Below are positions 1 through 60,183 of a DNA stretch of 60,183 nt, piece after piece; the first letter of the stretch is position 1, and each line of letters opens with the position of its first letter. Location: NCBI GenBank assembly GCA_964360265.1, contig CAYHUY010000002.1, positions 1 through 60,183 on the forward strand, given 5' to 3'. The stretch is from an uncultured Gammaproteobacteria bacterium (lineage in GTDB: Bacteria; Patescibacteriota; Microgenomatia; Levybacterales; GWA1-39-11). The notes beneath the pieces are model-generated. The model was given only the letters and a program-made list of their open reading frames with translations. It searched no databases and was not told where the DNA came from. Both the position numbers and the translations under genes were made by a program.

Positions 1-56
1 TCGAACCTGAATAGACAGATCCAAAGTCTGTCGTCCTACCATTAGACGATCTCCCA
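1..56 (-). tRNA. tRNA-Gln(TTG), 3' end cut by window edge
   Basis: Minus strand reads TGGGAGA-TC-GTCT-AATGGTA-GGAC. The anticodon stem is ACAGA/TCTGT with loop CTTTGGA. The T-arm start CAGGTTCGA runs off the window. Confidence 0.8.
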
Positions 57-190
57 GATCAACCCCCAGCGATGGCGGGCGGGCGAACCGGCAATAGATA
101 TCTAATTATATCCGAAGCGTAAGTTTGCTTCAAGAAGATCCCCTAAAACATGGGGGGCTTTGTGGAGAATATCTTTATCAAAGAATCGTG

Positions 191-262
191 AGCGGGCGAA
201 GGGAATCGAACCCTCCACATCTTCCTTGGCAAGGAAGCATTCTACCAATGAACTACGCCCGC
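191..262 (-). tRNA. tRNA-Gly(GCC)
   Basis: Minus strand reads GCGGGCG-TA-GTTC..GAAT. The anticodon stem is CTTCC/GGAAG with loop TTGCCAA. The T-arm is GAGGG-TTCGATT-CCCTT and the acceptor is CGCCCGC-T. Confidence 0.9.
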
Positions 263-283
263 ACTTAAACAACGTCGAATTTG

Positions 284-356
284 TGCCTAGAGCAGGAATC
301 GAACCCGCATAACATGTTCTTCAGACATGCGCCTTGACCACGTTGGCAATCTAGGC
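284..356 (-). tRNA. tRNA-Phe(GAA) with an atypical D-arm
   Basis: Acceptor is GCCTAGA/TCTAGGC. The anticodon stem is CATGT/ACATG with loop CTGAAGA, and the T-arm is GCGGG-TTCGATT-CCTGC. The D-arm GCC-AACGTGGTCAA-GGC resembles class II tRNAs, but the variable region is short. Confidence 0.75.
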
Positions 357-378
357 GGAAAAGGTATTATACCAAATG

Positions 379-561
379 TGGATCCCAGAGGACTCGAACC
401 TCTGACATCTTCGGTGTAAACGAAGCGCCTCGCCTGCCTGGACTATGTGGACCCTGCAAGACTTGAACTTGCGACCTTCTCGGTGTAAACGAGACGCTCT
501 AGCCAACTGAGCTAAGGGTCCAGGCATTGTCGGGCAGGTCTACCAACTGAGCTAGGGATCC
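379..561 (-). tRNA. tRNA-Val(TAC) split in the D-arm (5' part 539..561, 3' part 379..428, 110-nt insert 429..538)
   Basis: 561->539 reads GGATCCC-TA-GCTC-AGTTGGTA-GA. 428->379 reads GC-G-CTTCG-TTTACAC-CGAAG-ATGTC-AGAGG-TTCGAGT-CCTCT-GGGATCC-A. Joined, the two parts form a perfect cloverleaf. Whether it is functional or a disrupted gene is unknown. Confidence 0.6.
448..521 (-). tRNA. tRNA-Val(TAC), complete, inside the insert of the split tRNA-Val
   Basis: Reads GGACCCT-TA-GCTC-AGTTGGCTA-GAGC-G-TCTCG-TTTACAC-CGAGA-AGGTC-GCAAG-TTCAAGT-CTTGC-AGGGTCC-A, 74 nt, with all stems paired. Confidence 0.9.
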
Positions 562-562
562 A

Positions 563-652
563 TGGTGCCGAGGACAGGACTTGAACCTGCACGTCTTTTT
601 TAAGGACACAAGAACCTCAATCTTGCGTGTATACCAATTTCACCACCTCGGC
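563..652 (-). tRNA. tRNA-Leu(GAG), class II, CCA encoded
   Basis: Acceptor is GCCGAGG/CCTCGGC-A-CCA. The anticodon stem is CAAGA/TCTTG with loop TTGAGGT. It has a long variable arm and the T-loop TTCAAGT. Confidence 0.9.
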
Positions 653-763
653 CTCTATTTGCTAATTATGCCTTCGGTGTTAAGCCGTAGCTCACACCTC
701 GGCGTGCTTTGATTTTACAAAAAACGAACCAATAAGACAAGGATCTCTGCTATAATTATTTTT

Positions 764-1708
764 ATGGAGATTGGATTTATTATTTTAACAATCCTCGGTC
801 TAACATTATTCGAAATAATTACTTCGATAGATAACGCTGTTATTAACGCTGAGGTCCTATCCACCATGGGAAAGCGCGCAAGGAAATTCTTCCTTTTCTG
901 GGGAATACTCTTTGCAGTATTTATTGTCAGAGGACTACTTCCATTGCTTATAGTTTTCCTTTCAAATCCGTCCTTGGGACTTATGGGCGCGCTCACCGCA
1001 ACCTTCTCAGGAGATCCTGCAGTTCATGCGGCAATTGAGGCATCTTCTCCAATTCTTCTTATTGGTGGTGGGGTGTTTTTGGTGTTTTTGTTTTTTAACT
1101 GGCTTTTTCTTGAACCTAAGAATTATGGACTACGTGGTGAACATTTTTTTGAGCGCCAGGGAGCTTGGTTCTTTGCAATTGTTTCAATCTTGCTTTCGGT
1201 AATCGTCTGGTTCGCATTAGGAAAAAGTCCCATGATGGCGTTTGGGGCGGTTATTGGCTCAACGGCATTTTTTATAATTCACGGATTCAGGCAATATGCC
1301 GAACAACAAGAAAAAAGACTACTAATAGGAGGGATGTCCGATGTCTCAAAAGTTGCGTATCTTGAGGTCTTAGATACGACATTCTCAATAGACGGAGTAG
1401 TTGGAGCTTTTGCTTTCACTCTTTCAGTACCGATTATATTAATAGGAAACGGCATTGGAGCTATAGTTCTGCGACAGCTAACGGTTTCAAACATAGAGAG
1501 AATTAAGAAGTATAAATATTTAAAGAATGGGGCAATGTATTCTATCTTGTTCTTAGGAACAATAATGATTCTTGATAGTTTTGGTTATCACATTCCGCCA
1601 TACGTTTCACCCATAATTACGTTTGGAACAGTAGCTTACTTCTTTCAAAAATCACGAATTGAGATGCGCGATATTGAAGCCGCCCTCACGCCAAAAATAT
1701 CTTCTTAG
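764..1708 (+). CDS. multi-pass integral membrane protein, DUF475/TerC-like
   Basis: 314-aa hydrophobic ORF with two S-x-D-N/G motifs (SIDNAVINAEVL and FSIDGVVGAF), as recalled for the DUF475 family. Confidence 0.7.
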   Translation: MEIGFIILTILGLTLFEIITSIDNAVINAEVLSTMGKRARKFFLFWGILFAVFIVRGLLPLLIVFLSNPSLGLMGALTATFSGDPAVHAAIEASSPILLIGGGVFLVFLFFNWLFLEPKNYGLRGEHFFERQGAWFFAIVSILLSVIVWFALGKSPMMAFGAVIGSTAFFIIHGFRQYAEQQEKRLLIGGMSDVSKVAYLEVLDTTFSIDGVVGAFAFTLSVPIILIGNGIGAIVLRQLTVSNIERIKKYKYLKNGAMYSILFLGTIMILDSFGYHIPPYVSPIITFGTVAYFFQKSRIEMRDIEAALTPKISS

Positions 1709-2111
1709 CCGCTGCAAAAGGAAAAATCATATATATCGGCTTACCTGGTAGTCTTTTCCTAAAACCTGCTTTTGCGTTTTCATATGGAAAATTTATCCAC
1801 GGATCCATCCATTTATTGTTCGCACGAACTAAATAGTGCCCTGTGGGATATTTATTCGATCGTTTTATAAAAACAATTGTATTTTGATTGTATATAATTT
1901 TCCTATACCGAATTTTAACATATTTGTACTCGTATATCTGACCTTTAAACTTCAGGGCATTGACTATTTCCTTACAGAGGAAACCCACTTTCTTAGCTTT
2001 GCTTTTACCATCTTCGAACAACTTTAAAGAGTCTTCATAACTGATATCCGTAACAAATGCCACGCACGCAATTCCGCATCCAAACGGATCCTCTTGCCTA
2101 ATTGGCTCCAT
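1686..2111 (-). CDS. stand-alone C39-like (papain-fold) cysteine peptidase domain protein
   Basis: 141 aa. N-terminal FGCGIACVAF (Cys) and later TGHYLV (His) match the C39 peptidase-domain pattern. It converges on the DUF475 gene with a 23-nt overlap. Confidence 0.55.
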   Translation of the reverse strand: MEPIRQEDPFGCGIACVAFVTDISYEDSLKLFEDGKSKAKKVGFLCKEIVNALKFKGQIYEYKYVKIRYRKIIYNQNTIVFIKRSNKYPTGHYLVRANNKWMDPWINFPYENAKAGFRKRLPGKPIYMIFPFAAAKKIFLA

Positions 2112-2164
2112 TTAAACATTGTAGAATTTATATAATTATTAACAAGTAGCGGTATTAAAAGAAC

Positions 2165-2966
2165 GGGTTGGAAGCTAGATAACCCTCCGGGTTGCTTAGG
2201 TTGGAACCTCTTCTTTTTTGTTTATATTTGTAGTAAGATGGTCTAGTGACTACTAACAGAAAAGTGGTATTTAATAATGGGTATATTTACCATATATTCA
2301 ATCGTGGGATTGACAGAAGGAATGTATTTACCGAATTTCGTGAATATTCAAGAGCCTTAGATCTAATAAAGTACTATAGATATCAAGATACTCCAGTAAG
2401 CTATTCGAAGTTGCTACAGCAACCTAGAGAAATGAGGAGTGATGTATTAAGGGAACTTGCGAGAAACGAAACGCACGTTAACATACTCACATACTGTCTT
2501 ATGCCTAATCATTTCCACTTAATGCTTCAGCAGAATGCAGATAAAGGCGTACCAACTTTTGTTTCCAATTTTACCAACGCATACACCAAATATTTTAATA
2601 CCAAACACGAAAGGAATGGTCCAATGTTCGAAGGTGTATTCAAAGCTGTTTTTGTGGAAAGCGACGAACAATTAATTCATTTGTCACGCTATATCCACCT
2701 CAACCCCGTAGTGGCTAGTATCATAAATGAGACCGATATAGAGCGGTATAAATGGTCATCTTTCTCTAATTATGTCTCGCCCGTAGTAAACGATGAAAGG
2801 ATCGTGGATAGCGATTTAGTGCTAAGTGTTGTAGGTTCAAAACAGACATATCGCAAGTTTGTTATGGACCATGTAGATTATGCTAAGAAATTACATATGA
2901 TTAAGCATCTTACTTTTGAATAAAGAAAGGGTTGGAAGCTAGATAACCCTCCGGGTTGCTTAGGTT
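2165..2966 (+). mobile_element. RAYT unit: Y1 transposase gene bracketed by identical REP-like repeats (family A)
   Basis: The 38-nt string GGGTTGGAAGCTAGATAACCCTCCGGGTTGCTTAGGTT occurs at 2165..2202 and 2929..2966 in the same orientation. It contains the hairpin AACCC-TCC-GGGTT. Confidence 0.8.
2246..2923 (+). CDS. REP-associated tyrosine transposase (RAYT, IS200-like Y1 HUH family)
   Basis: HUH motif in YCLMPNHFHLMLQ and catalytic Tyr context SRYIHLNPV. GTG start, 225 aa. Confidence 0.85.
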   Translation: MTTNRKVVFNNGYIYHIFNRGIDRRNVFTEFREYSRALDLIKYYRYQDTPVSYSKLLQQPREMRSDVLRELARNETHVNILTYCLMPNHFHLMLQQNADKGVPTFVSNFTNAYTKYFNTKHERNGPMFEGVFKAVFVESDEQLIHLSRYIHLNPVVASIINETDIERYKWSSFSNYVSPVVNDERIVDSDLVLSVVGSKQTYRKFVMDHVDYAKKLHMIKHLTFE

Positions 2967-3120
2967 CACTTCCACGTAAGATTACATGGAACTCTGACTG
3001 CTGAAAATTCTAGAAATAGGCGAAGAATAAAACGTGTTTATGCTTTCACTGCCTATCAAGGCTTATTTTAAAAAAAATTTTCGGAAAAACCAAGAGGAAA
3101 AATCCAAAAGAACCAAAGAG

Positions 3121-3939
3121 TTACTCAGCAGCTTTAACTGCCAATTTTCGAGGAAGCACTACCATGCGAGCGGCAAAAACACCGTCACCGCCGACGTCAC
3201 GACCCCAGCCATGGACATGGAGCCCGCGGGAAGGGCCACGACGACCAACAACAACAACGCCGCCGGAAACTGTTTCGTCATCTGTACGAACCCAAAAATC
3301 CGGGTAAAGTGGTTTTCCTGTTTTATCCTGATAGTCAATGTCTGCCTGCGAAGCGGTTGAAGCATTCGGCATAGGCATACTTACCAAATCTCTTACCTCT
3401 TCTGGGAGCTTTCCTTTAAGTTTTACTTCATCATCCTGCGTCATTCTTATTTGAGTGTCGGTTGACTTATTGTTACTATTTTTAATTCTTACGTTTTTGG
3501 GATCAATTGCAACTTCCATCTCAGTAGGAACTATAGAGCGCATATTTTCAGAAGAATTAACAAAGGCAAAACGGTTTCTGGTTGCCTCGTCTGTTGCGAG
3601 TTCACCCATTGATACGGGTTTAATCGTAACAACGTGTGTAAAGCCTTCTTTTGCTAAGGACTCACGAGTTTTATTGTAGGCTTCTTCGCTTACACTTGGA
3701 ATTTCAAGGGCTACGTGTTGTAATGGGCGAGAAGGTGTAATATCGGCAGATTGAGGTTGTACAGATGCAGAAACGGCAAAAGTTTCCGGTACACCAAGTT
3801 GTCTTGCAATTTTTTCTCGGGCGCCAAAGGACTTAGCATCAGCACTAAGTGTGTCTGCAATATCAGAATAGCCCTTTTGTCTGAATTGTCTAGCTAATTG
3901 ATCTGCCTGTTGGCGTAATTTACCAAGTTCTGCTGACAT
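3121..3939 (-). CDS. hypothetical protein
   Basis: 272-aa ORF with no family I recognise. The C-terminal third (3121..~3330) is visibly GC-rich and produces spurious ORFs on both strands. Confidence 0.6.
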   Translation of the reverse strand: MSAELGKLRQQADQLARQFRQKGYSDIADTLSADAKSFGAREKIARQLGVPETFAVSASVQPQSADITPSRPLQHVALEIPSVSEEAYNKTRESLAKEGFTHVVTIKPVSMGELATDEATRNRFAFVNSSENMRSIVPTEMEVAIDPKNVRIKNSNNKSTDTQIRMTQDDEVKLKGKLPEEVRDLVSMPMPNASTASQADIDYQDKTGKPLYPDFWVRTDDETVSGGVVVVGRRGPSRGLHVHGWGRDVGGDGVFAARMVVLPRKLAVKAAE

Positions 3940-4098
3940 AATCAGAGCATTTTATACTACTATAGGTGTACTGTCAAGTTGAAACCTAACTACTCAGTTT
4001 GAGCAAAGAGTGTCTTATTTTGCCCAATGCTTTCTTCTCAATAATTGAAACGTATGAAGCAGAACTAAGCCCCAATTCTCTGCTTGTTTCTTCTAGTG

Positions 4099-4181
4099 TG
4101 CCGGAGAGAGGATTCGAACCTCCACGCCCTTGCGGACACAGCGTTCTGAACACTGCATGTCTACCATTTCATCACTCCGGC
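4099..4181 (-). tRNA. tRNA-Leu(CAG), class II
   Basis: Acceptor is GCCGGAG/CTCCGGC-A. The anticodon stem is CAGTG/CGCTG with loop TTCAGAA. It has a long variable arm and the T-arm GGAGG-TTCGAAT-CCTCT. Confidence 0.9.
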
Positions 4182-4250
4182 GTTGATATATTTTACTTCG
4201 AACGAATCGAGTTGACAAGCCATGGTAAATGTGCCATTATGAAAATATAA

Positions 4251-4838
4251 ATGAAGCGGCTCTTCCTGCTCGGAGTCTATTTCACAATGACTCCATTGTT
4301 TGTATTTACCCTGATTTTTTATCAGTTGTTCCTTTCTTCTCAAAACAGCCAGGCAGTGACAAAGGACATTACCAATGACCAATTAAAAGCTGAATACGCC
4401 GCTGTCCCGGACAGGATCCAGGAGACGGCGCATGTTTTATCGGCAAATGAAGCAAGAATTGAAGTTTTACGTGAGTTTTTTGCCAGGTATAATTCTCCAC
4501 TTGAGGATTTTGCGGAAAATATTGTGGAGAGCGCTGACAAATATGGTATTGACTATAGACTTCTTCCGGCAATTGCAATGCAGGAGAGTACTTTATGCCT
4601 TAAATCACCAAAAGATACCAATAATTGTTGGGGGTTTGGGATATACGGCACAAAAAAAACCAGTTTTGATAGTCTTGCGCAGGGAATTGAGGTTGTAAGC
4701 AAAACGTTATCTGAAAAGTATCACGCTCAAGGACTGGTTGAACCGCATGAGATAATGACAAAATACACGCCCTCAAACACAGGGGCATGGGCAGAAAACG
4801 TTTCCTACGTAATGAGTAGAATCTCGGCCTCCCTCTAA
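4251..4838 (+). CDS. membrane-anchored lysozyme-like (SLT/glucosaminidase-like) cell-wall hydrolase
   Basis: N-terminal TM segment, then YNSPL..ADKYGIDYRLLPAIAMQES..CWGFGIYG. It is a paralog of 5146..5694. Confidence 0.65.
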   Translation: MKRLFLLGVYFTMTPLFVFTLIFYQLFLSSQNSQAVTKDITNDQLKAEYAAVPDRIQETAHVLSANEARIEVLREFFARYNSPLEDFAENIVESADKYGIDYRLLPAIAMQESTLCLKSPKDTNNCWGFGIYGTKKTSFDSLAQGIEVVSKTLSEKYHAQGLVEPHEIMTKYTPSNTGAWAENVSYVMSRISASL

Positions 4839-4917
4839 GTTAGCAACTAGAAACTAGCCACTAGCAACTAGTTTTTTGCCCAACCAGAGGCTAGATGCTA
4901 GGAGCTAATGGCTAACT
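4839..4917. repeat. two inverted blocks of heptanucleotide tandem repeats
   Basis: ACTAGAA-ACTAGCC-ACTAGCA-ACTAGTT at 4846..4873 is followed by a T-run. GCTAGAT-GCTAGGA-GCTAATG-GCTAACT lies at 4890..4917. The ends GTTAGC and GCTAAC are complementary. Confidence 0.8.
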
Positions 4918-4934
4918 TAGCCTGCAGTAGGGAC

Positions 4935-4963
4935 TTGACATAACCTATAGTTTTTGTTATAAT
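4935..4963 (+). promoter_or_regulatory. consensus sigma70-type promoter
   Basis: TTGACA (4935-4940), 17-nt spacer, TATAAT (4958-4963). Confidence 0.7.
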
Positions 4964-4972
4964 GCTTTTTAG

Positions 4973-5009
4973 ATCCTAAGGTAGCCCAAAACTACTTTAG
5001 GATTTTTTA
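4973..5009 (+). terminator. intrinsic-terminator-like hairpin immediately downstream of the promoter
   Basis: ATCCTAAGGTAG-cccaaaa-CTACTTTAGGAT (one G-U pair) is followed by a T-run. Confidence 0.6.
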
Positions 5010-5145
5010 TTGGGGAAATGGTACCCACCGCTGTCTTCGGGTTTCGCCCTTGCAGCCGGTCTCCTTCGCTCGGCGCTCAGTCCGACCCCGGTTTTATTAA
5101 CCCTCAAGTTCCGCCAAAACGGAATTTGAATAATTAGTAAAACTT

Positions 5146-5694
5146 ATGAAAAAAATTATTACAATTATAGTTCTTCTATTTGTTGCGGTTTTCCTTCCGC
5201 AAGATGTTTATGCGCAGGAAGTTTATTCCGAGCCATCTGCCGCGCTTGTAAATCAAATCCTAATTGAAAAGGATTATACGCTTGATACTAGAGCAAAAGC
5301 TGTTCAGAATGTATTCAAGAAGTATAATTCTCCCCTTTCCGATCAAGTACATTTTTACGTTAAGTATGCTGACGAATTTGGCCTTGACTGGAGGCTTTTA
5401 CCCGCTATTTCAGGTCTTGAATCGACTTTTGGAAAATTTTTAATGCCGGGATCATATAACGCCTATGGCTGGGGCGGGGGACACATATATTTTGAATCAT
5501 GGGAGGATGGAATTAAAGTAATCAACAAGGCACTTCGCGAAAACTATATTGATCGCGGCGCAACAGATGTCTGGTCAATCGGCCCAATATACGCGCAGTC
5601 CCCAACGTGGTCAATACGCGTAAACGCATTTATGCAGGAGATAAATGAAGAGTATCTAAAACTCTCTATATTCCCCGCGCTATCAACCATTTAA
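5146..5694 (+). CDS. secreted lysozyme-like cell-wall hydrolase (paralog of 4251..4838)
   Basis: Signal peptide MKKIITIIVLLFVAVFLPQDVYA, then YNSPL..ADEFGLDWRLLPAISGLES..YGWGGG. Confidence 0.7.
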   Translation: MKKIITIIVLLFVAVFLPQDVYAQEVYSEPSAALVNQILIEKDYTLDTRAKAVQNVFKKYNSPLSDQVHFYVKYADEFGLDWRLLPAISGLESTFGKFLMPGSYNAYGWGGGHIYFESWEDGIKVINKALRENYIDRGATDVWSIGPIYAQSPTWSIRVNAFMQEINEEYLKLSIFPALSTI

Positions 5695-5725
5695 CAATTT
5701 TGTGATATAATCCCCTACTTAAAGT

Positions 5726-6283
5726 ATGGTAGAAGCAAAAGACCGCCCGAGACCAATTGAATCGATTCCCCCAGAGTGTATTCCGTACTATCTTCTTACG
5801 CCACGCGAGCGCCAAGTTGTACAATACACGGCAGACGGGTTATCGAATCCTGAAACGGCAGATGCAATGGGGATTTCAATAAATACAGTCCCAAAGTACA
5901 AACGCAAAATAAGCCACATTGGAACTCTAGATAGAGGAGTGTCTTGGTATGAAGAAAATATTTCTCGACAAGTATTATTAGCGCTAATACAGGACGGGAT
6001 AAGAGATGGATACATACGTCATAACCTTGGAGAAACAAAAATTAGGCCGCTCTCCCCAAGAGAGGATGAAGTGCTGAATGAGGTCTCGCAAGGCTTAACC
6101 TATGAAGAGATTGCTAAAAGCAAATGGGTTCCTATTGGTACTGTAGCTGCTCATATGGGACACATTAGCGTAAAACTTGAAACAAGAACTCTTTATCACT
6201 CAGTCGCCAGGAGAACATATCTCATGCTACACGGACGGTGGGAAGTAGAAGATAATCGTGGACGCCAGGTTTCAAATTCTTAA
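5726..6283 (+). CDS. transcription regulator with two tandem LuxR/GerE-type HTH domains
   Basis: LTPRERQVVQYTADGLSNPETADAMGISINTV and LSPREDEVLNEVSQGLTYEEIAKSKWVPIGTV both fit the GerE HTH pattern. I see no receiver domain. Confidence 0.65.
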   Translation: MVEAKDRPRPIESIPPECIPYYLLTPRERQVVQYTADGLSNPETADAMGISINTVPKYKRKISHIGTLDRGVSWYEENISRQVLLALIQDGIRDGYIRHNLGETKIRPLSPREDEVLNEVSQGLTYEEIAKSKWVPIGTVAAHMGHISVKLETRTLYHSVARRTYLMLHGRWEVEDNRGRQVSNS

Positions 6284-6294
6284 ACTAACCTCTG

Positions 6295-6377
6295 TGCGGA
6301 CGAAGGGATTTGAACCCCCACACCATTGCTGGCACAAGGTCCTAAACCTTGCGTGTCTACCATTCCACCACGTCCGC
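6295..6377 (-). tRNA. tRNA-Leu(TAG), class II
   Basis: Acceptor is GCGGACG/CGTCCGC-A. The anticodon stem is CAAGG/CCTTG with loop TTTAGGA. It has a long variable arm and the T-loop TTCAAAT. Confidence 0.9.
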
Positions 6378-6433
6378 GTTAGCCTTAATTATACTAGAAA
6401 CTAAATTCAAAATCATATATAATATATAACCTT

Positions 6434-7375
6434 ATGGGCAAAAAGAGTTCGACAAAAACCCAAACCTCCCCAATCTTCCAAAGATATTCTATTGACAAGA
6501 AACCGGATGGAACTATTACAATTAAGGTTATTGTTCCGGCCCAAAACGTTAATAAAGTGCGCGAGGAGACAATAAATAGGCTTGTCAAAAACATTGAAAT
6601 TCGGGGATTCAGAAAAGGGGCGGCTCCAAGGAATCTTGCCGAACAAAAATTGAACCAAGAGTCTGTTCGTGAAGAAATTCTCAAGAAGATATTGACTGAT
6701 GAATACATCGCCGCGATAAAAAATTCGAATATAAATCCAATTGTAAATCCTAAAATTCACGTTGAGCAGTTTGCTGACGGTACAAATCTTGAATTTACGG
6801 CACAAACCTGCGAGATACCCACAGTTGAACTCAATAACTATAAAGACGAAGTCAAAAAGATAAAACCAGCCTCGCCGAGTCTAGGCGGGCCAGCGCCAAA
6901 AATTATTGTACCAGGCAAAGTGGAAACAGCCGCCTCCGCGCAAGGCTCCGGCGAGCCAAGGGAAGGCGAATCTAACAAAAAGCTCGACGAAATACTCTCG
7001 GCGATATTGAATGTCGCACAAATACAAATTCCTAAAATACTGGTCGAACAAGAAACAAATAGACTGCTATCCCAACTCCTTGATGAAATAAAAAGATTAG
7101 GCATAAGCCTGGACCAATATTTGGCTTCCAGAAGCAAAAATGATGAACAGCTGAAAGCAGAATACAATGAGCGTGCGGAAAAAGACTTGAAGCTTGAGTT
7201 TTTGCTCAGAAAAATTGCGGATGAGGAGAAAATTACAGTAGAGTCAAAAGATATAGATCAAGCGCTTAGAGCAATAAAGGACGAAAAGCAAAAACAGGAT
7301 GTGACTCAAAATCCATACTTAGTCGCCGCCATCATTCGCCAACAAAAAACCCTCGAATATTTATCGCAACTATAA
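6434..7375 (+). CDS. tig: trigger factor, short form apparently lacking the PPIase domain
   Basis: The N-terminal ribosome-binding signature GFRKGAAP and a TF-like C-terminal helical region are present. At 313 aa it is too short to hold the FKBP domain. Confidence 0.7.
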   Translation: MGKKSSTKTQTSPIFQRYSIDKKPDGTITIKVIVPAQNVNKVREETINRLVKNIEIRGFRKGAAPRNLAEQKLNQESVREEILKKILTDEYIAAIKNSNINPIVNPKIHVEQFADGTNLEFTAQTCEIPTVELNNYKDEVKKIKPASPSLGGPAPKIIVPGKVETAASAQGSGEPREGESNKKLDEILSAILNVAQIQIPKILVEQETNRLLSQLLDEIKRLGISLDQYLASRSKNDEQLKAEYNERAEKDLKLEFLLRKIADEEKITVESKDIDQALRAIKDEKQKQDVTQNPYLVAAIIRQQKTLEYLSQL

Positions 7376-7397
7376 ATATTTGTGGTATAATGCAGAT

Positions 7398-8051
7398 ATG
7401 AAGCCCAAAACCAACAAACAACAGATATTTGAAGAATCGGTTGAATCAAAACCAAGAGGTCAAGTGGTTGAGCCTACAAATATTGCCGACGAGGCAAAAT
7501 TTGCAATTAGAGACGCGTGGGATCAAGCGCTTTCTGGAACAATAGGAACTGTATCAGAGCAATTACTGGGCACCTCAACACAGAGCGAAAAGCAGTTATT
7601 TGAAGGTCAGGAATTGGTTATTGGTACCAAAAAAAGTAAGGAGAAAATTCAGGCTACGAGCGAACATATGGAATATGTAAGACGTGACGTACAAAACGTT
7701 GAAAGAACTTCAAACTCCGAGGCGAGAACAGAACTTGAGGTTAGACGAGGAGTAGAGCAAATACAGAAGGAGATTAAAAGGCTCATAAATACATCAAAGA
7801 TTGTTGAGCGGACTGTTAAAGATGCTGCCATTGAAAAAGCGCCTGTTAAACCCGGGAAATACCATCTTTCATTTTTTGAATTTGTTTTAGGAGTAATTCG
7901 AGACGCCACTCGCAAACTTGAGGATACTGTACATTTTGGCGCTGTATATACGGGTAAAAAACAACAGTCCAAATACTGGAATGCTTACAAAAAACACGGC
8001 ACAACCTTTGGTCTTTCTGGCGAGCGCACCACGGCCACACAGACAGGCTAA
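7398..8051 (+). CDS. hypothetical protein
   Basis: Long ORF with an ATG at 7398 (the track starts it at 7380). The charged, coiled-looking sequence matches no family I recognise. Confidence 0.6.
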   Translation: MKPKTNKQQIFEESVESKPRGQVVEPTNIADEAKFAIRDAWDQALSGTIGTVSEQLLGTSTQSEKQLFEGQELVIGTKKSKEKIQATSEHMEYVRRDVQNVERTSNSEARTELEVRRGVEQIQKEIKRLINTSKIVERTVKDAAIEKAPVKPGKYHLSFFEFVLGVIRDATRKLEDTVHFGAVYTGKKQQSKYWNAYKKHGTTFGLSGERTTATQTG

Positions 8052-8119
8052 ACCCACCTAGGAGCGCTCCGAGCAATTTACATTCAAGCTCTCATTTGTT
8101 AAAATTCTAGAGTTCTAGC

Positions 8120-8193
8120 GGATTCGTAGCTCAGTTGGTTAGAGCGTTACATTGACATTGTAAAGGCCACAGGTTCGAATCCTGTCGAGTCCA
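8120..8193 (+). tRNA. tRNA-Val(GAC)
   Basis: Reads GGATTCG-TA-GCTC-AGTTGGTTA-GAGC-G-TTACA-TTGACAT-TGTAA-AGGCC-ACAGG-TTCGAAT-CCTGT-CGAGTCC-A. Confidence 0.9.
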
Positions 8194-8210
8194 CAGTCCA
8201 GGCAGGCGGG

Positions 8211-8263
8211 GCGTTGCATTGACATTGCAAAGGTCACAGGTTCGAATCCTGTCGGATCCACCA
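8211..8263 (+). other. orphan tRNA-Val(GAC) 3' portion (position 24 to CCA), preceded by a conserved 17-nt spacer
   Basis: Reads GC-G-TTGCA-TTGACAT-TGCAA-AGGTC-ACAGG-TTCGAAT-CCTGT-CGGATCC-A-CCA. No matching 5' half lies directly upstream other than that of tRNA 8120..8193. Confidence 0.7.
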
Positions 8264-8274
8264 GCGCAACGAAA

Positions 8275-8676
8275 ATGAATAACTATCGAGGAGTTATCAT
8301 CGAAGAATCTCTTGAGAATAAAGAAGTTCTCAAAAAACTTAAGATCATCTCAACAAAAATTGAGAAGGTTACGGAAAAACATATGACTCCATGGCTTACG
8401 CAATGGACATTGCACACCGTACAAATTCCAGAAAATAAAGCAAAAGAAATTGCGCAAGAGATTAGCAAGTCATTAGACCAAAATCATATGGGTTCGTGGT
8501 ACACGGATTTTAAGAATAAAATCCACCATTATATTATTTTCCGCGATAAAATTTTCTATATAGACCGGACAAGTAAAGAACAGTATAACGAAGCGAAACG
8601 CTATGGCATTTCACTTGGCATACCTGAATATCAACTAATATCTCCAGATACTCAAAATTATTCGGACGAAGCATGA
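8275..8676 (+). CDS. hypothetical protein
   Basis: 133-aa ORF whose stop overlaps the next start (ATGA), so it is probably co-transcribed with the glycosylase gene. Confidence 0.55.
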   Translation: MNNYRGVIIEESLENKEVLKKLKIISTKIEKVTEKHMTPWLTQWTLHTVQIPENKAKEIAQEISKSLDQNHMGSWYTDFKNKIHHYIIFRDKIFYIDRTSKEQYNEAKRYGISLGIPEYQLISPDTQNYSDEA

Positions 8677-9641
8677 AGCTTAAAAAGCCTAAAACCTTTT
8701 TTCTCTATCCTAAATTCCCATTTCACTTTGACGGAACTTTTTATAAACCCTCACATTTCCCTAATAAATTAAAATTAGATGATTGGAAGCCGGGTAAATA
8801 TTGGCAAAGCTTACGATTGGGTAAAAAACTCTATGGATTAAAAATAGAAAATGCTGGACCCGTTACTAAACCTGAGCTTAAAGTTTCAGTTTTTTCAAAT
8901 AAGAACCTTATGGAAGAGGAGATCGAAAAAATTAAAAAAGAAATCATTTGGCGTTTTGAGCTAGATGTAGACATGAAAGAATTTAATGAATTAGGAAAGA
9001 AAGACAGGAGATTTTATCCAGTTTTCAAAAAATGGATGGGGATGAGAAATGTCAGTCAATACACTCTTTACGAACTTTTAATCATAGCTATTCTTCTTCA
9101 AAACGCCACCGTACGAAGGAGCCAGCAAATGCTAGATGCGCTCATTGGAAAATTTGGCACAAAAGTTGAATTTGACAAAAAGGAACTTTGGGCTATTTGG
9201 CTTCCCGAAGATTTGGAAAAAGTATCGGAACAAGTGTTGCGAGATTTGAAAATTGGCTATCGCGCAAAGTTTATAAAACGCCTCTCCCAAGATTTTGCCA
9301 AAGGAATAATTGACGAAATGAGTGTGCGCAATAAAAATAAAGACTTGGCAAATAAAGAATTACTTAAGCTGTATGGGGTTGGACCAGAAACTGCTAGAAT
9401 TCTTTTGTTTGAGGTATATCACCACTACGATGTTTTTGATCATATCTCCCCATGGCAGCAAAAAATCTACTCCCGGTTATTCTACGGAAAAGAGTTAGTC
9501 CCCGCAAATAAAATTCGCGATGATATCCAAAAACGATATGAGAAATATTCAATGCTTGCAGTTCATTACATTTGGGAGGATGTTTTTTGGAGGCGGAAAA
9601 ACGAAAAGATAGAGTGGCTTGAAAAAGAAATACGGCTTTAG
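8673..9641 (+). CDS. HhH-GPD superfamily DNA glycosylase (AlkA/Ogg-like)
   Basis: Helix-hairpin-helix signature LKLYGVGPETARILLFEV, an upstream LLIIAILLQNATV helix, and an AlkA-like N-terminal extension. Confidence 0.65.
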   Translation: MKLKKPKTFFLYPKFPFHFDGTFYKPSHFPNKLKLDDWKPGKYWQSLRLGKKLYGLKIENAGPVTKPELKVSVFSNKNLMEEEIEKIKKEIIWRFELDVDMKEFNELGKKDRRFYPVFKKWMGMRNVSQYTLYELLIIAILLQNATVRRSQQMLDALIGKFGTKVEFDKKELWAIWLPEDLEKVSEQVLRDLKIGYRAKFIKRLSQDFAKGIIDEMSVRNKNKDLANKELLKLYGVGPETARILLFEVYHHYDVFDHISPWQQKIYSRLFYGKELVPANKIRDDIQKRYEKYSMLAVHYIWEDVFWRRKNEKIEWLEKEIRL

Positions 9642-9692
9642 ATTCAAAAAAGAATTTCTCAGATGTATTGAACCTGCAGGGACTCCATTGCT

Positions 9693-9744
9693 CCTAGGTG
9701 TAGCTACAATTCCACCTCCCAGGTGGATTAGGTAGTCCACACTA
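9693..9744. repeat. REP-like element, family D
   Basis: CCTAGGTG-tagctacaatt-CCACCTCCCAGGTGG-attaggtagt-CCACACTAG. Its last arm contains the lysA-like stop codon. Confidence 0.65.
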
Positions 9745-11058
9745 GTCATTAAAGCCGGGGAAATTCATTATTGTGTTGAAGTAATCATCCATAGTTCTTT
9801 CCCTCCTTATTTTTAAAACCGATCCGTCGGGTCTTAACAAAAGCTCTTTTGCTCCCAGTTGTCCATTGTATTCATTCGCCATGGCGATTCCATGAGCCCC
9901 GGCATCGTGAATAACAACAACGTCGTCTGGGTGAACCTCGGGTACTTCTCTCTGTTTTGCCCACTTGTCATTATTCTCACAAAGCGATCCTGTTATATCA
10001 ACTTTCATAACTCTTGTTCCTCCTTCTTTTCCTAAGACCGTTGCGTGATGATATGCTGTTTCGTATATCGCAACTCTTGGCATATTTGTAGTGCTTCCAT
10101 CAAGACCTACATAGTTTCTGTATTTTTCTGTAACATGTCTTACTCTTGCTACATAATATCCGTAGGGGCCGGTTACAAACCTCCCACATTCCATTGTAAT
10201 TTGAAGAGGATCAAGACCCTTTGCTGATATCATCTGCTGATAATCTCTTTGAACTTGCTTGGCAACCGCTTTTATATTCACGGGCCTATGCTCACCGGGT
10301 TTGTATGCTATTCCTACACCGCCTCCAAGGTTAATAAAAGATATTCGTACGCCAAGTTGTTGATCAAGCTCTGCAACCAAACCAAATAGCATTCGCGCGG
10401 TTTCGGCAAAATACTCCGGATCTCTTTCGTTTGAGGCAACCATGGTATGAAGCCCAAACCGCGTGACTCCTTTTTGCTTAGCTTGTCTATAGGCGTCAAA
10501 CAATTGATCCTTTCTCAAGCCGTATTTTGCTTCCTGAGGATCACCAATTATCTCATTCCCTATTCTTAATGGTCCAGGATTGTATCTAAAAGCCAATGTC
10601 GAAGGAAGACCAACGTGCTCTTCTAAAAATAGCAAGTGGGTCATGTCGTCAAGATTAATGATCCCTCCAAGCTTCTTTGCTAAAGCAAATTGGTCTGCTG
10701 GCGTATTATTAGAGGTAAACATGATCTTATCGCCTGAAAGTCCGACACGTCTCGCCATTTCAAGCTCTACCATCGAAGAACAATCCGCCCCAAACCCTTC
10801 CTCCGTTAAAATTCTTAAGATGTGGGGGTTAGGTAATGCTTTTACAGCAAAGAAGTTTGTGAAACCAGGCGTCCAGGAGAAGGCATCTTTAAATCCTCTT
10901 GCATTCTCCCGAATTCCTTTTTCGTCATAAATAAAAAATGGAGTGGGGTGTTCTTGGGTAATTTGTTCTATTTGCTCGCGAGTAAAAGGTAGCGAGGTTT
11001 CTTTTTCTACCTCGTCGGGTGTAGCAGGCCTACCATTGTAAGCTTCAATATATGACAC
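9742..11058 (-). CDS. lysA: PLP-dependent Orn/DAP/Arg decarboxylase family, probably diaminopimelate decarboxylase
   Basis: FFAVKALPNPHIL (PLP Lys), GGGVGIAY, and CENNDKW...HDAGAHGIAMANEYNG match the LysA-type pattern. Confidence 0.7.
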   Translation of the reverse strand: MSYIEAYNGRPATPDEVEKETSLPFTREQIEQITQEHPTPFFIYDEKGIRENARGFKDAFSWTPGFTNFFAVKALPNPHILRILTEEGFGADCSSMVELEMARRVGLSGDKIMFTSNNTPADQFALAKKLGGIINLDDMTHLLFLEEHVGLPSTLAFRYNPGPLRIGNEIIGDPQEAKYGLRKDQLFDAYRQAKQKGVTRFGLHTMVASNERDPEYFAETARMLFGLVAELDQQLGVRISFINLGGGVGIAYKPGEHRPVNIKAVAKQVQRDYQQMISAKGLDPLQITMECGRFVTGPYGYYVARVRHVTEKYRNYVGLDGSTTNMPRVAIYETAYHHATVLGKEGGTRVMKVDITGSLCENNDKWAKQREVPEVHPDDVVVIHDAGAHGIAMANEYNGQLGAKELLLRPDGSVLKIRRERTMDDYFNTIMNFPGFND

Positions 11059-11103
11059 AATGGCGCGATTATACCCGTTGCTTTAGTATTTTGCAATTGC
11101 CTC

Positions 11104-11132
11104 TTGACGTTCGCTATTTGATTAATTATACT
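11104..11132 (+). promoter_or_regulatory. sigma70-type promoter for the aminotransferase gene
   Basis: TTGACG, 17-nt spacer, TATACT, lying 27 nt upstream of the ATG at 11159. Confidence 0.55.
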
Positions 11133-11158
11133 TCACGTCAATTCCTGTCCGTCAAGAT

Positions 11159-12370
11159 ATGGCGCGCGAAATACCCGGCCCTCAGCTACAAGAACCGCCC
11201 TCAATGCTCCCTGAGGGAGGAGTAAATTTATTTCAAGGCATTAAAGAAGCAAGCGCAAGAGCAGAAGCCATAGGCATTGAGTTGGTTAAACTCTCAATAG
11301 GACAACCTGAAGGATATCCTCTCGAAACAGCGATGGAGAAAGCAGCGGAAGCGATAAAAAGTAGAAATCAAAGCATGCATGAATATCAAGATAACGGCAC
11401 GCCCGGAGTCCCTGGTTTCTGCGAGGGTTTCGTTAGGGCTCACGTAAAAACAGATCTTGACACCAAAAACATCGCTTACCTTCCTACTCCGGGAACAAAA
11501 CCAATGCTTGGTTTATTTTCTCTTGCCTGTGGAGGCGCGGACAAGAAGATCAATATAGCTATGATGACTAATCCCGGATACCCGACTCCAAAAGACTGGG
11601 CAGGAGGATACCTAAAGCACAATGTTTTTGAGCTACCTTTAAATCCTGAAAACAAGTTCAGATTCTCTGCGAAAGACATTCCTGACGGGATTAATTTGCT
11701 AATGATTAATTATCCTCATAACCCAAGCGGGCAGGTCGCAACTAAAGAACAACTTGAAGAACTTTGCCAGTATTGCCAGACCAAAGGAATAAGGCTTGTC
11801 AACGATGCGGCTTATATTGCCTTGAGTCATACCGATGAAGGTTCCTCTCTTACGGATGTGGCCGTAAAATACCCGGGGCTTTCATGGATAGAGCTTTTCT
11901 CTTCCTCAAAGACTTTGGGGAACGCTACAGGATGGAGAATAGGAGCAGCAGTAGGATCCCCAATATTTATTAAGGATCTGGCTACTATCAAAGGCAATAC
12001 CGACAGTGGTTTTGCCGCACCTCTTGCAGCAGGGGTTCTTTTTGCAGTCGAAAATGATAAAGAAGGAATTGAAGCTAATCGAAAGAAGTACGGAACAAGA
12101 ATTAATATTCTTATGGACATACTTACCGGCAACGGGATGGAATTAGCAGTAATACCCCAAGCGGGATTTTTCACATTATGGAAAGCGCCAGGGCTCGCTT
12201 TCGGAGAAAAGATGCAAGACGCGGCGGATTTTAATAACAGAATGATTAACCAAACAGGCATAGTCGGTGTGCCATTTCACCCATATATTAGGTACGCTGT
12301 TTGTGTAGATGTTGAATCTGCCGCTGATAAAATACAAGCTGCATTTAAAAAAGCCGCTGTTTCCTACTAA
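11159..12370 (+). CDS. class I/II aminotransferase, possibly LL-diaminopimelate aminotransferase
   Basis: PLP-lysine context SSSKTLGNATGWRIG and NYPHNPSG. It is divergent from the lysA-like gene, which suggests a lysine-pathway role. Confidence 0.6.
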   Translation: MAREIPGPQLQEPPSMLPEGGVNLFQGIKEASARAEAIGIELVKLSIGQPEGYPLETAMEKAAEAIKSRNQSMHEYQDNGTPGVPGFCEGFVRAHVKTDLDTKNIAYLPTPGTKPMLGLFSLACGGADKKINIAMMTNPGYPTPKDWAGGYLKHNVFELPLNPENKFRFSAKDIPDGINLLMINYPHNPSGQVATKEQLEELCQYCQTKGIRLVNDAAYIALSHTDEGSSLTDVAVKYPGLSWIELFSSSKTLGNATGWRIGAAVGSPIFIKDLATIKGNTDSGFAAPLAAGVLFAVENDKEGIEANRKKYGTRINILMDILTGNGMELAVIPQAGFFTLWKAPGLAFGEKMQDAADFNNRMINQTGIVGVPFHPYIRYAVCVDVESAADKIQAAFKKAAVSY

Positions 12371-12430
12371 TTCATCGTTCATTCTCTTTAATTTTGCTAT
12401 ACTGGATTTGTGAATCGAGTAGACAGAAAT

Positions 12431-12486
12431 CCCGAGGTGTCAATAGAAATCCACCTCCGAGAGGGAATAGCTTGGACACCTAGAGA
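12431..12486. repeat. REP-like element, family C (degenerate 3' half)
   Basis: CCCGAGGTG-tcaatagaaat-CCACCTCCGAGAGGG-aatagcttgga-CACCTAGAG. Confidence 0.6.
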
Positions 12487-12552
12487 TGCATCATCTTTGC
12501 TTTCAGAGTGTTGCAGTAAATCCTGGTCTGTGAGATACTTTTCTTACGTCCT

Positions 12553-12768
12553 ATGCTCAAGAAAAATCAGATTAATTTCAAAAACATTTTTGCTACAAAT
12601 GTTCTCGGTGGCATGGCATGGGGATTAGGTGCAACAGTTGGACTTGCTGTTATTTTTGCTATCTTAGGTTTTATGCTTAACAGGTTGAACTTAGTACCGA
12701 TTGTTGGATCTTTTATCTCTGACATTTTAGGCCCCATTTTACAAAATAATCCACAACTGATAAAATAG
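12553..12768 (+). CDS. small membrane protein (DUF5665-like)
   Basis: 71 aa with two hydrophobic helices. The family assignment is from memory only. Confidence 0.5.
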   Translation: MLKKNQINFKNIFATNVLGGMAWGLGATVGLAVIFAILGFMLNRLNLVPIVGSFISDILGPILQNNPQLIK

Positions 12769-12773
12769 CCTCG

Positions 12774-13997
12774 ATGGATAATAAAAACCTAAAAGACCAT
12801 AGGCAAATTGGACAAGAACTTGACCTTTTTTCAGTTCATAATATAGCGCCTGGGGCAATTTTCTGGCACCACAAAGGCTGGATTATTTATAAAACCTTAG
12901 TCGAATTCATTCAGTCGGAAATCGAAAAAGAGGGATATCGGGAGATCTCAACTCCGGTGATGGTCAAAAGTCAATTATTCAAAGACTCGGGACATTGGGA
13001 ACATTTTGGCGAACACAACATGTTTAACTTAATAATTGACGAGGAGAGTTACTCTTTGAAGCCAATGAATTGCCCAGAGGCTTGCCTTATTTACTCGACG
13101 AAAACCAGAAGTTATCAAGATTTACCTATAAGATATGCAGAATTCGGAATATTGCATAGGAGAGAATTATCCGGTGTGTTAGGGGGTTTATTAAGGGTTC
13201 GACAATTTACTATTGATGATGCGCATCATTTTATCAGGCCTGATCAAATTCAGCAGGAGATCATAGATTTACTTTCACTAACTTCCGATTTTTACAAAAA
13301 ATTAGGATTTGAACCGCATTTTTATTTAGCAACAAAACCCGAAAAGGCAATGGGAGACATAAAGCTTTGGGAAGAGGCTGAACGCGATCTTGAAAAAGCA
13401 TTAAAAGCCGCAAAAGTGAACTACGACATTAAAGAAAAAGACGGGGCATTTTATGGACCAAAGATTGACATTCACATCAAAGACTCACAAGACCGTGATT
13501 GGCAGCTTGCTACTATTCAACTCGACTTTCAGATTCCAGATCGCATGGGGCTTGAATATATTGACCGTGACGGTAAACCTAAAAGACCCGTTATAGTACA
13601 TAGGGCGATATTGGGGTCACTAGAACGTTTTATTGGAATTCTGATTGAACATTATCAGGGAGCATTTCCTTTATGGCTTGCTCCAATTCAAGTTGCGGTT
13701 TTACCAATTTCTGAGAAAGTAGAAGAGTATGCCCGGGGGGTATTCGAACAACTTAGAAATGAGGGTATACGTGTTGAATTAGATTCTTCTGATAAACCAA
13801 TAGGCGCAAAAATACGTGAGGCTACTTTACAAAAGATACCCTTCCTGTGTATAATAGGCGAGAAAGAGAGAGATAAGTCTTCTGAGAGTGGAGACTTTTT
13901 TGTGTCAGTACGAACTCGAGAAGGAAAGGATATGGGAGAGCAAAAACTCAATGCTTTCATCGAGAGTTTAAAAAAGGACATTGAGAAGGCAAAATAA
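12774..13997 (+). CDS. thrS: threonyl-tRNA synthetase, catalytic plus anticodon-binding domains only
   Basis: It starts at the DHRQIGQELDLF motif that opens the class II core, and sits in the conserved thrS-infC-rpmI-rplT context. At 407 aa it lacks the TGS and editing region. Confidence 0.85.
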   Translation: MDNKNLKDHRQIGQELDLFSVHNIAPGAIFWHHKGWIIYKTLVEFIQSEIEKEGYREISTPVMVKSQLFKDSGHWEHFGEHNMFNLIIDEESYSLKPMNCPEACLIYSTKTRSYQDLPIRYAEFGILHRRELSGVLGGLLRVRQFTIDDAHHFIRPDQIQQEIIDLLSLTSDFYKKLGFEPHFYLATKPEKAMGDIKLWEEAERDLEKALKAAKVNYDIKEKDGAFYGPKIDIHIKDSQDRDWQLATIQLDFQIPDRMGLEYIDRDGKPKRPVIVHRAILGSLERFIGILIEHYQGAFPLWLAPIQVAVLPISEKVEEYARGVFEQLRNEGIRVELDSSDKPIGAKIREATLQKIPFLCIIGEKERDKSSESGDFFVSVRTREGKDMGEQKLNAFIESLKKDIEKAK

Positions 13998-14547
13998 ATT
14001 TAAAAAAAGAGTATTTTACAGAATAAACAGAGAGATTCGCGTAGCTACTGTTCGGCTCTTAGATGACAATGGTAAGCAAATCGGGGTAGTGCCTCTTCAT
14101 GAAGCATTTAAGCTCTCGGAGGAAAAACATTTGGATCTTGTTGAGGTTGCGCCAAAAGCTGTACCTCCTGTAGTCAAACTAATTGACTATAATAAGTTTC
14201 TATATCAACTTAAGAAAAAAAAACAGGAGGAAAAAAAGCATTCGACAAGTTCTGAAACAAAACAGGTACAATTTGGGCCATTCATAGATGACCATGACTT
14301 AAATATAAAAATTGCAAGGGCAAGAGAATTTATAACGGATGGCAATAAGGTAAGATTTGTAGTGAAGTTTAGGGGAAGAGAAATGACAAAGCAGGATTTG
14401 GGAAGATCTGTTTTAACAAGAACAGTTGAGAGGATGAGCGATCTCGCCAAGATAGATAAGGAAATGCATATGGAAGGAAGACAACTTGTTATGGTAATGT
14501 CAAAAGTATCAAGACATGAAGTCGTAGCAGAAGCGGCACAAAGTTAA
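13981..14547 (+). CDS. infC: translation initiation factor IF-3
   Basis: INREIRVATVRLLDDNGKQIGV...LDLVEV...PPVVKLIDYNKFLY. The start is uncertain: TTG at 13981, or a downstream AUA/AUU as is common for infC. Confidence 0.85.
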   Translation: MRRQNKFKKRVFYRINREIRVATVRLLDDNGKQIGVVPLHEAFKLSEEKHLDLVEVAPKAVPPVVKLIDYNKFLYQLKKKKQEEKKHSTSSETKQVQFGPFIDDHDLNIKIARAREFITDGNKVRFVVKFRGREMTKQDLGRSVLTRTVERMSDLAKIDKEMHMEGRQLVMVMSKVSRHEVVAEAAQS

Positions 14548-14552
14548 ATATT

Positions 14553-14747
14553 ATGACAAAACTAAAGAGGAGAAAATCAGCTGTCAAACGTTTTAAGATT
14601 ACCGCAACCGGCAAGGTTTTAAGCGGTCATCAAATGAGGAGACATTTGCGGCGTAAGAAGTCCGCAAGTAATCTTAGAAGGAAAGCCATTCCTAACGTTT
14701 TGAGCGGGAAGTTTGCGAAAAAAATTAAACAAATGATGACAGCGTAG
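14553..14747 (+). CDS. rpmI: 50S ribosomal protein L35
   Basis: 64-aa basic protein (KLKRRKSAVKRFKITATGKV) immediately after infC. Confidence 0.9.
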   Translation: MTKLKRRKSAVKRFKITATGKVLSGHQMRRHLRRKKSASNLRRKAIPNVLSGKFAKKIKQMMTA

Positions 14748-14900
14748 AATTTATGTTGAAGCGGTTTACAAAACGAATCAATTTGAACTTTAAACACTCA
14801 AAATCGGATCGAGCCGCAACTAATTCATACAGAAACTATCATCAAAAAATTAAAAAAATTTTTCAGAATGTAAATCCGTTCAGGAAACTTAAGAAACAAT

Positions 14901-15245
14901 ATGACAAGAGTTAAAAGAGGAGTAGAATCCCGAAGAAAACATAAAAAATTATTATCCTTTACCCGCGGCTATAGGGGAACCAAAAGCAAGCTGGTAAAGG
15001 TTGCTCGTGAAGCAGCGCTCCATGCGGGTGAATATGCATTCCATGGGCGAAAAAGGAAAAAAAGAGATTTCAGACAACTTTGGATTATAAGAATCTCAGA
15101 AGCCGCAAAACAGGAAGGCACTTCATACAATAAATTAATTTCCGATCTAAACAAAAAAAAGATCATGTTGAACAGGAAAATATTGAGCGATCTGGTTTTA
15201 AATGACCGAGAAACATTTAAAAAAATCGTTGGCGCGGTAAAGTAG
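14901..15245 (+). CDS. rplT: 50S ribosomal protein L20
   Basis: MTRVKRGVESRRKHKKLL...GYRG is the typical L20 N-terminus. Confidence 0.9.
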   Translation: MTRVKRGVESRRKHKKLLSFTRGYRGTKSKLVKVAREAALHAGEYAFHGRKRKKRDFRQLWIIRISEAAKQEGTSYNKLISDLNKKKIMLNRKILSDLVLNDRETFKKIVGAVK

Positions 15246-15271
15246 ATTATCTACTCATTGCATCAATTGCG

Positions 15272-15297
15272 ACCCTGATTCATTCAGGGTTTTTTTG
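15272..15297 (+). terminator. rho-independent terminator after rplT
   Basis: ACCCTGA-ttcat-TCAGGGT is followed by a T7 run. Confidence 0.7.
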
Positions 15298-15309
15298 TAT
15301 AATAAAGGT

Positions 15310-16350
15310 ATGGAACAGAATTTACTGAAAATAAAAAATGATGCAAGCTCTCTTATCATTGCGGCAGAAGATGAACAGGAACTTAATCAGATTAAACTCG
15401 ATTTCTTAGGTAAAAGCGGAAAACTCTCGCATCTTGTAAAAGGGATTAAGGATGTTCCTGAAGATAGGCGCCCCGAGATAGGAAAACTAGCAAACGAAAT
15501 CTTGTCAAGCGTAGAAGAGCTACTTGACAGAAGATTCACTGAATTTTCCGGAAAGAAAAAGGAAATATTGAAAAAGATGGTCTTTGATGTCAGCCGGCCG
15601 GGTGTTAAGCCCGCGTTAGGGACTCTTCACCCTATGTCACAGGTTATCTATGACGTTGTTGAAGTTTTCAAAGGGCTTGGCTATCAGGCCGCTGACGGCC
15701 CTGAGATAGAAACAGATTACTATAACTTTGAGTCGCTTAACATACCCCGCGATCATCCCGCGCGAGATACGCAGCAAACATTTTACCTTGATACTCGAAA
15801 AAGCCGCGTTAGTCCAGGGGAAGTTATTTTGCGAACTCAAACTTCCTCTATGCAGGGTAGGGTCATGGAAAAAATAAAACCTCCAGTCCGTGTAATTGTC
15901 CCAGGGAAAAATTTTCGCTACGAACAAGTGGATGCATCTCATGGTTTTGAATTTTGGCAGGTTGAAGGATTTTTAGTAGATATAAACGTTCGGTTAACTG
16001 ATCTTTTTGGAACTATCGATTACGTCCTTCGCAAGCTAATGGGAGAAAAAATAAAGATTAAGTTTGCGACAACTAATTTCCCTTTCGTTGAACCCGGAGT
16101 TGATACTTATATTGAATGCACAGTTTGTCATGGAAAAGGATGTTCTTTCTGTAAAAATTCGGGGTGGAGCGAAATTATGCCGGCAGGAATGATCCATCCC
16201 AATGTCTTAAAAGCCGTAGGATATGACTCGCAAAAAGTCTCGGGTTTTGCATTCGCAATAGGATTGTCTCGTTTAGTAACTCTCCGCTACCAAATGGACG
16301 ACCTAAGACTTTTAACAAATCCAGACTTGCGAATTCTCGAACAATTCTAG
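15310..16350 (+). CDS. pheS: phenylalanyl-tRNA synthetase alpha subunit
   Basis: Class II motifs (HPARDTQQTFY, FRYEQVDASH, GFAFAIGLSRL). The ATG at 15310 is preferred over the TTG at 15295, which overlaps the terminator. Confidence 0.9.
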   Translation: MEQNLLKIKNDASSLIIAAEDEQELNQIKLDFLGKSGKLSHLVKGIKDVPEDRRPEIGKLANEILSSVEELLDRRFTEFSGKKKEILKKMVFDVSRPGVKPALGTLHPMSQVIYDVVEVFKGLGYQAADGPEIETDYYNFESLNIPRDHPARDTQQTFYLDTRKSRVSPGEVILRTQTSSMQGRVMEKIKPPVRVIVPGKNFRYEQVDASHGFEFWQVEGFLVDINVRLTDLFGTIDYVLRKLMGEKIKIKFATTNFPFVEPGVDTYIECTVCHGKGCSFCKNSGWSEIMPAGMIHPNVLKAVGYDSQKVSGFAFAIGLSRLVTLRYQMDDLRLLTNPDLRILEQF

Positions 16351-16351
16351 C

Positions 16352-16795
16352 ATGAAAAAACCTAGTAAAAAAATTAACAAAAAACGTCACATTGCTTCAG
16401 TCGCAGTGATTTTTGATAATAATGGACGCGTGCTTCTGGTAAGAAGACACGAACCGCGAGCGACTCACGCCCACCATAAATGGAGTTTCCCCGGAGGAGG
16501 GATAGCATTCGGAGAACATCCGCGAGATACGGTGGTACGAGAAATAAAAGAAGAGGTTGGTCTTGAAATAAAACTTCTATCGGATGAGCCTTTTATAATC
16601 TCGCACCTCTTTGAGTCTGAACAAATCCATGCCATACTTTTTGGTTATCCGTCTATTTACGTTGCTGGTAAAATAAACATATCTGGTGATCGCGAAACAG
16701 GAGATGCTGCCTGGCTCAACCTTTCAGAAATTGACTATTCACTCTGCCTTCCGCAGGTAAAAACTATGATAGAAATTGCAAAAACTTATATATGA
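16352..16795 (+). CDS. NUDIX hydrolase
   Basis: Nudix box GGGIAFGEHPRDTVVREIKEEVGLE. The gene is wedged between pheS and pheT. Confidence 0.85.
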   Translation: MKKPSKKINKKRHIASVAVIFDNNGRVLLVRRHEPRATHAHHKWSFPGGGIAFGEHPRDTVVREIKEEVGLEIKLLSDEPFIISHLFESEQIHAILFGYPSIYVAGKINISGDRETGDAAWLNLSEIDYSLCLPQVKTMIEIAKTYI

Positions 16796-18726
16796 TTGCA
16801 CCGCTTTCCTGGTTAAAAGAGTACGTTGACATAAGTACTAAATCGAAAGTGCTTGGAGAGCGATTGACTGAAATTGGGCTTGGATGTGAAAGAATCTACG
16901 AACAGAACGGTGAAACATTTCTTGAACTTGAGATAACCCCCAATAGACCCGATCTCCTATCGATAATAGGAGTCGCCCAAGAGATCGCGGCGATCGAATC
17001 AAAAAAAATCAGATACCCTGAATCTAAAATTAACATTGAAGACATTAAACCAAAAAAGATTTTGCCTCTTAAAATAACTACGGATTCGGCAATAAACCCA
17101 AGATTCACAGGAATTATAATAGATGGTGTAAAAGTTCACGAATCCCCTGCCTGGTTAAAAAAACGGCTTGAAAGTATTGGTCAACGGCCGATTAATAATA
17201 TCGTAGACATCACTAACTATGTTATGTTTGAGCTTGGAAATCCTTTGCATGCTTTTGACTATGACAAAATAAAGGGAGGACAAATGCGCGTGCATAAAAC
17301 GCGCGGAGGAGAAAAATTTAAAAGCGTTGACGGGATTACTTATAGCCTCCCGCCGAATGCTGTCGTAATCTCAGATGACGAGGGCGTAATTGATCTTTGC
17401 GGAATTAAGGGAGGAGAGAATAGTGGAACATTTGAGGGGTCAAAAACAATTTTTATAAGAGTCCCCGTTGAAGTCCCCCGTTTGATCAGAAGAGCATCGC
17501 AAGACTTGGGTCTTAGGTCTGAAGCATCCAGTATTTTTGAAAGGGGCGTGAATACCGGAGGGACAATTCGTTCGCTTGAGCGAGCCGTAGATCTAATTTT
17601 AGATATAGCCGGCGGAGAGATTGCAGGCGAATTTATTGATCTAAAAAAGGAAAAATTCGAACCCTGGAAGCTATCTATCCGAATCGAGCGATTGAATAAG
17701 ATCCTTGGAATCGAAATCCCACAAGAAAAAGTTCTTTCTATTTTAGGGTCATTAAATCTAAATCCTCATGTTAAACATCACCTCGAAGGTGGCCGAAGGA
17801 CTCCTTCGAGGTGGACACAGGGAGTAATCGAATGCACAATCCCAACATATAGAAATGACCTTAGGATTGAAGAAGACCTAATTGAGGAGGTTGCAAGACT
17901 CTATGGCTACAACAATTTTCCAAAAACTGTGCCTGCGGGCAGTATCCCCACAAAAACTATTCCCTTTTTTAAAGATTTTAGACTTGAGGAAAGGATCAAG
18001 TCTATATTAACCGCAGCAGACTTCTCTGAAATTTATTCCTACAGCCTGGTTTCTGAAAAAGCACTTTCAGATGTTGAGATAGATTCAGAGAAGGTCCTTC
18101 GTGTAGACAATCCAATAAGCCTTGAATTTGAATACCTAAGACCAACCTTAAAAATAGGATTGCTTGCGGCCGTCAAACAAAACGAGGGCAACTTTGAAAA
18201 AATCCAACTTTTTGAACTTGGGAAAGTATACCTGGGGACATCTCTTAATAATGCGCAGGAGGCTTATTTTCTTTCCGGAATCTCAAATGTCAAAAATTAC
18301 TATGAAGTAAAAGGCGTTCTTGAGAGAATGTTCGAAGAAACTGGACTAGAGCAAGATGTTAGTAAAAATATCGAACTCACAGAAGTTGGAGTATTTTTCG
18401 AAATCAATCTAACGGAACTATTGGAAAAGTCGAATTTGAAAATATGGCACAAAAAATTCAAGCCGGTTCCAAAATATCCCCCGATTATTGAAGACTTGAC
18501 TCTCGAAATAGATCCAAAAATTAAATATTCGAATATCGTTGATACTATCAAGTCACAAAGTAGGCTTGTAAATAAAGTGGAACTCCTCGGCGAATATCAA
18601 AGCAAGAAGACGTTTCGAATTGCCTATCTCTCCCGCGACCGAAACTTAACAAGCGAAGAGATTGAACCAATCCGCTTAAAAATCACCACCGCCCTCAAAA
18701 AGAAATTTAAGGCGGAGGCCGCATAA
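16792..18726 (+). CDS. pheT: phenylalanyl-tRNA synthetase beta subunit (short, no N-terminal OB tRNA-binding domain)
   Basis: SWLKEYV...TPNRPDLLS and the B3/4 and B5 regions are present. It overlaps the NUDIX stop. It is 644 aa. Confidence 0.85.
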   Translation: MIAPLSWLKEYVDISTKSKVLGERLTEIGLGCERIYEQNGETFLELEITPNRPDLLSIIGVAQEIAAIESKKIRYPESKINIEDIKPKKILPLKITTDSAINPRFTGIIIDGVKVHESPAWLKKRLESIGQRPINNIVDITNYVMFELGNPLHAFDYDKIKGGQMRVHKTRGGEKFKSVDGITYSLPPNAVVISDDEGVIDLCGIKGGENSGTFEGSKTIFIRVPVEVPRLIRRASQDLGLRSEASSIFERGVNTGGTIRSLERAVDLILDIAGGEIAGEFIDLKKEKFEPWKLSIRIERLNKILGIEIPQEKVLSILGSLNLNPHVKHHLEGGRRTPSRWTQGVIECTIPTYRNDLRIEEDLIEEVARLYGYNNFPKTVPAGSIPTKTIPFFKDFRLEERIKSILTAADFSEIYSYSLVSEKALSDVEIDSEKVLRVDNPISLEFEYLRPTLKIGLLAAVKQNEGNFEKIQLFELGKVYLGTSLNNAQEAYFLSGISNVKNYYEVKGVLERMFEETGLEQDVSKNIELTEVGVFFEINLTELLEKSNLKIWHKKFKPVPKYPPIIEDLTLEIDPKIKYSNIVDTIKSQSRLVNKVELLGEYQSKKTFRIAYLSRDRNLTSEEIEPIRLKITTALKKKFKAEAA

Positions 18727-19508
18727 TGGAAGAGAAGGTATACTTTTGGACTTCGGATAATCTAAAGCTTTGCGGAATTTTAACTTCTCCAATTATTCCG
18801 GTAAAAAAATGTGTCGTCCTTTGTCATGGGATAACCGTAAACAAAGAAGAAGACGGAATATTTACTGAACTTGCCCGAAAGCTTTCCGATGCCGGATTTG
18901 CTGTTTTCCGTTTTGATTTCAGGGGACATGGGGAGAGCGGAGGAAAATCAACTGACATGACAATTATAGGAGAAACAAAAGATATTGAAGCAGCATTCGA
19001 ATTTTTGAAAAATAAAGGATTCGACCGGTTCGCAATTGTAGCAGTAAGTTTTGCAGGAGGAGCTGTACCTTTTTTTATAGGCAAAAGAATTAGTGCTGCA
19101 AAAGCTTTGGTCTTATGGAACGCTTTGATCGATTACGCATCCCACATTCATCCTATAACCGATTGGGGAATAAGCAATTGGGGAAAACCCGCCTTTGATC
19201 GTGCAAAGAAATTCGGATTTACAGAAATCGGAAGAAGGAAGTTTAAAGTCGGATTGAAACTTATGGAAGAAGTGTATACGCTTAAGCCCTGGAAAAAATT
19301 ACTAAATATCTCCATGCCCATTCTATTTATACATGGAGGCAAAGACACCTTTGTACCTTATCAAGATTCGGTCAAATATTCAAAAATGGTAAAAAACGGA
19401 AGTCTTGTTATCATAAAAGGAGCAGAACACGGATTCCATGGTAAAAAAGAAGACGCCGAGGCAGCAGACAAAGCAACTATCAATTTTCTCCTAGAAACTT
19501 TCAGATAA
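18726..19508 (+). CDS. alpha/beta-fold hydrolase
   Basis: HGITV...FDFRGHGESGG, the nucleophile elbow VSFAGG, then HGGKDTFVP and GAEHGF. Confidence 0.7.
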   Translation: MEEKVYFWTSDNLKLCGILTSPIIPVKKCVVLCHGITVNKEEDGIFTELARKLSDAGFAVFRFDFRGHGESGGKSTDMTIIGETKDIEAAFEFLKNKGFDRFAIVAVSFAGGAVPFFIGKRISAAKALVLWNALIDYASHIHPITDWGISNWGKPAFDRAKKFGFTEIGRRKFKVGLKLMEEVYTLKPWKKLLNISMPILFIHGGKDTFVPYQDSVKYSKMVKNGSLVIIKGAEHGFHGKKEDAEAADKATINFLLETFR

Positions 19509-19573
19509 CCCAGAGTACACGCGGATTTCACTCAGAAGGCGGAATAGGTTATATACACAAACTCTATTTCAAT

Positions 19574-19595
19574 CTAACATTCGTACGAATGTTAG
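19574..19595. promoter_or_regulatory. perfect 22-bp palindrome, probable operator of the ArsR-type regulator
   Basis: CTAACATTCGTACGAATGTTAG overlaps the -10-like GATAAT/TACAAT 30 nt upstream of the ArsR gene. An imperfect copy lies at 19869..19890. Confidence 0.6.
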
Positions 19596-19625
19596 ATAAT
19601 ATGATACAATAAATCCATACCAAAT

Positions 19626-19895
19626 ATGTTGAAGAAAAGGGCGGTGGAACAGATTGTTAGGAGTTTTGCAAATCATAGAAGAATTCAAATTTTAGACCTT
19701 CTCGAAATTACTTCTGAACTTTCCGTAGGTGAAATTGCTGATCGACTAAAAATCGATATAAGACTTGCAAGTATCCATATTAAAAAACTTCTAATAGCTG
19801 GTTTAATTATGAAGAGAAGCGATGGGAAAAAGATTCGCCATAAATTAACCAAGAGAGGACTCTTCGTTCTAACATTCATACGAACGTTGGATTGA
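19626..19895 (+). CDS. ArsR/SmtB-family winged-helix transcription regulator
   Basis: FANHRRIQILDLL...LSVGEIADRLKIDIRLASIHIKKLLIAGLI is the typical ArsR HTH. 89 aa. Confidence 0.75.
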   Translation: MLKKRAVEQIVRSFANHRRIQILDLLEITSELSVGEIADRLKIDIRLASIHIKKLLIAGLIMKRSDGKKIRHKLTKRGLFVLTFIRTLD

Positions 19896-19913
19896 TCAAA
19901 TTGATTTACCTAC

Positions 19914-22268
19914 TTAAGGAATGGTTGGAAGAATTCCTGTCGGTGAGGGAGTAGGACTTGTATCTTCCGGTGCGGGAGTTGGTTCGTCGTATTTGTGGTC
20001 TGAAACCTCCGTTGGGGGGCGATAGAGATCATCACCCGGGTGCGCCTGGTTAAGCCACTCGTTTATCGCATCCTGCCAGCGATTTTTTCCATCTTGCGAA
20101 ACAAGGTCAGATTCTTCAAACACCACATATTCTTTCACATCATAATCTCCACGTTTTACTTCTTCCTCATTTGCCAATTTGCCAGATTGATGTTTCGATA
20201 ACTTAACTTTTTTATAAATGACTGCGTTTGTTGTTGGCTCTGTGCCTTTCATGAAGTATTCACTTCTTGTGGGTTGTCCATCTCGCGGCAAACCGCCCGA
20301 GAACGAATCAATCTCTTTTGCAACAACTCCATCCGGCTTTACGAATTGTTCATCTTTTTTACCTTTTAATACAAACTGCATAATCTGTCTCCAGATAGGT
20401 GTTGCGCCTGTCGCTCCTGAGGCAATTTTTGGATTCATTGGAGTATTATCATTATTGCCAACCCAGGAAGCGACAACAAAAGAAGGAGTATAACCAACTG
20501 CCCAATTATCGCGCTTTGAATCTGTAGTGCCTGTTTTGACAGCAACAGTTCTTCCGGCAATATTAAGAAAAGAGTTAGTTCCAAAAACCTCTTTTCTTGC
20601 ATTATTGTCAAGAAGTATATGTGAAATTAAAAAAGCTACTTCGGGAGATAAAACTCTAGCCCCCTTGGAATCTTTATGCTTAAATATTGTTTTTCCTTTT
20701 CTATCTTTGACTTCAACAATTGAAAAGACATCTTTTTTTATTCCGTGATTTGCAAAAGCTGAATAGGCCGTAGCCATCTCAAGAAGTGTTGCTTCGCGTC
20801 CCCCCAAAACAAGAGAGAGCCCTACATTTGCCAAGTTCTCATTAGTTGGTTTCCAATTCTCAATCCCCATCTCATAAGCCTTTTGCATAACCGGCTTAAT
20901 TCCAACCGTTGCAAGCATCTTAACAGCAGGAACATTTATAGAATTTCCAAGGGTAAAACGTATCTGCATAGGCCCCCGATATTTGCCGTCATAGTTTTCA
21001 GGCTTGTAATCAGGTTGTCCGGGGACATTTGTTGGAAACTCTGTTCTTAAATCCATAACAAAAGTTGCCGGAGTATATCCTTTCTCAAATGCTGTTGCAT
21101 ACATCACGGGTTTAAGAGCTGAACCGGGCTGCCGGTGTGCTATTGCGGCATTGAAATTCCCTTCATTCTCTACATCAAAGTAATCTTTACTTCCAACCAT
21201 TGCTAGAACTCCGCCCGTGCGCGCATCCATGACAATAACCGCACCGTTCCCAACATCAAAGCTTTCTAGCTTTTCTATTTCTGTGGCAACTATGTCTTCT
21301 GCGTTTTTCTGAATTTCATAGTCAAGAGTTGTTTGAACCGTTAAGTTTCCGTTCTCAACAACAGCCTCCCCATAAAGTTTTACTAACTGTTCCCTGACAT
21401 ACTGAACAAAATGCGGCGCCTTAAGATTCCCTTGTTTTTGAGTAAATTTAAATTCACTAGCTTCCTTTAACGCATCACTCGCCTGTTTTTTTGTAATATG
21501 ACCCTCTTCATACATTCTTCTCAATACATGTTCTGTTCGGACAACATACGCTTTATCTTTTCCAGAATACGGAGAATAGATGGTGGGAGCCTGTGGAAGA
21601 CCGGCAAGAAAAGCGTTTTGTGCCAAATTTAATTCCCTTGCATGCTTCCCGAAATAAAGATTTGAAGCTGCCTCAACGCCTATTGCGGTTCCGCCATATC
21701 CAACATTATTCAGATACATTTCAAGAATTTCATCTTTTGAAAATCTCTGATCAACTTGAATCGCCAGAATCAGCTCCTTAATCTTTCTTGTAATGGTCTT
21801 CTCTGGGGTAAGCAAAACGTTCTTTACTAACTGTTGCGTAATAGTGGAACCTCCCGTTAAACGTCTGTTAAATATTGGGTCAATGATTAAGCCTCTAATC
21901 AAACCGGATATCGAAAACCCCTTATTCGTGTAAAAATCTTTGTCCTCCGTTGCAATCGTTGCATCTTTTAAGTCGGCTGGAATTTCTTTTAAGGGCACAT
22001 AGAGCCTATTGTAATCGCGGAATATGGAATAAAGAACTACGCCTTTTTTATCAAGGATTTTGGTTGAGTCTTTGATATCCGAGTTTGACAATTTTCCGGG
22101 AGTAGGCAAGTCTCGGCTTGCCCAAAGAAAATATAGAAAGAATAGAATAATTCCTCCGATTAATCCCCACAGAGCATACTTTGAAAACTTACTTAATATA
22201 AGTAAATTTAAAGAAGGTCTTTGTAGTCGTGCTCGACGCGAACGCAAGGGCAATCTATAATGCTGCAC
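19914..22268 (-). CDS. bifunctional class A penicillin-binding protein (GT51 glycosyltransferase + transpeptidase)
   Basis: GT51 motifs ATEDKDFYTNKGF, GGSTITQQLVKN and RKIKELILA are present, with a downstream transpeptidase region and an N-terminal TM anchor. Confidence 0.9.
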   Translation of the reverse strand: MQHYRLPLRSRRARLQRPSLNLLILSKFSKYALWGLIGGIILFFLYFLWASRDLPTPGKLSNSDIKDSTKILDKKGVVLYSIFRDYNRLYVPLKEIPADLKDATIATEDKDFYTNKGFSISGLIRGLIIDPIFNRRLTGGSTITQQLVKNVLLTPEKTITRKIKELILAIQVDQRFSKDEILEMYLNNVGYGGTAIGVEAASNLYFGKHARELNLAQNAFLAGLPQAPTIYSPYSGKDKAYVVRTEHVLRRMYEEGHITKKQASDALKEASEFKFTQKQGNLKAPHFVQYVREQLVKLYGEAVVENGNLTVQTTLDYEIQKNAEDIVATEIEKLESFDVGNGAVIVMDARTGGVLAMVGSKDYFDVENEGNFNAAIAHRQPGSALKPVMYATAFEKGYTPATFVMDLRTEFPTNVPGQPDYKPENYDGKYRGPMQIRFTLGNSINVPAVKMLATVGIKPVMQKAYEMGIENWKPTNENLANVGLSLVLGGREATLLEMATAYSAFANHGIKKDVFSIVEVKDRKGKTIFKHKDSKGARVLSPEVAFLISHILLDNNARKEVFGTNSFLNIAGRTVAVKTGTTDSKRDNWAVGYTPSFVVASWVGNNDNTPMNPKIASGATGATPIWRQIMQFVLKGKKDEQFVKPDGVVAKEIDSFSGGLPRDGQPTRSEYFMKGTEPTTNAVIYKKVKLSKHQSGKLANEEEVKRGDYDVKEYVVFEESDLVSQDGKNRWQDAINEWLNQAHPGDDLYRPPTEVSDHKYDEPTPAPEDTSPTPSPTGILPTIP

Positions 22269-22296
22269 TTAAATATTATAACAATCCGAAGCTATA

Positions 22297-22325
22297 TTGT
22301 CGAATCCACTCCTTTAACGTATAAT
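22297..22325 (+). promoter_or_regulatory. sigma70-type promoter for tyrS (near-leaderless)
   Basis: TTGTCG, 17-nt spacer, TATAAT ending 6 nt before the tyrS ATG at 22332. Confidence 0.55.
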
Positions 22326-22331
22326 AGCTTT

Positions 22332-23528
22332 ATGGATAAGATTGACGAACTATTAACTCGCGGAGTCGCAAATATTATTCCCGGAAAAGAAGAACTTAAA
22401 AAAGCACTTGGGTCTGGCAAAAAACTTAATGTCTATTTTGGAATCGATCCTACTGCGCCCCGGATTCATTTAGGACACACCGTTCCCTTAATTGAACTTC
22501 AAAAATTTGCAGAACTTGGACACAATGTGACGCTTTTAATTGGCGATTTTACAGCTCTAATCGGTGATACATCGGATAAAGATTCCGAGCGTCCCGTTTT
22601 GAGTTCAGAACAAATAGAAGAAAATTTCAAAACGTACAAAGAACAAGCTGAGAAGATTCTTGATTTTTCAAAAGTAAAAATTCGCCACAATAGCGAATGG
22701 CTTGTAAAATTGGGATTTGAAGACGTTGTTAAGTTGACGCAGAAATTTTCAGTTGGAGATTTTGTAAGTCGAGAGCTTATTAAAAAGCGTTTGGCAGGCA
22801 ATGGGAGAATTGGACTTCACGAAGTTTTATACCCTGTAATGCAGGGTTACGATAGCTACTTTATGGATACGGATATTCAGATTGGCGGAACAGACCAAAC
22901 GTTCAACATGCAGGCTGGGCGCCATCTTCAAAAGCTGATGCGCAACAAAGAATCTTTTGTTCTTGCGACCGGATTTTTAATGGGCACCGATGGGCGAAAA
23001 ATGAGCAAGACTTGGGGAAATGCTATTTGGCTCGACGACAACGCGCAGGATATGTTTGGAAAAATAATGGCAGTAAATGACGATCTGATTATTCAATACT
23101 TTACCCTTACAACAAGAGTTTCAAATGAGGAAATAGCGGAGATTGAAAAAAAATTAAAGGCGAACAAAAATCCGATTGATATCAAAAAGAAGTTGGCTTT
23201 TGAAATCGTTCGCGAATTAAATAACGAAACTGACGCAAAGAGCGCACAGGAATATTTTGAAAAAACAGTTCAAAAGCGCGAATTGCCGGAAGATATTCCA
23301 ACATTTGAAATGAATTCGGACGAACATTTGGTAATTACAGAACTACTTGTCAAAGCAGGCCTCGCAGAAAGTAAATCTGAAGCAAAAAGATTAGTAGAAC
23401 AGGGGGCGGTAGAAATCGACTCGGATGTTGTTGATTCCCCAACCGAAGAAATCATACCTCACGACAACATGCTTATAAAGTGCGGCAAAAGAAATTTTAT
23501 CCGAATCAAACTTTCGAATGGCAGATAA
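22332..23528 (+). CDS. tyrS: tyrosyl-tRNA synthetase
   Basis: HIGH-type GIDPTAPRIHLGH, the KMSKS motif KMSKTWGN, and a C-terminal S4-like domain. The ATG at 22332 is preferred over the track start at 22260. Confidence 0.9.
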   Translation: MDKIDELLTRGVANIIPGKEELKKALGSGKKLNVYFGIDPTAPRIHLGHTVPLIELQKFAELGHNVTLLIGDFTALIGDTSDKDSERPVLSSEQIEENFKTYKEQAEKILDFSKVKIRHNSEWLVKLGFEDVVKLTQKFSVGDFVSRELIKKRLAGNGRIGLHEVLYPVMQGYDSYFMDTDIQIGGTDQTFNMQAGRHLQKLMRNKESFVLATGFLMGTDGRKMSKTWGNAIWLDDNAQDMFGKIMAVNDDLIIQYFTLTTRVSNEEIAEIEKKLKANKNPIDIKKKLAFEIVRELNNETDAKSAQEYFEKTVQKRELPEDIPTFEMNSDEHLVITELLVKAGLAESKSEAKRLVEQGAVEIDSDVVDSPTEEIIPHDNMLIKCGKRNFIRIKLSNGR

Positions 23529-24840
23529 AATAGTTGTTGTAATTGACAGCGGCGGTCGTGGTGCTGCGCTCGTCCATAAATACTCTCAAAGTCCCCATGT
23601 CAAAAATATAATCGCAATCCCAGGAAATGATTTAATGCAATTAAACTCCAGTACGCCTGTTCGTACCTTTCCGGAATTAAAAACCACAGACATTGGCGAG
23701 ATTATTCAAGTATGTAAAAAGTATAAGGTCAATTTGGTGGATGTTGCTCAGGACAATGCAGTTGAGGTAGGCTTAACAGATAAACTCATCGAACAAGGTT
23801 TTAACGTAATCGGACCAACAAAAGCTGCAGGACAAATTGAATGGGACAAGGCATGGGCAAGGGATTTCATGAAAAGACACAAACTCCCGATCCCTTTTTA
23901 TGAGACCTTCAATTCGCATAGCAAGGCAATTAAGTTTGTCAACAAAAATCCTAAAAAGCGCTTTTTTGTAAAAGCGGCGGGATTAGCCGATGGAAAGGGA
24001 GCAATTCCTGTAGAAAACGCTAGGGAAGCGATCGGCGCAATCAAACAGATGTCAATGTTTGGAAAAGCTGGTGAAACGTTTGTAATAGAAGAGTGGCTTG
24101 ATGGCGAGGAGTTCTCAATGTTCGCAATATCAGATGGTAAAACATTTCAAATCGTTGGCTCTGCTCAAGACTATAAAAGATTGTATGATGGCGACGTGGG
24201 CCCAAATACCGGCGGTATCGGATGCAGCGCACCCGCGTTGATTGTTGATAAAAATATATACAAACAGGCTGAATTAATACTTAAAACTGCACTCTCTGGC
24301 TTGACTCAAGAAGGTCGTATCTATAAAGGAATCCTATATTTAGGAGCAATTGTTGTTCGCGGCAAAGTTTTTGTTATTGAATTCAATGCAAGGTGGGGTG
24401 ATCCGGAAGCAGAAGTGCTTATTCCAAGCATTAAAAATGATCTTTACGAACTCTCAATGTCAACATGCAATGGAACATTAAACAAAATGAAGATTCGAAC
24501 CGATAAAAAGGCTCGCGTTGTTATTACGGGTTCTCTAAAAGCTAATGCTGCAAAGACCGAGAGAGAGCTTTTTGGCATAAGGGATATATTAAGATTACCT
24601 AAAGTAATTATTTACGGCACCAGGGTAACTCAAGATGGTAGCAAATATTTTGTTTCTTCAGGAAGATTATTTCATATAGTCGGTGAAGGGGAAGACATTA
24701 TCCAAGCACGACAACGGGCATATGAGGCTATGGAACGAATTTCTATCGAAGGAGATAATCTCCATTATCGGACAGACATTGGGTGGAGAGATGTTGAGCG
24801 AATAAGAAAAGGTTGGAAGCTAGACAACCCGGAGGGTTGA
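23518..24840 (+). CDS. purD: phosphoribosylamine-glycine ligase
   Basis: KIVVVIDSGGRGAALVHKYSQSPHV at the N-terminus, an ATP-grasp core, and EFNARWGDPE. The last 9 codons and the stop lie inside a REP-A copy. Confidence 0.85.
   Translation: MADKIVVVIDSGGRGAALVHKYSQSPHVKNIIAIPGNDLMQLNSSTPVRTFPELKTTDIGEIIQVCKKYKVNLVDVAQDNAVEVGLTDKLIEQGFNVIGPTKAAGQIEWDKAWARDFMKRHKLPIPFYETFNSHSKAIKFVNKNPKKRFFVKAAGLADGKGAIPVENAREAIGAIKQMSMFGKAGETFVIEEWLDGEEFSMFAISDGKTFQIVGSAQDYKRLYDGDVGPNTGGIGCSAPALIVDKNIYKQAELILKTALSGLTQEGRIYKGILYLGAIVVRGKVFVIEFNARWGDPEAEVLIPSIKNDLYELSMSTCNGTLNKMKIRTDKKARVVITGSLKANAAKTERELFGIRDILRLPKVIIYGTRVTQDGSKYFVSSGRLFHIVGEGEDIIQARQRAYEAMERISIEGDNLHYRTDIGWRDVERIRKGWKLDNPEG
24811..24840. repeat. 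REP-like element, family A variant (hairpin flipped)
   Basis: GGTTGGAAGCTAGACAACCCGGAGGGTTGA. The stem AACCC/GGGTT is kept, but the loop is GGA instead of TCC. Confidence 0.7.
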
Positions 24841-24844
24841 TTTT

Positions 24845-24900
24845 CCCGAGGTGTCAAGGGGAATCCACCTCCGAGGTGTAATAGCTTTACCACCTCGGGA
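24845..24900. repeat. REP-like element, family C (best copy)
   Basis: CCCGAGGTG-tcaaggggaat-CCACCTCCGAGGTG-taatagcttta-CCACCTCGGGA. Confidence 0.75.
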
Positions 24901-25014
24901 TAACTACTACAATATGGTCATCAAATGCGGAAACGCAACTACATCCGCATCAAACTCCGTTAGCTCTTGCGGTTGTCTAAATTCATGTTAAAATGTCTGG
25001 ACCGCCCATAATTT

Positions 25015-25698
25015 ATGGCCGACCCGCATGAACAACTTAGAAGAACTACTTCGATATCTCTTGAGGCCGCGAAAAGAGCGGAACAATCAAAGCGGATAGA
25101 TCTCCTTGACAAACAAAATCCTTTATTTCAAGCACTTTTAACAAGAAGCCCTGCTTTTGCGGAAAGTTTACCTAGTATCTCATTAGATTGGCAGATAATG
25201 TTAAGAAGTTATGGTGTTTCTTTCTTAAAAGATTATCCTTATAACACGCCTTTGTACGGCCTGATTGGGTGGGACGCTTGCCGTCTGATTGTTGATTTAG
25301 ATATGGACCATAATGCCGTAGCCCTAAGATTCCATGCTTATGACAAAACAGGCGACATGACCGTAGAGGAAGGGATGCTTGTGGCTGACGGAAAAGTGAC
25401 AATTCTAAACGAAGGAAGATTCGATATACCATGGAATCCTTATAGAAATATGGTGATGGCGGCAATAGATAAGGCAACCGGGAGAACAGATGATCCCGAA
25501 ACTCTAAGATGCTTATTTGATTACTTCTCCGAAGACATTGGGGCTCTTCCAGGTGTTCGGGATAGCTGCGGAAGTTCTTTTGGTCAATTCGCAACTCATG
25601 CTTACTTTGGAATTCGATCGGGCGAAACGACAATGAACCCTCCCCTTGCTGTGGGCTGGCCCATGACCGAAGGCCACTATCTTCTCTCACATCCCTAG
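25015..25698 (+). CDS. hypothetical protein (orphan, bounded by REP elements)
   Basis: 227-aa ORF with a protein-like composition. The antisense ORF 25172..25741 looks like noise. The stop TAG lies within the CCTAGG arm of REP-D. Confidence 0.55.
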   Translation: MADPHEQLRRTTSISLEAAKRAEQSKRIDLLDKQNPLFQALLTRSPAFAESLPSISLDWQIMLRSYGVSFLKDYPYNTPLYGLIGWDACRLIVDLDMDHNAVALRFHAYDKTGDMTVEEGMLVADGKVTILNEGRFDIPWNPYRNMVMAAIDKATGRTDDPETLRCLFDYFSEDIGALPGVRDSCGSSFGQFATHAYFGIRSGETTMNPPLAVGWPMTEGHYLLSHP

Positions 25699-25746
25699 GT
25701 GGAGCTACAAATCCACCCCCGAGGTGGGATAGATTCGCCACCTAGG
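25694..25746. repeat. REP-like element, family D
   Basis: CCTAGGTGG-agctacaaat-CCACCCCCGAGGTGG-gatagattcg-CCACCTAGG. Confidence 0.75.
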
Positions 25747-25758
25747 AAAATGTAAGCT

Positions 25759-25814
25759 CCCGAGGTGTCAATAGCAGTCCACCTCCGAGGTGTATTAGGT
25801 TGGACACCTCGGGA
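25759..25814. repeat. REP-like element, family C
   Basis: CCCGAGGTG-tcaatagcagt-CCACCTCCGAGGTG-tattaggttgga-CACCTCGGGA. Confidence 0.75.
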
Positions 25815-25851
25815 ATTTTGACCTTATCGTGAAATTTGGTATTATATTTCT

Positions 25852-25953
25852 ATGGAGACGATGAGGAGACATAAGTGGATTTTTAAGGCTATAATTATAA
25901 TTGCGTTTGCGGCAATTATTATCTCTTCCATTCTCCCCTTTTTTGCATATTAA
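25852..25953 (+). CDS. possible 33-aa single-TM micro-protein
   Basis: METMRRHKWIFKAIIIIAFAAIIISSILPFFAY. It is preceded by TTGACC, a 17-nt spacer and ATTATA (25818..25846). It is too short for the ORF track. Confidence 0.35.
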   Translation: METMRRHKWIFKAIIIIAFAAIIISSILPFFAY

Positions 25954-25978
25954 AACTTAAAGTCTTAATATAGGCTTT

Positions 25979-28009
25979 ATGGATGCAAAGACCCCTCTTT
26001 CAACACTTGGTCCTATTTTTAGAATGAAACGAAAGATCTTGTCAAAAGTTGGCCTTGAAACGGTTGAAGACTTTTTATTGTACATACCTTTCCGATATGA
26101 ACAAAATTTGCTTGTTTCAAAAATCAGAGCTCTGCAATTTGGAGAACAAGCAACAATTCAGGGGAAAGTTATTTCTACCGCAAACATTTATACAAGGCGC
26201 CGCAGTCTTACAATCCAAACAGTCACCATAGAGGATGCGACCGAAAAAATAGACGCTATATTCTTTAACCAAAAGTTTATTTTATCCAATATTCACGAGG
26301 GCGATCTTGTATCTTTTGCCGGCCGAGTTGATAAATTCGGAGGCAAGAAAACATTAGCAGTCCGCTCGTATGAAGTATTATCCAAACCAAATTCGGAAGC
26401 TATCCACACAACAGGACTTGTCCCAGTATATTCTGAAACTCGCGGTCTTTTTTCAAAGTGGATTAGAAATCGAATCAGGGGATTACTCGATCAAGTTCAA
26501 ATAGAGGAATATCTCCCTGAATCTGTTCGCACCCAAAATAATTTAGTAGATCTTTCGATAGCTCTCCATAATATCCACTTCCCAAAAACCCTTGAAGAAG
26601 TCGAGAAAGCAAGAATTAGATTGTCATTTGACGAACTTTTAATAAAACACACAGCTGCATTAATCCGCAAAAAAGAGTGGGAGAAAAAAGAAAAAGCGAT
26701 CCCGTTTGATGTCATAAGTCATAAGTTGCAAGTCAATAAATTTATTAAAGACTTGCCTTTCGAATTAACTAAATCTCAAAACAGGGCCATTGATGAAATC
26801 TTTAAAGATCTTTCGAAAAAAACGCCAATGAATAGACTTCTTGAGGGGGATGTGGGATCAGGAAAAACTGTTGTTGCAACAATTGCAGCTTATGTTGCTT
26901 TCTTAAATGGTTTTCAGGCTGCCTTCATGGCGCCAACCGAAATCCTTGCCAACCAACATTTCGCAACAGTTAAATCAATTCTTGCGCCATTCGGCGTCAA
27001 ACTCGAACTCTTCACATCAAGCGAAAAACGACGCGCGAAAGATACGGGAACTTTCGATATTGCCATAGGCACTCATTCTCTTATTGACAGTCGAGTCAAA
27101 TTTAAAAATCTCGGATTTGTAATAATTGACGAGCAACAGAGATTCGGAGTAGAGCAAAGGGCGGTCTTACGTGAAAAAGGAGAAAATCCCCACCTGTTAA
27201 CCATGACCGCAACTCCAATTCCTAGAACAATCTTTTTAACTATTTACTCAGACCTCGCTTTAAGTGTTTTAGATGAAATGCCAAAGGGTAGAAAAGAAAT
27301 TAAAACGTGGGTGGTTCCTGAAGAAAAAAGGGGAAAGGGGTATAGATGGATTTATGAAAAGATTCAATCAGAAAAAAGCCAGGTATTTATTGTATGTCCG
27401 TTTATAGAACCGTCTGAAACTTTGATAACTGTTAAGGCCGCAAAAGAAGAATTCGAAAGATTACAAAAAGAAATTTTCCCAAATTTTAAACTTGGGTTAA
27501 TTCATGGAAAATTAAAAGCTTCGGAAAAGATTTCTGTAATGGAAAAATTTCGAGATGGTTTGATTGATATTTTAGTAGCAACTCCGGTAATTGAAGTTGG
27601 AATTGATATCCCAAATGCGGATATTATGTTAATTGAGGCGGCGGAAAGATTTGGACTTGCTCAACTCCATCAGATGAGAGGCAGAGTGGGAAGGGGCGAT
27701 AAGCAATCATATTGTTTTTTGTTCACGGAAGCAAAAAACGAAAATACGCGCAAACGATTGAGATATTTGCAAACTATAAATAATGGCCCGGAGCTTGCAG
27801 AGGTTGATCTAAAACTTCGCGGGCCCGGTGATATGTTTGGAACAGCCCAACACGGCCTTCCTGACCTTAAAATAGCTTCTTTATCCGATCTTCCAACAAT
27901 CGAACGCGCTCGAGCCTCAGCCGAACATTTATTCGACAAACTAAATAAATATCCTTCCCTCAAACAAAAAATAGAGGAAGCCGACATCCCCAAAATCTCC
28001 CGCGACTAG
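25979..28009 (+). CDS. recG: ATP-dependent DNA helicase RecG
   Basis: OB wedge region, Walker A GDVGSGKT, DEQQRFG, and the motif VI segment QLHQMRGRVGRG. Confidence 0.9.
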   Translation: MDAKTPLSTLGPIFRMKRKILSKVGLETVEDFLLYIPFRYEQNLLVSKIRALQFGEQATIQGKVISTANIYTRRRSLTIQTVTIEDATEKIDAIFFNQKFILSNIHEGDLVSFAGRVDKFGGKKTLAVRSYEVLSKPNSEAIHTTGLVPVYSETRGLFSKWIRNRIRGLLDQVQIEEYLPESVRTQNNLVDLSIALHNIHFPKTLEEVEKARIRLSFDELLIKHTAALIRKKEWEKKEKAIPFDVISHKLQVNKFIKDLPFELTKSQNRAIDEIFKDLSKKTPMNRLLEGDVGSGKTVVATIAAYVAFLNGFQAAFMAPTEILANQHFATVKSILAPFGVKLELFTSSEKRRAKDTGTFDIAIGTHSLIDSRVKFKNLGFVIIDEQQRFGVEQRAVLREKGENPHLLTMTATPIPRTIFLTIYSDLALSVLDEMPKGRKEIKTWVVPEEKRGKGYRWIYEKIQSEKSQVFIVCPFIEPSETLITVKAAKEEFERLQKEIFPNFKLGLIHGKLKASEKISVMEKFRDGLIDILVATPVIEVGIDIPNADIMLIEAAERFGLAQLHQMRGRVGRGDKQSYCFLFTEAKNENTRKRLRYLQTINNGPELAEVDLKLRGPGDMFGTAQHGLPDLKIASLSDLPTIERARASAEHLFDKLNKYPSLKQKIEEADIPKISRD

Positions 28010-28021
28010 CGCTTAGACTTT

Positions 28022-28775
28022 CCCTGTGTGTAAGCACAAACCACACCGGGTGTGTAGTAGCTTTACACAACGGGATTTTTGTGCTTTCATATTAATATGC
28101 CCATAAGAACTACACCACTGGCGAATGGGGAATATTATCACATAATAAATAGGGGGGTTGCCCAGATACCAATATTTCTTAACGCACGAGATTATCAAAG
28201 ATTTATAGAGACCTTCACTTATTATATGAATGGAAAAATAACTACTCGTTATTCCTTGTCTGATAACAAACCCAAGCATGACCCTGCAAACCAAATAGTT
28301 GAAGTCGTTAACTATTGTCTTATGCCAAATCACTTTCACTTTTTACTAAAACAAAACGAGGATGAAGGAATAAGAAACTTTATTCGTAAAGCAACTAATA
28401 GTTATGCAAAATATTTCAATATTAAGCGCAAGCGAAAGGGTCCATTATTTGAAGGTACATTTAAAGCGGTTAGAGTTGCTACTAATGAACAATTGCTTCA
28501 CTTATCAAGGTACATACATTTGAATCCACTTATTGGCTACGCTACCAAAAATCTAAATTCCTATAAATGGTCTTCGTATCCTGAGTTTTTAGGGAATTAT
28601 GAATTGCAAATTTGTTCGAAAGATATAATATTAGAGCAGTTTAAATCTTCAAAAGATTACGAGTTATTCGTTTTGGATCATATAGACTACGCAAAAAGAT
28701 TAGATCAAATAAAGCATCAACTTTTAGAAGAAGCCTGATTCCGGGTGTGCAAGCACAAAACACACCCGGTGTGTA
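28022..28775 (+). mobile_element. second RAYT unit with its own REP family (B)
   Basis: Left flank is CCCTGTGTG-taagcacaaac-CACACCGGGTGTG-tagtagcttta-CACAACGGGA. Right flank is CCGGGTGTG-caagcacaaaa-CACACCCGGTGTG. Both have the same orientation. Confidence 0.75.
28097..28738 (+). CDS. REP-associated tyrosine transposase (RAYT), paralog of 2246..2923
   Basis: YCLMPNHFHFLLKQ (HUH) and SRYIHLNPL (catalytic Tyr). The ATG at 28097 is preferred over the upstream TTG. Confidence 0.85.
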   Translation: MPIRTTPLANGEYYHIINRGVAQIPIFLNARDYQRFIETFTYYMNGKITTRYSLSDNKPKHDPANQIVEVVNYCLMPNHFHFLLKQNEDEGIRNFIRKATNSYAKYFNIKRKRKGPLFEGTFKAVRVATNEQLLHLSRYIHLNPLIGYATKNLNSYKWSSYPEFLGNYELQICSKDIILEQFKSSKDYELFVLDHIDYAKRLDQIKHQLLEEA

Positions 28776-28802
28776 TTAATGCTTAAGAGACTACATTACC
28801 AA

Positions 28803-29237
28803 TTATGTTTCACCAGTAAATTCTACTCTTCTGGTTTTGAGGTCTATGCTATATGCTCTATTGGAAAATAATATACCTGCCCATGTTTCACCATCTGCCC
28901 TGTAAGTGCTCCAGACTGTTTCATTTCTGGAGCAGTGTTTCAAAAGTTCAAGTCTTCCCTCGCGAGTGTCTTTATAAACGGGGCTTATTGGAACATTTCC
29001 GAATGAAGTATACACACAAATGCCTATCTGATCGTCCGGGACATCAGAAAAATCAGGCATTAATCCAGTTGTTTCGCCTACATCCTCAGGCCGTCTCCTT
29101 CTTAAGGGTAAATATTTACCTTCTGTATCTTTAGGATGCTCCCATTCAAGAGGAACAAACCTTATTATTGCTCGACCGGATCTCTCGGTTGCATATCTCT
29201 CCATATTTTCTCTGCCGTTGTATCTATTCTCTACCAT
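28803..29237 (-). CDS. hypothetical protein
   Basis: 144-aa ORF with no recognisable motif, next to RAYT unit B. Confidence 0.5.
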   Translation of the reverse strand: MVENRYNGRENMERYATERSGRAIIRFVPLEWEHPKDTEGKYLPLRRRRPEDVGETTGLMPDFSDVPDDQIGICVYTSFGNVPISPVYKDTREGRLELLKHCSRNETVWSTYRADGETWAGILFSNRAYSIDLKTRRVEFTGET

Positions 29238-29280
29238 GCATACGGGATTTTAACAAAAGAGTAGCGGGGTATCAAGCTTA

Positions 29281-29309
29281 TTGCGGATTGAGGGTATTTC
29301 GATTATAAT
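29281..29309 (+). promoter_or_regulatory. sigma70-type promoter for the rpmF-nusB-rnc operon
   Basis: TTGCGG, 17-nt spacer, TATAAT. Confidence 0.55.
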
Positions 29310-29352
29310 TACACCTAGTAGATAGTATGTGATATCTAGTTGCTACCGAACT

Positions 29353-29523
29353 ATGCCGCAAGAACCAAAGAAAAGACATTCTAGTCAACGTCAGGGAAAG
29401 CGAAGAGCAGCAATTAAGCTTGGGCTGCCGTCAATGACTGTATGCAAAAATTGTGGATCAACAATACTTTCACATATGGTTTGCCGGGCGTGCGGATACT
29501 ATAAGGGGCAAAAAGTAGTATAG
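29353..29523 (+). CDS. rpmF: 50S ribosomal protein L32
   Basis: MPQEPKKRHSSQRQGKRRA...CKNCGS...CRACGYYKG has the zinc-ribbon L32 pattern. Confidence 0.85.
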   Translation: MPQEPKKRHSSQRQGKRRAAIKLGLPSMTVCKNCGSTILSHMVCRACGYYKGQKVV

Positions 29524-29536
29524 GAAGAGGGAATTT

Positions 29537-29905
29537 ATGAAAACCTCAAATGACCCACGTCACAAAAAAAGACAGGAAATAATAAAAAATCTTTTTACCC
29601 AAAGCTTTCTTAAACAACCAACCGCAAATCCAATCATCCAAAAAATCCTTGATAATCAAACTTCCATTGATGATAAAATAAGATCAATCGCACCCGAGTT
29701 TCCAATAGAAAAAATAAATAAAACCGACTTGGCAATTTTAAGGCTCGGTGTGTACGAACTAACAATTGATCTCTCTCAACCCAAGAAAGTGGTAATTGAT
29801 GAGGCGATAGAGTTGGCAAAAGAATTTGGAGGAGAAAATTCGGCGGGCTTTATAAATGGGGCCCTAGGAAAACTCGTTCGCGATATCAAGAATGAAAATA
29901 CCTAA
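29537..29905 (+). CDS. nusB: transcription antitermination factor NusB
   Basis: 122 aa. DLAILRLGVYEL...VVIDEAIELAKEFGGENSAGFINGALGK is the typical NusB C-terminal half. Confidence 0.8.
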   Translation: MKTSNDPRHKKRQEIIKNLFTQSFLKQPTANPIIQKILDNQTSIDDKIRSIAPEFPIEKINKTDLAILRLGVYELTIDLSQPKKVVIDEAIELAKEFGGENSAGFINGALGKLVRDIKNENT

Positions 29906-30554
29906 ATTTAAAAACGAAAAAATCCTGGAACAGGTTTTCATGCACAGATCGTTTCTTAATGAAACGAGTGAAAATGTTGCATCAAACGAAAGATTAGAAT
30001 TTTTAGGCGACAGCGTACTGTCGCTTGTTGTTTCAAGTTACATTTTTAATCAACACAAAAATTCCTCCGAAGGACAACTTACTAATATACGCTCCGTACT
30101 AACCAATACTGAAACGCTTTATGAGGTTGGTCGCAGCTTAAATCTAGGAGATAGACTTATTATGTCAAAAGGTGAAGAGCAATCCGGTGGAAGAATCAAC
30201 AAAACAATCCTTGCAAACACCTACGAGGCAGTTATTGGTGGGCTATATCTTGATCAAGGACTTGCGGCGGTTGCAAAATTTATTGAAACAACGCTTCTTT
30301 CTCAAGCAGATGAACTAATTAAAACTCAGGGTTTAAAAGACCCTAAAAGTAAACTACAAGAAAAACTACAGGAAACTTACAGGAATTCACCAACTTATAA
30401 GGTCCTAACAGAGGAGGGCCCGGATCACAATAAGCTTTATACGGTTGGCGTTTATATAGAAGAGAAATTGCTTGCTGAAGGCACAGGACCATCAAAACAA
30501 GACGCGGAAAAAGCCGCGGCAAGAAGTGCCCTAGGGATACTTTTAATTGACTAA
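29892..30554 (+). CDS. rnc: ribonuclease III
   Basis: Signature ERLEFLGDSVL, then NTYEAVIGGLYLD and a C-terminal dsRBD. Confidence 0.9.
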   Translation: MKIPKFKNEKILEQVFMHRSFLNETSENVASNERLEFLGDSVLSLVVSSYIFNQHKNSSEGQLTNIRSVLTNTETLYEVGRSLNLGDRLIMSKGEEQSGGRINKTILANTYEAVIGGLYLDQGLAAVAKFIETTLLSQADELIKTQGLKDPKSKLQEKLQETYRNSPTYKVLTEEGPDHNKLYTVGVYIEEKLLAEGTGPSKQDAEKAAARSALGILLID

Positions 30555-30585
30555 AGCTGCCAAAAATGATAAACTCTCATGCGTT

Positions 30586-30855
30586 GTGTCATTAGTTATT
30601 AGATTTTCAAAAATTGGAAGAAAAGGTGAAGCAAAGTTTAGAATTGTTGTGAAAGAAAAACGCAGCAAAAGGGATGGTGCTGCAATAGATTCAATTGGTT
30701 TTTACAATAAAGGCCTCAAAGACTCAATTCTTAATCTCGACCACGATAGACTCTCCTACTGGAAAAGGCAAGGCGCAATGGTTTCCCCTTCTCTTGAAAA
30801 AGCACTCGCAGGTCCAAAGTCTCATTTGGTAAAAAACAATAAGACAGGCGCTTAA
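30586..30855 (+). CDS. rpsP: 30S ribosomal protein S16
   Basis: (V)SLVIRFSKIGRKGEAKFRIVVKEKRSKRDGAAIDSIGFYN. The GTG start at 30586 is inferred; the track ORF begins at a TTG at 30547, inside rnc. Confidence 0.8.
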   Translation: MSLVIRFSKIGRKGEAKFRIVVKEKRSKRDGAAIDSIGFYNKGLKDSILNLDHDRLSYWKRQGAMVSPSLEKALAGPKSHLVKNNKTGA

Positions 30856-30870
30856 TTAAGATAACACGAC

Positions 30871-31098
30871 ATGGAAGATCTCCTATCTCATATAATATCA
30901 GGCATTACCGGTAAGCCAGCGGATGTTAGGCAAGAATCTCAGGATGGTTTTACGGTCTTTCAAGTAAACATACCAAAAGATCAAGTAGGAATAATCATTG
31001 GCCGTGGTGGAAAAACTATTAATGCAATTAAAAACGTACTTAAAATCAGAGCTATAAAAGAAGGAACCCGGGTAGACATTCAAGTCAACGAGGCCTAA
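30871..31098 (+). CDS. KH-domain RNA-binding protein (YlqC-like)
   Basis: 75 aa with the GIIIGRGGKTINAIK GXXG loop, in the conserved position after rpsP. Confidence 0.8.
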   Translation: MEDLLSHIISGITGKPADVRQESQDGFTVFQVNIPKDQVGIIIGRGGKTINAIKNVLKIRAIKEGTRVDIQVNEA

Positions 31099-31107
31099 AT
31101 TTTCTAC

Positions 31108-31803
31108 ATGTTCGTATCAATCATCACTTTATTTCCTCATTTCTTTGATCCTATAATTTCATCATCCATCCTTAAAAGAGCTCAAGATAACAAAAAACTT
31201 AAATTCAAACTTATAAATTTAAGGGATTATGGAATCGGTAAACATAAGGTTGTTGATGATAAACCTTATGGTGGCGGAACGGGCATGGTCTTGCGAGTGG
31301 ATGTTCTGAATAGCGCTATCGTGGCCGCAAAAATGCAGCACAAAAAAGGGGCCGTAATTCTAATCGACCCAAAAGGAAAGCTTTTTAATCAAGGCATGGC
31401 CGAAAAATTATCAAATTTTGAGCATTTGATTCTTGTCTGTGGACACTATGAAGGGGTGGACGAGCGAATTCGCGATCTTATTGATTATGAAATTTCAATT
31501 GGCGATTATATCCTATCCGGCGGAGAAATTCCGGCAATGATCATAGTTGATGCCATCGCAAGACTCGTCCCGGGAGTTCTTGAAAAAGAAGCAGTCACCA
31601 TTGAATCCTTTTCAAGAGGAAACCATGGTAGAATTCTTGAGTACCCGCAATATACAAGACCCCGTACTTACAAAAAAATAAACGTTCCCGATGTACTATT
31701 GTCCGGTGATTTTAAAAAAATAGAGCAGTACAGAACAGAACAAGCACTTAAAATTACAAAAGAAAAACGCCCAAATCTTATCAAGCAAAAAGCGGCAATC
31801 TAA
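31108..31803 (+). CDS. trmD: tRNA (guanine37-N1)-methyltransferase
   Basis: DDKPYGGGTGMVL and CGHYEGVDERI...ISIGDYILSGGE are the TrmD signature. Confidence 0.9.
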   Translation: MFVSIITLFPHFFDPIISSSILKRAQDNKKLKFKLINLRDYGIGKHKVVDDKPYGGGTGMVLRVDVLNSAIVAAKMQHKKGAVILIDPKGKLFNQGMAEKLSNFEHLILVCGHYEGVDERIRDLIDYEISIGDYILSGGEIPAMIIVDAIARLVPGVLEKEAVTIESFSRGNHGRILEYPQYTRPRTYKKINVPDVLLSGDFKKIEQYRTEQALKITKEKRPNLIKQKAAI

Positions 31804-31819
31804 AAAATAAAAACATTTC

Positions 31820-32464
31820 TTATTGTTCCCATTCCCTCAATTGATTAATAAGGTTTAAGTCTGACTGACTCAAGGGCGCAACAGTAGTCTGGCTTGAAAT
31901 TTTAGATATGTCATGCGGTTTATAATAAAAACTTAATTCGTATGCTCCATCAATTCCATTTGTATCAATCTTCTTAATTTCTGATAACGGAAGTCTTTTT
32001 TGCATTTCATTTGAAAAACTAACAAAACCAGATGAAGAAGAGGCTGAAACTCGTACGATTACCTCAACTTCCGGCACTCCCAAAGTTGTGTTTGCTTCTT
32101 CCGCCTTTCCGTAAAGTCTTCCTATCTTTAAAGAGAAATCTCGAATATTGGTCTCGGAGGCTGCGGCGGCTGATGTCAGCGCTGTGAATATAAGAGAAAT
32201 ATCTTTTGCTGTGGGGAGGGCCTTTGTTGTTGTTGAGAGATTTGATGAAACCTCGTTTTCGTTAAGACTCGAAAGCAATTTCAAAGTTTGCGCAAGACTA
32301 TCTACTTCCTGTTGTTTTGCAGAAATTGTCTTATTCGCTTCTGATATTGAAGAGACTTGAGGAATAATTATTCCAAAAATGATAAAAAATGAAAGACCTA
32401 TAAAAACTACGGGTATTATTTGTCTTTTATGCTTTACGTAAATTATACTTAATTTTTCTTTCAT
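31820..32464 (-). CDS. PilO-like pilus assembly membrane protein
   Basis: A single N-terminal TM segment, then a coiled region, and last position in the pilM-pilN-x operon. The call rests on context. Confidence 0.5.
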   Translation of the reverse strand: MKEKLSIIYVKHKRQIIPVVFIGLSFFIIFGIIIPQVSSISEANKTISAKQQEVDSLAQTLKLLSSLNENEVSSNLSTTTKALPTAKDISLIFTALTSAAAASETNIRDFSLKIGRLYGKAEEANTTLGVPEVEVIVRVSASSSSGFVSFSNEMQKRLPLSEIKKIDTNGIDGAYELSFYYKPHDISKISSQTTVAPLSQSDLNLINQLREWEQ

Positions 32465-32470
32465 ATATGC

Positions 32471-33010
32471 TTATTGCTTTGCTTGCGTAAAAAGAAAGTT
32501 AATTGAAAGTAAATACTCCGTTCTTTCTTGCAGAAAAGACTCTATCTCAATAACTTTCAATCCTAATTTATTGTCTTTAGTGGCACGAGGAATATCTTCC
32601 TCAAGAAAGGAATCCAGAGAGACAAGACTAGTTGAGGAAATTCCAATTGAGATCTTATCCTTATCTGTATTTATTGTCTTTACTGTAAGACTTTGGGGTA
32701 TTATTGAAAGAACGGATTGCATCTTGGCATCTATTTTGGATCGACTTGAAAGAACTTTTTTTATCGAATTCAGTCTTTCGCTTATCAACAATAAATTTCC
32801 TTTTTCTTTAGAAAATGGTGAAAGCTCTTGTGATAAACGAGATACTTCCTTAGAGAGATTTGTTGATTTAACGTTTAATAAAATAGAATAAGCAATTAGT
32901 GCGACGGCAAGAGCAAAAAAAATCGAAAAAATAATAAAGGATAATAATGAAATTTTGTGAAAATCTGTTTTTTGTTTTTTTTCTGTCGCAAGATTTACGT
33001 CTGTTTTCAT
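32471..33010 (-). CDS. PilN-like pilus assembly protein
   Basis: Short cytoplasmic N-terminus, one TM segment and a periplasmic domain. It overlaps the pilM stop by 4 nt. Confidence 0.55.
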   Translation of the reverse strand: MKTDVNLATEKKQKTDFHKISLLSFIIFSIFFALAVALIAYSILLNVKSTNLSKEVSRLSQELSPFSKEKGNLLLISERLNSIKKVLSSRSKIDAKMQSVLSIIPQSLTVKTINTDKDKISIGISSTSLVSLDSFLEEDIPRATKDNKLGLKVIEIESFLQERTEYLLSINFLFTQAKQ

Positions 33011-34041
33011 GATGTAATATTTCTTACCGCAAGACCCACAACAACGTTATATGATGGACCCTCAATCTGTAATTCATTAGGAACATTGCCTATATTGTTC
33101 GCCGAAAATGCGCTACCAAGCACCAATTGTGTTCCTAAAGCATTCGTGAAGTACGCATCAATTCCAGGCAAAAGTGCCGTTCCTCCTGATAAAATTATTT
33201 GCCTAATAGATTCGCTATTGTTTTTTTCTTTAAAAAGGAGCGTCGCTTTCCTGATGTCTCCTATTATTGACTCAAGAATTGGTGATAGTGCGCGACCAAT
33301 TTTCCCTTCAAAGGCATCCTTATTTAATCCGTATGCCTTCTTATAACTATCTGCTTGGGCAACGTCTATTCCAAGATCAATTGCTATTGCGCGAGATATA
33401 GCAAGCCCTCCGGCCGCAACCGAGATAACCATCTTAATTGTCCCACTCTTAACTATTGCAATGCTTGTAGTTGTTGCTCCAAGATGAACTAGAATATTTG
33501 ACTGCGCTTTATCGACCAAAGGAAATAGTGATCTATGTACAGAAATAATTTCTGTCTCTATTACTTCGGCTGTCAATCCAATCATTTCCATAACTTTTTC
33601 ATACTTTTGTAAGGTTTGGAGGGGTGCCGCAACAAGCATAACATCCATTGTTTTTTGGCCCTCATTATCGCTTCTTCCCAGCACTTGCCAGTCCGTCTTT
33701 ACCTTATCTAATGGTAGGGGAATATATTGCTCCATCTCAAATTTAAGCGCTGCAGTTAATTCCTGATCAGACAATTCAGGCATTTCTATTACCCTAGTGT
33801 AAACTTGAGACTCAGGAATTGAGAGCGCAACTCTATTAGTTTTTATGTTTGCAGATGTTAGCATCTGCTTTATTACATCGGCAAGTGTTTGTAGATCTAT
33901 TAAGGATTCCGACAATATTCCTCTTGCAGATGATGGAGCCACTGCAATTGACTCAAGCGACAAAGCACCAGCGACATTTTTAATGGAAGCAACTTTTATG
34001 GATGCTGTGCCAATGTCAAGCCCAAATAACTTTGGTTTCAT
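33007..34041 (-). CDS. pilM: type IV pilus assembly protein PilM (actin-like ATPase fold)
   Basis: FGLDIGTASIKVA phosphate-1 motif, HLGATTTSIAIV, and ILSGGTALLPG. Confidence 0.8.
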   Translation of the reverse strand: MKPKLFGLDIGTASIKVASIKNVAGALSLESIAVAPSSARGILSESLIDLQTLADVIKQMLTSANIKTNRVALSIPESQVYTRVIEMPELSDQELTAALKFEMEQYIPLPLDKVKTDWQVLGRSDNEGQKTMDVMLVAAPLQTLQKYEKVMEMIGLTAEVIETEIISVHRSLFPLVDKAQSNILVHLGATTTSIAIVKSGTIKMVISVAAGGLAISRAIAIDLGIDVAQADSYKKAYGLNKDAFEGKIGRALSPILESIIGDIRKATLLFKEKNNSESIRQIILSGGTALLPGIDAYFTNALGTQLVLGSAFSANNIGNVPNELQIEGPSYNVVVGLAVRNITS

Positions 34042-34853
34042 TGTGAAATTAGAGAGTAAGGAAAGATTTCAAATGGAATAAGCGGATGAGAAGAAAAATA
34101 CTGTACCTTTCTTACTGTTTCTCCTGACTCCCCAACAGACTCAATTATTGTCCCTTGGGGAGGCAGCGCAACAGGGAGGCCAGATACCGGGTGTACTGAG
34201 GTAATTCCTACTTTTGTCGAATTGTAAATGGGAATTAGTCTCATAATTAAGCCGTTTGACACCGGAATGGTAGCTGCATAATTAAAAAAAACGCCTTCAA
34301 CCGGACCTCCATTTAATGCGGGTGTTGCACCATTTATCCTTCCGCAGGAATCGAATACGTACTTATTTAATAAGGGGCTTGCTACATTGCCTGAGAGGAT
34401 TGCCACTTCAAGAGCCGAATTAACCGACTCTCCGCTAGTACTTACGCAGCTATTCTGATCAACGGTGCTCCAATAAATAGTAACGTCAGCGCTTAGTACC
34501 TGATCCGTAAAATCGGGGTATTTGGAGAGCCAAAGATCAGCACCCGTACCTTGATCTACCAGTTCGCCTCCATTTAAAAGGAAACTTGTTCCCTCTGGAT
34601 TCATTCTCGTGATAGAATATTCTGCATTATTTGAAAAAGCGCGACTTAGAGGACCAGTGTCTGACTGGAGCGCTTGCTCAATACCGGCCTCAGCCGCTTT
34701 AAAAGCCCTTTGCGATTCTTCGTTTTGTCGTGAAATTCTAAGGTTTGTAATTGTTCTTGAAACTACTGAAAGCCCTACTGTTAAGGCAACAATCATTGTT
34801 AAAACCACAACGAGCAACATCTGCCCGCTACGGCTGTTAGATTTTGTCATCAA
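34038..34853 (-). CDS. PilX-like minor pilin / pilus tip-associated protein
   Basis: N-terminus GQMLLVVVLTMIVALTVGLSVVSR followed by RAFKAAEAGIEQAL, as in PilX N-terminal domains. Confidence 0.55.
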   Translation of the reverse strand: MMTKSNSRSGQMLLVVVLTMIVALTVGLSVVSRTITNLRISRQNEESQRAFKAAEAGIEQALQSDTGPLSRAFSNNAEYSITRMNPEGTSFLLNGGELVDQGTGADLWLSKYPDFTDQVLSADVTIYWSTVDQNSCVSTSGESVNSALEVAILSGNVASPLLNKYVFDSCGRINGATPALNGGPVEGVFFNYAATIPVSNGLIMRLIPIYNSTKVGITSVHPVSGLPVALPPQGTIIESVGESGETVRKVQYFSSHPLIPFEIFPYSLISQ

Positions 34854-34916
34854 TTCCTATCATAAAAGAAATTAATAGAACGTGTCAAGCACGAAGCACG
34901 AATCTGGATTTACTTA

Positions 34917-35459
34917 TTATGGTGAATAATTTCTTAAAGATACGGCTGTGTTAAAAATAGCGGAAGACTGTGATTCCGGTAATGTAGAGTTTTTCTCTTT
35001 GAGTTTAAATGTAACACCAACTATGGGTATCGCATATGCATCAGTCGATAATTGATTACAATAGAAAGAACAGGTGCCCTCCTCAACTACAACATCCTCG
35101 GAATTTATGATCGAGACGCTATTTGAAGAAATTGTGTTGTTAGAACATGAAAATGTAGTTGATCCTCCACTTAATCTTCTTAGTGTTATAGAAGTACCGC
35201 TAGGACGTGCAGTGCAGTCTGAGATATTTACTCCTCCAACTTCTGTAATTGAGCGTGAATCAATGATGGCAGCACTAATTACTGAAATGGCGTAATTCCC
35301 GTTTTCAGTGATACCTACTGATATTTTTGTTTTATTGCTCCCGCGAAGAGTAGAGTAAAGAATTCCCGTGATAACGCCTGAAATTATTACAAGAATTGCA
35401 ACCACTGCAAGAAGCTCGATAATTGTATATCCCCGCGACTCTCTGAAATTAATCATCAT
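34917..35459 (-). CDS. prepilin-type N-terminal cleavage/methylation domain protein (minor pilin)
   Basis: MMINFRESRG|YTIIELLAVVAILVIISG. The ATG overlaps the TGA of the upstream gene (ATGATGA). Confidence 0.75.
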   Translation of the reverse strand: MMINFRESRGYTIIELLAVVAILVIISGVITGILYSTLRGSNKTKISVGITENGNYAISVISAAIIDSRSITEVGGVNISDCTARPSGTSITLRRLSGGSTTFSCSNNTISSNSVSIINSEDVVVEEGTCSFYCNQLSTDAYAIPIVGVTFKLKEKNSTLPESQSSAIFNTAVSLRNYSP

Positions 35460-35968
35460 AAAGCTGTCCCCTGACCTGATTGTTTTGCGAAACAAGATAT
35501 TAATTGTGATTTATGACAAAAACGGTCAGAACTACCACATTTACCACTTGCCCAGTATACGCTAATAACAACCTGTGTCCCTCCATTACACTCAACTACC
35601 GAATCTTGTGTAAATTCAGTCTCGCGTTTATACGCATTGTCAATATTTACAGCTAGACACGGACCGATATTAAGCACATTGTCTTCACCCATGCAGTAAA
35701 TTCCATTCCGGCTTTCAAAAGAAGTAGCATTAATATTTCTCAAGTATCTCATGTACTCCATTCCTTCCTGCGCATGTCTTGAAGCCAAAGTTTGATCTCT
35801 TATGAACCTTGAGTTTGATAGGCTTGTTGTAATTACTACGGAAATTGCAGCGAGTATTATAAGGATAGACGCCAGGGCCACCATCGCCTCTATTATGGTT
35901 TGTCCTGCCCGCAACGCTCTCGCTCGCGAGGCGGGAGGGTCCCTTCGGTTGTTTTTAATATGATACAT
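35456..35968 (-). CDS. pilin-like protein with an atypical leader
   Basis: ...RALRAGQTIIEAMVALASILIILAAISV. The leader is partly encoded by a GC-rich palindrome (35904..35938). Confidence 0.65.
   Translation of the reverse strand: MYHIKNNRRDPPASRARALRAGQTIIEAMVALASILIILAAISVVITTSLSNSRFIRDQTLASRHAQEGMEYMRYLRNINATSFESRNGIYCMGEDNVLNIGPCLAVNIDNAYKRETEFTQDSVVECNGGTQVVISVYWASGKCGSSDRFCHKSQLISCFAKQSGQGTAL
35904..35938. repeat. GC-rich palindrome related to 48839..48877
   Basis: CCTGCCCGC-aacgctctcgctcgcga-GGCGGGAGG lies in the leader-coding region of pilin 35456..35968. Confidence 0.6.
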
Positions 35969-36539
35969 GGCCTATTGAGTCAATTGAAACCTTAATTTGA
36001 TTTCCGTAGCCGCTTATGTACATTTCGCAGGGCAGTCCCTGACTATTTCCTGAGACGAGATTAAAAATAATAGTGGAGCAATTATTAACGCCGGGAATAA
36101 CGTTTGATGCTGCCACACCTTCCGGAAAAACTTTAGATTCTAAAATTACCTCCCTTTCCGGTGATCCACATATAGCCGTCATTTCATAAAACGCGGGGGC
36201 ACAAGACGGGACGACGTTAAAGCAGAAATTTAATTTATAAGAAGAAAGTTCGTCCGTCGCGACGCATTCGGGTGGTTTAACAAATGAAGCAGCATTGAAT
36301 CGCGCAAGGTCAACTGCTTGTTTTACATTTGCTGCTGTCTGTACAACTACCTGTCTCTTACTATAGGAGGCAAAAGAGATATAGCCAATCGTCGAAAGTA
36401 CAGAAATCAAAGAAAAAGCAACGAGTAATTCGATGAGAGAGAAGCCCCCCCGCCTCCGGCGGGAATTTCCAATTTCAAATACTGCCAATTTCCAATAATT
36501 TGAAATTAGAAATTTGAAATTAGAAATTTGAAATTTCAT
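35955..36539 (-). CDS. prepilin-type protein with a 31-aa repeat-encoded leader
   Basis: MKFQISNFKFLISNYWKLAVFEIGNSRRRRGG|FSLIELLVAF. The ATG at 36539 lies 2 nt after the upstream stop; the track start at 36581 is unlikely. Confidence 0.7.
   Translation of the reverse strand: MKFQISNFKFLISNYWKLAVFEIGNSRRRRGGFSLIELLVAFSLISVLSTIGYISFASYSKRQVVVQTAANVKQAVDLARFNAASFVKPPECVATDELSSYKLNFCFNVVPSCAPAFYEMTAICGSPEREVILESKVFPEGVAASNVIPGVNNCSTIIFNLVSGNSQGLPCEMYISGYGNQIKVSIDSIGHVSY
36463..36539 (-). repeat. 77-nt AT-rich element, copy 1 (encodes a pilin leader)
   Basis: It differs from 37498..37574 at only 3 of 77 positions and contains (GAAATTA/GAAATTT) heptamer runs. Confidence 0.85.
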
Positions 36540-36541
36540 TG

Positions 36542-36973
36542 TTAGGGGTTTGTGAGTGTAAATGAAACACCAGAGGTACATGCTGCCTGGGCAGTACTAT
36601 CACGGTCGGCATCGTTTTCGTTTTCAAGACACGCATAAATTGTATAAGTGAGTCCATCGGCATCGGCAGAATTGTATGGATAGTTAGTTTTCTCGATTGG
36701 ATCGCAGGGGATTTTCTGCATATAGGTAACGCTGCTATAAATGAGGGGTAGTCCACAAACGGGAAAAGCGTCAGGATAAGTTCCGTTATCTGACCGGTGC
36801 AATTCAAGCGCTGTTTGGATTTGTCTTATGTCCGATTTTCTTTGCGCATCTCGGCCTCGCTGTCTAACTCCAACAAAATTTGTCATAAGAAGCGCTGAAA
36901 GAACAGAAATAATACTAATTACAACTAGAAGCTCTATGAGCGTAAAACCTTCTTTATTATTCAAAGCTGGCAT
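36542..36973 (-). CDS. GspG/PilE-like pseudopilin
   Basis: MPALNNKEG|FTLIELLVVISIISVLSALL, then GRDAQRKSDIRQIQTALE. The ATG at 36973 is preferred over the TTG at 37009. Confidence 0.75.
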   Translation of the reverse strand: MPALNNKEGFTLIELLVVISIISVLSALLMTNFVGVRQRGRDAQRKSDIRQIQTALELHRSDNGTYPDAFPVCGLPLIYSSVTYMQKIPCDPIEKTNYPYNSADADGLTYTIYACLENENDADRDSTAQAACTSGVSFTLTNP

Positions 36974-37010
36974 AAATACATAATACCTAATATGTAACAC
37001 CCAGTTCAAG

Positions 37011-37574
37011 TTACGGGCTTACATTAGGACTTGATACTCCATAATTGCAAGTTAATCCGCACGCCGTAGCTCCCGGGGCATTTAGGCAGGAAGTGCCATC
37101 AGAATTACAGGCTTGCGGATCTTTTCCCCCGCGTTCAAGTGATGCGTAAAGCCAGTAGCTTTGTTGATTACCATCGGTTATGTAAACGTAATTCAGGGAT
37201 GATTTAGGATCCTCTGGTAATACATCCATATAGGGCGCCCACGAGTCTCCCCAGTTAAGTTCGGAGAGATTATATACTATCTTATTATTGAGACTTTCCG
37301 GATATTTACCAAAGTCCTGATAATAAGCTTCCAAGGCTTTCTGTATTTGTGAAAGATTATTTTTTCTTTGTGCGTCTGCTGTTTTCTTAAATTGCTCAAA
37401 CGGATTAATTGCGGATATTAGAAAGGTGGAAAAAATAGCAAGTATTCCAATCCCAACAATTAGCTCAATCAAAGTAAACCCCGCCCGCCTCTGGCGGGAA
37501 TTTACAATTTCAAATACTACCAATTTCCAATGATTTGAAATTAGAAATTTGAAATTAGAAATTTGAAATTTCAT
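37011..37574 (-). CDS. prepilin-type protein with a 31-aa repeat-encoded leader
   Basis: MKFQISNFKFLISNHWKLVVFEIVNSRQRRAG|FTLIELIVGIG, then DAQRKNNLSQIQKALE. The ATG overlaps the pilD TAA (TAATG). Confidence 0.75.
   Translation of the reverse strand: MKFQISNFKFLISNHWKLVVFEIVNSRQRRAGFTLIELIVGIGILAIFSTFLISAINPFEQFKKTADAQRKNNLSQIQKALEAYYQDFGKYPESLNNKIVYNLSELNWGDSWAPYMDVLPEDPKSSLNYVYITDGNQQSYWLYASLERGGKDPQACNSDGTSCLNAPGATACGLTCNYGVSSPNVSP
37498..37574 (-). repeat. 77-nt AT-rich element, copy 2 (encodes a pilin leader)
   Basis: GAATTTACAATTTCAAATACTACCAATTTCCAATGATTTGAAATTAGAAATTTGAAATTAGAAATTTGAAATTTCAT. Confidence 0.85.
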
Positions 37575-38347
37575 TAGGCTAACTTCTCAAGAACAATTTT
37601 TATTATTTGATCTCCCAAAAAGTACGAAATAACCGAAGACAAAATTAGGAATGGGCCAAAAGGGATCGTGCCGCCTTTTAATTTTTTTTTGCCCCATAAA
37701 ACAAGTATGATAGCAACTGCTGCTCCTGTCAAGAATGCCAAATACGCTGCCACAACGCTCATCGGGAATCCCAAAAAAAACCCTAAGGCAAAGCATAGCT
37801 TAACATCACCAAAACCCATTCCGCGACCGGAGGTTGCTAAAAAAATTAATAAAAAGATAAGTAAAAATCCAACGCCTGCAAGAAAATGATTTATTATGGA
37901 ACCAGGAGAATAAAGCGCTAAATAAACAAAGACTATACCCGAGGCGGTTAAGATAAGTTCATCCGGGATTATGCCAAAATCAAAGTCTGTAAAAAAAATA
38001 CCTATAAAAATGGGCAGGAGAAGTAAAAGATAAACCAAATTTATAAAATCTACGCTTCCCCTTATGTAGAGCAAAAAAACTGCAGAATATAGTAAGCCAT
38101 TTATAACCTCGACGAGAAAGATTCTTGTTGGAATTTTACTCTTACACTTTTTACATTTTCCCCTCAAAACCAAATATGAAACAACAGGAATTAACTCAAG
38201 CGGTGTTAGCTTTTTCTTACACTTTGCACAATGCGACCTATTAAAAAAAATGCTTTGACGGGCAGGGAGCCTGTCTATTAATACGTTTATAAAACTTCCA
38301 GCCGATGCCCCTAGAATAAAAACAAATAAAAACGCTAAGACTTCCAT
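37574..38347 (-). CDS. pilD: prepilin peptidase (A24 family)
   Basis: Polytopic membrane protein with a Cys-rich loop (CAKCKKKL...CKKCKSKI) and GFGDVKL. Confidence 0.85.
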   Translation of the reverse strand: MEVLAFLFVFILGASAGSFINVLIDRLPARQSIFFNRSHCAKCKKKLTPLELIPVVSYLVLRGKCKKCKSKIPTRIFLVEVINGLLYSAVFLLYIRGSVDFINLVYLLLLLPIFIGIFFTDFDFGIIPDELILTASGIVFVYLALYSPGSIINHFLAGVGFLLIFLLIFLATSGRGMGFGDVKLCFALGFFLGFPMSVVAAYLAFLTGAAVAIILVLWGKKKLKGGTIPFGPFLILSSVISYFLGDQIIKIVLEKLA

Positions 38348-38424
38348 TGTAATCAGTATACCAATAACTAATTCGCAAGAGAAGATCCTTAAGCATGAGG
38401 CAATATTAGAATTTGGGATTCAAA

Positions 38425-38991
38425 TTATTGGGTACACCAGTAGCAGTTAGTGGAACCGCCAATTACTGATTTACAGTTTGTTTCGTTCGCTCCATCTCGC
38501 GCAAATTTTGTCGCTTGATCTTTCTGTTGCGATAAAGAAACTGGCATAAAACAAATAGTTGTATTGTTTTCATTATTCGTTTGGGGATTAGGTTCCGTAA
38601 CAAATATAAGATCAAGATCCTGAAAGTCGGAAAATCCAGCCTTAAGTTCACCATCTGCGACAAGTGCCTTTATGCAATTCGGCATTCTATTAAGAGGGTG
38701 CATATTTGGGTCTTCGCCCCCAATATCTGTAGTATTACAGGCATCGTTTCCTCCATTTGCAGCTGCTTCCCAAGGAAGCGCATTGTGGGTGGTGTAATAT
38801 CTAATGAGCGAATTGTGAAATTCAACTGAGACATTCTTTAGATTTGTATCTCTTGCTTTATTCAACTGCTCAAATGGGTCAATGGTTGCAATTAAAGCCG
38901 CTGCGAGTATCCCCAAAATTCCAATCACAACAAGAAGCTCTATAAGAGTAAATCCCGCCCGTTGAAATTTCTTCCGAAAGATTTTGCTCAT
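38425..38991 (-). CDS. pilA: type IV pilin, probable major subunit
   Basis: MSKIFRKKFQRAG|FTLIELLVVIGILGILAAALIATIDPFEQ. It is the first gene of the pilus operon. Confidence 0.75.
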   Translation of the reverse strand: MSKIFRKKFQRAGFTLIELLVVIGILGILAAALIATIDPFEQLNKARDTNLKNVSVEFHNSLIRYYTTHNALPWEAAANGGNDACNTTDIGGEDPNMHPLNRMPNCIKALVADGELKAGFSDFQDLDLIFVTEPNPQTNNENNTTICFMPVSLSQQKDQATKFARDGANETNCKSVIGGSTNCYWCTQ

Positions 38992-39011
38992 TATCTATCT
39001 TAAGCATAACG

Positions 39012-39046
39012 AAAAACTCTTGTCAAGAGGGACATCAAGCGCTAAG
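39012..39046. repeat. left copy of a direct repeat flanking ppdK
   Basis: AAAAACTCTTGTCAAGAGGGACATCAAGCGCTAAG matches 41977..42025 apart from a 12-nt indel and a few substitutions. Confidence 0.65.
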
Positions 39047-39090
39047 TATTGCATTTCCCTTTAAATTTGATATTATTCGCTATATATTCT

Positions 39091-41871
39091 ATGACACCAG
39101 AAATTGTAAAATACGTTCGCCACTTTGAAGAAGGCAATGCTTCACAGAAAGTTTCTCTTGGTAGTAAAGGTGCAAATCTTGCTGAGATGACAAATATGGG
39201 ACTTCCCGTACCTTCAGGGTTTACTATTACCACAGAAGCATGTAAATTATATTATTCTGAAGGACGCAGAATCCCGACTGATATGTGGGACCAAACGCTT
39301 GAAGCAGTTGGGGTACTTGAAGAAAAGACAGGAAAAAAATTAGGTGATGCAATGAATCCCCTACTGGTTTCAGTTAGATCTGGAGCTGAATTCTCTATGC
39401 CAGGCATGATGGGTACAGTGCTTAATTTAGGCCTCAATGACGCAAGCGTTGAGGGTATTTCAAGAGTAACCAACAATCCTCGCTTTTCCTATGATTCGTA
39501 TAGGCGTTTTATTAGTATGTTTGGTAGTACTGTTATGGGTGTTGAGAAAAAAAGATTTGAGGAAGCATTTGAAAGAATAAAAAGAGAACATGATGTACAA
39601 AAAGACACAGATATTGATGCAGAAGCTCTCAGAAAAGTGGTTGGGGAATTTAAAGATATCATACGAGAAGATAAGGGTGAAGAATTTCCCCAAGATCCTC
39701 ACATTCAATTACAGAGAGCGGTCGGTGCAGTGTTTGACTCATGGTCTGGGGGGCTTGCAGAATCATATCGCCTGAAAAACAACATCCCCCATGATCTTGG
39801 AACTGCTGTAAATGTGGTTCAAATGGTCTTTGGAAATAAAGGTGAAACTTCAGGAACCGGTGTAGCATTTACCAGAAATCCTGCCACAGGAGAAAGAGGG
39901 GTATATGGTGAATATCTTACGAATGCTCAAGGAGAAGATGTTGTCGCAGGAATACGAACTCCTGAGCCTATTTCGACGCTTGCCGAATCATTTCCAACAG
40001 TTTACGCACAATTTGAGGAAATAACTCGCTTACTTGAAGAGCATAATAGAGATGCGCAAGATATAGAATTTACGATTGAAGAAGGCGTGTTATACATGCT
40101 TCAGACGAGAACAGGTCAGAGGACGGCAGCAGCCGCAGTACAAATTGCAACCGATATGGTAGGGGAAAATGTTATTACCAGGTCTGAAGCAGTTGGGAGA
40201 GTAACCACTAAACAAGTAGAAAAATTATTATCAGGTGGATTTGATGAAGCTGATAAGAAAAAAGCAATTGATGAAGGACGATTACTTACCAGCAAAGGGA
40301 CAGGTGCTTCTCCAGGAGCAGCAGTTGGTGAGGTTGTTTTTGATTCAGAAAGAGCGCAGAAACGAGCAGCAGTTTTAGAAGAAAAAAAAATAATACTTGT
40401 CAGACCGTTTACCGATGCAGCAGATTATAGTGGAATGCTTAAATCGGGTGGAGTGCTTACTGCACGGGGTGGAAAAACAAGTCATGCAGCGGTTATTTCA
40501 CGAGGAGAAGGAATTCCCGCTGTTGTCGGCGCGTTTGAATTGGAAATTGATTTAGAAAGCAGGACTATGAGGGTGAGAGATAGAGTAGTAAACGAGGAAG
40601 ATATAATTTCTATAGACGGTACAACAGGCGAAGTAATATTGGGAGAGGTAAAAACAGTCGATCAAGAAAACCTAGGATTGTCTCCGCAGCTTTCAGAACT
40701 TCTTTCATGGGCAGATGATATTGCTCGACTTCAGGTTTGGGCAAATGCAGATACTCCTAAAGATGCCAGGCGGGCACGTGAGTTTGGTGCAAAAGGAATA
40801 GGTCTCTGTCGAACAGAACATATGTTTAAAGGTGATAGTCTTTTTGCGTTTAGACAACTTATCATGGCATCACAAGGTGCGCGAAGATACAGTACGCTCC
40901 AAACTCAACTCGCAACAGGAGTGGATGTATCATATGAAATGCGTGCACTTGAGAAAAGTAATACGCAATATCAGGAAGCACTTGTACAATTACTTAAGAT
41001 TCAAAAAGAAGATTTTAAGGGAATTCTCAGAGAGATGGATGGATTACCGGTTATTATTAGACTACTTGATGCACCTCTGCATGAATTCGTTGAAGATCAT
41101 ACGAAACTAAGTGTAGATTTAGCAGTTGCCCGGGAACAAAACCTTCCTGAAGGAGAAATGGCTCCACTCGTCGAAAAAATTGCTGCCGTAGACCAATTAA
41201 GGGAACAAGATCCAATGTTAGGAAATCGTGGAATAAGATTTGGAATTATGTTTCCTGGAGTATATGAAATGCAAGCACTGGCAATTTTTGAGGCAGCTGC
41301 AGAATTGCAGTTAGAAGGATTTGACCCGCATCCAAAAGTTATGTTACCACTCGTATCTCACGTAAATGAAGTAAGAAGCATGCGGCCAAGGATAGAAAAA
41401 GTAGCCCAAGAAGTTATGGTAGAAAAAGGAGTTAACATAGACTATCAAGTTGGGGTTATGATCGAAACGCCGCGAGCAGCACTAACAGCCGATCAAATGG
41501 CACAAGCTTCAGAGTTCTTTAGTTTTGGATCAAATGATCTTACCCAATTTTCATATGCATATTCACGGGATGATTCAGCAAAAAGCTTTTTACCTGCGTA
41601 TCAAGATGCAGAAATCCTTCCTGCAGATCCGTTTGAAACTGTAGACATAGAAGGAGTAGGGCAACTTGTTAATATGGCTGTAACTCGTGGGCGTGCTGAG
41701 AAACCCGAATTAAGTATTGGAGTCTGTGGAGAACATGGAGGAGAGCCTGTATCAGTAGCCTTTTGGGAAGGAGCAGGTCTTAATTATGTTTCTGCGTCCC
41801 CATTCAGAGTTCCTGTTGCCCGTATTGCCGCAGCTCAGGCAGTTATGAATACAGCTGAAAATACTCAATAG
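39091..41871 (+). CDS. ppdK: pyruvate, phosphate dikinase
   Basis: GSKGANLAEMTNMGLPVPSGFTITTEAC, the phospho-His region GGKTSHAAVISRG, and the PEP-utilising C-terminal GLCRTEHMF...GSNDLTQ. Confidence 0.9.
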   Translation: MTPEIVKYVRHFEEGNASQKVSLGSKGANLAEMTNMGLPVPSGFTITTEACKLYYSEGRRIPTDMWDQTLEAVGVLEEKTGKKLGDAMNPLLVSVRSGAEFSMPGMMGTVLNLGLNDASVEGISRVTNNPRFSYDSYRRFISMFGSTVMGVEKKRFEEAFERIKREHDVQKDTDIDAEALRKVVGEFKDIIREDKGEEFPQDPHIQLQRAVGAVFDSWSGGLAESYRLKNNIPHDLGTAVNVVQMVFGNKGETSGTGVAFTRNPATGERGVYGEYLTNAQGEDVVAGIRTPEPISTLAESFPTVYAQFEEITRLLEEHNRDAQDIEFTIEEGVLYMLQTRTGQRTAAAAVQIATDMVGENVITRSEAVGRVTTKQVEKLLSGGFDEADKKKAIDEGRLLTSKGTGASPGAAVGEVVFDSERAQKRAAVLEEKKIILVRPFTDAADYSGMLKSGGVLTARGGKTSHAAVISRGEGIPAVVGAFELEIDLESRTMRVRDRVVNEEDIISIDGTTGEVILGEVKTVDQENLGLSPQLSELLSWADDIARLQVWANADTPKDARRAREFGAKGIGLCRTEHMFKGDSLFAFRQLIMASQGARRYSTLQTQLATGVDVSYEMRALEKSNTQYQEALVQLLKIQKEDFKGILREMDGLPVIIRLLDAPLHEFVEDHTKLSVDLAVAREQNLPEGEMAPLVEKIAAVDQLREQDPMLGNRGIRFGIMFPGVYEMQALAIFEAAAELQLEGFDPHPKVMLPLVSHVNEVRSMRPRIEKVAQEVMVEKGVNIDYQVGVMIETPRAALTADQMAQASEFFSFGSNDLTQFSYAYSRDDSAKSFLPAYQDAEILPADPFETVDIEGVGQLVNMAVTRGRAEKPELSIGVCGEHGGEPVSVAFWEGAGLNYVSASPFRVPVARIAAAQAVMNTAENTQ

Positions 41872-41976
41872 GCATAATTTTTCTATAGCCTTTCTCATAT
41901 ATAATTTTTACAATTTTTACAATATCTTTTTAATCTTTTAGCATTTATATTTATTCAATAACTATTAAAAAATCTT

Positions 41977-42025
41977 GCTTGTCCAGAGGGGATATGTGTG
42001 GGACATCAAGCGCGTAAAAACTCTT
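41977..42025. repeat. right copy of the direct repeat flanking ppdK (overlaps the holB 3' end)
   Basis: CTTGTCCAGAGG-ggatatgtgtgg-GACATCAAGCGCGTAAAAACTCTTG. Confidence 0.65.
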
Positions 42026-42653
42026 GAACTAAATTCTTTTCAATTGTTAATCTTGCGTTTAAGTTGTTAGACTGAATTAATTGATAATTCTTTAGTATAG
42101 TTTTCAAAACTTTTTGCGCAACAATAGCATCCCTTCGTTTTCCTTCAAGAGCAAAATTTATTAATAAACCTCTTAGGGAAAGTATAAGGCTTACGATATC
42201 TTCCTTGTTCAAAAAAAGCTCGTCGACTGTTACTAAAACGTCTCCTAATTTATTTTCGGAAAACGCGCGTACCAATTTTAGAGCTGAATCGTTATTACTC
42301 TTTTGCTCTTTATGATTTAATTTCCCAACATTAATAATGGTGCATCTTGACGAGACTGTTGAAAGAAGAACGCTTGGTTCAAAAAATACAAAAAAGGTAT
42401 CCTCAGGTAACTCTTCAAGAATTTTAAGCATTGAATTTTGAGCCTCAATTGTTGCGCCTGCAAGATATGCGAATAATCTTTTACTTCCTTCTGTCTTTAC
42501 TGCAACCATTTTTTTTATTTCACGAACGTCTGAAATTTTCAACTGATTTTTGTATAAATTTATATTGTAAGAGGCAATATTGTTATCCTCTATTAGCTTT
42601 GATAAATATTGATTTTTACGTTCCTCATCACCTATTAAAATTATTCCGTTCAT
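42006..42653 (-). CDS. holB: DNA polymerase III delta'-like clamp-loader subunit
   Basis: MNGIILIG...NSMLKILEELPEDTFFVFF...VSSRC has the SRC sensor motif. The ATG at 42653 is preferred over the track start at 42758. Confidence 0.6.
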   Translation of the reverse strand: MNGIILIGDEERKNQYLSKLIEDNNIASYNINLYKNQLKISDVREIKKMVAVKTEGSKRLFAYLAGATIEAQNSMLKILEELPEDTFFVFFEPSVLLSTVSSRCTIINVGKLNHKEQKSNNDSALKLVRAFSENKLGDVLVTVDELFLNKEDIVSLILSLRGLLINFALEGKRRDAIVAQKVLKTILKNYQLIQSNNLNARLTIEKNLVQEFLRA

Positions 42654-42672
42654 ATTGACATTATAGCAAGTT

Positions 42673-44445
42673 TTGCCTACGATTAGCATACTGCCCATGA
42701 ACGGACAAGGAATAAATATTGCAAGCAACACTATTAATGCTGAGAGTGAAAAAAGCATTGCTTCAATTCTATTTACCGAAGGTAAAATTACTTCCGAACA
42801 ATATAATCAAATCAAGGCAAACTCCATTAACAGGAACCAATCGATAGATAAGGCTCTTTTTGAGTCAAAAACTGTAAGTGAAGAGACTTATTTTGAGGCG
42901 CGAGCGAAACTCATAGGTGTCCCATTTGTGTCCGTTTCAGCATTACCATTTTCACCTGAGGCTCTAAGTCTTATTCCAAAGAACGTCGCAGAAAGATTAA
43001 ATGTTATTCCGTTCACATTCAACAAAGTAAACAATAGCTTGTCGGTTGCCATGTCTGACCCGCTTGATCTTGAAACAATTAATTTTATTAAACGAAAGAC
43101 TAATGCCAATATTATTTCCTTTCAAGCGGTTCCGCAAGATATTAAGACTAATATTCAAAATCAATATACTTTTGGATTAGTGGGGGAAGTGAAGGAAGCG
43201 CTCAAGGAAACAGAACAGATAACGGGAGTCAAGACATTTGATAATCAAAGCTTATTTAAGGTCATTAAGGAGGCGCCGATTGCAAAGATTGTTTCAACAA
43301 TTCTTGAATATGCTATTAAAAGCAGGGCATCAGACGTTCATCTTGAACCTCAGGAAGACAGAGTTAGAGTGAGATATAGAATTGATGGAATTTTATACGA
43401 AAGGTTATCTTTACCTCAGGGAGTAAGGGAAGCCGTCATTTCAAGAATCAAAATTTTATCCGACATGAAGATAGACGAACACAGAATACCTCAGGACGGC
43501 CGATTTAATTTCAAATTTGGAGATGAACAGGTAGATTTACGTGTCAGTTCCTTACCGGTAGTGTATGGCGAAAAAATAGTAATGCGACTCTTGAAAAAAT
43601 CCGGAGGGGTACCCACGCTTGTCGAACTTGGTCTTCGGGGAACCGCGCTTATGAGTCTTGAAGCTGCGATCCTTCGCCCACATGGGGTAATCATTATCTG
43701 TGGACCTAAAGTATCCGGTAAAACTACAACCTTATATTAAATTCTTCCTAAACTGAATACGACTCGAGTCAACATTATGACACTTGAGGATCCAATAGAA
43801 TATCAAATATTGGGAGTGAACCAGGTACAAATAAACCCCGGTGTAGGTCTCACTTTTGCAACCGGGCTTAGGTCATTCTTAAGACAGGATCCAAATATTA
43901 TTCTCGTTGGCGAAATTCGCGATAAGGAAACCACAGAGCTCGCAATTCAAGCATCTCTTACTGGACACTTGGTATTCTCAACTCTTCACACATCGAATGC
44001 GGCGGGTACACTTCCAAGACTGCTTGATATGGGGGCTGAAACTTTCCTTATTGCTTCAACCGTAAATGCAATAGTTGGACAACGAATTGCGCGAAAAATA
44101 TGCACACACTGCAAAAAACAATATAAGCCGCCCCAGCAACTAGTCAAGGAATTAAAAACTACCCTTGGAACACTAATGACCACAAAAGATGAAGAAGTAA
44201 TGATCTATAAGGGGGAGGGCTGTGACTACTGCGGACATTCGGGATATTCCGGTCGTATTGGAATATTTGAAGTACTTCCAGTGTCTGAACTAATCGCAAA
44301 ACTAATATTTACAAAAGCGGATAGCGCGGAAATCGAGAAGCAGGCCCGTCAGGAAGGGATGATAACCATGAAACAAGATGGATATTTAAAGGTGCTTGAA
44401 GGAGTTTCATCGATCGACGAAATACTTCGCGTCGCGCAGGAGTAA
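42673..44445 (+). pseudogene. pilB: pilB/gspE-type pilus assembly ATPase interrupted by one in-frame TAA (43738..43740)
   Basis: ORFs 42673..43740 and 43777..44445 share a frame. Read through, the sequence is [33 protein letters not shown], continuous with the GspE core (Walker A then EDPIE). Confidence 0.8.
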
Positions 44446-44451
44446 AACTAT

Positions 44452-45519
44452 ATGAATATTCAAGAACTGTTTGAAAAGGCTATAGTAAGCAACGCATCAG
44501 ACATTCATCTTGTGGCAGGTATTCCCCCAACAATAAGAGTAGACGGTAAATTGGCACACCTTTCCATTTATCCACCTCTTTTAAATGAAGACATTGAAGC
44601 TATGATTTTTTCAATTATTACACCCGAGCAAAAAGAAATGCTCATTTCTAATCGGGCACTCGATCTATCCTATGGTTTTGGTGGAGGTAACTACGGAGAC
44701 AAAGGAAGATTTCGCATTAATCTTTATTTTCAAAGGAATACTATAGCTGGCGCTTTCAGGTTACTTCCGGCAAAAGTCAAAACTGTAGAGGAGCTAAAAC
44801 TTCCTCAAGTCTGTCATAATTTTGCTAAATTAAAACAGGGATTTATTCTAGTATGTGGCCCAACCGGACACGGAAAATCTACAACCATTGCCTCAATTAT
44901 TAACGAAGTAAATATGACTCAGGCGGCAAACATCATTACTATTGAGGATCCAATAGAATACGTCTATCCTGCGGGAAAAAGCATCATTTCGCAACGCGAA
45001 CTTGGTTCCGATACTCTTTCTTGGTCCGAAAGCTTAAAAAGCGCCCTACGTGAAGATCCTGATGTTATTATGATTGGAGAAATGAGAGATACAGATAGCA
45101 TTGCATCGGCAATCACTATGGCTGAAACCGGACATTTAGTTTTTTCTACTCTTCATACAAATTCCGCTGCGCAAACTATTGACCGAATCATAGACTCTTT
45201 TCCTGAAAAACAACAGAACCAGATAGGGGCTCAGCTTTCGGGGTCGCTCGCGGGAGTAATTTCTCAAAGACTAATTCCCAAAATAGATGGCGGCAGAATA
45301 GTCGCATGTGAAATAATGATTGCAAATAACGCAATAAAGTCCAACATCAGAGAAGGCAAAACGCACCTTATAGATTCCACCATTGAAACATCCCAGGACA
45401 TTGGAATGATACCTCTTGAAACATCCCTGTCAGTACTCGTTAAAGAAGGGGTTATCACGCTTGAAGTAGCTAAATCGTTTGTTATAAGACCAGAGTCTTT
45501 TGCCCAACTAGTTGGATAA
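44452..45519 (+). CDS. pilT: twitching-motility retraction ATPase PilT
   Basis: SDIHLVAGIPPTIRVDG, Walker A GPTGHGKST, ITIEDPIEY, and [18 protein letters not shown]. Confidence 0.85.
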   Translation: MNIQELFEKAIVSNASDIHLVAGIPPTIRVDGKLAHLSIYPPLLNEDIEAMIFSIITPEQKEMLISNRALDLSYGFGGGNYGDKGRFRINLYFQRNTIAGAFRLLPAKVKTVEELKLPQVCHNFAKLKQGFILVCGPTGHGKSTTIASIINEVNMTQAANIITIEDPIEYVYPAGKSIISQRELGSDTLSWSESLKSALREDPDVIMIGEMRDTDSIASAITMAETGHLVFSTLHTNSAAQTIDRIIDSFPEKQQNQIGAQLSGSLAGVISQRLIPKIDGGRIVACEIMIANNAIKSNIREGKTHLIDSTIETSQDIGMIPLETSLSVLVKEGVITLEVAKSFVIRPESFAQLVG

Positions 45520-45532
45520 AGCATGATTTTTT

Positions 45533-46735
45533 ATGGAATTCATATACACGGGAGTTGACAAAAACTCCACTAAACAAAAGGGCAAGCTTGAAGCAAATAG
45601 CGATAAGGAGGTCGTTGATTTTTTAAGGTCTAAAGATATCACGCCGCTCTCAATAAGAAAAGTGGGGCAAACAGAGAGTGTGTTTTCCCTTGGGTTTAAC
45701 AATATAAAAAGCCAGGATATAGCTTTATTTACGCGACAACTATCATCCATGGTCGCGACGGGACTGACATTAATTGAATCCCTAAACATTCTTAAACAAC
45801 AAAAAAATAAACCAAAAATGCAAAAGGTAATTAACGACCTTGTTTCCGCACTTTCAGAAGGGGCTCCCTTTTCAGAGGCACTTTCTCAACATAAACATGC
45901 TTTCTCTGATGTTTATATAGCGCTAATTCGTGCGGCCGAGAAGGGTGGACTACTTGATAAGATCCTTTCTCGTCTTGCTGATAATATTGAAAAGTCGGAG
46001 GATTTAAAAAAACGTATTAAATCAGCAATGCTTTACCCGGGCATTGTTGTAGTTGGAGTAATCGTTGTTATTATAGTAATGAATGTTTTAGTCATACCTC
46101 AACTTGGATCACTCTATGAGAATCTAAATGTTGAGCTACCTCTTTCGACAAGAATTGTTCTTGAAATATCAAAAATATTTACAATCTTCTATCCTTTATT
46201 AATTATTGGCGCCGTAGCCTTCTACATCGGGCTCCAAAGATTTAAAAGAACTGAGCGAGGAATTAAAACCATTGATAAAATAAAGCTTCAGTTGCCAGTT
46301 CTGGGCACAATCTTTACATTGTCAATACTTGATGAAATTACCCGTACCCTATCGCTTCTCATCTCGTCTGGCGCATCTATCATAGACAGTCTTACGATTA
46401 CATCAAATGTTGCAGGCAACTATTGGTACAGGAATGCGATTCTTTCTTCTAGCGCACTCGTTGAAAAAGGCGTACCTTTATCCGATGCGCTAATCTTCCA
46501 AAAAATTTTCCCTCCAATGGTAATTCAGATGGTAAGAGTTGGAGAATCAACGGGACGAATTGATGAAAGCTTGCTTAAAATTTCTGAGTATTTTGAACGG
46601 GATCTTGATATCAAAGTTAGGACTTTAACATCTGCCATAGAACCTATTTTAATTATATTTTTGGGAATTTCAGTTGCTTTTTTAATATTATCTGTTATTA
46701 CCCCAATATACAGCCTCATCTCCCAAATCCAATAG
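45533..46735 (+). CDS. pilC: type IV pilus platform protein PilC (GspF family)
   Basis: 400 aa with two GspF repeats (FTRQLSSMVATGLTL and ITRTLSLLISSGASI) and three TM regions. Confidence 0.85.
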   Translation: MEFIYTGVDKNSTKQKGKLEANSDKEVVDFLRSKDITPLSIRKVGQTESVFSLGFNNIKSQDIALFTRQLSSMVATGLTLIESLNILKQQKNKPKMQKVINDLVSALSEGAPFSEALSQHKHAFSDVYIALIRAAEKGGLLDKILSRLADNIEKSEDLKKRIKSAMLYPGIVVVGVIVVIIVMNVLVIPQLGSLYENLNVELPLSTRIVLEISKIFTIFYPLLIIGAVAFYIGLQRFKRTERGIKTIDKIKLQLPVLGTIFTLSILDEITRTLSLLISSGASIIDSLTITSNVAGNYWYRNAILSSSALVEKGVPLSDALIFQKIFPPMVIQMVRVGESTGRIDESLLKISEYFERDLDIKVRTLTSAIEPILIIFLGISVAFLILSVITPIYSLISQIQ

Positions 46736-46797
46736 CTATCCCACGCCCCAAACCGGGGTTGAATTACGCCTTCATTTTCTGCTAAAATAGATAATAG

Positions 46798-48756
<1,959 letters not shown>

Positions 48757-48820
48757 TAATATCAAAATGAATAACCACCAAAAACATCAATCAAAAGAAG
48801 ATCGGGGAGGTGAGTAATTG

Positions 48821-49375
48821 ATGAAAAATTTGACAGCAGGCCTGCCCGCCATGCAAGGCAAGGCGTTGCAGGCGGGTAAAAAAGCACCTGAGATTGTAAA
48901 TGTTTTTATTGAAATTCCGCAGGGAAGCTCTGTTAAGTATGAACTTGACAAAGAGAGCGGAGTAATCTTTGTGGATCGATTCCTGTATACGAAGATGGAA
49001 TTTCCTTTTAATTATGGGTTCATTCCTGGGACCTTATCAGGCGACGGAGACCCCGTGGATGTTATGGTCCTCTCAACAAAGCCAGTTGTACCAGGCGTTG
49101 TGATTCCATCAAGGCCGATAGGAATGATTGAGATGGAGGACGAATCCGGTATTGACAATAAGGTAATTGCTGTTCCTGCTGAAAAAATAAATCCACCGTT
49201 TGGCAAGTACAATGACATCCAGGATTTACCCCAAGAGATAAAAGAAAAAATTAAGCACTTTTTTGAAAACTACAAAAAGGGAGAACCGGGGAAATGGGTG
49301 AAAGTCAAGGAATGGAAAGGTAGAAATGAGGCAATTGAGGAAGTTAAAAAAGGAATCAGCAATTATAAACCGTAG
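48821..49375 (+). CDS. ppa: inorganic pyrophosphatase (family I)
   Basis: [20 protein letters not shown]...[21 protein letters not shown] strong GGAGGTGA lies 7 nt before the ATG at 48821. Confidence 0.9.
48839..48877. repeat. 39-nt GC-rich palindromic insertion in the ppa N-terminal coding region
   Basis: GGCCTGCCCGCC-ATGCAAGGCAAGGCGTTGCA-GGCGGGT has nested stems CCCGCC/GGCGGG and TGCAA/TTGCA. It encodes 13 extra residues, [13 protein letters not shown]. Confidence 0.7.
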
Positions 49376-49386
49376 CCATATAAAAC

Positions 49387-51948
49387 ATGGATGAACAAAC
49401 ACCGCCTGACAATAATATAGGGCGTCTTGAGAACGTTGATATTTCAGTTGAAGCGAAGAAAGCGTATCTTGATTACGCAATGTCTGTTATTGTTTCGCGT
49501 GCTTTACCTGACGTTAGGGACGGATTAAAACCGGTGCATCGCCGAATTCTATTTGCGATGTATGAAATGGGTCTTTATCCTACCGCAAAATACGCAAAGT
49601 CGGCAAAAATAGTAGGAGAAACCATGGGTAAATATCACCCTCATGGAGATATGGCAATCTATGACACCTTGGTTCGCCTGGCTCAAGATTTTTCTATGCG
49701 TTATCCGCTTGTGGATGGACAGGGAAATTTTGGGTCAATGGATGGAGACAGCGCCGCTGCCATGCGTTATACAGAGGCAAAGCTTACCACGATGGCAATG
49801 GAAATGTTATTTGACATTGATAAAGGAACGGTCGAACTCCTATCAAATTTTGACAACACACTTAAGGAACCACAATATCTTCCTTCAAAACTCCCAAACC
49901 TTTTACTTATGGGCTCTGAAGGAATTGCGGTTGGAATGGCAACTAAAATTCCTCCCCACAATTTGGGTGAAGTGATTGATGCAATAATCCATACGATTGA
50001 CAAAATAAAACATAAGCCGAAAGATGGGTATAAGATTCGTCGCGATGGCGTTGAACTAACAGACGAAGAGATAAATTCTTTAAAACCCGCGTTCGAACTA
50101 ACCTCCGAAGTTTCAATTGATGAACTAATAGAGTATATAAAAGGCCCTGATTTTCCAACTGGAGGCGCGATTTACGACATTAATGAAATTAAAAATGTCT
50201 ATAGAACCGGCCGCGGAAAAATTTTAATTCGCGGGATTGCTGAAATTGAAGACATTGGCCTTGGTAAAAGCGCAATCATAATCCGCGAGGTTCCGTATCA
50301 AGTAAACAAGGCGGCTTTAGTTGCGAGGATCGCAGAACTTGCAAAAGATAAAAAATTGGAAGGGATAACGGATCTTCGGGACGAATCGGACCGCCACGGA
50401 ATAAGGGTTGTTGTTGAGTTAAAACGCGATTCTTCTCCAAGGAAAGTTTTGAACAATTTATTTAAGTTAACCTCTCTTCAAACAAGTTTTCCGGCAAATA
50501 TTGTAGCTTTAGTTGAAGGAATCCCAAGAACCTTAAACCTTAAATCAATTTTAGACGCATACATTGATCACAGGTTCACAGTTGTCACAAGAAGGTCAGA
50601 ATTTGAAATCAGACAGTCCCGCGCAAGACTTCATATTCTCGATGGATTACTCATTGCAGTTAACAATATCGATGAAGTGATTGACACAATTAAAAAATCA
50701 AAAGACGTTGATGACGCACGAGTCAACTTGATGAGCAAATTCAAGCTTTCAGAACTTCAGGCAACGGCAATTTTGGACATGCAGCTAAGGCGTCTTGCGG
50801 CTTTGGAACGGGAAAAACTTCAAGATGAGCGGGAAATGGTAAAAGAGACAATTGGTTACCTTACGTCTTTACTTTCGGATCCTAAAAAAATGCTAAAGGT
50901 TGTTGCGGATGAGCTTAAAAAAATCAAGGAAAAGTATGAAGATGCAAGACGTACGCGCGTTTATAAATCTAAAGTTGATGAATTCTCAGAAGAAGATCTC
51001 ATTCAAAACGAACCCACAGTAATAACGTTAACACAAACCGGGTATATCAAACGCCAAAGCATGGCGAGTTTCCGAACTCAAGCGAGAGGCGGGAAGGGAA
51101 TTATGGGCATGAGAACCAAAGAGGAAGACACTATAGATAAAATCTTATACGCGGAGACTCATGATTTTATTTTATTTTTCACTAATTTAGGAAAAGTTTA
51201 TCAAACACGGGTTTTTGAAATGGATGAGGCAAGCCGAATATCAAAGGGCTCTGCAATTGTCAATTTGATAGATATAACACAAGGAGAAAAGATACAGTCA
51301 ATTTTAACTTATAGTGGGAAAAAGAAAGAAAATCTTAAAAATATAGTCATGGCTACTGAAAAAGGAGTAATTAAAAAAACGGCCTTAACCGCATTTGCCA
51401 ATATTAGGCGGGGGGGGATTATCGCAATAAAGTTAGATCCAAGCGACTCATTACAGTGGGTAAATTTCTCATCTGGAGCTGATGATATTGTAATGATTAC
51501 GCAAAATGGCAAAATTATAAGCTTTCCGGAAATACAAGTCAGGCCTACGGGCCGATCAAGTCAAGGAGTAAGAGGAATAAGGCTCACGGGAGATGCAAAA
51601 GTTATCGGGATGGATGTAGTGTCGCGAAATGATAAAGAGGTAAAAATCTTTTTGGTTGCTGAGAACGGACTTGGTAAAAGAACGCGAATATCTGAGGTTA
51701 GAAACCAGAGGCGAGGCGGGCAGGGAGTTAGAATTGCTAACATAAATGCAAAGAGTGGCAAAATCGTATTTGCCGGGATACTGGAATCTGATGAAAACGA
51801 AGTAATTATTACGTCTCAAAAGGGACAAGTTGTAAAGATTCCACTTACTTCAACACCCCTTCTATCACGTAATGCACAAGGTGTAATTCTAATGCGTTTC
51901 TCCGATAAAAACGACAAGGTCGCAGCGGCTACCACAGTCTCCCCATAA
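49387..51948 (+). CDS. gyrA: DNA gyrase subunit A
   Basis: [27 protein letters not shown], the active-site AAMRYTE, and C-terminal beta-pinwheel repeats. Confidence 0.95.
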
Positions 51949-52020
51949 AAACGCAAAACATAAAACCCAAAATTGGAGATTCCAACAATGACGACCTTAG
52001 TACCCAGGTGTAATCCTAAG

Positions 52021-52171
52021 ACACCTCGAAGGTGTTTGTCGAAGGCGCTTGTCGTTGACAGACACCTTCGACTGTTCCACGGGGTTAGTGCCATCGATAG
52101 CGTCGACGGTGTTCTTCTCCGAAGAGGAGGTGCGAAGCTAGACAACCCGGAGGGTTGATTAGGTTGGAACC
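52021..52171. repeat. mosaic of hairpin repeats ending in a REP-A copy
   Basis: ACACCT-cga-AGGTGT at 52021..52035. GTCGAAGG...CCTTCGAC spans 52038..52072. GCGAAGCTAGACAACCCGGAGGGTTGATTAGGTTGGAACC lies at 52132..52171. Confidence 0.65.
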
Positions 52172-52217
52172 TATTCTTCTTTGGAATAACTTGTTCAATT
52201 AGATATAATTGAAACCT

Positions 52218-53042
52218 ATGAGGATTGATGGGAGGAAGATTGCGCAAGAGATTCGCGACGAACTAAAAAGTGAGATCGAAGAGCTTTCAAAAAAGGGTAT
52301 TACCCCTAAGATTGGAATAATCACGCTTGGACCTGAAACTTCTTGGGAGATTTACGTTCGCCAAAAAATAAAAGTTGCAGCAGAGCTTGGCATAAAAGCA
52401 GTTTTGATTAACCTGGCAGACGCAAGCGAAGAACAATTAGCTCGAACAGTTCGCGAAATAGATTCTGACTCTAACTATCATGGCATTATTATTCAAAGAC
52501 CGATTCCTTCGAATTTTAATCGAGAAGTAGTAGTTAATTTGATTTCACCTGAAAAGGACGTGGATGGATTTAGGGATGATTCAAAATTTGAGATTCCAGT
52601 ATGGCTGGCAGTTAAAAGAATTCTTGACGAGATAATTCGAATTTCGAATTTCGAATTTCGAATTTCGAACCTAGTGGTGGTGGGGAAAGGCGAGACTGCC
52701 GGCGGCCCCATAATTCGTGGCCTAAGAAAAATGGGAATCGACCCTAAAATTATTGATACGCGAACAAACAATCGTGATCAAATTTTAAGAAATGCTGATA
52801 TTTTGATTTCCTGCGTAGGAAAGCAAAATATAGTTCGCGCTGACCAAATTAAAAAGGGCGTTATATTAATAGGTGTCGGAACTCACGGCGAAGATCTGGG
52901 GCTTCGAGGAGATTATAAGGTCGAGGAGATCGAAGATATAGCCGGAGCTTACACTCCAACCCCCGGCGGCGTAGGTCCGGTCAACCTTTCGTACTTATTC
53001 CAAAATCTAATTCAAGCAGCCTTTTCAGCGTCTAGTCGCTAG
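52218..53042 (+). CDS. folD: bifunctional methylene-THF dehydrogenase/methenyl-THF cyclohydrolase
   Basis: IDGRKIAQEIRDELK, ITLGPETS...YVRQK, PEKDVDGF, and YTPTPGGVGPVN. It contains an in-frame heptamer array. Confidence 0.85.
   Translation: MRIDGRKIAQEIRDELKSEIEELSKKGITPKIGIITLGPETSWEIYVRQKIKVAAELGIKAVLINLADASEEQLARTVREIDSDSNYHGIIIQRPIPSNFNREVVVNLISPEKDVDGFRDDSKFEIPVWLAVKRILDEIIRISNFEFRISNLVVVGKGETAGGPIIRGLRKMGIDPKIIDTRTNNRDQILRNADILISCVGKQNIVRADQIKKGVILIGVGTHGEDLGLRGDYKVEEIEDIAGAYTPTPGGVGPVNLSYLFQNLIQAAFSASSR
52634..52668. repeat. heptanucleotide tandem array inside folD
   Basis: AATTCGA followed by four copies of ATTTCGA. It encodes RISNFEFRISN just before the Rossmann-fold glycine loop. 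Confidence 0.85.
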
Positions 53043-53079
53043 CGTTCAGCGTCTAGATATTATAGAATGGAAACCTCCT

Positions 53080-54150
53080 ATGTTATACCGAATAGTTGTA
53101 ATATTGTTATTTATTTTATTCATCCTCTTTTTTACTCAACAAGCATTAAGAAATTTAACTAAAACTACGAATATACAAAATCTCGAACAAAAAAATACAA
53201 TAAAGAGTCCTAATCCATTGACAATAGAGTCAATGAGAGCGAGAAAATATGACGGAAGTGATTTGAAAATCGAGGAAGGGCTTGCGCCGGGATCAAATTA
53301 TAATAGATATATTGCTTCGTACCTATCCGACGGGCTAAAAATTTACGGTCTTTTAACTATTCCTAATGAGACACCGCCGGAAGGTGGATTTCCGGCTATC
53401 ATTTTTAATCACGGATATATCCCCCCCGAAGAATATAGGTCTGATGAGCGCTACGTTGCTTACATAGATGGGTTTGCCGGAAATGGTTATGTAGTTTTTA
53501 AACCTGATTATCGGGGCCATGGAAATTCAGAAGGCCGTCCTGAAGGAGCTTATTTTTCACCTGCGTACACAATAGATGTTCTTAATGCAGTTGCCTCAGT
53601 TAAAAGGCTAAAGGACTCCTCAGTTGTCAGTGGTCAGTTGTCAGTTGTGGACCCCGAGCGAATTGGCATGTGGGGACACTCGCTAGGAGGATCTATTGCC
53701 TTAAGATCAATGGTCATTAACCGAGACATTAAAGCAGGGGTTATTTGGGCGGGAGTTGTCGGAACTTATCAAGAAATATTTGATGAGTGGTGGAGTAAAA
53801 GAATCCGGCCAACATTTACACCCTCCGAGCGGGAAAGACAAGCGAATCGCCCCACAAGACAAAGCTTTATAGAAAAATTTGGTGAACCTTCTGATTCAAG
53901 CGAATTCTGGATATCTATTTCTCCAAATTTTTACTTGAACGATATTTCTGGACCGGTACAGTTACATCATGGAACAGATGACGAAACAGTTCCTTATGTT
54001 TTGTCAGAAAAACTTTACAATCGACTTAAGGCACTCGGGAAAGAAGTCGAATATTACACTTATGAAGGTGCCGATCATAATCTATCTTCTCCGGCGTTCA
54101 AGCTTGCCATCGAGCGATCGGTTGAATTCTTTGACAAACACCTTAGGTAG
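53080..54150 (+). CDS. membrane-anchored alpha/beta hydrolase, S9 prolyl-oligopeptidase/dienelactone-hydrolase type
   Basis: N-terminal TM segment, YRGHGNSEG, the nucleophile GHSLGGS, HHGTDDETVP, and GADHNL. Confidence 0.75.
   Translation: MLYRIVVILLFILFILFFTQQALRNLTKTTNIQNLEQKNTIKSPNPLTIESMRARKYDGSDLKIEEGLAPGSNYNRYIASYLSDGLKIYGLLTIPNETPPEGGFPAIIFNHGYIPPEEYRSDERYVAYIDGFAGNGYVVFKPDYRGHGNSEGRPEGAYFSPAYTIDVLNAVASVKRLKDSSVVSGQLSVVDPERIGMWGHSLGGSIALRSMVINRDIKAGVIWAGVVGTYQEIFDEWWSKRIRPTFTPSERERQANRPTRQSFIEKFGEPSDSSEFWISISPNFYLNDISGPVQLHHGTDDETVPYVLSEKLYNRLKALGKEVEYYTYEGADHNLSSPAFKLAIERSVEFFDKHLR
53621..53648. repeat. heptanucleotide tandem array inside the hydrolase gene
   Basis: CAGTTGT-CAGTGGT-CAGTTGT-CAGTTGT encodes SVVSGQLSVV. 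Confidence 0.8.
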
Positions 54151-54166
54151 ATGTAGAATCTTTCAA

Positions 54167-55183
54167 ATGGTTTCCCCCGACTCAGACTCTCGATACCATC
54201 CCCACCCAGAGTCGCTTCCGCCTATAAACGGCGACTTTACAGGAAAAGATATTGTCTCGCTGACCCAATTTGACCGAACATCTATTGAAATCTTATTCTC
54301 AGAAGCGGCTAAAATGGAAGCAAATCTAAACAAAGGTACCGTTCCTCAAGTACTTAATGGAAAGGCTATGTTTTCATGTTTTAGCGAGGCTTCAACCAGA
54401 ACTAGACTTTCATTCGAAAGCGCCCATCTCCGATTGGGAGGTGATCAACCTTTGCAGGGGCCAAACCTACCGCGTCTTGAGGATCCGTATTTTGACTATG
54501 ATGTTTCGAGTTTGACATACTATCCCGATGTTATTGTGCTTAGGCACCCAGAGTCCGGTTCTAGCTTACGGGCGTCAGAAGCAATAAGAGAATCCGGCGG
54601 CCGCGTTGTCCCTGTCATTAATGCAGGAGACGGAATAAATGAGCACCCAACTCAGGCAATGCTAGATATGTATACAATCATGAAAAGACTTGGAAGGCTT
54701 AACAATTTAAAAGGTGTAATTTCGGGAGATCCAAGAAATCAGCGGGCAGTGCATTCCCTTCTTAACGCCCTTGCAATGTATGAGGGAAACCAAGTTTATC
54801 TCTTATCTCCCTCAGAACTTTCACTTCCTTCTGAAAAAATTGCCGACCTAAGGTCTAAAGGACTTTTTGTTAAGGAGATAAAATCCGGCCGACAAATTCC
54901 AAGAGGTGCGGATTTTTGGTATTGGACAAGAATAATGAGGGAGCGGTTTGACTCTGAGGAAGAATATGAAGCAGCAAAAGCCAAAGAGCAAAGATTAACG
55001 GCTCGTCTTATTGAGACTCGCGGCCGAGAAGACTTGTTTATAATGCACGTTGGTCCCGTTACTGACGAGGTGGATCAAAAAGTTCATGATAACGAGCCCC
55101 GCTTCATACCTTTTGAACAGGTTCGAAATGGACTATATGTCAGGATGGCGCTTTTGGCCCTGGTCCTCGGCAAAGTCAAATAA
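54167..55183 (+). CDS. aspartate/ornithine carbamoyltransferase-family protein (divergent ATCase-like)
   Basis: The motifs STRTR, VLRHPESG, HPTQAMLD and RAVHS are present. The track's upstream extension from 53969 overlaps the hydrolase and is unlikely to be real. Confidence 0.7.
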   Translation: MVSPDSDSRYHPHPESLPPINGDFTGKDIVSLTQFDRTSIEILFSEAAKMEANLNKGTVPQVLNGKAMFSCFSEASTRTRLSFESAHLRLGGDQPLQGPNLPRLEDPYFDYDVSSLTYYPDVIVLRHPESGSSLRASEAIRESGGRVVPVINAGDGINEHPTQAMLDMYTIMKRLGRLNNLKGVISGDPRNQRAVHSLLNALAMYEGNQVYLLSPSELSLPSEKIADLRSKGLFVKEIKSGRQIPRGADFWYWTRIMRERFDSEEEYEAAKAKEQRLTARLIETRGREDLFIMHVGPVTDEVDQKVHDNEPRFIPFEQVRNGLYVRMALLALVLGKVK

Positions 55184-55187
55184 GTTG

Positions 55188-55235
55188 CCGTTAGGTGCCG
55201 CTACAATTCCACCCGTCGGGTGGCTTAGGGGGGGT
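55188..55235. repeat. REP-like element, family D (degenerate)
   Basis: CCGTTAGGTG-ccgctacaatt-CCACCCGTCGGGTGG-cttaggggggg. It shares GCTACAATTCCACC with the copy at 9693..9744. Confidence 0.55.
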
Positions 55236-56026
55236 TAGCTTGAGGCGGAGGAGTAGTTTTTGAGAGAGTAGCGCCAGAAGACAATTGATAGCCACAGAAA
55301 AACAGCGCCGACAATAAAGGATATTAAGACCGCAAACGGCGAGAGCAGTCCAAGAATCGCCTTTCCCGGATATGTCACCATTATGCCCACGGGGATTGCA
55401 AAAGTGAGAAGTGCGCGGAGAGGTTGTTGATAAATATCAATAGGAAATCTTCCCATCTGCGTCAAGTCTCGATAAAGCCAAATTGTGTTGTCCACCTCCG
55501 TAGTCAAAACGCCTATCGCAAGAACAAAAATATGAAATGCAAGTGCAATAATTAATCCATTTAAAATAAGACTGAAATACAAGATCGTGCTTGCGAGAGA
55601 AACGCTTCCTATGTTAATAATCGAAACGGCAACTAATCCAACTGAAAGAAAAATAATAGGTATGTCAAGCGGATCACCCCCACCAAAAAGAGAACGGAAT
55701 AATGGCGAGAGTGGACGTGTTAAGAAAAAGTCAAAATCTCCGGTTACTATGTACCAGCGAAACCTATAAACTTCCCGCAAGAAAAACTGAGCAAAAACAT
55801 CTATTATGTTAAATGTTGCAAAGAACAAAATCACCTCCCATAAAGAGTACCCGACTATTGCCCCTGTTCTTGTCGCAATAATTATCAAAAAGAGGAGGAA
55901 AAACACAAAACGAATCAGTTTTCCAAAAACAAAGAGTATAGCACCAAACCGAGATGTAAGAGCTATTTGCGAAGCTTTGGTGGTAAGTAACCACCAAACC
56001 CTTATGTATTTTCGGAATTCTCTCAT
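55235..56026 (-). CDS. ABC-2 family transporter permease
   Basis: 263-aa polytopic membrane protein, last gene of the ATPase-permease-permease operon. Confidence 0.7.
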   Translation of the reverse strand: MREFRKYIRVWWLLTTKASQIALTSRFGAILFVFGKLIRFVFFLLFLIIIATRTGAIVGYSLWEVILFFATFNIIDVFAQFFLREVYRFRWYIVTGDFDFFLTRPLSPLFRSLFGGGDPLDIPIIFLSVGLVAVSIINIGSVSLASTILYFSLILNGLIIALAFHIFVLAIGVLTTEVDNTIWLYRDLTQMGRFPIDIYQQPLRALLTFAIPVGIMVTYPGKAILGLLSPFAVLISFIVGAVFLWLSIVFWRYSLKNYSSASS

Positions 56027-56031
56027 TTCTC

Positions 56032-56832
56032 TTATCTTCCGTATGCCGTATAAACTCGCAGCCCTCTCTGCCAGATAAATTTAAGCACTTGCGACAATAT
56101 AAGAATCCAGACAAACGATATAAGAATTCCCCTCATAATCTCAAGTGTCTCAAGCTGCCCTAGATAAATCTTGAGCGGGAAAAACAAAAGGTAGGTGAAG
56201 GGAAGAAGCTCGAGAATTGAAAAAAGCGGTTTTGGTAAAATATCAAGAGGAAATAGTCCCCCTGAGAAGAAAGTAAGAACCGTTATGAAAATGAATCGCG
56301 GAGCCCAAACTTCGGCACTCCAAAACCCAATAGACCCAAGCAGAAAATTTATGATAAAGTATAAAGCTAGGGCAAGCGCGCAAGAGACCAGAGCAAGCGC
56401 AATCAATCCTAAATTTTGCTGAATAAATATAGGTGGTTTAAGAATCAAAAAAAGGATAGTAAGTTCAATAGCTGAAAAAACTATATTCATTGCTTTATCG
56501 CCAAGGTCTCGCGAGAATTGATAGATAAAGTAATTTATTGGGCGAAGCAAGAAGTTAGACAGATTGCCGTTGTTTATTTCTTCTCCAACCTCATAGCTTC
56601 TATTTGAAATGACAATAGAACTTACAAGCGCTGTTCCAAGAATATAGGTAAGCATCAACTCCCGAGTATACCCTAAGATTTCTTGGCTCGGTGAAAGTAA
56701 TGCCGACCAAAGAAAATACATTGTTAATATGGAAAGCACAAGTCTAGCTCGCCACATTATAAAATTTAATCTATAGGCAAGAGTCTGATCCCATGTATTT
56801 CTTGCAACCAGAAAATATTTATTTAGTTTCAT
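56032..56832 (-). CDS. ABC-2 family transporter permease
   Basis: 266-aa polytopic membrane protein whose start overlaps the ATPase gene's 3' end. Confidence 0.7.
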   Translation of the reverse strand: MKLNKYFLVARNTWDQTLAYRLNFIMWRARLVLSILTMYFLWSALLSPSQEILGYTRELMLTYILGTALVSSIVISNRSYEVGEEINNGNLSNFLLRPINYFIYQFSRDLGDKAMNIVFSAIELTILFLILKPPIFIQQNLGLIALALVSCALALALYFIINFLLGSIGFWSAEVWAPRFIFITVLTFFSGGLFPLDILPKPLFSILELLPFTYLLFFPLKIYLGQLETLEIMRGILISFVWILILSQVLKFIWQRGLRVYTAYGR

Positions 56833-57829
56833 CTTTTGATGTCCTTATTTCGGTGGCGCCTTGTTGAAATACCTTCCTTATAATATCTTCGATCTCCGGT
56901 TCTGCAATTATTACGTCTTCTACGGGCAGTTTTTTAAGAATTTGAGAAGATACATCGCTTATCCTTTTGTAAGGAACCGAAATTACCGCCTCAGGATAGG
57001 TGAATGATTTTAATTCTCCAAAGCTTTCCATTTCGCCGGGAACCACTTCCTTTCGAAGTGTTACCTTAACAATTCTGTAAGGCGCATGTCTCTTAACAAG
57101 ATCAGAAAGCTTTCCGTCAAAAAGAATTTTTCCGTGATTTATGATAATAACACGCTTGCAAAGCGCCTCAACGTCTCTCATGTAATGACTTGTAAGAATT
57201 ATGGTTGCGCCATATCGCCTGTTATATTCTTTTATAAATTCACGAAGTGTTTTTTGCATAACAACATCAAGTCCAAGAGTCGGCTCATCCAAAAATAAAA
57301 CGCGCGGAGAGTGAAGGACTGATGATATAAACTCGCATTTCATTCTCTGTCCCAATGACAATTTTTTTACAGGCGTTTTTAGAATGTCTGAAACATCAAG
57401 GAGCGAAACTAGGGCATCGAGAGTTTTCTTAAATTTATCATCCGGCACCTCATAAATTTCTTTATTAAGGATAAATGTTTCCATTGGCGGCAAATCCCAC
57501 CAGAGCTGGTTTCTTTGCCCCATTACAAGGGTTATTTGTTTTAAGAAACTATCCTTTCTGTCAGAAGGGGTAAAGCCTAAAACTTTTACGCTCCCGCTTG
57601 TCGGATAGAGAAGTCCTGAAAGACATTTTAACGTTGTGGTCTTTCCGGCGCCGTTTGGACCAATAAATCCAACAAGTTCGCCCTCGGCTATTTCAAAAGA
57701 TATATCGTCAACCGCTTTTACTTCTTCATACTTTCGATTCACAAAAGAAGAGAGCGATCCCCAAAACCCCACCTCTTTTTTATTTACTCTGTAATATTTT
57801 GAAAGATTTTTAACCTCAATAGCATCCAC
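56819..57829 (-). CDS. ABC transporter ATP-binding protein
   Basis: Walker A GPNGAGKTTT, the signature LSLGQRMK, and Walker B LFLDEPTLGLD, followed by a C-terminal extension. Confidence 0.9.
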   Translation of the reverse strand: MDAIEVKNLSKYYRVNKKEVGFWGSLSSFVNRKYEEVKAVDDISFEIAEGELVGFIGPNGAGKTTTLKCLSGLLYPTSGSVKVLGFTPSDRKDSFLKQITLVMGQRNQLWWDLPPMETFILNKEIYEVPDDKFKKTLDALVSLLDVSDILKTPVKKLSLGQRMKCEFISSVLHSPRVLFLDEPTLGLDVVMQKTLREFIKEYNRRYGATIILTSHYMRDVEALCKRVIIINHGKILFDGKLSDLVKRHAPYRIVKVTLRKEVVPGEMESFGELKSFTYPEAVISVPYKRISDVSSQILKKLPVEDVIIAEPEIEDIIRKVFQQGATEIRTSKDETK

Positions 57830-57851
57830 TATAATATTCTATCGAATATTA

Positions 57852-57938
57852 ATTTTAAATACTACCAATTTCAAATCATTACCAATTTCCGATGATTTTA
57901 ATTGGATATTTGATATTTGAAATTAGAAATTTGAAATT
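57852..57938. repeat. non-coding relative of the 77-nt AT-rich element
   Basis: AAATACTACCAATTTCAAATCATTACCAATTTCCGATGATTTTA, then GGATATT-TGATATT-TGAAATT-AGAAATT-TGAAATT. It lies between the xer stop and the ABC ATPase start. Confidence 0.7.
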
Positions 57939-57940
57939 GA

Positions 57941-58924
57941 CTAGGGGCGGTTGCCCTGGTGGAATTTTTTGTGGATTTCTCGCAACTGAGGATTCGTAAC
58001 GTGCGTGTAGATTTGAGTAGTTGATATGTTCTTGTGACCTAACATTTCCTGAACTGAGCGAAGATCGGCGCCATTCGACAATAAATCGGTGGCGAAGCTA
58101 TGACGAAGCGTGTGAGGTGAGGCCTTAATGGGAATTCGTGCGGCCGCAACATACTTATCAACAATTCGTTCAATTGATCGGGGGGAAAGCCTCATTTTTT
58201 CGCCATCGTTTTCGAAGGATTTTTCTTTTGAGTACCTTATAAATGCCGGCTTCCATGGATCCTCCCGTTTCTCAAAATACTGTGAAAGCCAATTCGCCGC
58301 CGCATCGGACATAAAGACTACTCGTGCCCGGCCTCCTTTTCCTATTATGCCGAACTCGCGGGTGTCAAAATTAATTTGGTCGCGATTGAGCCTGGTAAGC
58401 TCTGAAACGCGAAGCCCGGTTGAAAAAAGCATTTCAAGTATGCTTCGGTCCCGCAGGGCTTTTTCGTCTTTTTTCGAAATGTCAACTGAATTAAACAAAT
58501 CCTGAAGGTGATTTTTATCAAGAAACTTCAAAGATTTACTTTCTGATTTTGGTAAATCAATTTTGTCAGGAGATAAAGTTTCATGATCTGATCGAATTAG
58601 AAATTTTAAAAAGGAGCGAAGTGCAATAATATAATAGGACTGAGTAACGCGTTTAAGAGTCATGCCGCGCGCGTCTACAAAATTGGAAAGGTAAAGGCGG
58701 TATTTTCGAACCTTGTCGATATTAATATCCTTTATCCCTAGCCCCGGATAATTTTTGGCAAACCACTGATCAAATCTTTTAAGATATAAACGGTAATTGC
58801 GAATAGTTAACTTTGAAGAATTTTTTTCAATTTCTAAATATTCGAGAAATTGCTGAACATATCTTTGTATTTCTGAATTATTGTTTTCCATGTAAATTAG
58901 TACCGCCAATATATTAAACGACAT
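57941..58924 (-). CDS. tyrosine recombinase XerC/XerD family
   Basis: The C-terminal catalytic region reads HTLRHSFATDLLSNGADLRSVQEMLGHKNISTTQIYTHV. An alternative start is at 58891 (MENNNSE). Confidence 0.85.
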   Translation of the reverse strand: MSFNILAVLIYMENNNSEIQRYVQQFLEYLEIEKNSSKLTIRNYRLYLKRFDQWFAKNYPGLGIKDINIDKVRKYRLYLSNFVDARGMTLKRVTQSYYIIALRSFLKFLIRSDHETLSPDKIDLPKSESKSLKFLDKNHLQDLFNSVDISKKDEKALRDRSILEMLFSTGLRVSELTRLNRDQINFDTREFGIIGKGGRARVVFMSDAAANWLSQYFEKREDPWKPAFIRYSKEKSFENDGEKMRLSPRSIERIVDKYVAAARIPIKASPHTLRHSFATDLLSNGADLRSVQEMLGHKNISTTQIYTHVTNPQLREIHKKFHQGNRP

Positions 58925-59049
58925 AGCAAGAATTATGTCAACCCAATTAAAACGGGGTCAAGAAATAGCCCTTGAGGTTTCATAGGCTTTCAATCCCCCA
59001 CTAAAGCTTGGTTTGCCAAATAAATATTTTTTTGATATAAAGAGGAAGA

Positions 59050-59598
59050 ATGAATAAATTTATAGTACCTGCCGCCGTTGTTGCAATAATTGCAGCTGTT
59101 GGTGTAATTACTTATACGCTCGGGGTTGCTCAATCCGATAGGCAAGCCGCAACTTCTTATGTCACGCCGGCACCGAGCCCTATCTCCGAAACACCCGTAC
59201 CAACCAGTGCGCCAACAAGTGAACCACAAAAAGCTTCGGGCAAATCTACAGTAATAGAAAATATTCAAGCGGCGGTTCAATCAAAAAACTATGCGGCCCT
59301 TGAAGGATACATGGCCGACAATGTAAATGTCCTTCTTTATGCCACTGAATGCTGCGGAATTGTTTCGAAGCAAAAGGCGATCGAACAACTGTCTTATCTA
59401 AACGGCGGGACGCCTCCCTGGGATTTTTCCTCAAACAGCCAAATAGCGCAAAAACTAATTAATGCCGATCCTGCTAATTTTACGAATAGAATAATTGGAA
59501 TTGCTTCAAACGGCATGGTCGTTTCGTTTAGCTTAAACAGCGAAAGCAAGATCGATAAAATCTTTATCTCCGCCGACTACAAACTCATCTCCCCCTAA
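59050..59598 (+). CDS. membrane-anchored hypothetical protein
   Basis: N-terminal TM segment (FIVPAAVVAIIAAVGVITY), a Pro/Ser/Thr linker, then a globular domain I do not recognise. Confidence 0.55.
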   Translation: MNKFIVPAAVVAIIAAVGVITYTLGVAQSDRQAATSYVTPAPSPISETPVPTSAPTSEPQKASGKSTVIENIQAAVQSKNYAALEGYMADNVNVLLYATECCGIVSKQKAIEQLSYLNGGTPPWDFSSNSQIAQKLINADPANFTNRIIGIASNGMVVSFSLNSESKIDKIFISADYKLISP

Positions 59599-59602
59599 TG
59601 GT

Positions 59603-59947
59603 TTATTTTCGAAGATTAGCAGCTAGCGGATAAACTGCCTTGTATGTTCTTTGAGCAAGTTCTGCCCCAATTATTACTAGTTCGGGAATCTGATGATTTC
59701 CAATACCGGGATTATCCGATATTTCATTTCTTTCTCCCTTTAAATATTTTACATATTCGTTCACAAGTTCCATACCTGATGGTTCTCTTCTTAGAATCTC
59801 CGCCATTGCTGAAGCTCTCTTTTGTGTATCAAGATATACCTGAGCTTGTTCGCTTATGTCAAGTGATGCCGCTACGGATGAAGTCTCTCTTGCGTGTCGA
59901 ATCAAATGGACAACTCCCCTTGCCATTACATCTGTTTTGCTTCTCAC
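59603..59947 (-). CDS. hypothetical protein
   Basis: 114-aa ORF whose start overlaps the upstream ORF's stop by 4 nt (ATGA), suggesting an operon. Confidence 0.45.
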   Translation of the reverse strand: MRSKTDVMARGVVHLIRHARETSSVAASLDISEQAQVYLDTQKRASAMAEILRREPSGMELVNEYVKYLKGERNEISDNPGIGNHQIPELVIIGAELAQRTYKAVYPLAANLRK

Positions 59948-60183
59948 ATAGCTTGTTCCGCTACTGCCACGCTGCTTGCTGTAGTTATTGAGCCATAGGC
60001 AATATCCATAAGTAAGATAAATGGGCCAATATATCCATTATCTAAGCTAATAAGCGCAGACATTTGGATAGTATCAGCTAATTCTTCTCGTATGTAAGAG
60101 GAAGCAAGAAATCTTGGTGTAATTCTTCCACCTCTCTCGCTTTTTTTTCTCGCATTAAGGTCACGTAATCTTCTTGTCACCAC
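59944..60183 (-). CDS. hypothetical protein, 5' end outside the window
   Basis: The reading frame stays open to the window edge. No motif recognised. Confidence 0.4.
   Translation of the reverse strand: MVTRRLRDLNARKKSERGGRITPRFLASSYIREELADTIQMSALISLDNGYIGPFILLMDIAYGSITTASSVAVAEQAM

What the first reader, a model, noticed from the sequence alone, without database searches (positions are those of the whole stretch)
379..561. tRNA-Val(TAC) split in its D-arm by a 110-nt insert that carries a complete second tRNA-Val(TAC)
On the minus strand, 561->539 is a clean tRNA 5' segment: GGATCCC-TA-GCTC-AGTTGGTA-GA. 428->379 is the exactly complementary remainder: GC-G-CTTCG-TTTACAC-CGAAG-ATGTC-AGAGG-TTCGAGT-CCTCT-GGGATCC-A.

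Joined, they give a flawless 73-nt cloverleaf with 7/7 acceptor pairs and a restored GCTC/GAGC D-stem. The 110 nt between them is 17 nt, then an independent, fully paired 74-nt tRNA-Val(TAC) with different stems (448..521), then 19 nt.

The insert begins CCTGCC, and its 3' flank contains GGCAGG. TGCCTGGA at the 5' flank/inner-tRNA junction also complements TCCAGGCA. The two outer halves can therefore be zipped together once the inner tRNA is folded or excised.

This recalls archaeal split or intron-containing tRNAs. I know of no bacterial precedent for a D-arm (position 23/24) interruption with a nested tRNA.

Competing reading: the outer gene is a tRNA inactivated by insertion of a small tRNA-carrying element.
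Basis: partly seen in the sequence, partly recalled or inferred. Interest (0 to 1): 0.85.

Follow-up and report, generated by a model that had tools for sequence, protein, structure and literature searches.

The report
tRNA-carrying mini-insert splitting a tRNA-Val gene
In this Patescibacteria (CPR) genome, a tRNA-Val gene has been cut precisely in two by a 110-bp insert that brings its own complete tRNA-Val with the same anticodon; the insert belongs to a small, recurring and apparently undescribed family, and most likely replaces the gene it broke rather than acting as an intron.

Summary
On the minus strand, 561-539 and 428-379 are positions 1-23 and 24-73 of one tRNA-Val(TAC). They are separated by 17 nt, a full tRNA-Val(TAC) at 521-448 (Rfam 71 bits), and 19 nt.

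The outer gene is the resident one. Relative L056 has an uninterrupted gene 73/73 identical to the joined halves at the same site, between tRNA-Leu(GAG) and tRNA-Phe. Eight related lineages have the empty site. The 110 bp went in exactly between positions 23 and 24, with no duplication and no loss.

The insert belongs to a family:
- Contigs L035 (Val-CAC) and L036 (Val-TAC) have the same layout.
- All share the same ends: CCTGCCCGAC after ..TAGA, and AGTCCAGGCAGGCGRG before GCG. These ends form an imperfect inverted repeat.
- The window holds a second, half-resolved copy at tRNA-Val(GAC), 8120-8263.
- Two other CPR genomes carry an analogous nested tRNA-Ile(TAT).
- The cargo anticodon always equals that of the split gene.

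There is no bulge-helix-bulge motif, no group I core and no Rfam family besides tRNA.

Best reading (confidence about 0.6): a small non-autonomous insertion element that carries a replacement tRNA, with the outer halves as relics. In L035 the outer 3' half is broken, and in the second window locus the 5' half is gone. A functional split or spliced outer tRNA is not excluded (about 0.15-0.2).

The parts
539..561 (-). 5' segment (positions 1-23) of the resident tRNA-Val(TAC), directly after tRNA-Leu(GAG)
   Evidence: Sequence. Identical to positions 1-23 of the uninterrupted genes in L056 and L007.
522..538 (-). Left flank L of the insert, CCTGCCCGACAATGCCT. The first 10 nt, CCTGCCCGAC (538->529), are invariant across the family.
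   Evidence: the same 10-mer follows ..TAGA in L035 and L036. It pairs with the right flank in the folds.
448..521 (-). Inner (cargo) tRNA-Val(TAC), complete cloverleaf
   Evidence: Rfam RF00005 71.3 bits; ARAGORN. Outside the anticodon arm it most resembles the cargo tRNA of L035.
429..447 (-). Right flank R of the insert, CATAGTCCAGGCAGGCGAG. AGTCCAGGCAGGCGRG (444->429) is conserved across the family.
   Evidence: The exact 12-mer TCCAGGCAGGCG occurs only twice in the window, each time immediately 5' of a tRNA-Val 3' segment.
379..428 (-). 3' segment (positions 24-73) of the resident tRNA-Val(TAC)
   Evidence: Identical to positions 24-73 of the uninterrupted L056 gene.
8120..8193 (+). Second locus: complete tRNA-Val(GAC). 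It corresponds to the cargo, or to a 5'-half/cargo recombinant.
   Evidence: Rfam 74.8 bits; sequence.
8194..8210 (+). Second locus: R-type linker CAGTCCAGGCAGGCGGG
8211..8263 (+). Second locus: orphan 3' segment (positions 24-76, ending in CCA) of a tRNA-Val(GAC). No matching 5' segment or L motif is found in the window.
   Evidence: Partial Rfam hit covering model positions 9-63, 33.1 bits. No second L motif or 5' half.
563..652 (-). Context: tRNA-Leu(GAG), first gene of the cluster Leu-[Val]-Phe-Gly-Gln. A promoter-like site lies at 740->712, and no terminator-like site lies in 1-900.
   Evidence: The cluster is conserved in relatives.

Best explanation
The 110 bp at 429-538 is one copy of a small, non-coding insertion element. 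It consists of a complete tRNA-Val clamped between two conserved, imperfectly complementary ends: CCTGCC-C-GAC at the left and GTC-CA-GGCAGG-CGRG at the right.

Shown:
- It entered the resident tRNA-Val(TAC) gene of this Microgenomates-type CPR bacterium in a single precise event between positions 23 and 24 (D-stem 3' strand), with no target duplication or deletion.
- The same kind of element is inserted at the same nucleotide of other tRNA-Val genes in other genomes.

Inferred:
- The split resident gene no longer makes a working tRNA.
- The element is tolerated because its cargo supplies the same isoacceptor. This would explain why cargo and target anticodons always match.
- The cargo is matured normally by RNase P and 3' processing from the cluster transcript. 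The clamp stem keeps it folding as its own domain despite the flanking look-alike half-tRNAs.
- The near-identical direct repeats (outer halves versus cargo) then recombine or convert. This produces half-resolved forms such as window 8120-8263, decayed forms such as L035, and mosaic tRNA-Val genes in relatives.

Unknown: how the element moves. No enzyme is encoded in it. Candidates are a trans-acting transposase or recombinase that recognises the ends, or homologous recombination using the tRNA halves as arms after DNA uptake.
For: 1. Filled versus empty site. Alignment A1 shows that the window differs from L056, L004 and L053 by exactly the 110 bp. The joined halves are 73/73 identical to the L056 gene.

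2. Empty sites. Eight TerC-defined relatives have an uninterrupted gene at the syntenic site: L004-6, L007, L048, L051, L052, L053, L055 and L056.

3. A family.
- L035 and L036 have 5' half | CCTGCCCGAC.. | tRNA-Val | ..AGTCCAGGCAGGCGGG | 3' half, with the same junction.
- L036 is reproduced in an independent assembly, L071.
- The window has a second R + 3'-half copy at 8194-8263.

4. The element does not track the locus. The window element resembles the L035 element (a Val-CAC locus) more than the L036 element (the same Val-TAC locus) in both flanks and cargo.

5. Cargo anticodon equals target anticodon in every case: TAC, TAC, CAC and GAC, plus Ile-TAT in L013 and L014. This is expected if the cargo must replace a destroyed gene.

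6. Outer genes are not always maintained. The outer 3' half of L035 has an unpaired T-stem and an acceptor strand that does not match its 5' half (read by eye). The second window locus lacks a 5' half.

7. The exactly complementary break points (23|24) argue for one insertion event rather than independent integration scars.
Against: - No transposase, integrase or homing endonuclease is linked to any copy. No autonomous relative with the same ends was found (viral scans).
- There is no target-site duplication, and the ends match no transposon family I could test.
- The outer halves are flawless in the window and in L036.
- In the analogous tRNA-Ile case, the outer halves are 76/77 identical between two genomes whose flanks are only 79-83% identical. 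This needs either selection on the halves or frequent gene conversion from the cargo.
- The persistence of deletion-prone direct repeats there also hints at some benefit of the nested state.
- The family rests on few independent instances: three full Val copies, one partial, and one Ile lineage pair.
- The rest of the genome was not available, so I could not check for another tRNA-Val(TAC).
Confidence: 0.6

Rival explanations
1. Functional tRNA-in-tRNA. The nested locus yields two working tRNAs. Host RNase P and RNase Z excise the inner tRNA, which serves as a built-in processing signal. The conserved L/R stem, the acceptor stem and the D-stem then hold the outer halves together. The result is either a two-piece tRNA, comparable to fragmented 23S rRNA after intervening-sequence removal, or a tRNA that is trimmed and religated by an unknown bacterial activity.
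For: - The most conserved nucleotides of the insert are exactly those that zip the halves together.
- The last two nucleotides of R, together with G24 C25, give GGGC. This can replace GAGC as the D-stem 3' strand, which would place the extra helix in the variable part of the D-loop (read from the sequence).
- The outer halves are perfect in the window and in L036.
- In the tRNA-Ile analogue, the clamp stem covaries between L013 and L014, and the outer halves are far more conserved than the flanks.
- The whole region folds much better than shuffles.
Against: - There is no bulge-helix-bulge motif, no ribozyme and no Rfam hit other than tRNA.
- No known bacterial activity removes 17- and 19-nt tails at exactly 23|24.
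- The tRNA-Ile analogue is split in the anticodon loop, where an unligated or tailed molecule cannot decode.
- If the outer tRNA stayed functional, nothing would force cargo and target anticodons to match, yet they match in every instance seen.
- The outer gene in L035 is broken, and the second window locus has no 5' half.
- Clamp covariation and half conservation are also explained by selection for correct folding of the cargo and by gene conversion. Conversion is evidenced by the identical T-arms in the second window locus and the identical acceptor and anticodon arms in L036.
Confidence: 0.17
2. Recombination debris rather than a mobile family. The arrangement would be a by-product of integrase-type elements that target tRNA genes, or of repair after breaks. 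It would have been copied among tRNA-Val paralogues only by gene conversion and would have no mobility of its own.
For: - tRNA-Val genes in this clade are recombination-prone. The L007 gene has a foreign acceptor 3' strand. The outer 3' half of L035 looks recombined at the T-loop. Relatives' genes are mosaics of a few acceptor, anticodon-stem and T-arm modules.
- L013 carries several extra tRNA-Ile 3' fragments.
- A 4.2-kb segment absent from relatives sits next to the second window locus.
Against: - The break points of the two halves are exactly complementary, with no overlap and no gap. Independent integration events would not give this.
- The crossover lies in the D-stem, not in the anticodon loop, T-loop or 3' end used by tRNA-targeting integrases (established knowledge).
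- There is no duplicated core.
- The same conserved ends and the same junction recur in at least three unrelated contigs and at three isoacceptor genes.
- Partial tRNA copies are otherwise rare: among 103 tRNAs in 30 CPR loci, only the motif-selected loci had them.
Confidence: 0.12
3. Assembly or chimera artefact.
For: The source is a metagenome-assembled genome. Several related contigs end inside or next to tRNA-Val: L007, L049, L050 and L054.
Against: - The identical structure appears in independent assemblies from different samples: the window equals L001 and L002, and L036 equals L071.
- The same architecture appears in unrelated data sets.
Confidence: 0.02

Closest known systems
Archaeal split and intron-containing tRNAs (Nanoarchaeum equitans split tRNAs, Caldivirga tri-split tRNAs, Thermoproteales non-canonical introns)
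   Same: A tRNA coding sequence is interrupted at a non-canonical position. Complementary sequences flanking the break can zip the two halves together. In archaea such introns behave as mobile elements (PMC10714607 summary of Fujishima et al.; general knowledge).
   Different: The organism here is a bacterium (CPR). There is no bulge-helix-bulge motif at the junctions. The intervening sequence contains a whole tRNA with the same anticodon. No splicing endonuclease or ligase was seen. Related copies show decay of the outer gene.
tRNA gene disruption by a mobile element in Caldiarchaeum subterraneum (Sugahara et al. 2012, PMC3293823)
   Same: A fragment of the old tRNA gene is left beside a replacement tRNA gene of the same identity that was brought in with inserted DNA. 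The state is polymorphic among close relatives.
   Different: There the insert is a 1.8-kb element encoding a recombinase, and only a 5' fragment is left. Here the insert is 110 bp and non-coding, both halves remain with exactly complementary break points, and the ends are a conserved inverted repeat.
Genomic islands and prophages integrated in tRNA genes (tyrosine-integrase att sites)
   Same: A tRNA gene is targeted and its function is restored by element-borne tRNA sequence. A displaced tRNA fragment remains. The second window locus (full tRNA + linker + 3' fragment) looks superficially like attL/attR.
   Different: Integrases cross over in the anticodon loop, T-loop or 3' end, and leave a duplicated core with kilobases of element between. 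Here the break is in the D-stem, the core is 0 bp, the element is 110 bp, and a whole tRNA rather than a 3' part is carried.
MITEs, and palindrome-associated elements derived from IS200/IS605
   Same: Small size, no coding capacity, inverted-repeat ends, recurrence in several genomes. Precise insertion without duplication next to a constant short sequence (..TAGA) resembles IS200/IS605-type insertion. Two Y1_Tnp genes lie in the window.
   Different: There is no target-site duplication, which DDE-type MITEs have. The two ends lack separate subterminal hairpins, which IS200/IS605 elements have. Only two copies occur in 60 kb, both at tRNA-Val. The element carries a functional-looking tRNA.
Intervening sequences of bacterial 23S rRNA, and tRNA-punctuated processing
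   Same: If the rival reading holds, host RNases would cut out a structured insert and leave a fragmented but functional RNA, with a tRNA acting as the processing signal.
   Different: This has not been shown for any tRNA, and nothing here demonstrates such processing.

Membership tests
Archaeal-type (BHB) tRNA intron / split tRNA | Bulge-helix-bulge motif: two 3-nt bulges carrying the splice sites, separated by a 4-bp helix | tested here: not met
   Read from the sequence and the folds. CCUGCC starts directly at the 5' junction and pairs with GGCAGG, which ends 4 nt before the 3' junction. The exon nucleotides before the 5' junction (GGUA) have no complement before the 3' junction (GGCG). No 3-nt/4-bp/3-nt arrangement is possible.
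Archaeal-type (BHB) tRNA intron / split tRNA | Host encodes a splicing endonuclease (EndA) and an RtcB-type ligase | tested here: inconclusive
   The host is a CPR bacterium. The Pfam scans covered 27 window ORFs and showed neither enzyme. About 28 ORFs of 100 aa or more were not scanned, and the rest of the genome was not available.
Archaeal-type (BHB) tRNA intron / split tRNA | Complementary sequences adjoining the two halves that bring them together | tested here: met
   L (CCUGCC-C-GAC) pairs with R (GUC-CA-GGCAGG) in the window, L035 and L036.
Bacterial group I intron in a tRNA gene | Catalytic core (Rfam Intron_gpI), about 200 nt or more, inserted in the anticodon loop | tested here: not met
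   cmscan at E <= 10 on window 1-900 finds only tRNA and noise. The insert is 110 nt and lies in the D-stem.
Integrase-mediated island at a tRNA gene | Crossover in the anticodon loop, T-loop or 3' end, with an identical core duplicated at both junctions | tested here: not met
   The junction is at 23|24 with 0 bp duplicated.
Integrase-mediated island at a tRNA gene | Integrase gene and kilobases of element between the tRNA and its fragment | tested here: not met
   The insert is 110 bp and non-coding. No integrase appeared among the scanned ORFs near either locus.
MITE (DDE-transposon derivative) | Terminal inverted repeats | tested here: met
   CCTGCCCGAC versus the reverse complement of GTCCAGGCAGG, imperfect, conserved in 3 full copies.
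MITE (DDE-transposon derivative) | Target-site duplication | tested here: not met
   There is none in the Val family. The tRNA-Ile analogue does have TATA on both sides.
MITE (DDE-transposon derivative) | Many dispersed copies per genome | tested here: inconclusive
   Only two copies occur in the 60-kb window, both at tRNA-Val. The whole genome was not available.
IS200/IS605-derived palindromic element | No duplication; insertion 3' of a fixed 4-5-nt target; Y1 transposase in the genome | tested here: inconclusive
   There is no duplication, and ..TAGA precedes the insert in all 3 full copies. Y1_Tnp genes lie at 2246-2923 and 28079-28738. No link between them and the element has been shown.
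IS200/IS605-derived palindromic element | Separate subterminal hairpins at the left and right ends | tested here: not met
   The 17-nt and 19-nt flanks pair with each other, not within themselves.

The most novel reading that the evidence does not exclude
The nested locus is a working bacterial tRNA-in-tRNA. RNase P and RNase Z release the inner tRNA. The conserved clamp then holds the outer halves together as a functional two-piece tRNA, or one that is religated. This would be the first split or protein-processed intron-bearing tRNA in Bacteria, carried on a mobile element that uses a tRNA as its own excision signal.
Probability: 0.15. Interest if true: 0.9.

Novelty: new variant of a known kind. 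Interest (0 to 1): 0.62.

Why it matters
Mobile DNA that lands in tRNA genes normally repairs the damage by bringing a copy of the 3' part of the gene. Bacterial tRNA introns are self-splicing group I ribozymes in the anticodon loop.

Here a 110-bp non-coding insert cuts the D-stem and brings a whole replacement tRNA clamped by a conserved inverted repeat. It recurs at three tRNA-Val isoacceptor genes in several CPR genomes, and a tRNA-Ile counterpart exists elsewhere in the radiation.

Three consequences follow:
- It is a compact new way for an element to be harmless in an essential gene.
- It explains overlapping or duplicate tRNA calls in CPR genomes. ARAGORN reports two overlapping tRNA-Val genes at every copy.
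- It offers a source of the mosaic tRNA-Val genes seen in relatives.

If the outer halves turn out to be used, it would bring split tRNAs into Bacteria and give a concrete, testable model for how tRNA genes become split.

Tried and rejected
Leads that went nowhere:
- Archaeal BHB intron: rejected by inspection of both junctions.
- Group I or other ribozyme, or any known RNA family: permissive cmscan on the window region, L035/L036, L013 and L014 gave only tRNA hits.
- R as a degenerate D-arm. cmscan aligns it to model positions 8-26. I kept this only as a resemblance.
- R as a 3'-terminal fragment of a third tRNA. The same 12-mer ends a CPR tRNA-Ile(TAT). The evidence is insufficient, because the 12-mer was imposed by the search pattern.
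- Phage origin. Viral-contig scans for both junctions found nothing, or only chance matches without tRNA context. The four phage hits of the first scan are an odd 77-nt tRNA-Cys-like gene and are probably unrelated.
- L026/L029, where the motif precedes a tRNA-Arg 3' fragment in a non-CPR contig: judged a partial coincidence with a D-loop sequence.
- A nearby enzyme. The 114-aa ORF beside the L036 copy and the ORFs beside both window loci have no Pfam match.
- Relatives of L036 and L035 reached through neighbouring proteins: synteny was not conserved, so no further filled or empty sites were obtained.
- Tyrosine- or serine-recombinase crossover: no shared core of even 2 bp fits both junctions (reasoned).

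The family's true size is therefore unknown.

Full report
**1. What is in the sequence**

Read on the minus strand, window 561-379 has five parts:
- GGATCCCTAGCTCAGTTGGTAGA, tRNA positions 1-23.
- CCTGCCCGACAATGCCT, 17 nt, called L here.
- A complete 74-nt tRNA-Val(TAC) at 521-448.
- CATAGTCCAGGCAGGCGAG, 19 nt, called R here.
- GCGCTTCG...GGGATCCA, positions 24-73.

The inner gene scores 71.3 bits with Rfam tRNA. ARAGORN calls it, and also calls a second, overlapping 'tRNA-Val' that is really R plus the 3' segment. The joined outer halves are called tRNA-Val(tac). The region folds at -75.1 kcal/mol, z = -4.5 against shuffles, into a nested structure. In that structure the outer acceptor stem, an L/R helix and the inner cloverleaf coexist.

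**2. Which gene is resident**

The window is from a Microgenomates-type CPR bacterium. Its TerC/DUF475 neighbour has best named hits in Levybacteria, Woykebacteria and Curtissbacteria.

I fetched contigs that encode close TerC homologues. These showed the same tRNA cluster, Leu(GAG)-Val(TAC)-Phe(GAA)-Gly(GCC)-Gln(TTG), with a single uninterrupted tRNA-Val(TAC). It appears in eight protein-defined lineages: L004/5/6, L007, L048, L051, L052, L053, L055 and L056.

The L056 gene is 73/73 identical to the window's joined halves. The alignment of filled and empty sites shows exactly 110 extra base pairs between positions 23 and 24, with no duplicated and no missing target base. So the outer gene is the resident gene, and the insert is derived and recent.

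Two other assemblies of the same population carry the identical insert (L001, L002). This excludes an assembly artefact.

**3. It is a family**

The 12-mer TCCAGGCAGGCG from R occurs twice in the window. The second copy is at 8197-8208 (+). There a complete tRNA-Val(GAC) (8120-8193) is followed by CAGTCCAGGCAGGCGGG, and then by positions 24-76 of another tRNA-Val(GAC). No 5' half and no L motif exists for this second locus.

I scanned the metagenome collection for the 12-mer followed by a T-arm. This found two more full copies:

| Locus | 5' half | L | Cargo | R | 3' half |
|---|---|---|---|---|---|
| L036 (same cluster, distant relative) | GGACCCGTGGCTCAGCTGGTTAGA | CCTGCCCGACATACAT | tRNA-Val(TAC) | CCAGTCCAGGCAGGCGGG | Joins the 5' half into a perfect tRNA-Val(TAC) |
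| L035 | GGACTTGTAGCTCAGTGGTAGA | CCTGCCCGACGAATGCCT | tRNA-Val(CAC) | CATAGTCCAGGCAGGCGGG | tRNA-Val(CAC) 3' part |

L036 is reproduced in an independent assembly (L071).

The invariant parts are CCTGCCCGAC directly after ..TAGA, and AGTCCAGGCAGGCG[AG]G directly before GCG. In all three full copies these invariant parts pair with each other: CCUGCC/GGCAGG plus GAC/GUC.

The window element is closest to the L035 element, which sits at a different isoacceptor gene in another organism. It is less like the L036 element at the orthologous locus. The element therefore does not simply track its locus.

**4. A parallel case**

The genome-collection scan hit two other CPR genomes: L013, labelled Saccharibacteria, and L014, labelled Parcubacteria. 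On reading them, both show a tRNA-Ile(TAT) split in the anticodon loop:
- Positions 1-37.
- 78 nt of insert sequence.
- A complete tRNA-Ile(TAT).
- 16-17 nt of insert sequence.
- Positions 34-73, with TATA present on both sides.

A stem again clamps the inner tRNA. It differs in sequence between the two genomes but pairs in both, at -23 and -17 kcal/mol.

So 'a tRNA split by an insert that carries a full copy of the same tRNA inside a clamp' is a recurrent design in CPR. Among 103 tRNAs in the 30 CPR loci I held, only the loci found through the motif had partial copies, so the design is rare.

**5. What it is not**

- Not a BHB intron. The nucleotides after the 5' junction pair with nucleotides that end 4 nt before the 3' junction. 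This leaves 0 and 4 unpaired bases, not two 3-nt bulges around a 4-bp helix. The exon bases before the 5' junction also have no partner before the 3' junction.
- Not a group I intron or other known RNA. Permissive cmscan runs give only tRNA.
- Not an integrase att arrangement. The break is in the D-stem, there is no shared core of even 2 bp, and there are no kilobases of element.
- Not a classical MITE, because there is no target duplication.
- Not an IS200/IS605-type element, because there are no separate end hairpins. Two features do fit that family: the precise, duplication-free insertion after a constant TAGA, and the two Y1_Tnp genes in the window. No connection between them is shown.
- No EndA-like, RtcB-like, integrase or homing-endonuclease gene appeared among the 27 window ORFs scanned against Pfam. 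That is about half of the 58 ORFs of 100 aa or more.
- Five full-text literature searches found no description of a bacterial tRNA split in the D-arm or of a nested tRNA.

**6. How it most likely works**

Shown: a single precise insertion of a conserved-ended, tRNA-bearing 110-bp unit into the cognate tRNA gene, recurring at several genes and genomes.

Inferred: the resident gene is disabled and the cargo replaces it.

Four observations favour this:
- Cargo and target anticodons match in every instance: TAC, TAC, CAC, GAC and Ile-TAT. This is what selection would demand if the target is destroyed. It would not be required if the outer tRNA still worked.
- The outer 3' half of L035 has an unpaired T-stem and an acceptor strand that does not match its 5' half.
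- The second window locus has lost its 5' half and L. This is the product expected from recombination between the 5' half and the first 23 nt of the cargo. The single G-U at 4:69 of that tRNA fits a crossover inside the acceptor stem (inference).
- The tRNA-Ile analogue is split in the anticodon loop, where a tailed or unligated molecule could not decode.

The clamp stem can be explained as keeping the cargo folding on its own, next to sequences that could otherwise mispair with it. The halves and the cargo are direct repeats that recombine and convert. T-arms are identical in the second window locus. Acceptor and anticodon arms are identical in L036. This also accounts for the modular mosaics among relatives' tRNA-Val genes.

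The mobilising activity is unknown.

**7. What keeps the rival alive**

- The outer halves are perfect in the window and in L036.
- The best-conserved bases are the zipper.
- R's last two bases plus G24 C25 can form a continuous D-stem strand. That would put the extra helix in the variable part of the D-loop.
- In the tRNA-Ile pair, the outer halves differ at 1 of 77 positions, while the flanks are 79-83% identical.

Gene conversion from the selected cargo can explain the last point, but I could not separate the two explanations. I put the functional two-piece or spliced outer tRNA at about 0.15-0.2.

**8. Verdict**

The element is a member of a small family that I could not place in any described class. 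The archaeal-intron analogy fails its defining structural test but remains a possible 'works like'.

Novelty: a new variant of tRNA-gene-targeting mobile DNA. Interest is moderate to high, mainly because RNA data on one locus would decide whether Bacteria have a split tRNA.

Noticed in passing
window 8264-12430: A segment of about 4.2 kb lies immediately after the orphan tRNA-Val(GAC) 3' fragment. It holds a 133-aa ORF, an HhH-GPD-like ORF, a diaminopimelate-decarboxylase-like gene and an aminotransferase-like gene. In relatives L004 and L007, the tRNA is followed directly by the DUF5665 gene (window 12531 onward), so this looks like an inserted or rearranged block next to the tRNA.
   Followed up: partly
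window 660-705 (minus strand), upstream of tRNA-Leu(GAG): A 35-nt jumble of tRNA-like pieces, GCCGAGGTGTGAGCTACGGCTTAACACCGAAGGCA. It starts like tRNA-Leu(GAG), contains a Val-like anticodon-arm piece (CTTCGGTGTTAA on the + strand, repeat D2), and ends ..GGCA. It is absent from relative L004.
   Followed up: no
window 2246-2923 and 28079-28738; repeats at 2158-2219, 2922-2966, 9693-9730, 12430-12461, 24804-24903, 25691-25818, 52001-52183: Two IS200-like/REP-associated-type Y1_Tnp genes, plus a dispersed family of palindromic repeats containing GTAG (for example ..GGTGTAGCTACAATTCCACCTCCCAGGTGGATTAGGTAG..). The first Y1_Tnp gene is flanked by 45-nt repeat copies. No sequence link to the L/R ends was seen.
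   Followed up: partly
L013 975-1226 (-) and L014 5231-5478 (-): A nested tRNA-Ile(TAT) in two other CPR genomes: 5' part 1-37, a 78-nt insert containing a 55-nt hairpin whose closing stem covaries (GCTGG/CCAGC versus ACAGG/CCTGT), a full tRNA-Ile(TAT), a 16-17-nt segment that pairs with the end of the 78-nt insert, and 3' part 34-73. TATA occurs three times. L013 also has further inverted and direct 3'-end fragments of the same tRNA.
   Followed up: partly
L036 4755-4826: The cargo tRNA-Val(TAC) of L036 has both classic tertiary pairs swapped: U15-A48 instead of R15-Y48, and A54-U58 instead of U54-A58 (T-loop ATCGTCA). Its acceptor and anticodon arms are identical to those of the split outer gene. 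It scores 60.7 Rfam bits. It may be an unusual but coherent tRNA or a degenerating one.
   Followed up: no
L007 1-87; L049 and L050 contig ends; L054 1-10: The L007 tRNA-Val(TAC) has a 3' acceptor strand (ACCGCCC) that does not pair with its 5' strand but matches the L048 gene. Several related contigs also stop inside or right beside tRNA-Val. This suggests strain-level heterogeneity or recombination at this gene.
   Followed up: no
L008-L011, L028, L034, L041, L043, L044, L047 (phage-like contigs with 20-22 tRNA genes): An odd 77-nt tRNA-Cys(GCA)-like gene lies directly after tRNA-Val(TAC). It shares the 16-mer CAGTCCAGGCAGGCGG with the window's second locus, and that stretch forms one strand of a 9-bp hairpin. 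It may be chance.
   Followed up: partly
L005 6665-7030 versus L004: A GIY-YIG-domain ORF sits inside the tRNA cluster of L005 but is missing from the otherwise collinear L004. This is reminiscent of free-standing homing endonucleases in phage tRNA regions.
   Followed up: no

What the first reader, a model, noticed from the sequence alone, without database searches (positions are those of the whole stretch)
8120..8263. Complete tRNA-Val(GAC) followed by the same conserved spacer and a second, compensatorily mutated 3' portion ending in CCA
After the intact tRNA (8120..8193) comes CAGTCCAGGCAGGCGGG. Then follows a 50-nt tRNA 3' portion starting at position 24 (8211..8260), plus an encoded CCA.

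The 13-mer GTCCAGGCAGGCG is identical to the sequence that precedes the 3' portion of the split tRNA-Val(TAC) at 429..447. That is a different isoacceptor, on the other strand, 7.6 kb away.

The two 3' portions at this locus differ by a compensatory pair in the anticodon stem: TTACA/TGTAA versus TTGCA/TGCAA. They also differ in the acceptor strand (CGAGTCC versus CGGATCC). Both acceptor strands pair with the single 5' strand GGATTCG, each with exactly one G-U pair.

One 5' half could therefore serve two alternative 3' halves. Only the distal one carries CCA. Base-pair-preserving change argues that the extra piece has been under RNA-level selection and is not a dead remnant.
Basis: partly seen in the sequence, partly recalled or inferred. 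Interest (0 to 1): 0.75.

Follow-up and report, generated by a model that had tools for sequence, protein, structure and literature searches.

The report
Displaced half of an interrupted tRNA-Val gene
The extra tRNA piece is the original 3' part of a valine tRNA gene, pushed aside by a small insertion that carries its own complete valine tRNA; an insertion with the same conserved ends sits inside other valine tRNA genes of related uncultured bacteria.

Summary
A complete tRNA-Val(GAC) (8120-8193) is followed by CA+GTCCAGGCAGGCGGG and a second tRNA 3' portion ending in CCA (8211-8263). The 13-mer recurs only at the tRNA-Val(TAC) locus.

The functional reading is not supported. The organism is a bacterium, probably Candidatus Levybacteria. 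Relatives carry one intact tRNA-Val(GAC) with the distal piece's anticodon arm, CGGATCC acceptor strand and CCA. So the distal piece is the displaced native 3' part, and the "compensatory" differences reflect descent from two functional genes.

The TAC locus shows the full structure. Compared with relatives, the native tRNA-Val(TAC) is split between GGTAGA and GCG (D loop) by a clean 110-nt insert: CCTGCCCGAC + leader + complete tRNA-Val(TAC) + CATA + GTCCAGGCAGGCGAG.

The same ends flank a nested tRNA-Val in two other low-GC metagenome contigs (Val-CAC, Val-TAC). They were found nowhere else in 185,579 species genomes or in viral, plasmid and phage collections.

The GAC locus keeps the identical right junction but lacks the left half, probably through a crossover between the duplicated 5' halves.

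How the cassette spreads is unknown. I cannot exclude that the interrupted genes still yield two-piece tRNAs.

The parts
8077..8105 (+). Promoter-like site (TTTACA-17-TG-TAAAAT) upstream of the proximal tRNA; native upstream region
   Evidence: The TTTG[G/T]TAAAAT motif is conserved upstream of tRNA-Val(GAC) in relatives (alignment A3). L158 ends in the same sequence.
8120..8143 (+). 5' half of tRNA-Val(GAC), positions 1-21 (GGATTCGTAGCTCAGTTGGTTAGA); native type
   Evidence: It pairs with either 3' strand with one G-U. The same 5' strand is seen in L014.
8144..8193 (+). 3' portion of the proximal, complete tRNA-Val(GAC). Its anticodon stem (TTACA/TGTAA), variable loop (GGCC) and acceptor strand (CGAGTCC) are unique, and it has no CCA. 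I take it as the incoming (cassette) part.
   Evidence: Its ..GTCC+A+C(A) 3' end matches all inner tRNAs of the nested loci (A1).
8194..8210 (+). Right end of the cassette: CA + GTCCAGGCAGGCGGG. It is D-arm-like when read together with the following GC.
   Evidence: It is identical in the window TAC locus, L054 and L057.
8211..8263 (+). Displaced native 3' portion of tRNA-Val(GAC), positions 22-73 plus the encoded CCA
   Evidence: The same anticodon arm, or the same CGGATCC+ACCA end, is found in intact genes of relatives L017, L144 and L160, and in L014 and L016.
539..561 (-). TAC locus: native 5' fragment of tRNA-Val(TAC) (GGATCCCTAGCTCAGTTGGTAGA)
429..538 (-). TAC locus: 110-nt insert. It consists of the left end CCTGCCCGAC (538..529), leader AATGCCT, complete inner tRNA-Val(TAC) (521..448), CATA, and the right end GTCCAGGCAGGCGAG (443..429).
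   Evidence: Clean 110-nt gap against L151 and L157 (A4). Inner tRNA scores 71.3 bits. The left end occurs only here in the window.
379..428 (-). TAC locus: native 3' portion of tRNA-Val(TAC). It pairs perfectly with the 5' fragment.

Best explanation
The distal piece (8211-8263) is the displaced native 3' part of this bacterium's tRNA-Val(GAC) gene. The gene was interrupted in its D loop, between positions 21 and 22 (..TTAGA|GCG..). The interrupting DNA is a small cassette that brings a complete tRNA-Val with the same anticodon and ends in ..GTCCA-C(A)-GTCCAGGCAGGCG(A/G)G.

The complete form of this cassette sits in the tRNA-Val(TAC) gene 7.6 kb away: left end CCTGCCCGAC, short leader, tRNA, short trailer, right end, 110 nt in all. 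It also sits in tRNA-Val genes of other Patescibacteria.

At the GAC locus the left part is gone (native 5' fragment, left end and leader). The most likely cause is a crossover or slipped-strand deletion between the two directly repeated 5' halves. That would leave the native promoter and native-type 5' strand fused to the cassette tRNA.

The proximal tRNA is the working gene, matured by RNase P, RNase Z and CCA addition. The distal piece is co-transcribed as its 3' trailer and as the leader of the downstream gene. Most likely it has no function of its own.

Shown: the anatomy, the native identity of the distal piece, the clean indel at the TAC locus, and the recurrence of the ends. Inferred: the deletion step, how the cassette spreads, and the lack of function.
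For: 1. Native identity of the distal piece. Relatives have one intact tRNA-Val(GAC).
- L144 has it directly upstream of the orthologous 131-aa gene, same orientation, with a canonical D arm and CGGATCCACCA.
- L017 and L160 have the anticodon arm TTGCA TTGACAT TGCA(A/G) and the strand (C/T)GGATCC.
- In alignment A3 the proximal copy carries the unique differences, not the distal one.

2. The TAC locus is an insertion. Relatives with the same synteny (TerC 91%, 85% and 81% identical) have one uninterrupted tRNA-Val(TAC). L151 and L157 align to the window's outer halves and flanks with a single clean 110-nt gap.

3. Recurrence. The same two ends flank a nested tRNA-Val in L054 (Val-CAC) and L057 (Val-TAC, in an orthologous Leu-Val-Phe-Gly-Gln cluster).

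4. Specificity. The other 19-mer and 18-mer hits lie in unrelated contigs, mostly GC-rich. None of the 10 species-genome hits has a tRNA nearby, and none of the other metagenome and viral hits shows a tRNA arrangement at the motif. The ends are absent from all relatives that lack the nested structure.

5. Same right junction (GGCAGGCG-R-G|GCG) at all four loci (A1).

6. All inner 3' strands end in GTCC. The proximal 5' strand GGATTCG is of native type, giving T4-G69. This fits a chimeric 5' end.

7. The outer tRNA of L054 is decayed, with a broken acceptor and T stem. This shows the displaced halves are dispensable.
Against: - The 10-nt and 18-nt cassette ends are invariant across four loci, apart from one A/G. 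The adjacent leader and trailer differ (A1 and A2). This points to a constraint I cannot name.
- In the window TAC locus and in L057 both outer halves are intact. Their acceptor stems differ by two compensatory pairs. That is equally what a still-functional split tRNA would show.
- No integrase, transposase or endonuclease is associated with all loci.
- There is no target-site duplication.
- The GAC locus needs a second event.
- The apparent 'uninterrupted' strain contigs L014 and L016 are 100% identical to the window from 8231 onward and unrelated before 8230. They may be assembly chimeras joined through a shared 33-mer.
Confidence: 0.7

Rival explanations
1. Intervening-sequence reading. The nested tRNA acts like the intervening sequences of bacterial rRNA. 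RNase P and RNase Z cut out the inner tRNA. The outer 5' and 3' pieces stay together through the acceptor stem, the D stem and the CCUGCC-C-GAC / GUC-CA-GGCAGG helix, and serve as a two-piece (or religated) tRNA-Val. At the GAC locus the distal piece would be a derivative that has lost its own 5' piece.
For: - The TAC-locus transcript folds as outer acceptor, then a 6+3 bp clamp helix, then the inner cloverleaf (-75.5 kcal/mol, z = -3.9).
- The outer halves of the window TAC locus and of L057 give perfect cloverleaves when joined.
- These two differ by compensatory pairs in the acceptor stem, which spans the insert (helix 1).
- The clamp-helix sequences are invariant (helix 3).
- The cassette's right end gives the 3' piece a D-arm-like hairpin.
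Against: - The clamp helix shows no covariation; it never varies.
- Compensatory differences in the outer stems are also expected if each insertion hit a different intact gene.
- The L054 outer tRNA is broken, and the GAC locus has no outer 5' piece.
- Close relatives manage with an uninterrupted gene.
- To my knowledge, no two-piece tRNA is known to work in bacterial translation.
Confidence: 0.13
2. One 5' half (8120-8143) is used with either of two 3' halves, giving two tRNA-Val(GAC) variants. The distal piece is kept by RNA-level selection.
For: - GGATTCG pairs with both CGAGTCC and CGGATCC, with one G-U each.
- The virtual join 8143|8211 is a valid cloverleaf.
- The minimum-energy fold of 8120-8263 pairs the 5' strand with the distal 3' strand. 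That arrangement scores -36.3 kcal/mol against -34.1 for the two-domain fold.
Against: - The host is bacterial. There is no BHB motif, intron or ribozyme.
- The whole-locus fold is not unusual (z = -1.79). The distal piece alone is not either (z = -0.29).
- Ancestry explains the compensatory pair.
- The distal piece with the motif is absent from relatives.
- Transcription order favours the proximal cloverleaf.
Confidence: 0.05
3. Scar of a classical integrase-borne genomic island. An island integrated into tRNA-Val(GAC) and regenerated the gene with its own 3' part. Almost all of it was later deleted, leaving the regenerated tRNA, 17 nt of island arm and the displaced fragment.
For: The pattern of a regenerated target plus a displaced 3' fragment as a direct repeat is the hallmark of tDNA islands (PMC4383910 abstract; D9).
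Against: - The junction lies in the D loop, not at the anticodon-loop, T-loop or 3'-end sublocations I recall integrases using (my own knowledge, not checked here).
- The TAC locus, L054 and L057 show the same compact 110-nt unit with a complete tRNA and both displaced halves. Independent deletions would not reproduce that.
- No integrase was found among the neighbouring genes tested.
- No match in viral, phage or plasmid collections.
Confidence: 0.08
4. Local tandem duplication by replication slippage, with the shared 13-mer a coincidence.
For: A 51-nt repeat with a 67-nt period.
Against: - An exact 14+4-nt match to the TAC locus, with 0.37 hits expected even when 2 mismatches are allowed.
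- The same ends occur in L054 and L057.
Confidence: 0.02

Closest known systems
Genomic islands integrated into tRNA/tmRNA genes (regenerated target plus displaced fragment; Islander database, PMC4383910)
   Same: - A tRNA gene is split by incoming DNA.
- The incoming DNA restores a working tRNA.
- A displaced native fragment remains as a direct repeat.
   Different: - The incoming unit is only 110 nt (67 nt at the GAC locus).
- It carries a complete tRNA rather than just the 3' part.
- It sits in the D loop at position 21/22.
- It displaces both a 5' and a 3' fragment.
- It has conserved, mutually complementary ends, and no integrase was found.
Archaeal disrupted tRNA genes (intron-containing, split and tri-split tRNAs; the Caldiarchaeum tRNA-Thr disruption model, PMC3293823)
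   Same: - tRNA halves are separated by foreign DNA.
- A tRNA 5' fragment lies next to a replacement gene.
- Relatives (and possibly strains) carry the uninterrupted gene.
   Different: - The host is bacterial.
- There is no bulge-helix-bulge motif at the junctions.
- The insert is itself a tRNA of the same anticodon.
- No recombinase gene lies between the fragments.
Intervening sequences of bacterial rRNA genes (fragmented rRNA without religation)
   Same: - An insert in a structural RNA gene is bounded by complementary ends that form a helix.
- Excision by ordinary processing nucleases would leave functional pieces.
- From my own knowledge (not checked here): the candidate phyla radiation is known for frequent rRNA insertions.
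   Different: - The host gene is a tRNA.
- The insert is a tRNA, which would be cut out by RNase P and RNase Z rather than RNase III.
- Function of the remaining pieces is untested.
Miniature inverted-repeat elements and IS200/IS605-type elements
   Same: - Small, non-coding and recurrent.
- The ends are conserved and imperfectly inverted.
- A Y1 (IS200-like) transposase gene lies 1.7 kb from the TAC locus.
   Different: - No target-site duplication.
- No subterminal hairpins.
- The cargo is a tRNA matched to the target's anticodon.
- The genome's own REP-like repeats have unrelated sequences.
- The neighbouring ORFs tested in L054 and L057 gave no transposase match.

Membership tests
tDNA-integrated genomic island (Islander type) | A displaced fragment repeats the 3' part of the regenerated tRNA | tested here: met
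   51-nt direct repeat, 90% identical (D9)
tDNA-integrated genomic island (Islander type) | An island carrying a tyrosine integrase gene lies between the regenerated tRNA and the displaced fragment | tested here: not met
   Only 17 nt separate them. The flanking genes are DUF5660 and a 133-aa protein, and the neighbours tested include no integrase.
tDNA-integrated genomic island (Islander type) | Crossover in the anticodon loop, T loop or 3' end of the tRNA | tested here: not met
   The junction is at D-loop position 21/22 in all four loci
tDNA-integrated genomic island (Islander type) | An uninterrupted target exists in relatives | tested here: met
   GAC: L017, L144, L160. TAC: L150-L152, L154, L157.
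Archaeal-type intron-containing or split tRNA | Bulge-helix-bulge motif at the exon-intron junctions | tested here: not met
   By inspection, the 4 nt 5' of CCUGCC (UAGA) cannot pair with the first 4 nt of the 3' exon. There are no 3-nt bulges spaced by 4 bp.
Archaeal-type intron-containing or split tRNA | Host has a tRNA splicing endonuclease (archaeon or eukaryote) | tested here: not met
   Bacterial gene content (trigger factor, DUF5660). Homologues are named Levybacteria or Patescibacteria. An endonuclease gene outside the window cannot be excluded.
Group I intron in a bacterial tRNA | Catalytic core recognisable, and insertion in the anticodon loop | tested here: not met
   Rfam finds only tRNA and antisense-tRNA artefacts. 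The insert is 110 nt and lies in the D loop.
Transposable element (MITE or IS200/IS605 derivative) | Terminal inverted repeats or subterminal hairpins | tested here: inconclusive
   The ends CCTGCC-C-GAC and GTC-CA-GGCAGG are imperfectly inverted. There are no local hairpins.
Transposable element (MITE or IS200/IS605 derivative) | Target-site duplication (MITE), or a fixed tetra- or pentanucleotide target (IS200/605) | tested here: not met
   The native TAGA|GCG is not duplicated
Transposable element (MITE or IS200/IS605 derivative) | Empty and filled sites in related genomes, and copies at several loci | tested here: met
   Clean 110-nt indel. Four loci, three anticodons and at least three organisms.
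rRNA-like intervening sequence giving a fragmented functional RNA | The insert is bounded by complementary ends that form a processing helix | tested here: met
   A 6+3 bp helix is present in all three complete loci, though invariant
rRNA-like intervening sequence giving a fragmented functional RNA | The insert is excised from the RNA and the remaining pieces function | not testable with these tools
   Needs RNA-end mapping and aminoacylation assays

The most novel reading that the evidence does not exclude
A previously undescribed, very small transferable 'replacement tRNA' cassette in Patescibacteria. It is a complete tRNA-Val gene bounded by conserved, mutually complementary ends (CCTGCCCGAC ... 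GTCCAGGCAGGCGRG). It enters position 21/22 of resident tRNA-Val genes of any isoacceptor, substitutes for the gene it breaks, and leaves its halves behind. At the RNA level it may behave as an intervening sequence cut out by RNase P and RNase Z, so that the interrupted gene still yields a two-piece tRNA. The GAC locus of this finding would be a half-resolved copy of it.
Probability: 0.35. Interest if true: 0.8.

Novelty: new variant of a known kind. Interest (0 to 1): 0.55.

Why it matters
For the finding itself, the result is sobering. The "second 3' half" is a displaced gene fragment, and its compensatory changes are inherited rather than selected in place.

The wider pattern is worth attention. 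A 110-nt unit carrying a whole tRNA sits inside a tRNA of the same anticodon. Its ends are identical in at least three organisms and three isoacceptors, and relatives have clean empty sites.

If it is mobile, it is an unusually minimal element that makes itself harmless, and then indispensable, by replacing the essential gene it destroys. If the interrupted genes still work, bacteria would have a protein-splicing-free route to split tRNAs, which bears on ideas about how tRNA genes become disrupted.

Practically, such loci make tRNA finders report overlapping double genes. They also break metagenome assemblies at exactly this point.

Tried and rejected
- **Genome-wide repeat?** No. The 13-mer has two copies in the window. 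The 10 hits to the 19-mer in 185,579 species genomes are all in unrelated organisms (mostly Actinomycetota and other MAGs) with no tRNA nearby.
- **Phage or plasmid origin.** Three viral-contig scans found nothing with a tRNA context. BLAST against phage and plasmid collections matched only generic tRNA.
- **Known RNA families.** Rfam in permissive mode found only tRNA, antisense-tRNA artefacts (Plastid-ycf2) and sub-threshold tmRNA-like hits to the tRNA-like part.
- **BHB splicing motif.** Rejected by inspection.
- **A separate 5' half for the distal piece.** GGATCCGTAGCTCAG-like sequences occur only at the two known loci. The left end AGACCTGCCCGAC occurs only at the TAC locus.
- **Associated enzymes.** Neighbours in the window, L054 and L057 include no integrase or endonuclease. 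The Y1 transposase at 2246-2923 belongs to a REP-like repeat system with unrelated sequences.
- **Thermodynamics.** Not decisive.
- **Strain-level 'empty site' contigs L014 and L016.** They first looked like direct proof of a recent event. They are 100% identical to the window from 8231 and unrelated upstream, so they may be assembly chimeras. I do not rely on them.
- **Literature.** Searches for nested or interrupted bacterial tRNA genes found no description.

Full report
**1.

The sequence is exactly as described.
- ARAGORN calls tRNA-Val(GAC) at 8120-8194, plus a second, overlapping "tRNA-Val(GAC)" at 8187-8263. It does the same at the tRNA-Val(TAC) locus, at 447-521 and 378-453 on the minus strand.
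- Rfam scores 8120-8193 at 74.8 bits.
- Rfam also scores 8195-8252 at 33.1 bits, as tRNA model positions 9-63. In its alignment the "spacer" is read as a D arm, GUCC-AGGCAGGCG-GGGC, with four standard pairs.
- The two 3' portions are a 51-nt direct repeat, 90% identical, 67 nt apart (D9).
- GTCCAGGCAGGCG occurs only at 431-443(-) and 8196-8208(+), even when two mismatches are allowed. The expectation is 0.37.
- The shared stretch is really AGTCCAGGCAGGCG-R-GGCG.
- The proximal-motif-distal junction appears in several independent assemblies of the same organism: L011, L012, L013 and L015.

**2. The organism**

The window encodes trigger factor, a DUF5660 protein, TerC/DUF475 and a class II aminoacyl-tRNA synthetase. 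GC content is about 0.40. Close homologues come from Candidatus Levybacteria and other Patescibacteria. It is a bacterium, so archaeal-type tRNA splicing is not expected.

**3. The TAC locus gives the full picture**

Read on the minus strand, the locus runs:
- 561..539: GGATCCCTAGCTCAGTTGGTAGA, tRNA positions 1-21.
- 538..529: CCTGCCCGAC.
- 528..522: AATGCCT.
- 521..448: a complete tRNA-Val(TAC), 71.3 bits.
- 447..444: CATA.
- 443..429: GTCCAGGCAGGCGAG.
- 428..379: GCG, anticodon arm, T arm, GGGATCC and A.

The outer strands GGATCCC and GGGATCC pair perfectly. The transcript folds as outer acceptor, then a CCUGCC/GGCAGG clamp, then the inner cloverleaf (-75.5 kcal/mol, z = -3.9).

**4. Relatives show this is an insertion into the native gene**

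Contigs with the same gene order and TerC 91%, 85% and 81% identical have a single 74-nt tRNA-Val(TAC) in the same tRNA cluster. These are L150-152, L154 and L157.

The L151 gene has the same D loop, anticodon arm (CTTCG TTTACAC CGAAG), variable loop and downstream flank as the window's outer halves. In alignment A4 the window differs from L151 and L157 by one clean 110-nt gap, between ..GGTAGA and GCG... There is no target-site duplication.

**5. The same unit recurs elsewhere**

An exact scan of 185,579 species genomes for the 19-mer gave 10 hits. All were in unrelated genomes, with no tRNA nearby, which matches the roughly nine hits I estimated by hand from the collection's size.

A metagenome scan gave 72 loci and a viral scan gave 11. 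After filtering, only two were real: L054 (GC 0.39) and L057 (GC 0.40). Both have the full architecture:
- a 5' fragment ending in ..TAGA,
- CCTGCCCGAC,
- a 6-8 nt leader,
- a complete tRNA-Val,
- CATA or CCA,
- GTCCAGGCAGGCGGG,
- GCG plus an anticodon arm and the rest.

L054 is Val(CAC) in both inner and outer copies. L057 is Val(TAC) and lies in a Leu-Val-Phe-Gly-Gln cluster orthologous to the window's.

The ends are absent from every relative that lacks the nested structure. They are also absent from viral, phage and plasmid collections.

In each locus the inner and outer copies have identical 7-nt anticodon loops, although their stems may differ.

**6. Back to the GAC locus**

The right junction is identical to the other three..GTCCA-CA-GTCCAGGCAGGCGGG|GCG...

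The distal piece is of native type.
- L144, whose downstream protein is 76% identical, has a tRNA directly upstream of the orthologous gene in the same orientation. It has a canonical D arm, the anticodon arm TTGCA TTGACAT TGCAG and CGGATCCACCA.
- L017 and L160 have single intact genes with the same anticodon arm and (C/T)GGATCC, on the opposite strand.
- In alignment A3 the unique substitutions (A29/T41, C47, A68/G69) are in the proximal copy.

The upstream region and its TTTGTTAAAAT promoter-like motif are also native.

What is missing is the native 5' fragment, the left end and the leader. Neither a second 5' half nor the left end exists near 8120.

The simplest route from the complete form is a crossover or slippage between the two directly repeated 5' halves. 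In the TAC locus these are 19 of 23 identical (my count) and 40 nt apart. That would fuse the native promoter and 5' strand to the cassette tRNA.

This is inference, but it explains one detail. All inner tRNAs have 3' strands ending in GTCC, which would pair with GGAC. The proximal 5' strand is instead the native-type GGATTCG.

**7.

The virtual join 8143|8211 is a perfect cloverleaf, because it reconstitutes the native gene. The compensatory pair is inherited from two functional lineages.

Nothing in the sequence offers a way to join the halves in a bacterium. I see no BHB motif by inspection, and Rfam finds no intron or ribozyme. Thermodynamics is not informative:
- whole locus, z = -1.79;
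- distal piece alone, z = -0.29;
- two-domain fold -34.1 kcal/mol against the outer-acceptor fold -36.3 kcal/mol.

The outer tRNA of L054 has a broken acceptor and T stem, so displaced halves can decay.

**8. What remains unexplained**

The two ends (10 nt and 18 nt) are invariant in four loci, apart from one A/G. The leader and trailer between them and the tRNA differ. Some constraint therefore acts on them, either recognition by an unknown protein or the 6+3 bp RNA helix. That helix shows no covariation because it never varies.

In the window TAC locus and in L057 both outer halves are intact. Their acceptor stems differ by two compensatory pairs across the insert. This fits independent insertions into different intact genes, and it fits continued function as a two-piece tRNA equally well.

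No recombinase is common to the loci. The Y1 transposase at 2246-2923 goes with a different, REP-like repeat family.

The contigs L014 and L016 show an intact gene in place of the distal piece. However, they are 100% identical to the window from 8231 onward and unrelated before 8230, so they may be chimeras formed through a shared 33-mer. I do not rest the argument on them.

**9. Comparison with known systems**

The closest known pattern is integration of genomic islands into tRNA genes, which leaves a regenerated target and a displaced fragment (PMC4383910). A related case is the Caldiarchaeum model, in which tRNA genes are disrupted by mobile DNA (PMC3293823).

This case differs in five ways:
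- the insertion site, D loop 21/22;
- its size, 110 nt;
- it carries a whole tRNA;
- it leaves both halves of the native gene behind;
- it lacks an integrase.

At the RNA level the nearest analogue is the intervening sequence of bacterial rRNA. I found no description of a tRNA nested in a bacterial tRNA gene, although the library is incomplete.

**10. Verdict**

The functional interpretation is not supported. The distal piece is best explained as the displaced native 3' part of an interrupted tRNA-Val(GAC) gene (confidence 0.7).

The recurrent tRNA-in-tRNA cassette behind it is a new variant of tRNA-gene disruption and deserves a systematic scan and RNA-level tests.

Noticed in passing
window 379-561 (- strand): The native tRNA-Val(TAC) is split in its D loop by a 110-nt insert that carries a complete second tRNA-Val(TAC). 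Close relatives have the uninterrupted gene. This is the complete form of what is seen at 8120-8263.
   Followed up: yes
window 2158-2966: An IS200-like Y1 transposase gene (2246-2923; Pfam Y1_Tnp, E = 1.9e-9) is flanked by 45-nt direct repeats (2158-2202 and 2922-2966) that contain a GGGTT..AACCC..GGGTT palindrome. Related copies lie at 24804-24842 and 52122-52183. It looks like a REP/RAYT-type arrangement. This gene and its two neighbours (a 141-aa and a 272-aa ORF, roughly 1686-3939) have no counterpart in the relative L151.
   Followed up: partly
window 9688-9732, 12427-12486, 24841-24900, 25689-25814, 55185-55229: A family of REP-like palindromic repeats (..TCCCGAGGTG..CCACCTCCGAGGTG..). 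A copy also lies upstream of the tRNA in contig L014 (1-51).
   Followed up: no
window 8275-8676 (+): A 133-aa protein starts 12 nt after the CCA. It has no Pfam or PDB match. It has 1,681 homologues, and the 119 non-identical ones among the best 120 listed are 71-82% identical. This is an unusually conserved unknown of Patescibacteria.
   Followed up: partly
L017 1925-2003, L160 1367-1440: In two relatives the single tRNA-Val(GAC) downstream of the DUF5660 gene lies on the opposite strand, with other genes inserted next to it (DUF433/DUF5615 toxin-antitoxin, HD domain). This neighbourhood is a rearrangement hot spot.
   Followed up: partly
L150 2176-2541 (- strand): In a close relative, a 121-aa GIY-YIG ORF sits inside the orthologous tRNA cluster, between tRNA-Gln and tRNA-Gly. 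It is not called in L151, whose gene coordinates are otherwise the same, and there is no room for it in the window, where tRNA-Gln and tRNA-Gly are about 130 nt apart.
   Followed up: no
L057 4755-4829: The inner tRNA-Val(TAC) of L057 has an atypical T loop (ATCGTCA, with A54/T58 swapped) and a short D loop. It still scores 60.7 bits. Its acceptor stem and anticodon arm are identical to those of the outer tRNA, which suggests gene conversion between inner and outer copies.
   Followed up: partly
window 36419-36549, 37454-37584, 57851-57952: AT-rich repeats built from AATTTGAAATTAGA units, including a 122-nt pair that is 88% identical and 1,035 nt apart.
   Followed up: no
window 447-521, 283-356, 8120-8194 (opposite strands): Sub-threshold Rfam 'Plastid-ycf2 5'UTR' hits fall exactly on the antisense strand of tRNA genes. 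They are artefacts of that model resembling an antisense tRNA.
   Followed up: no
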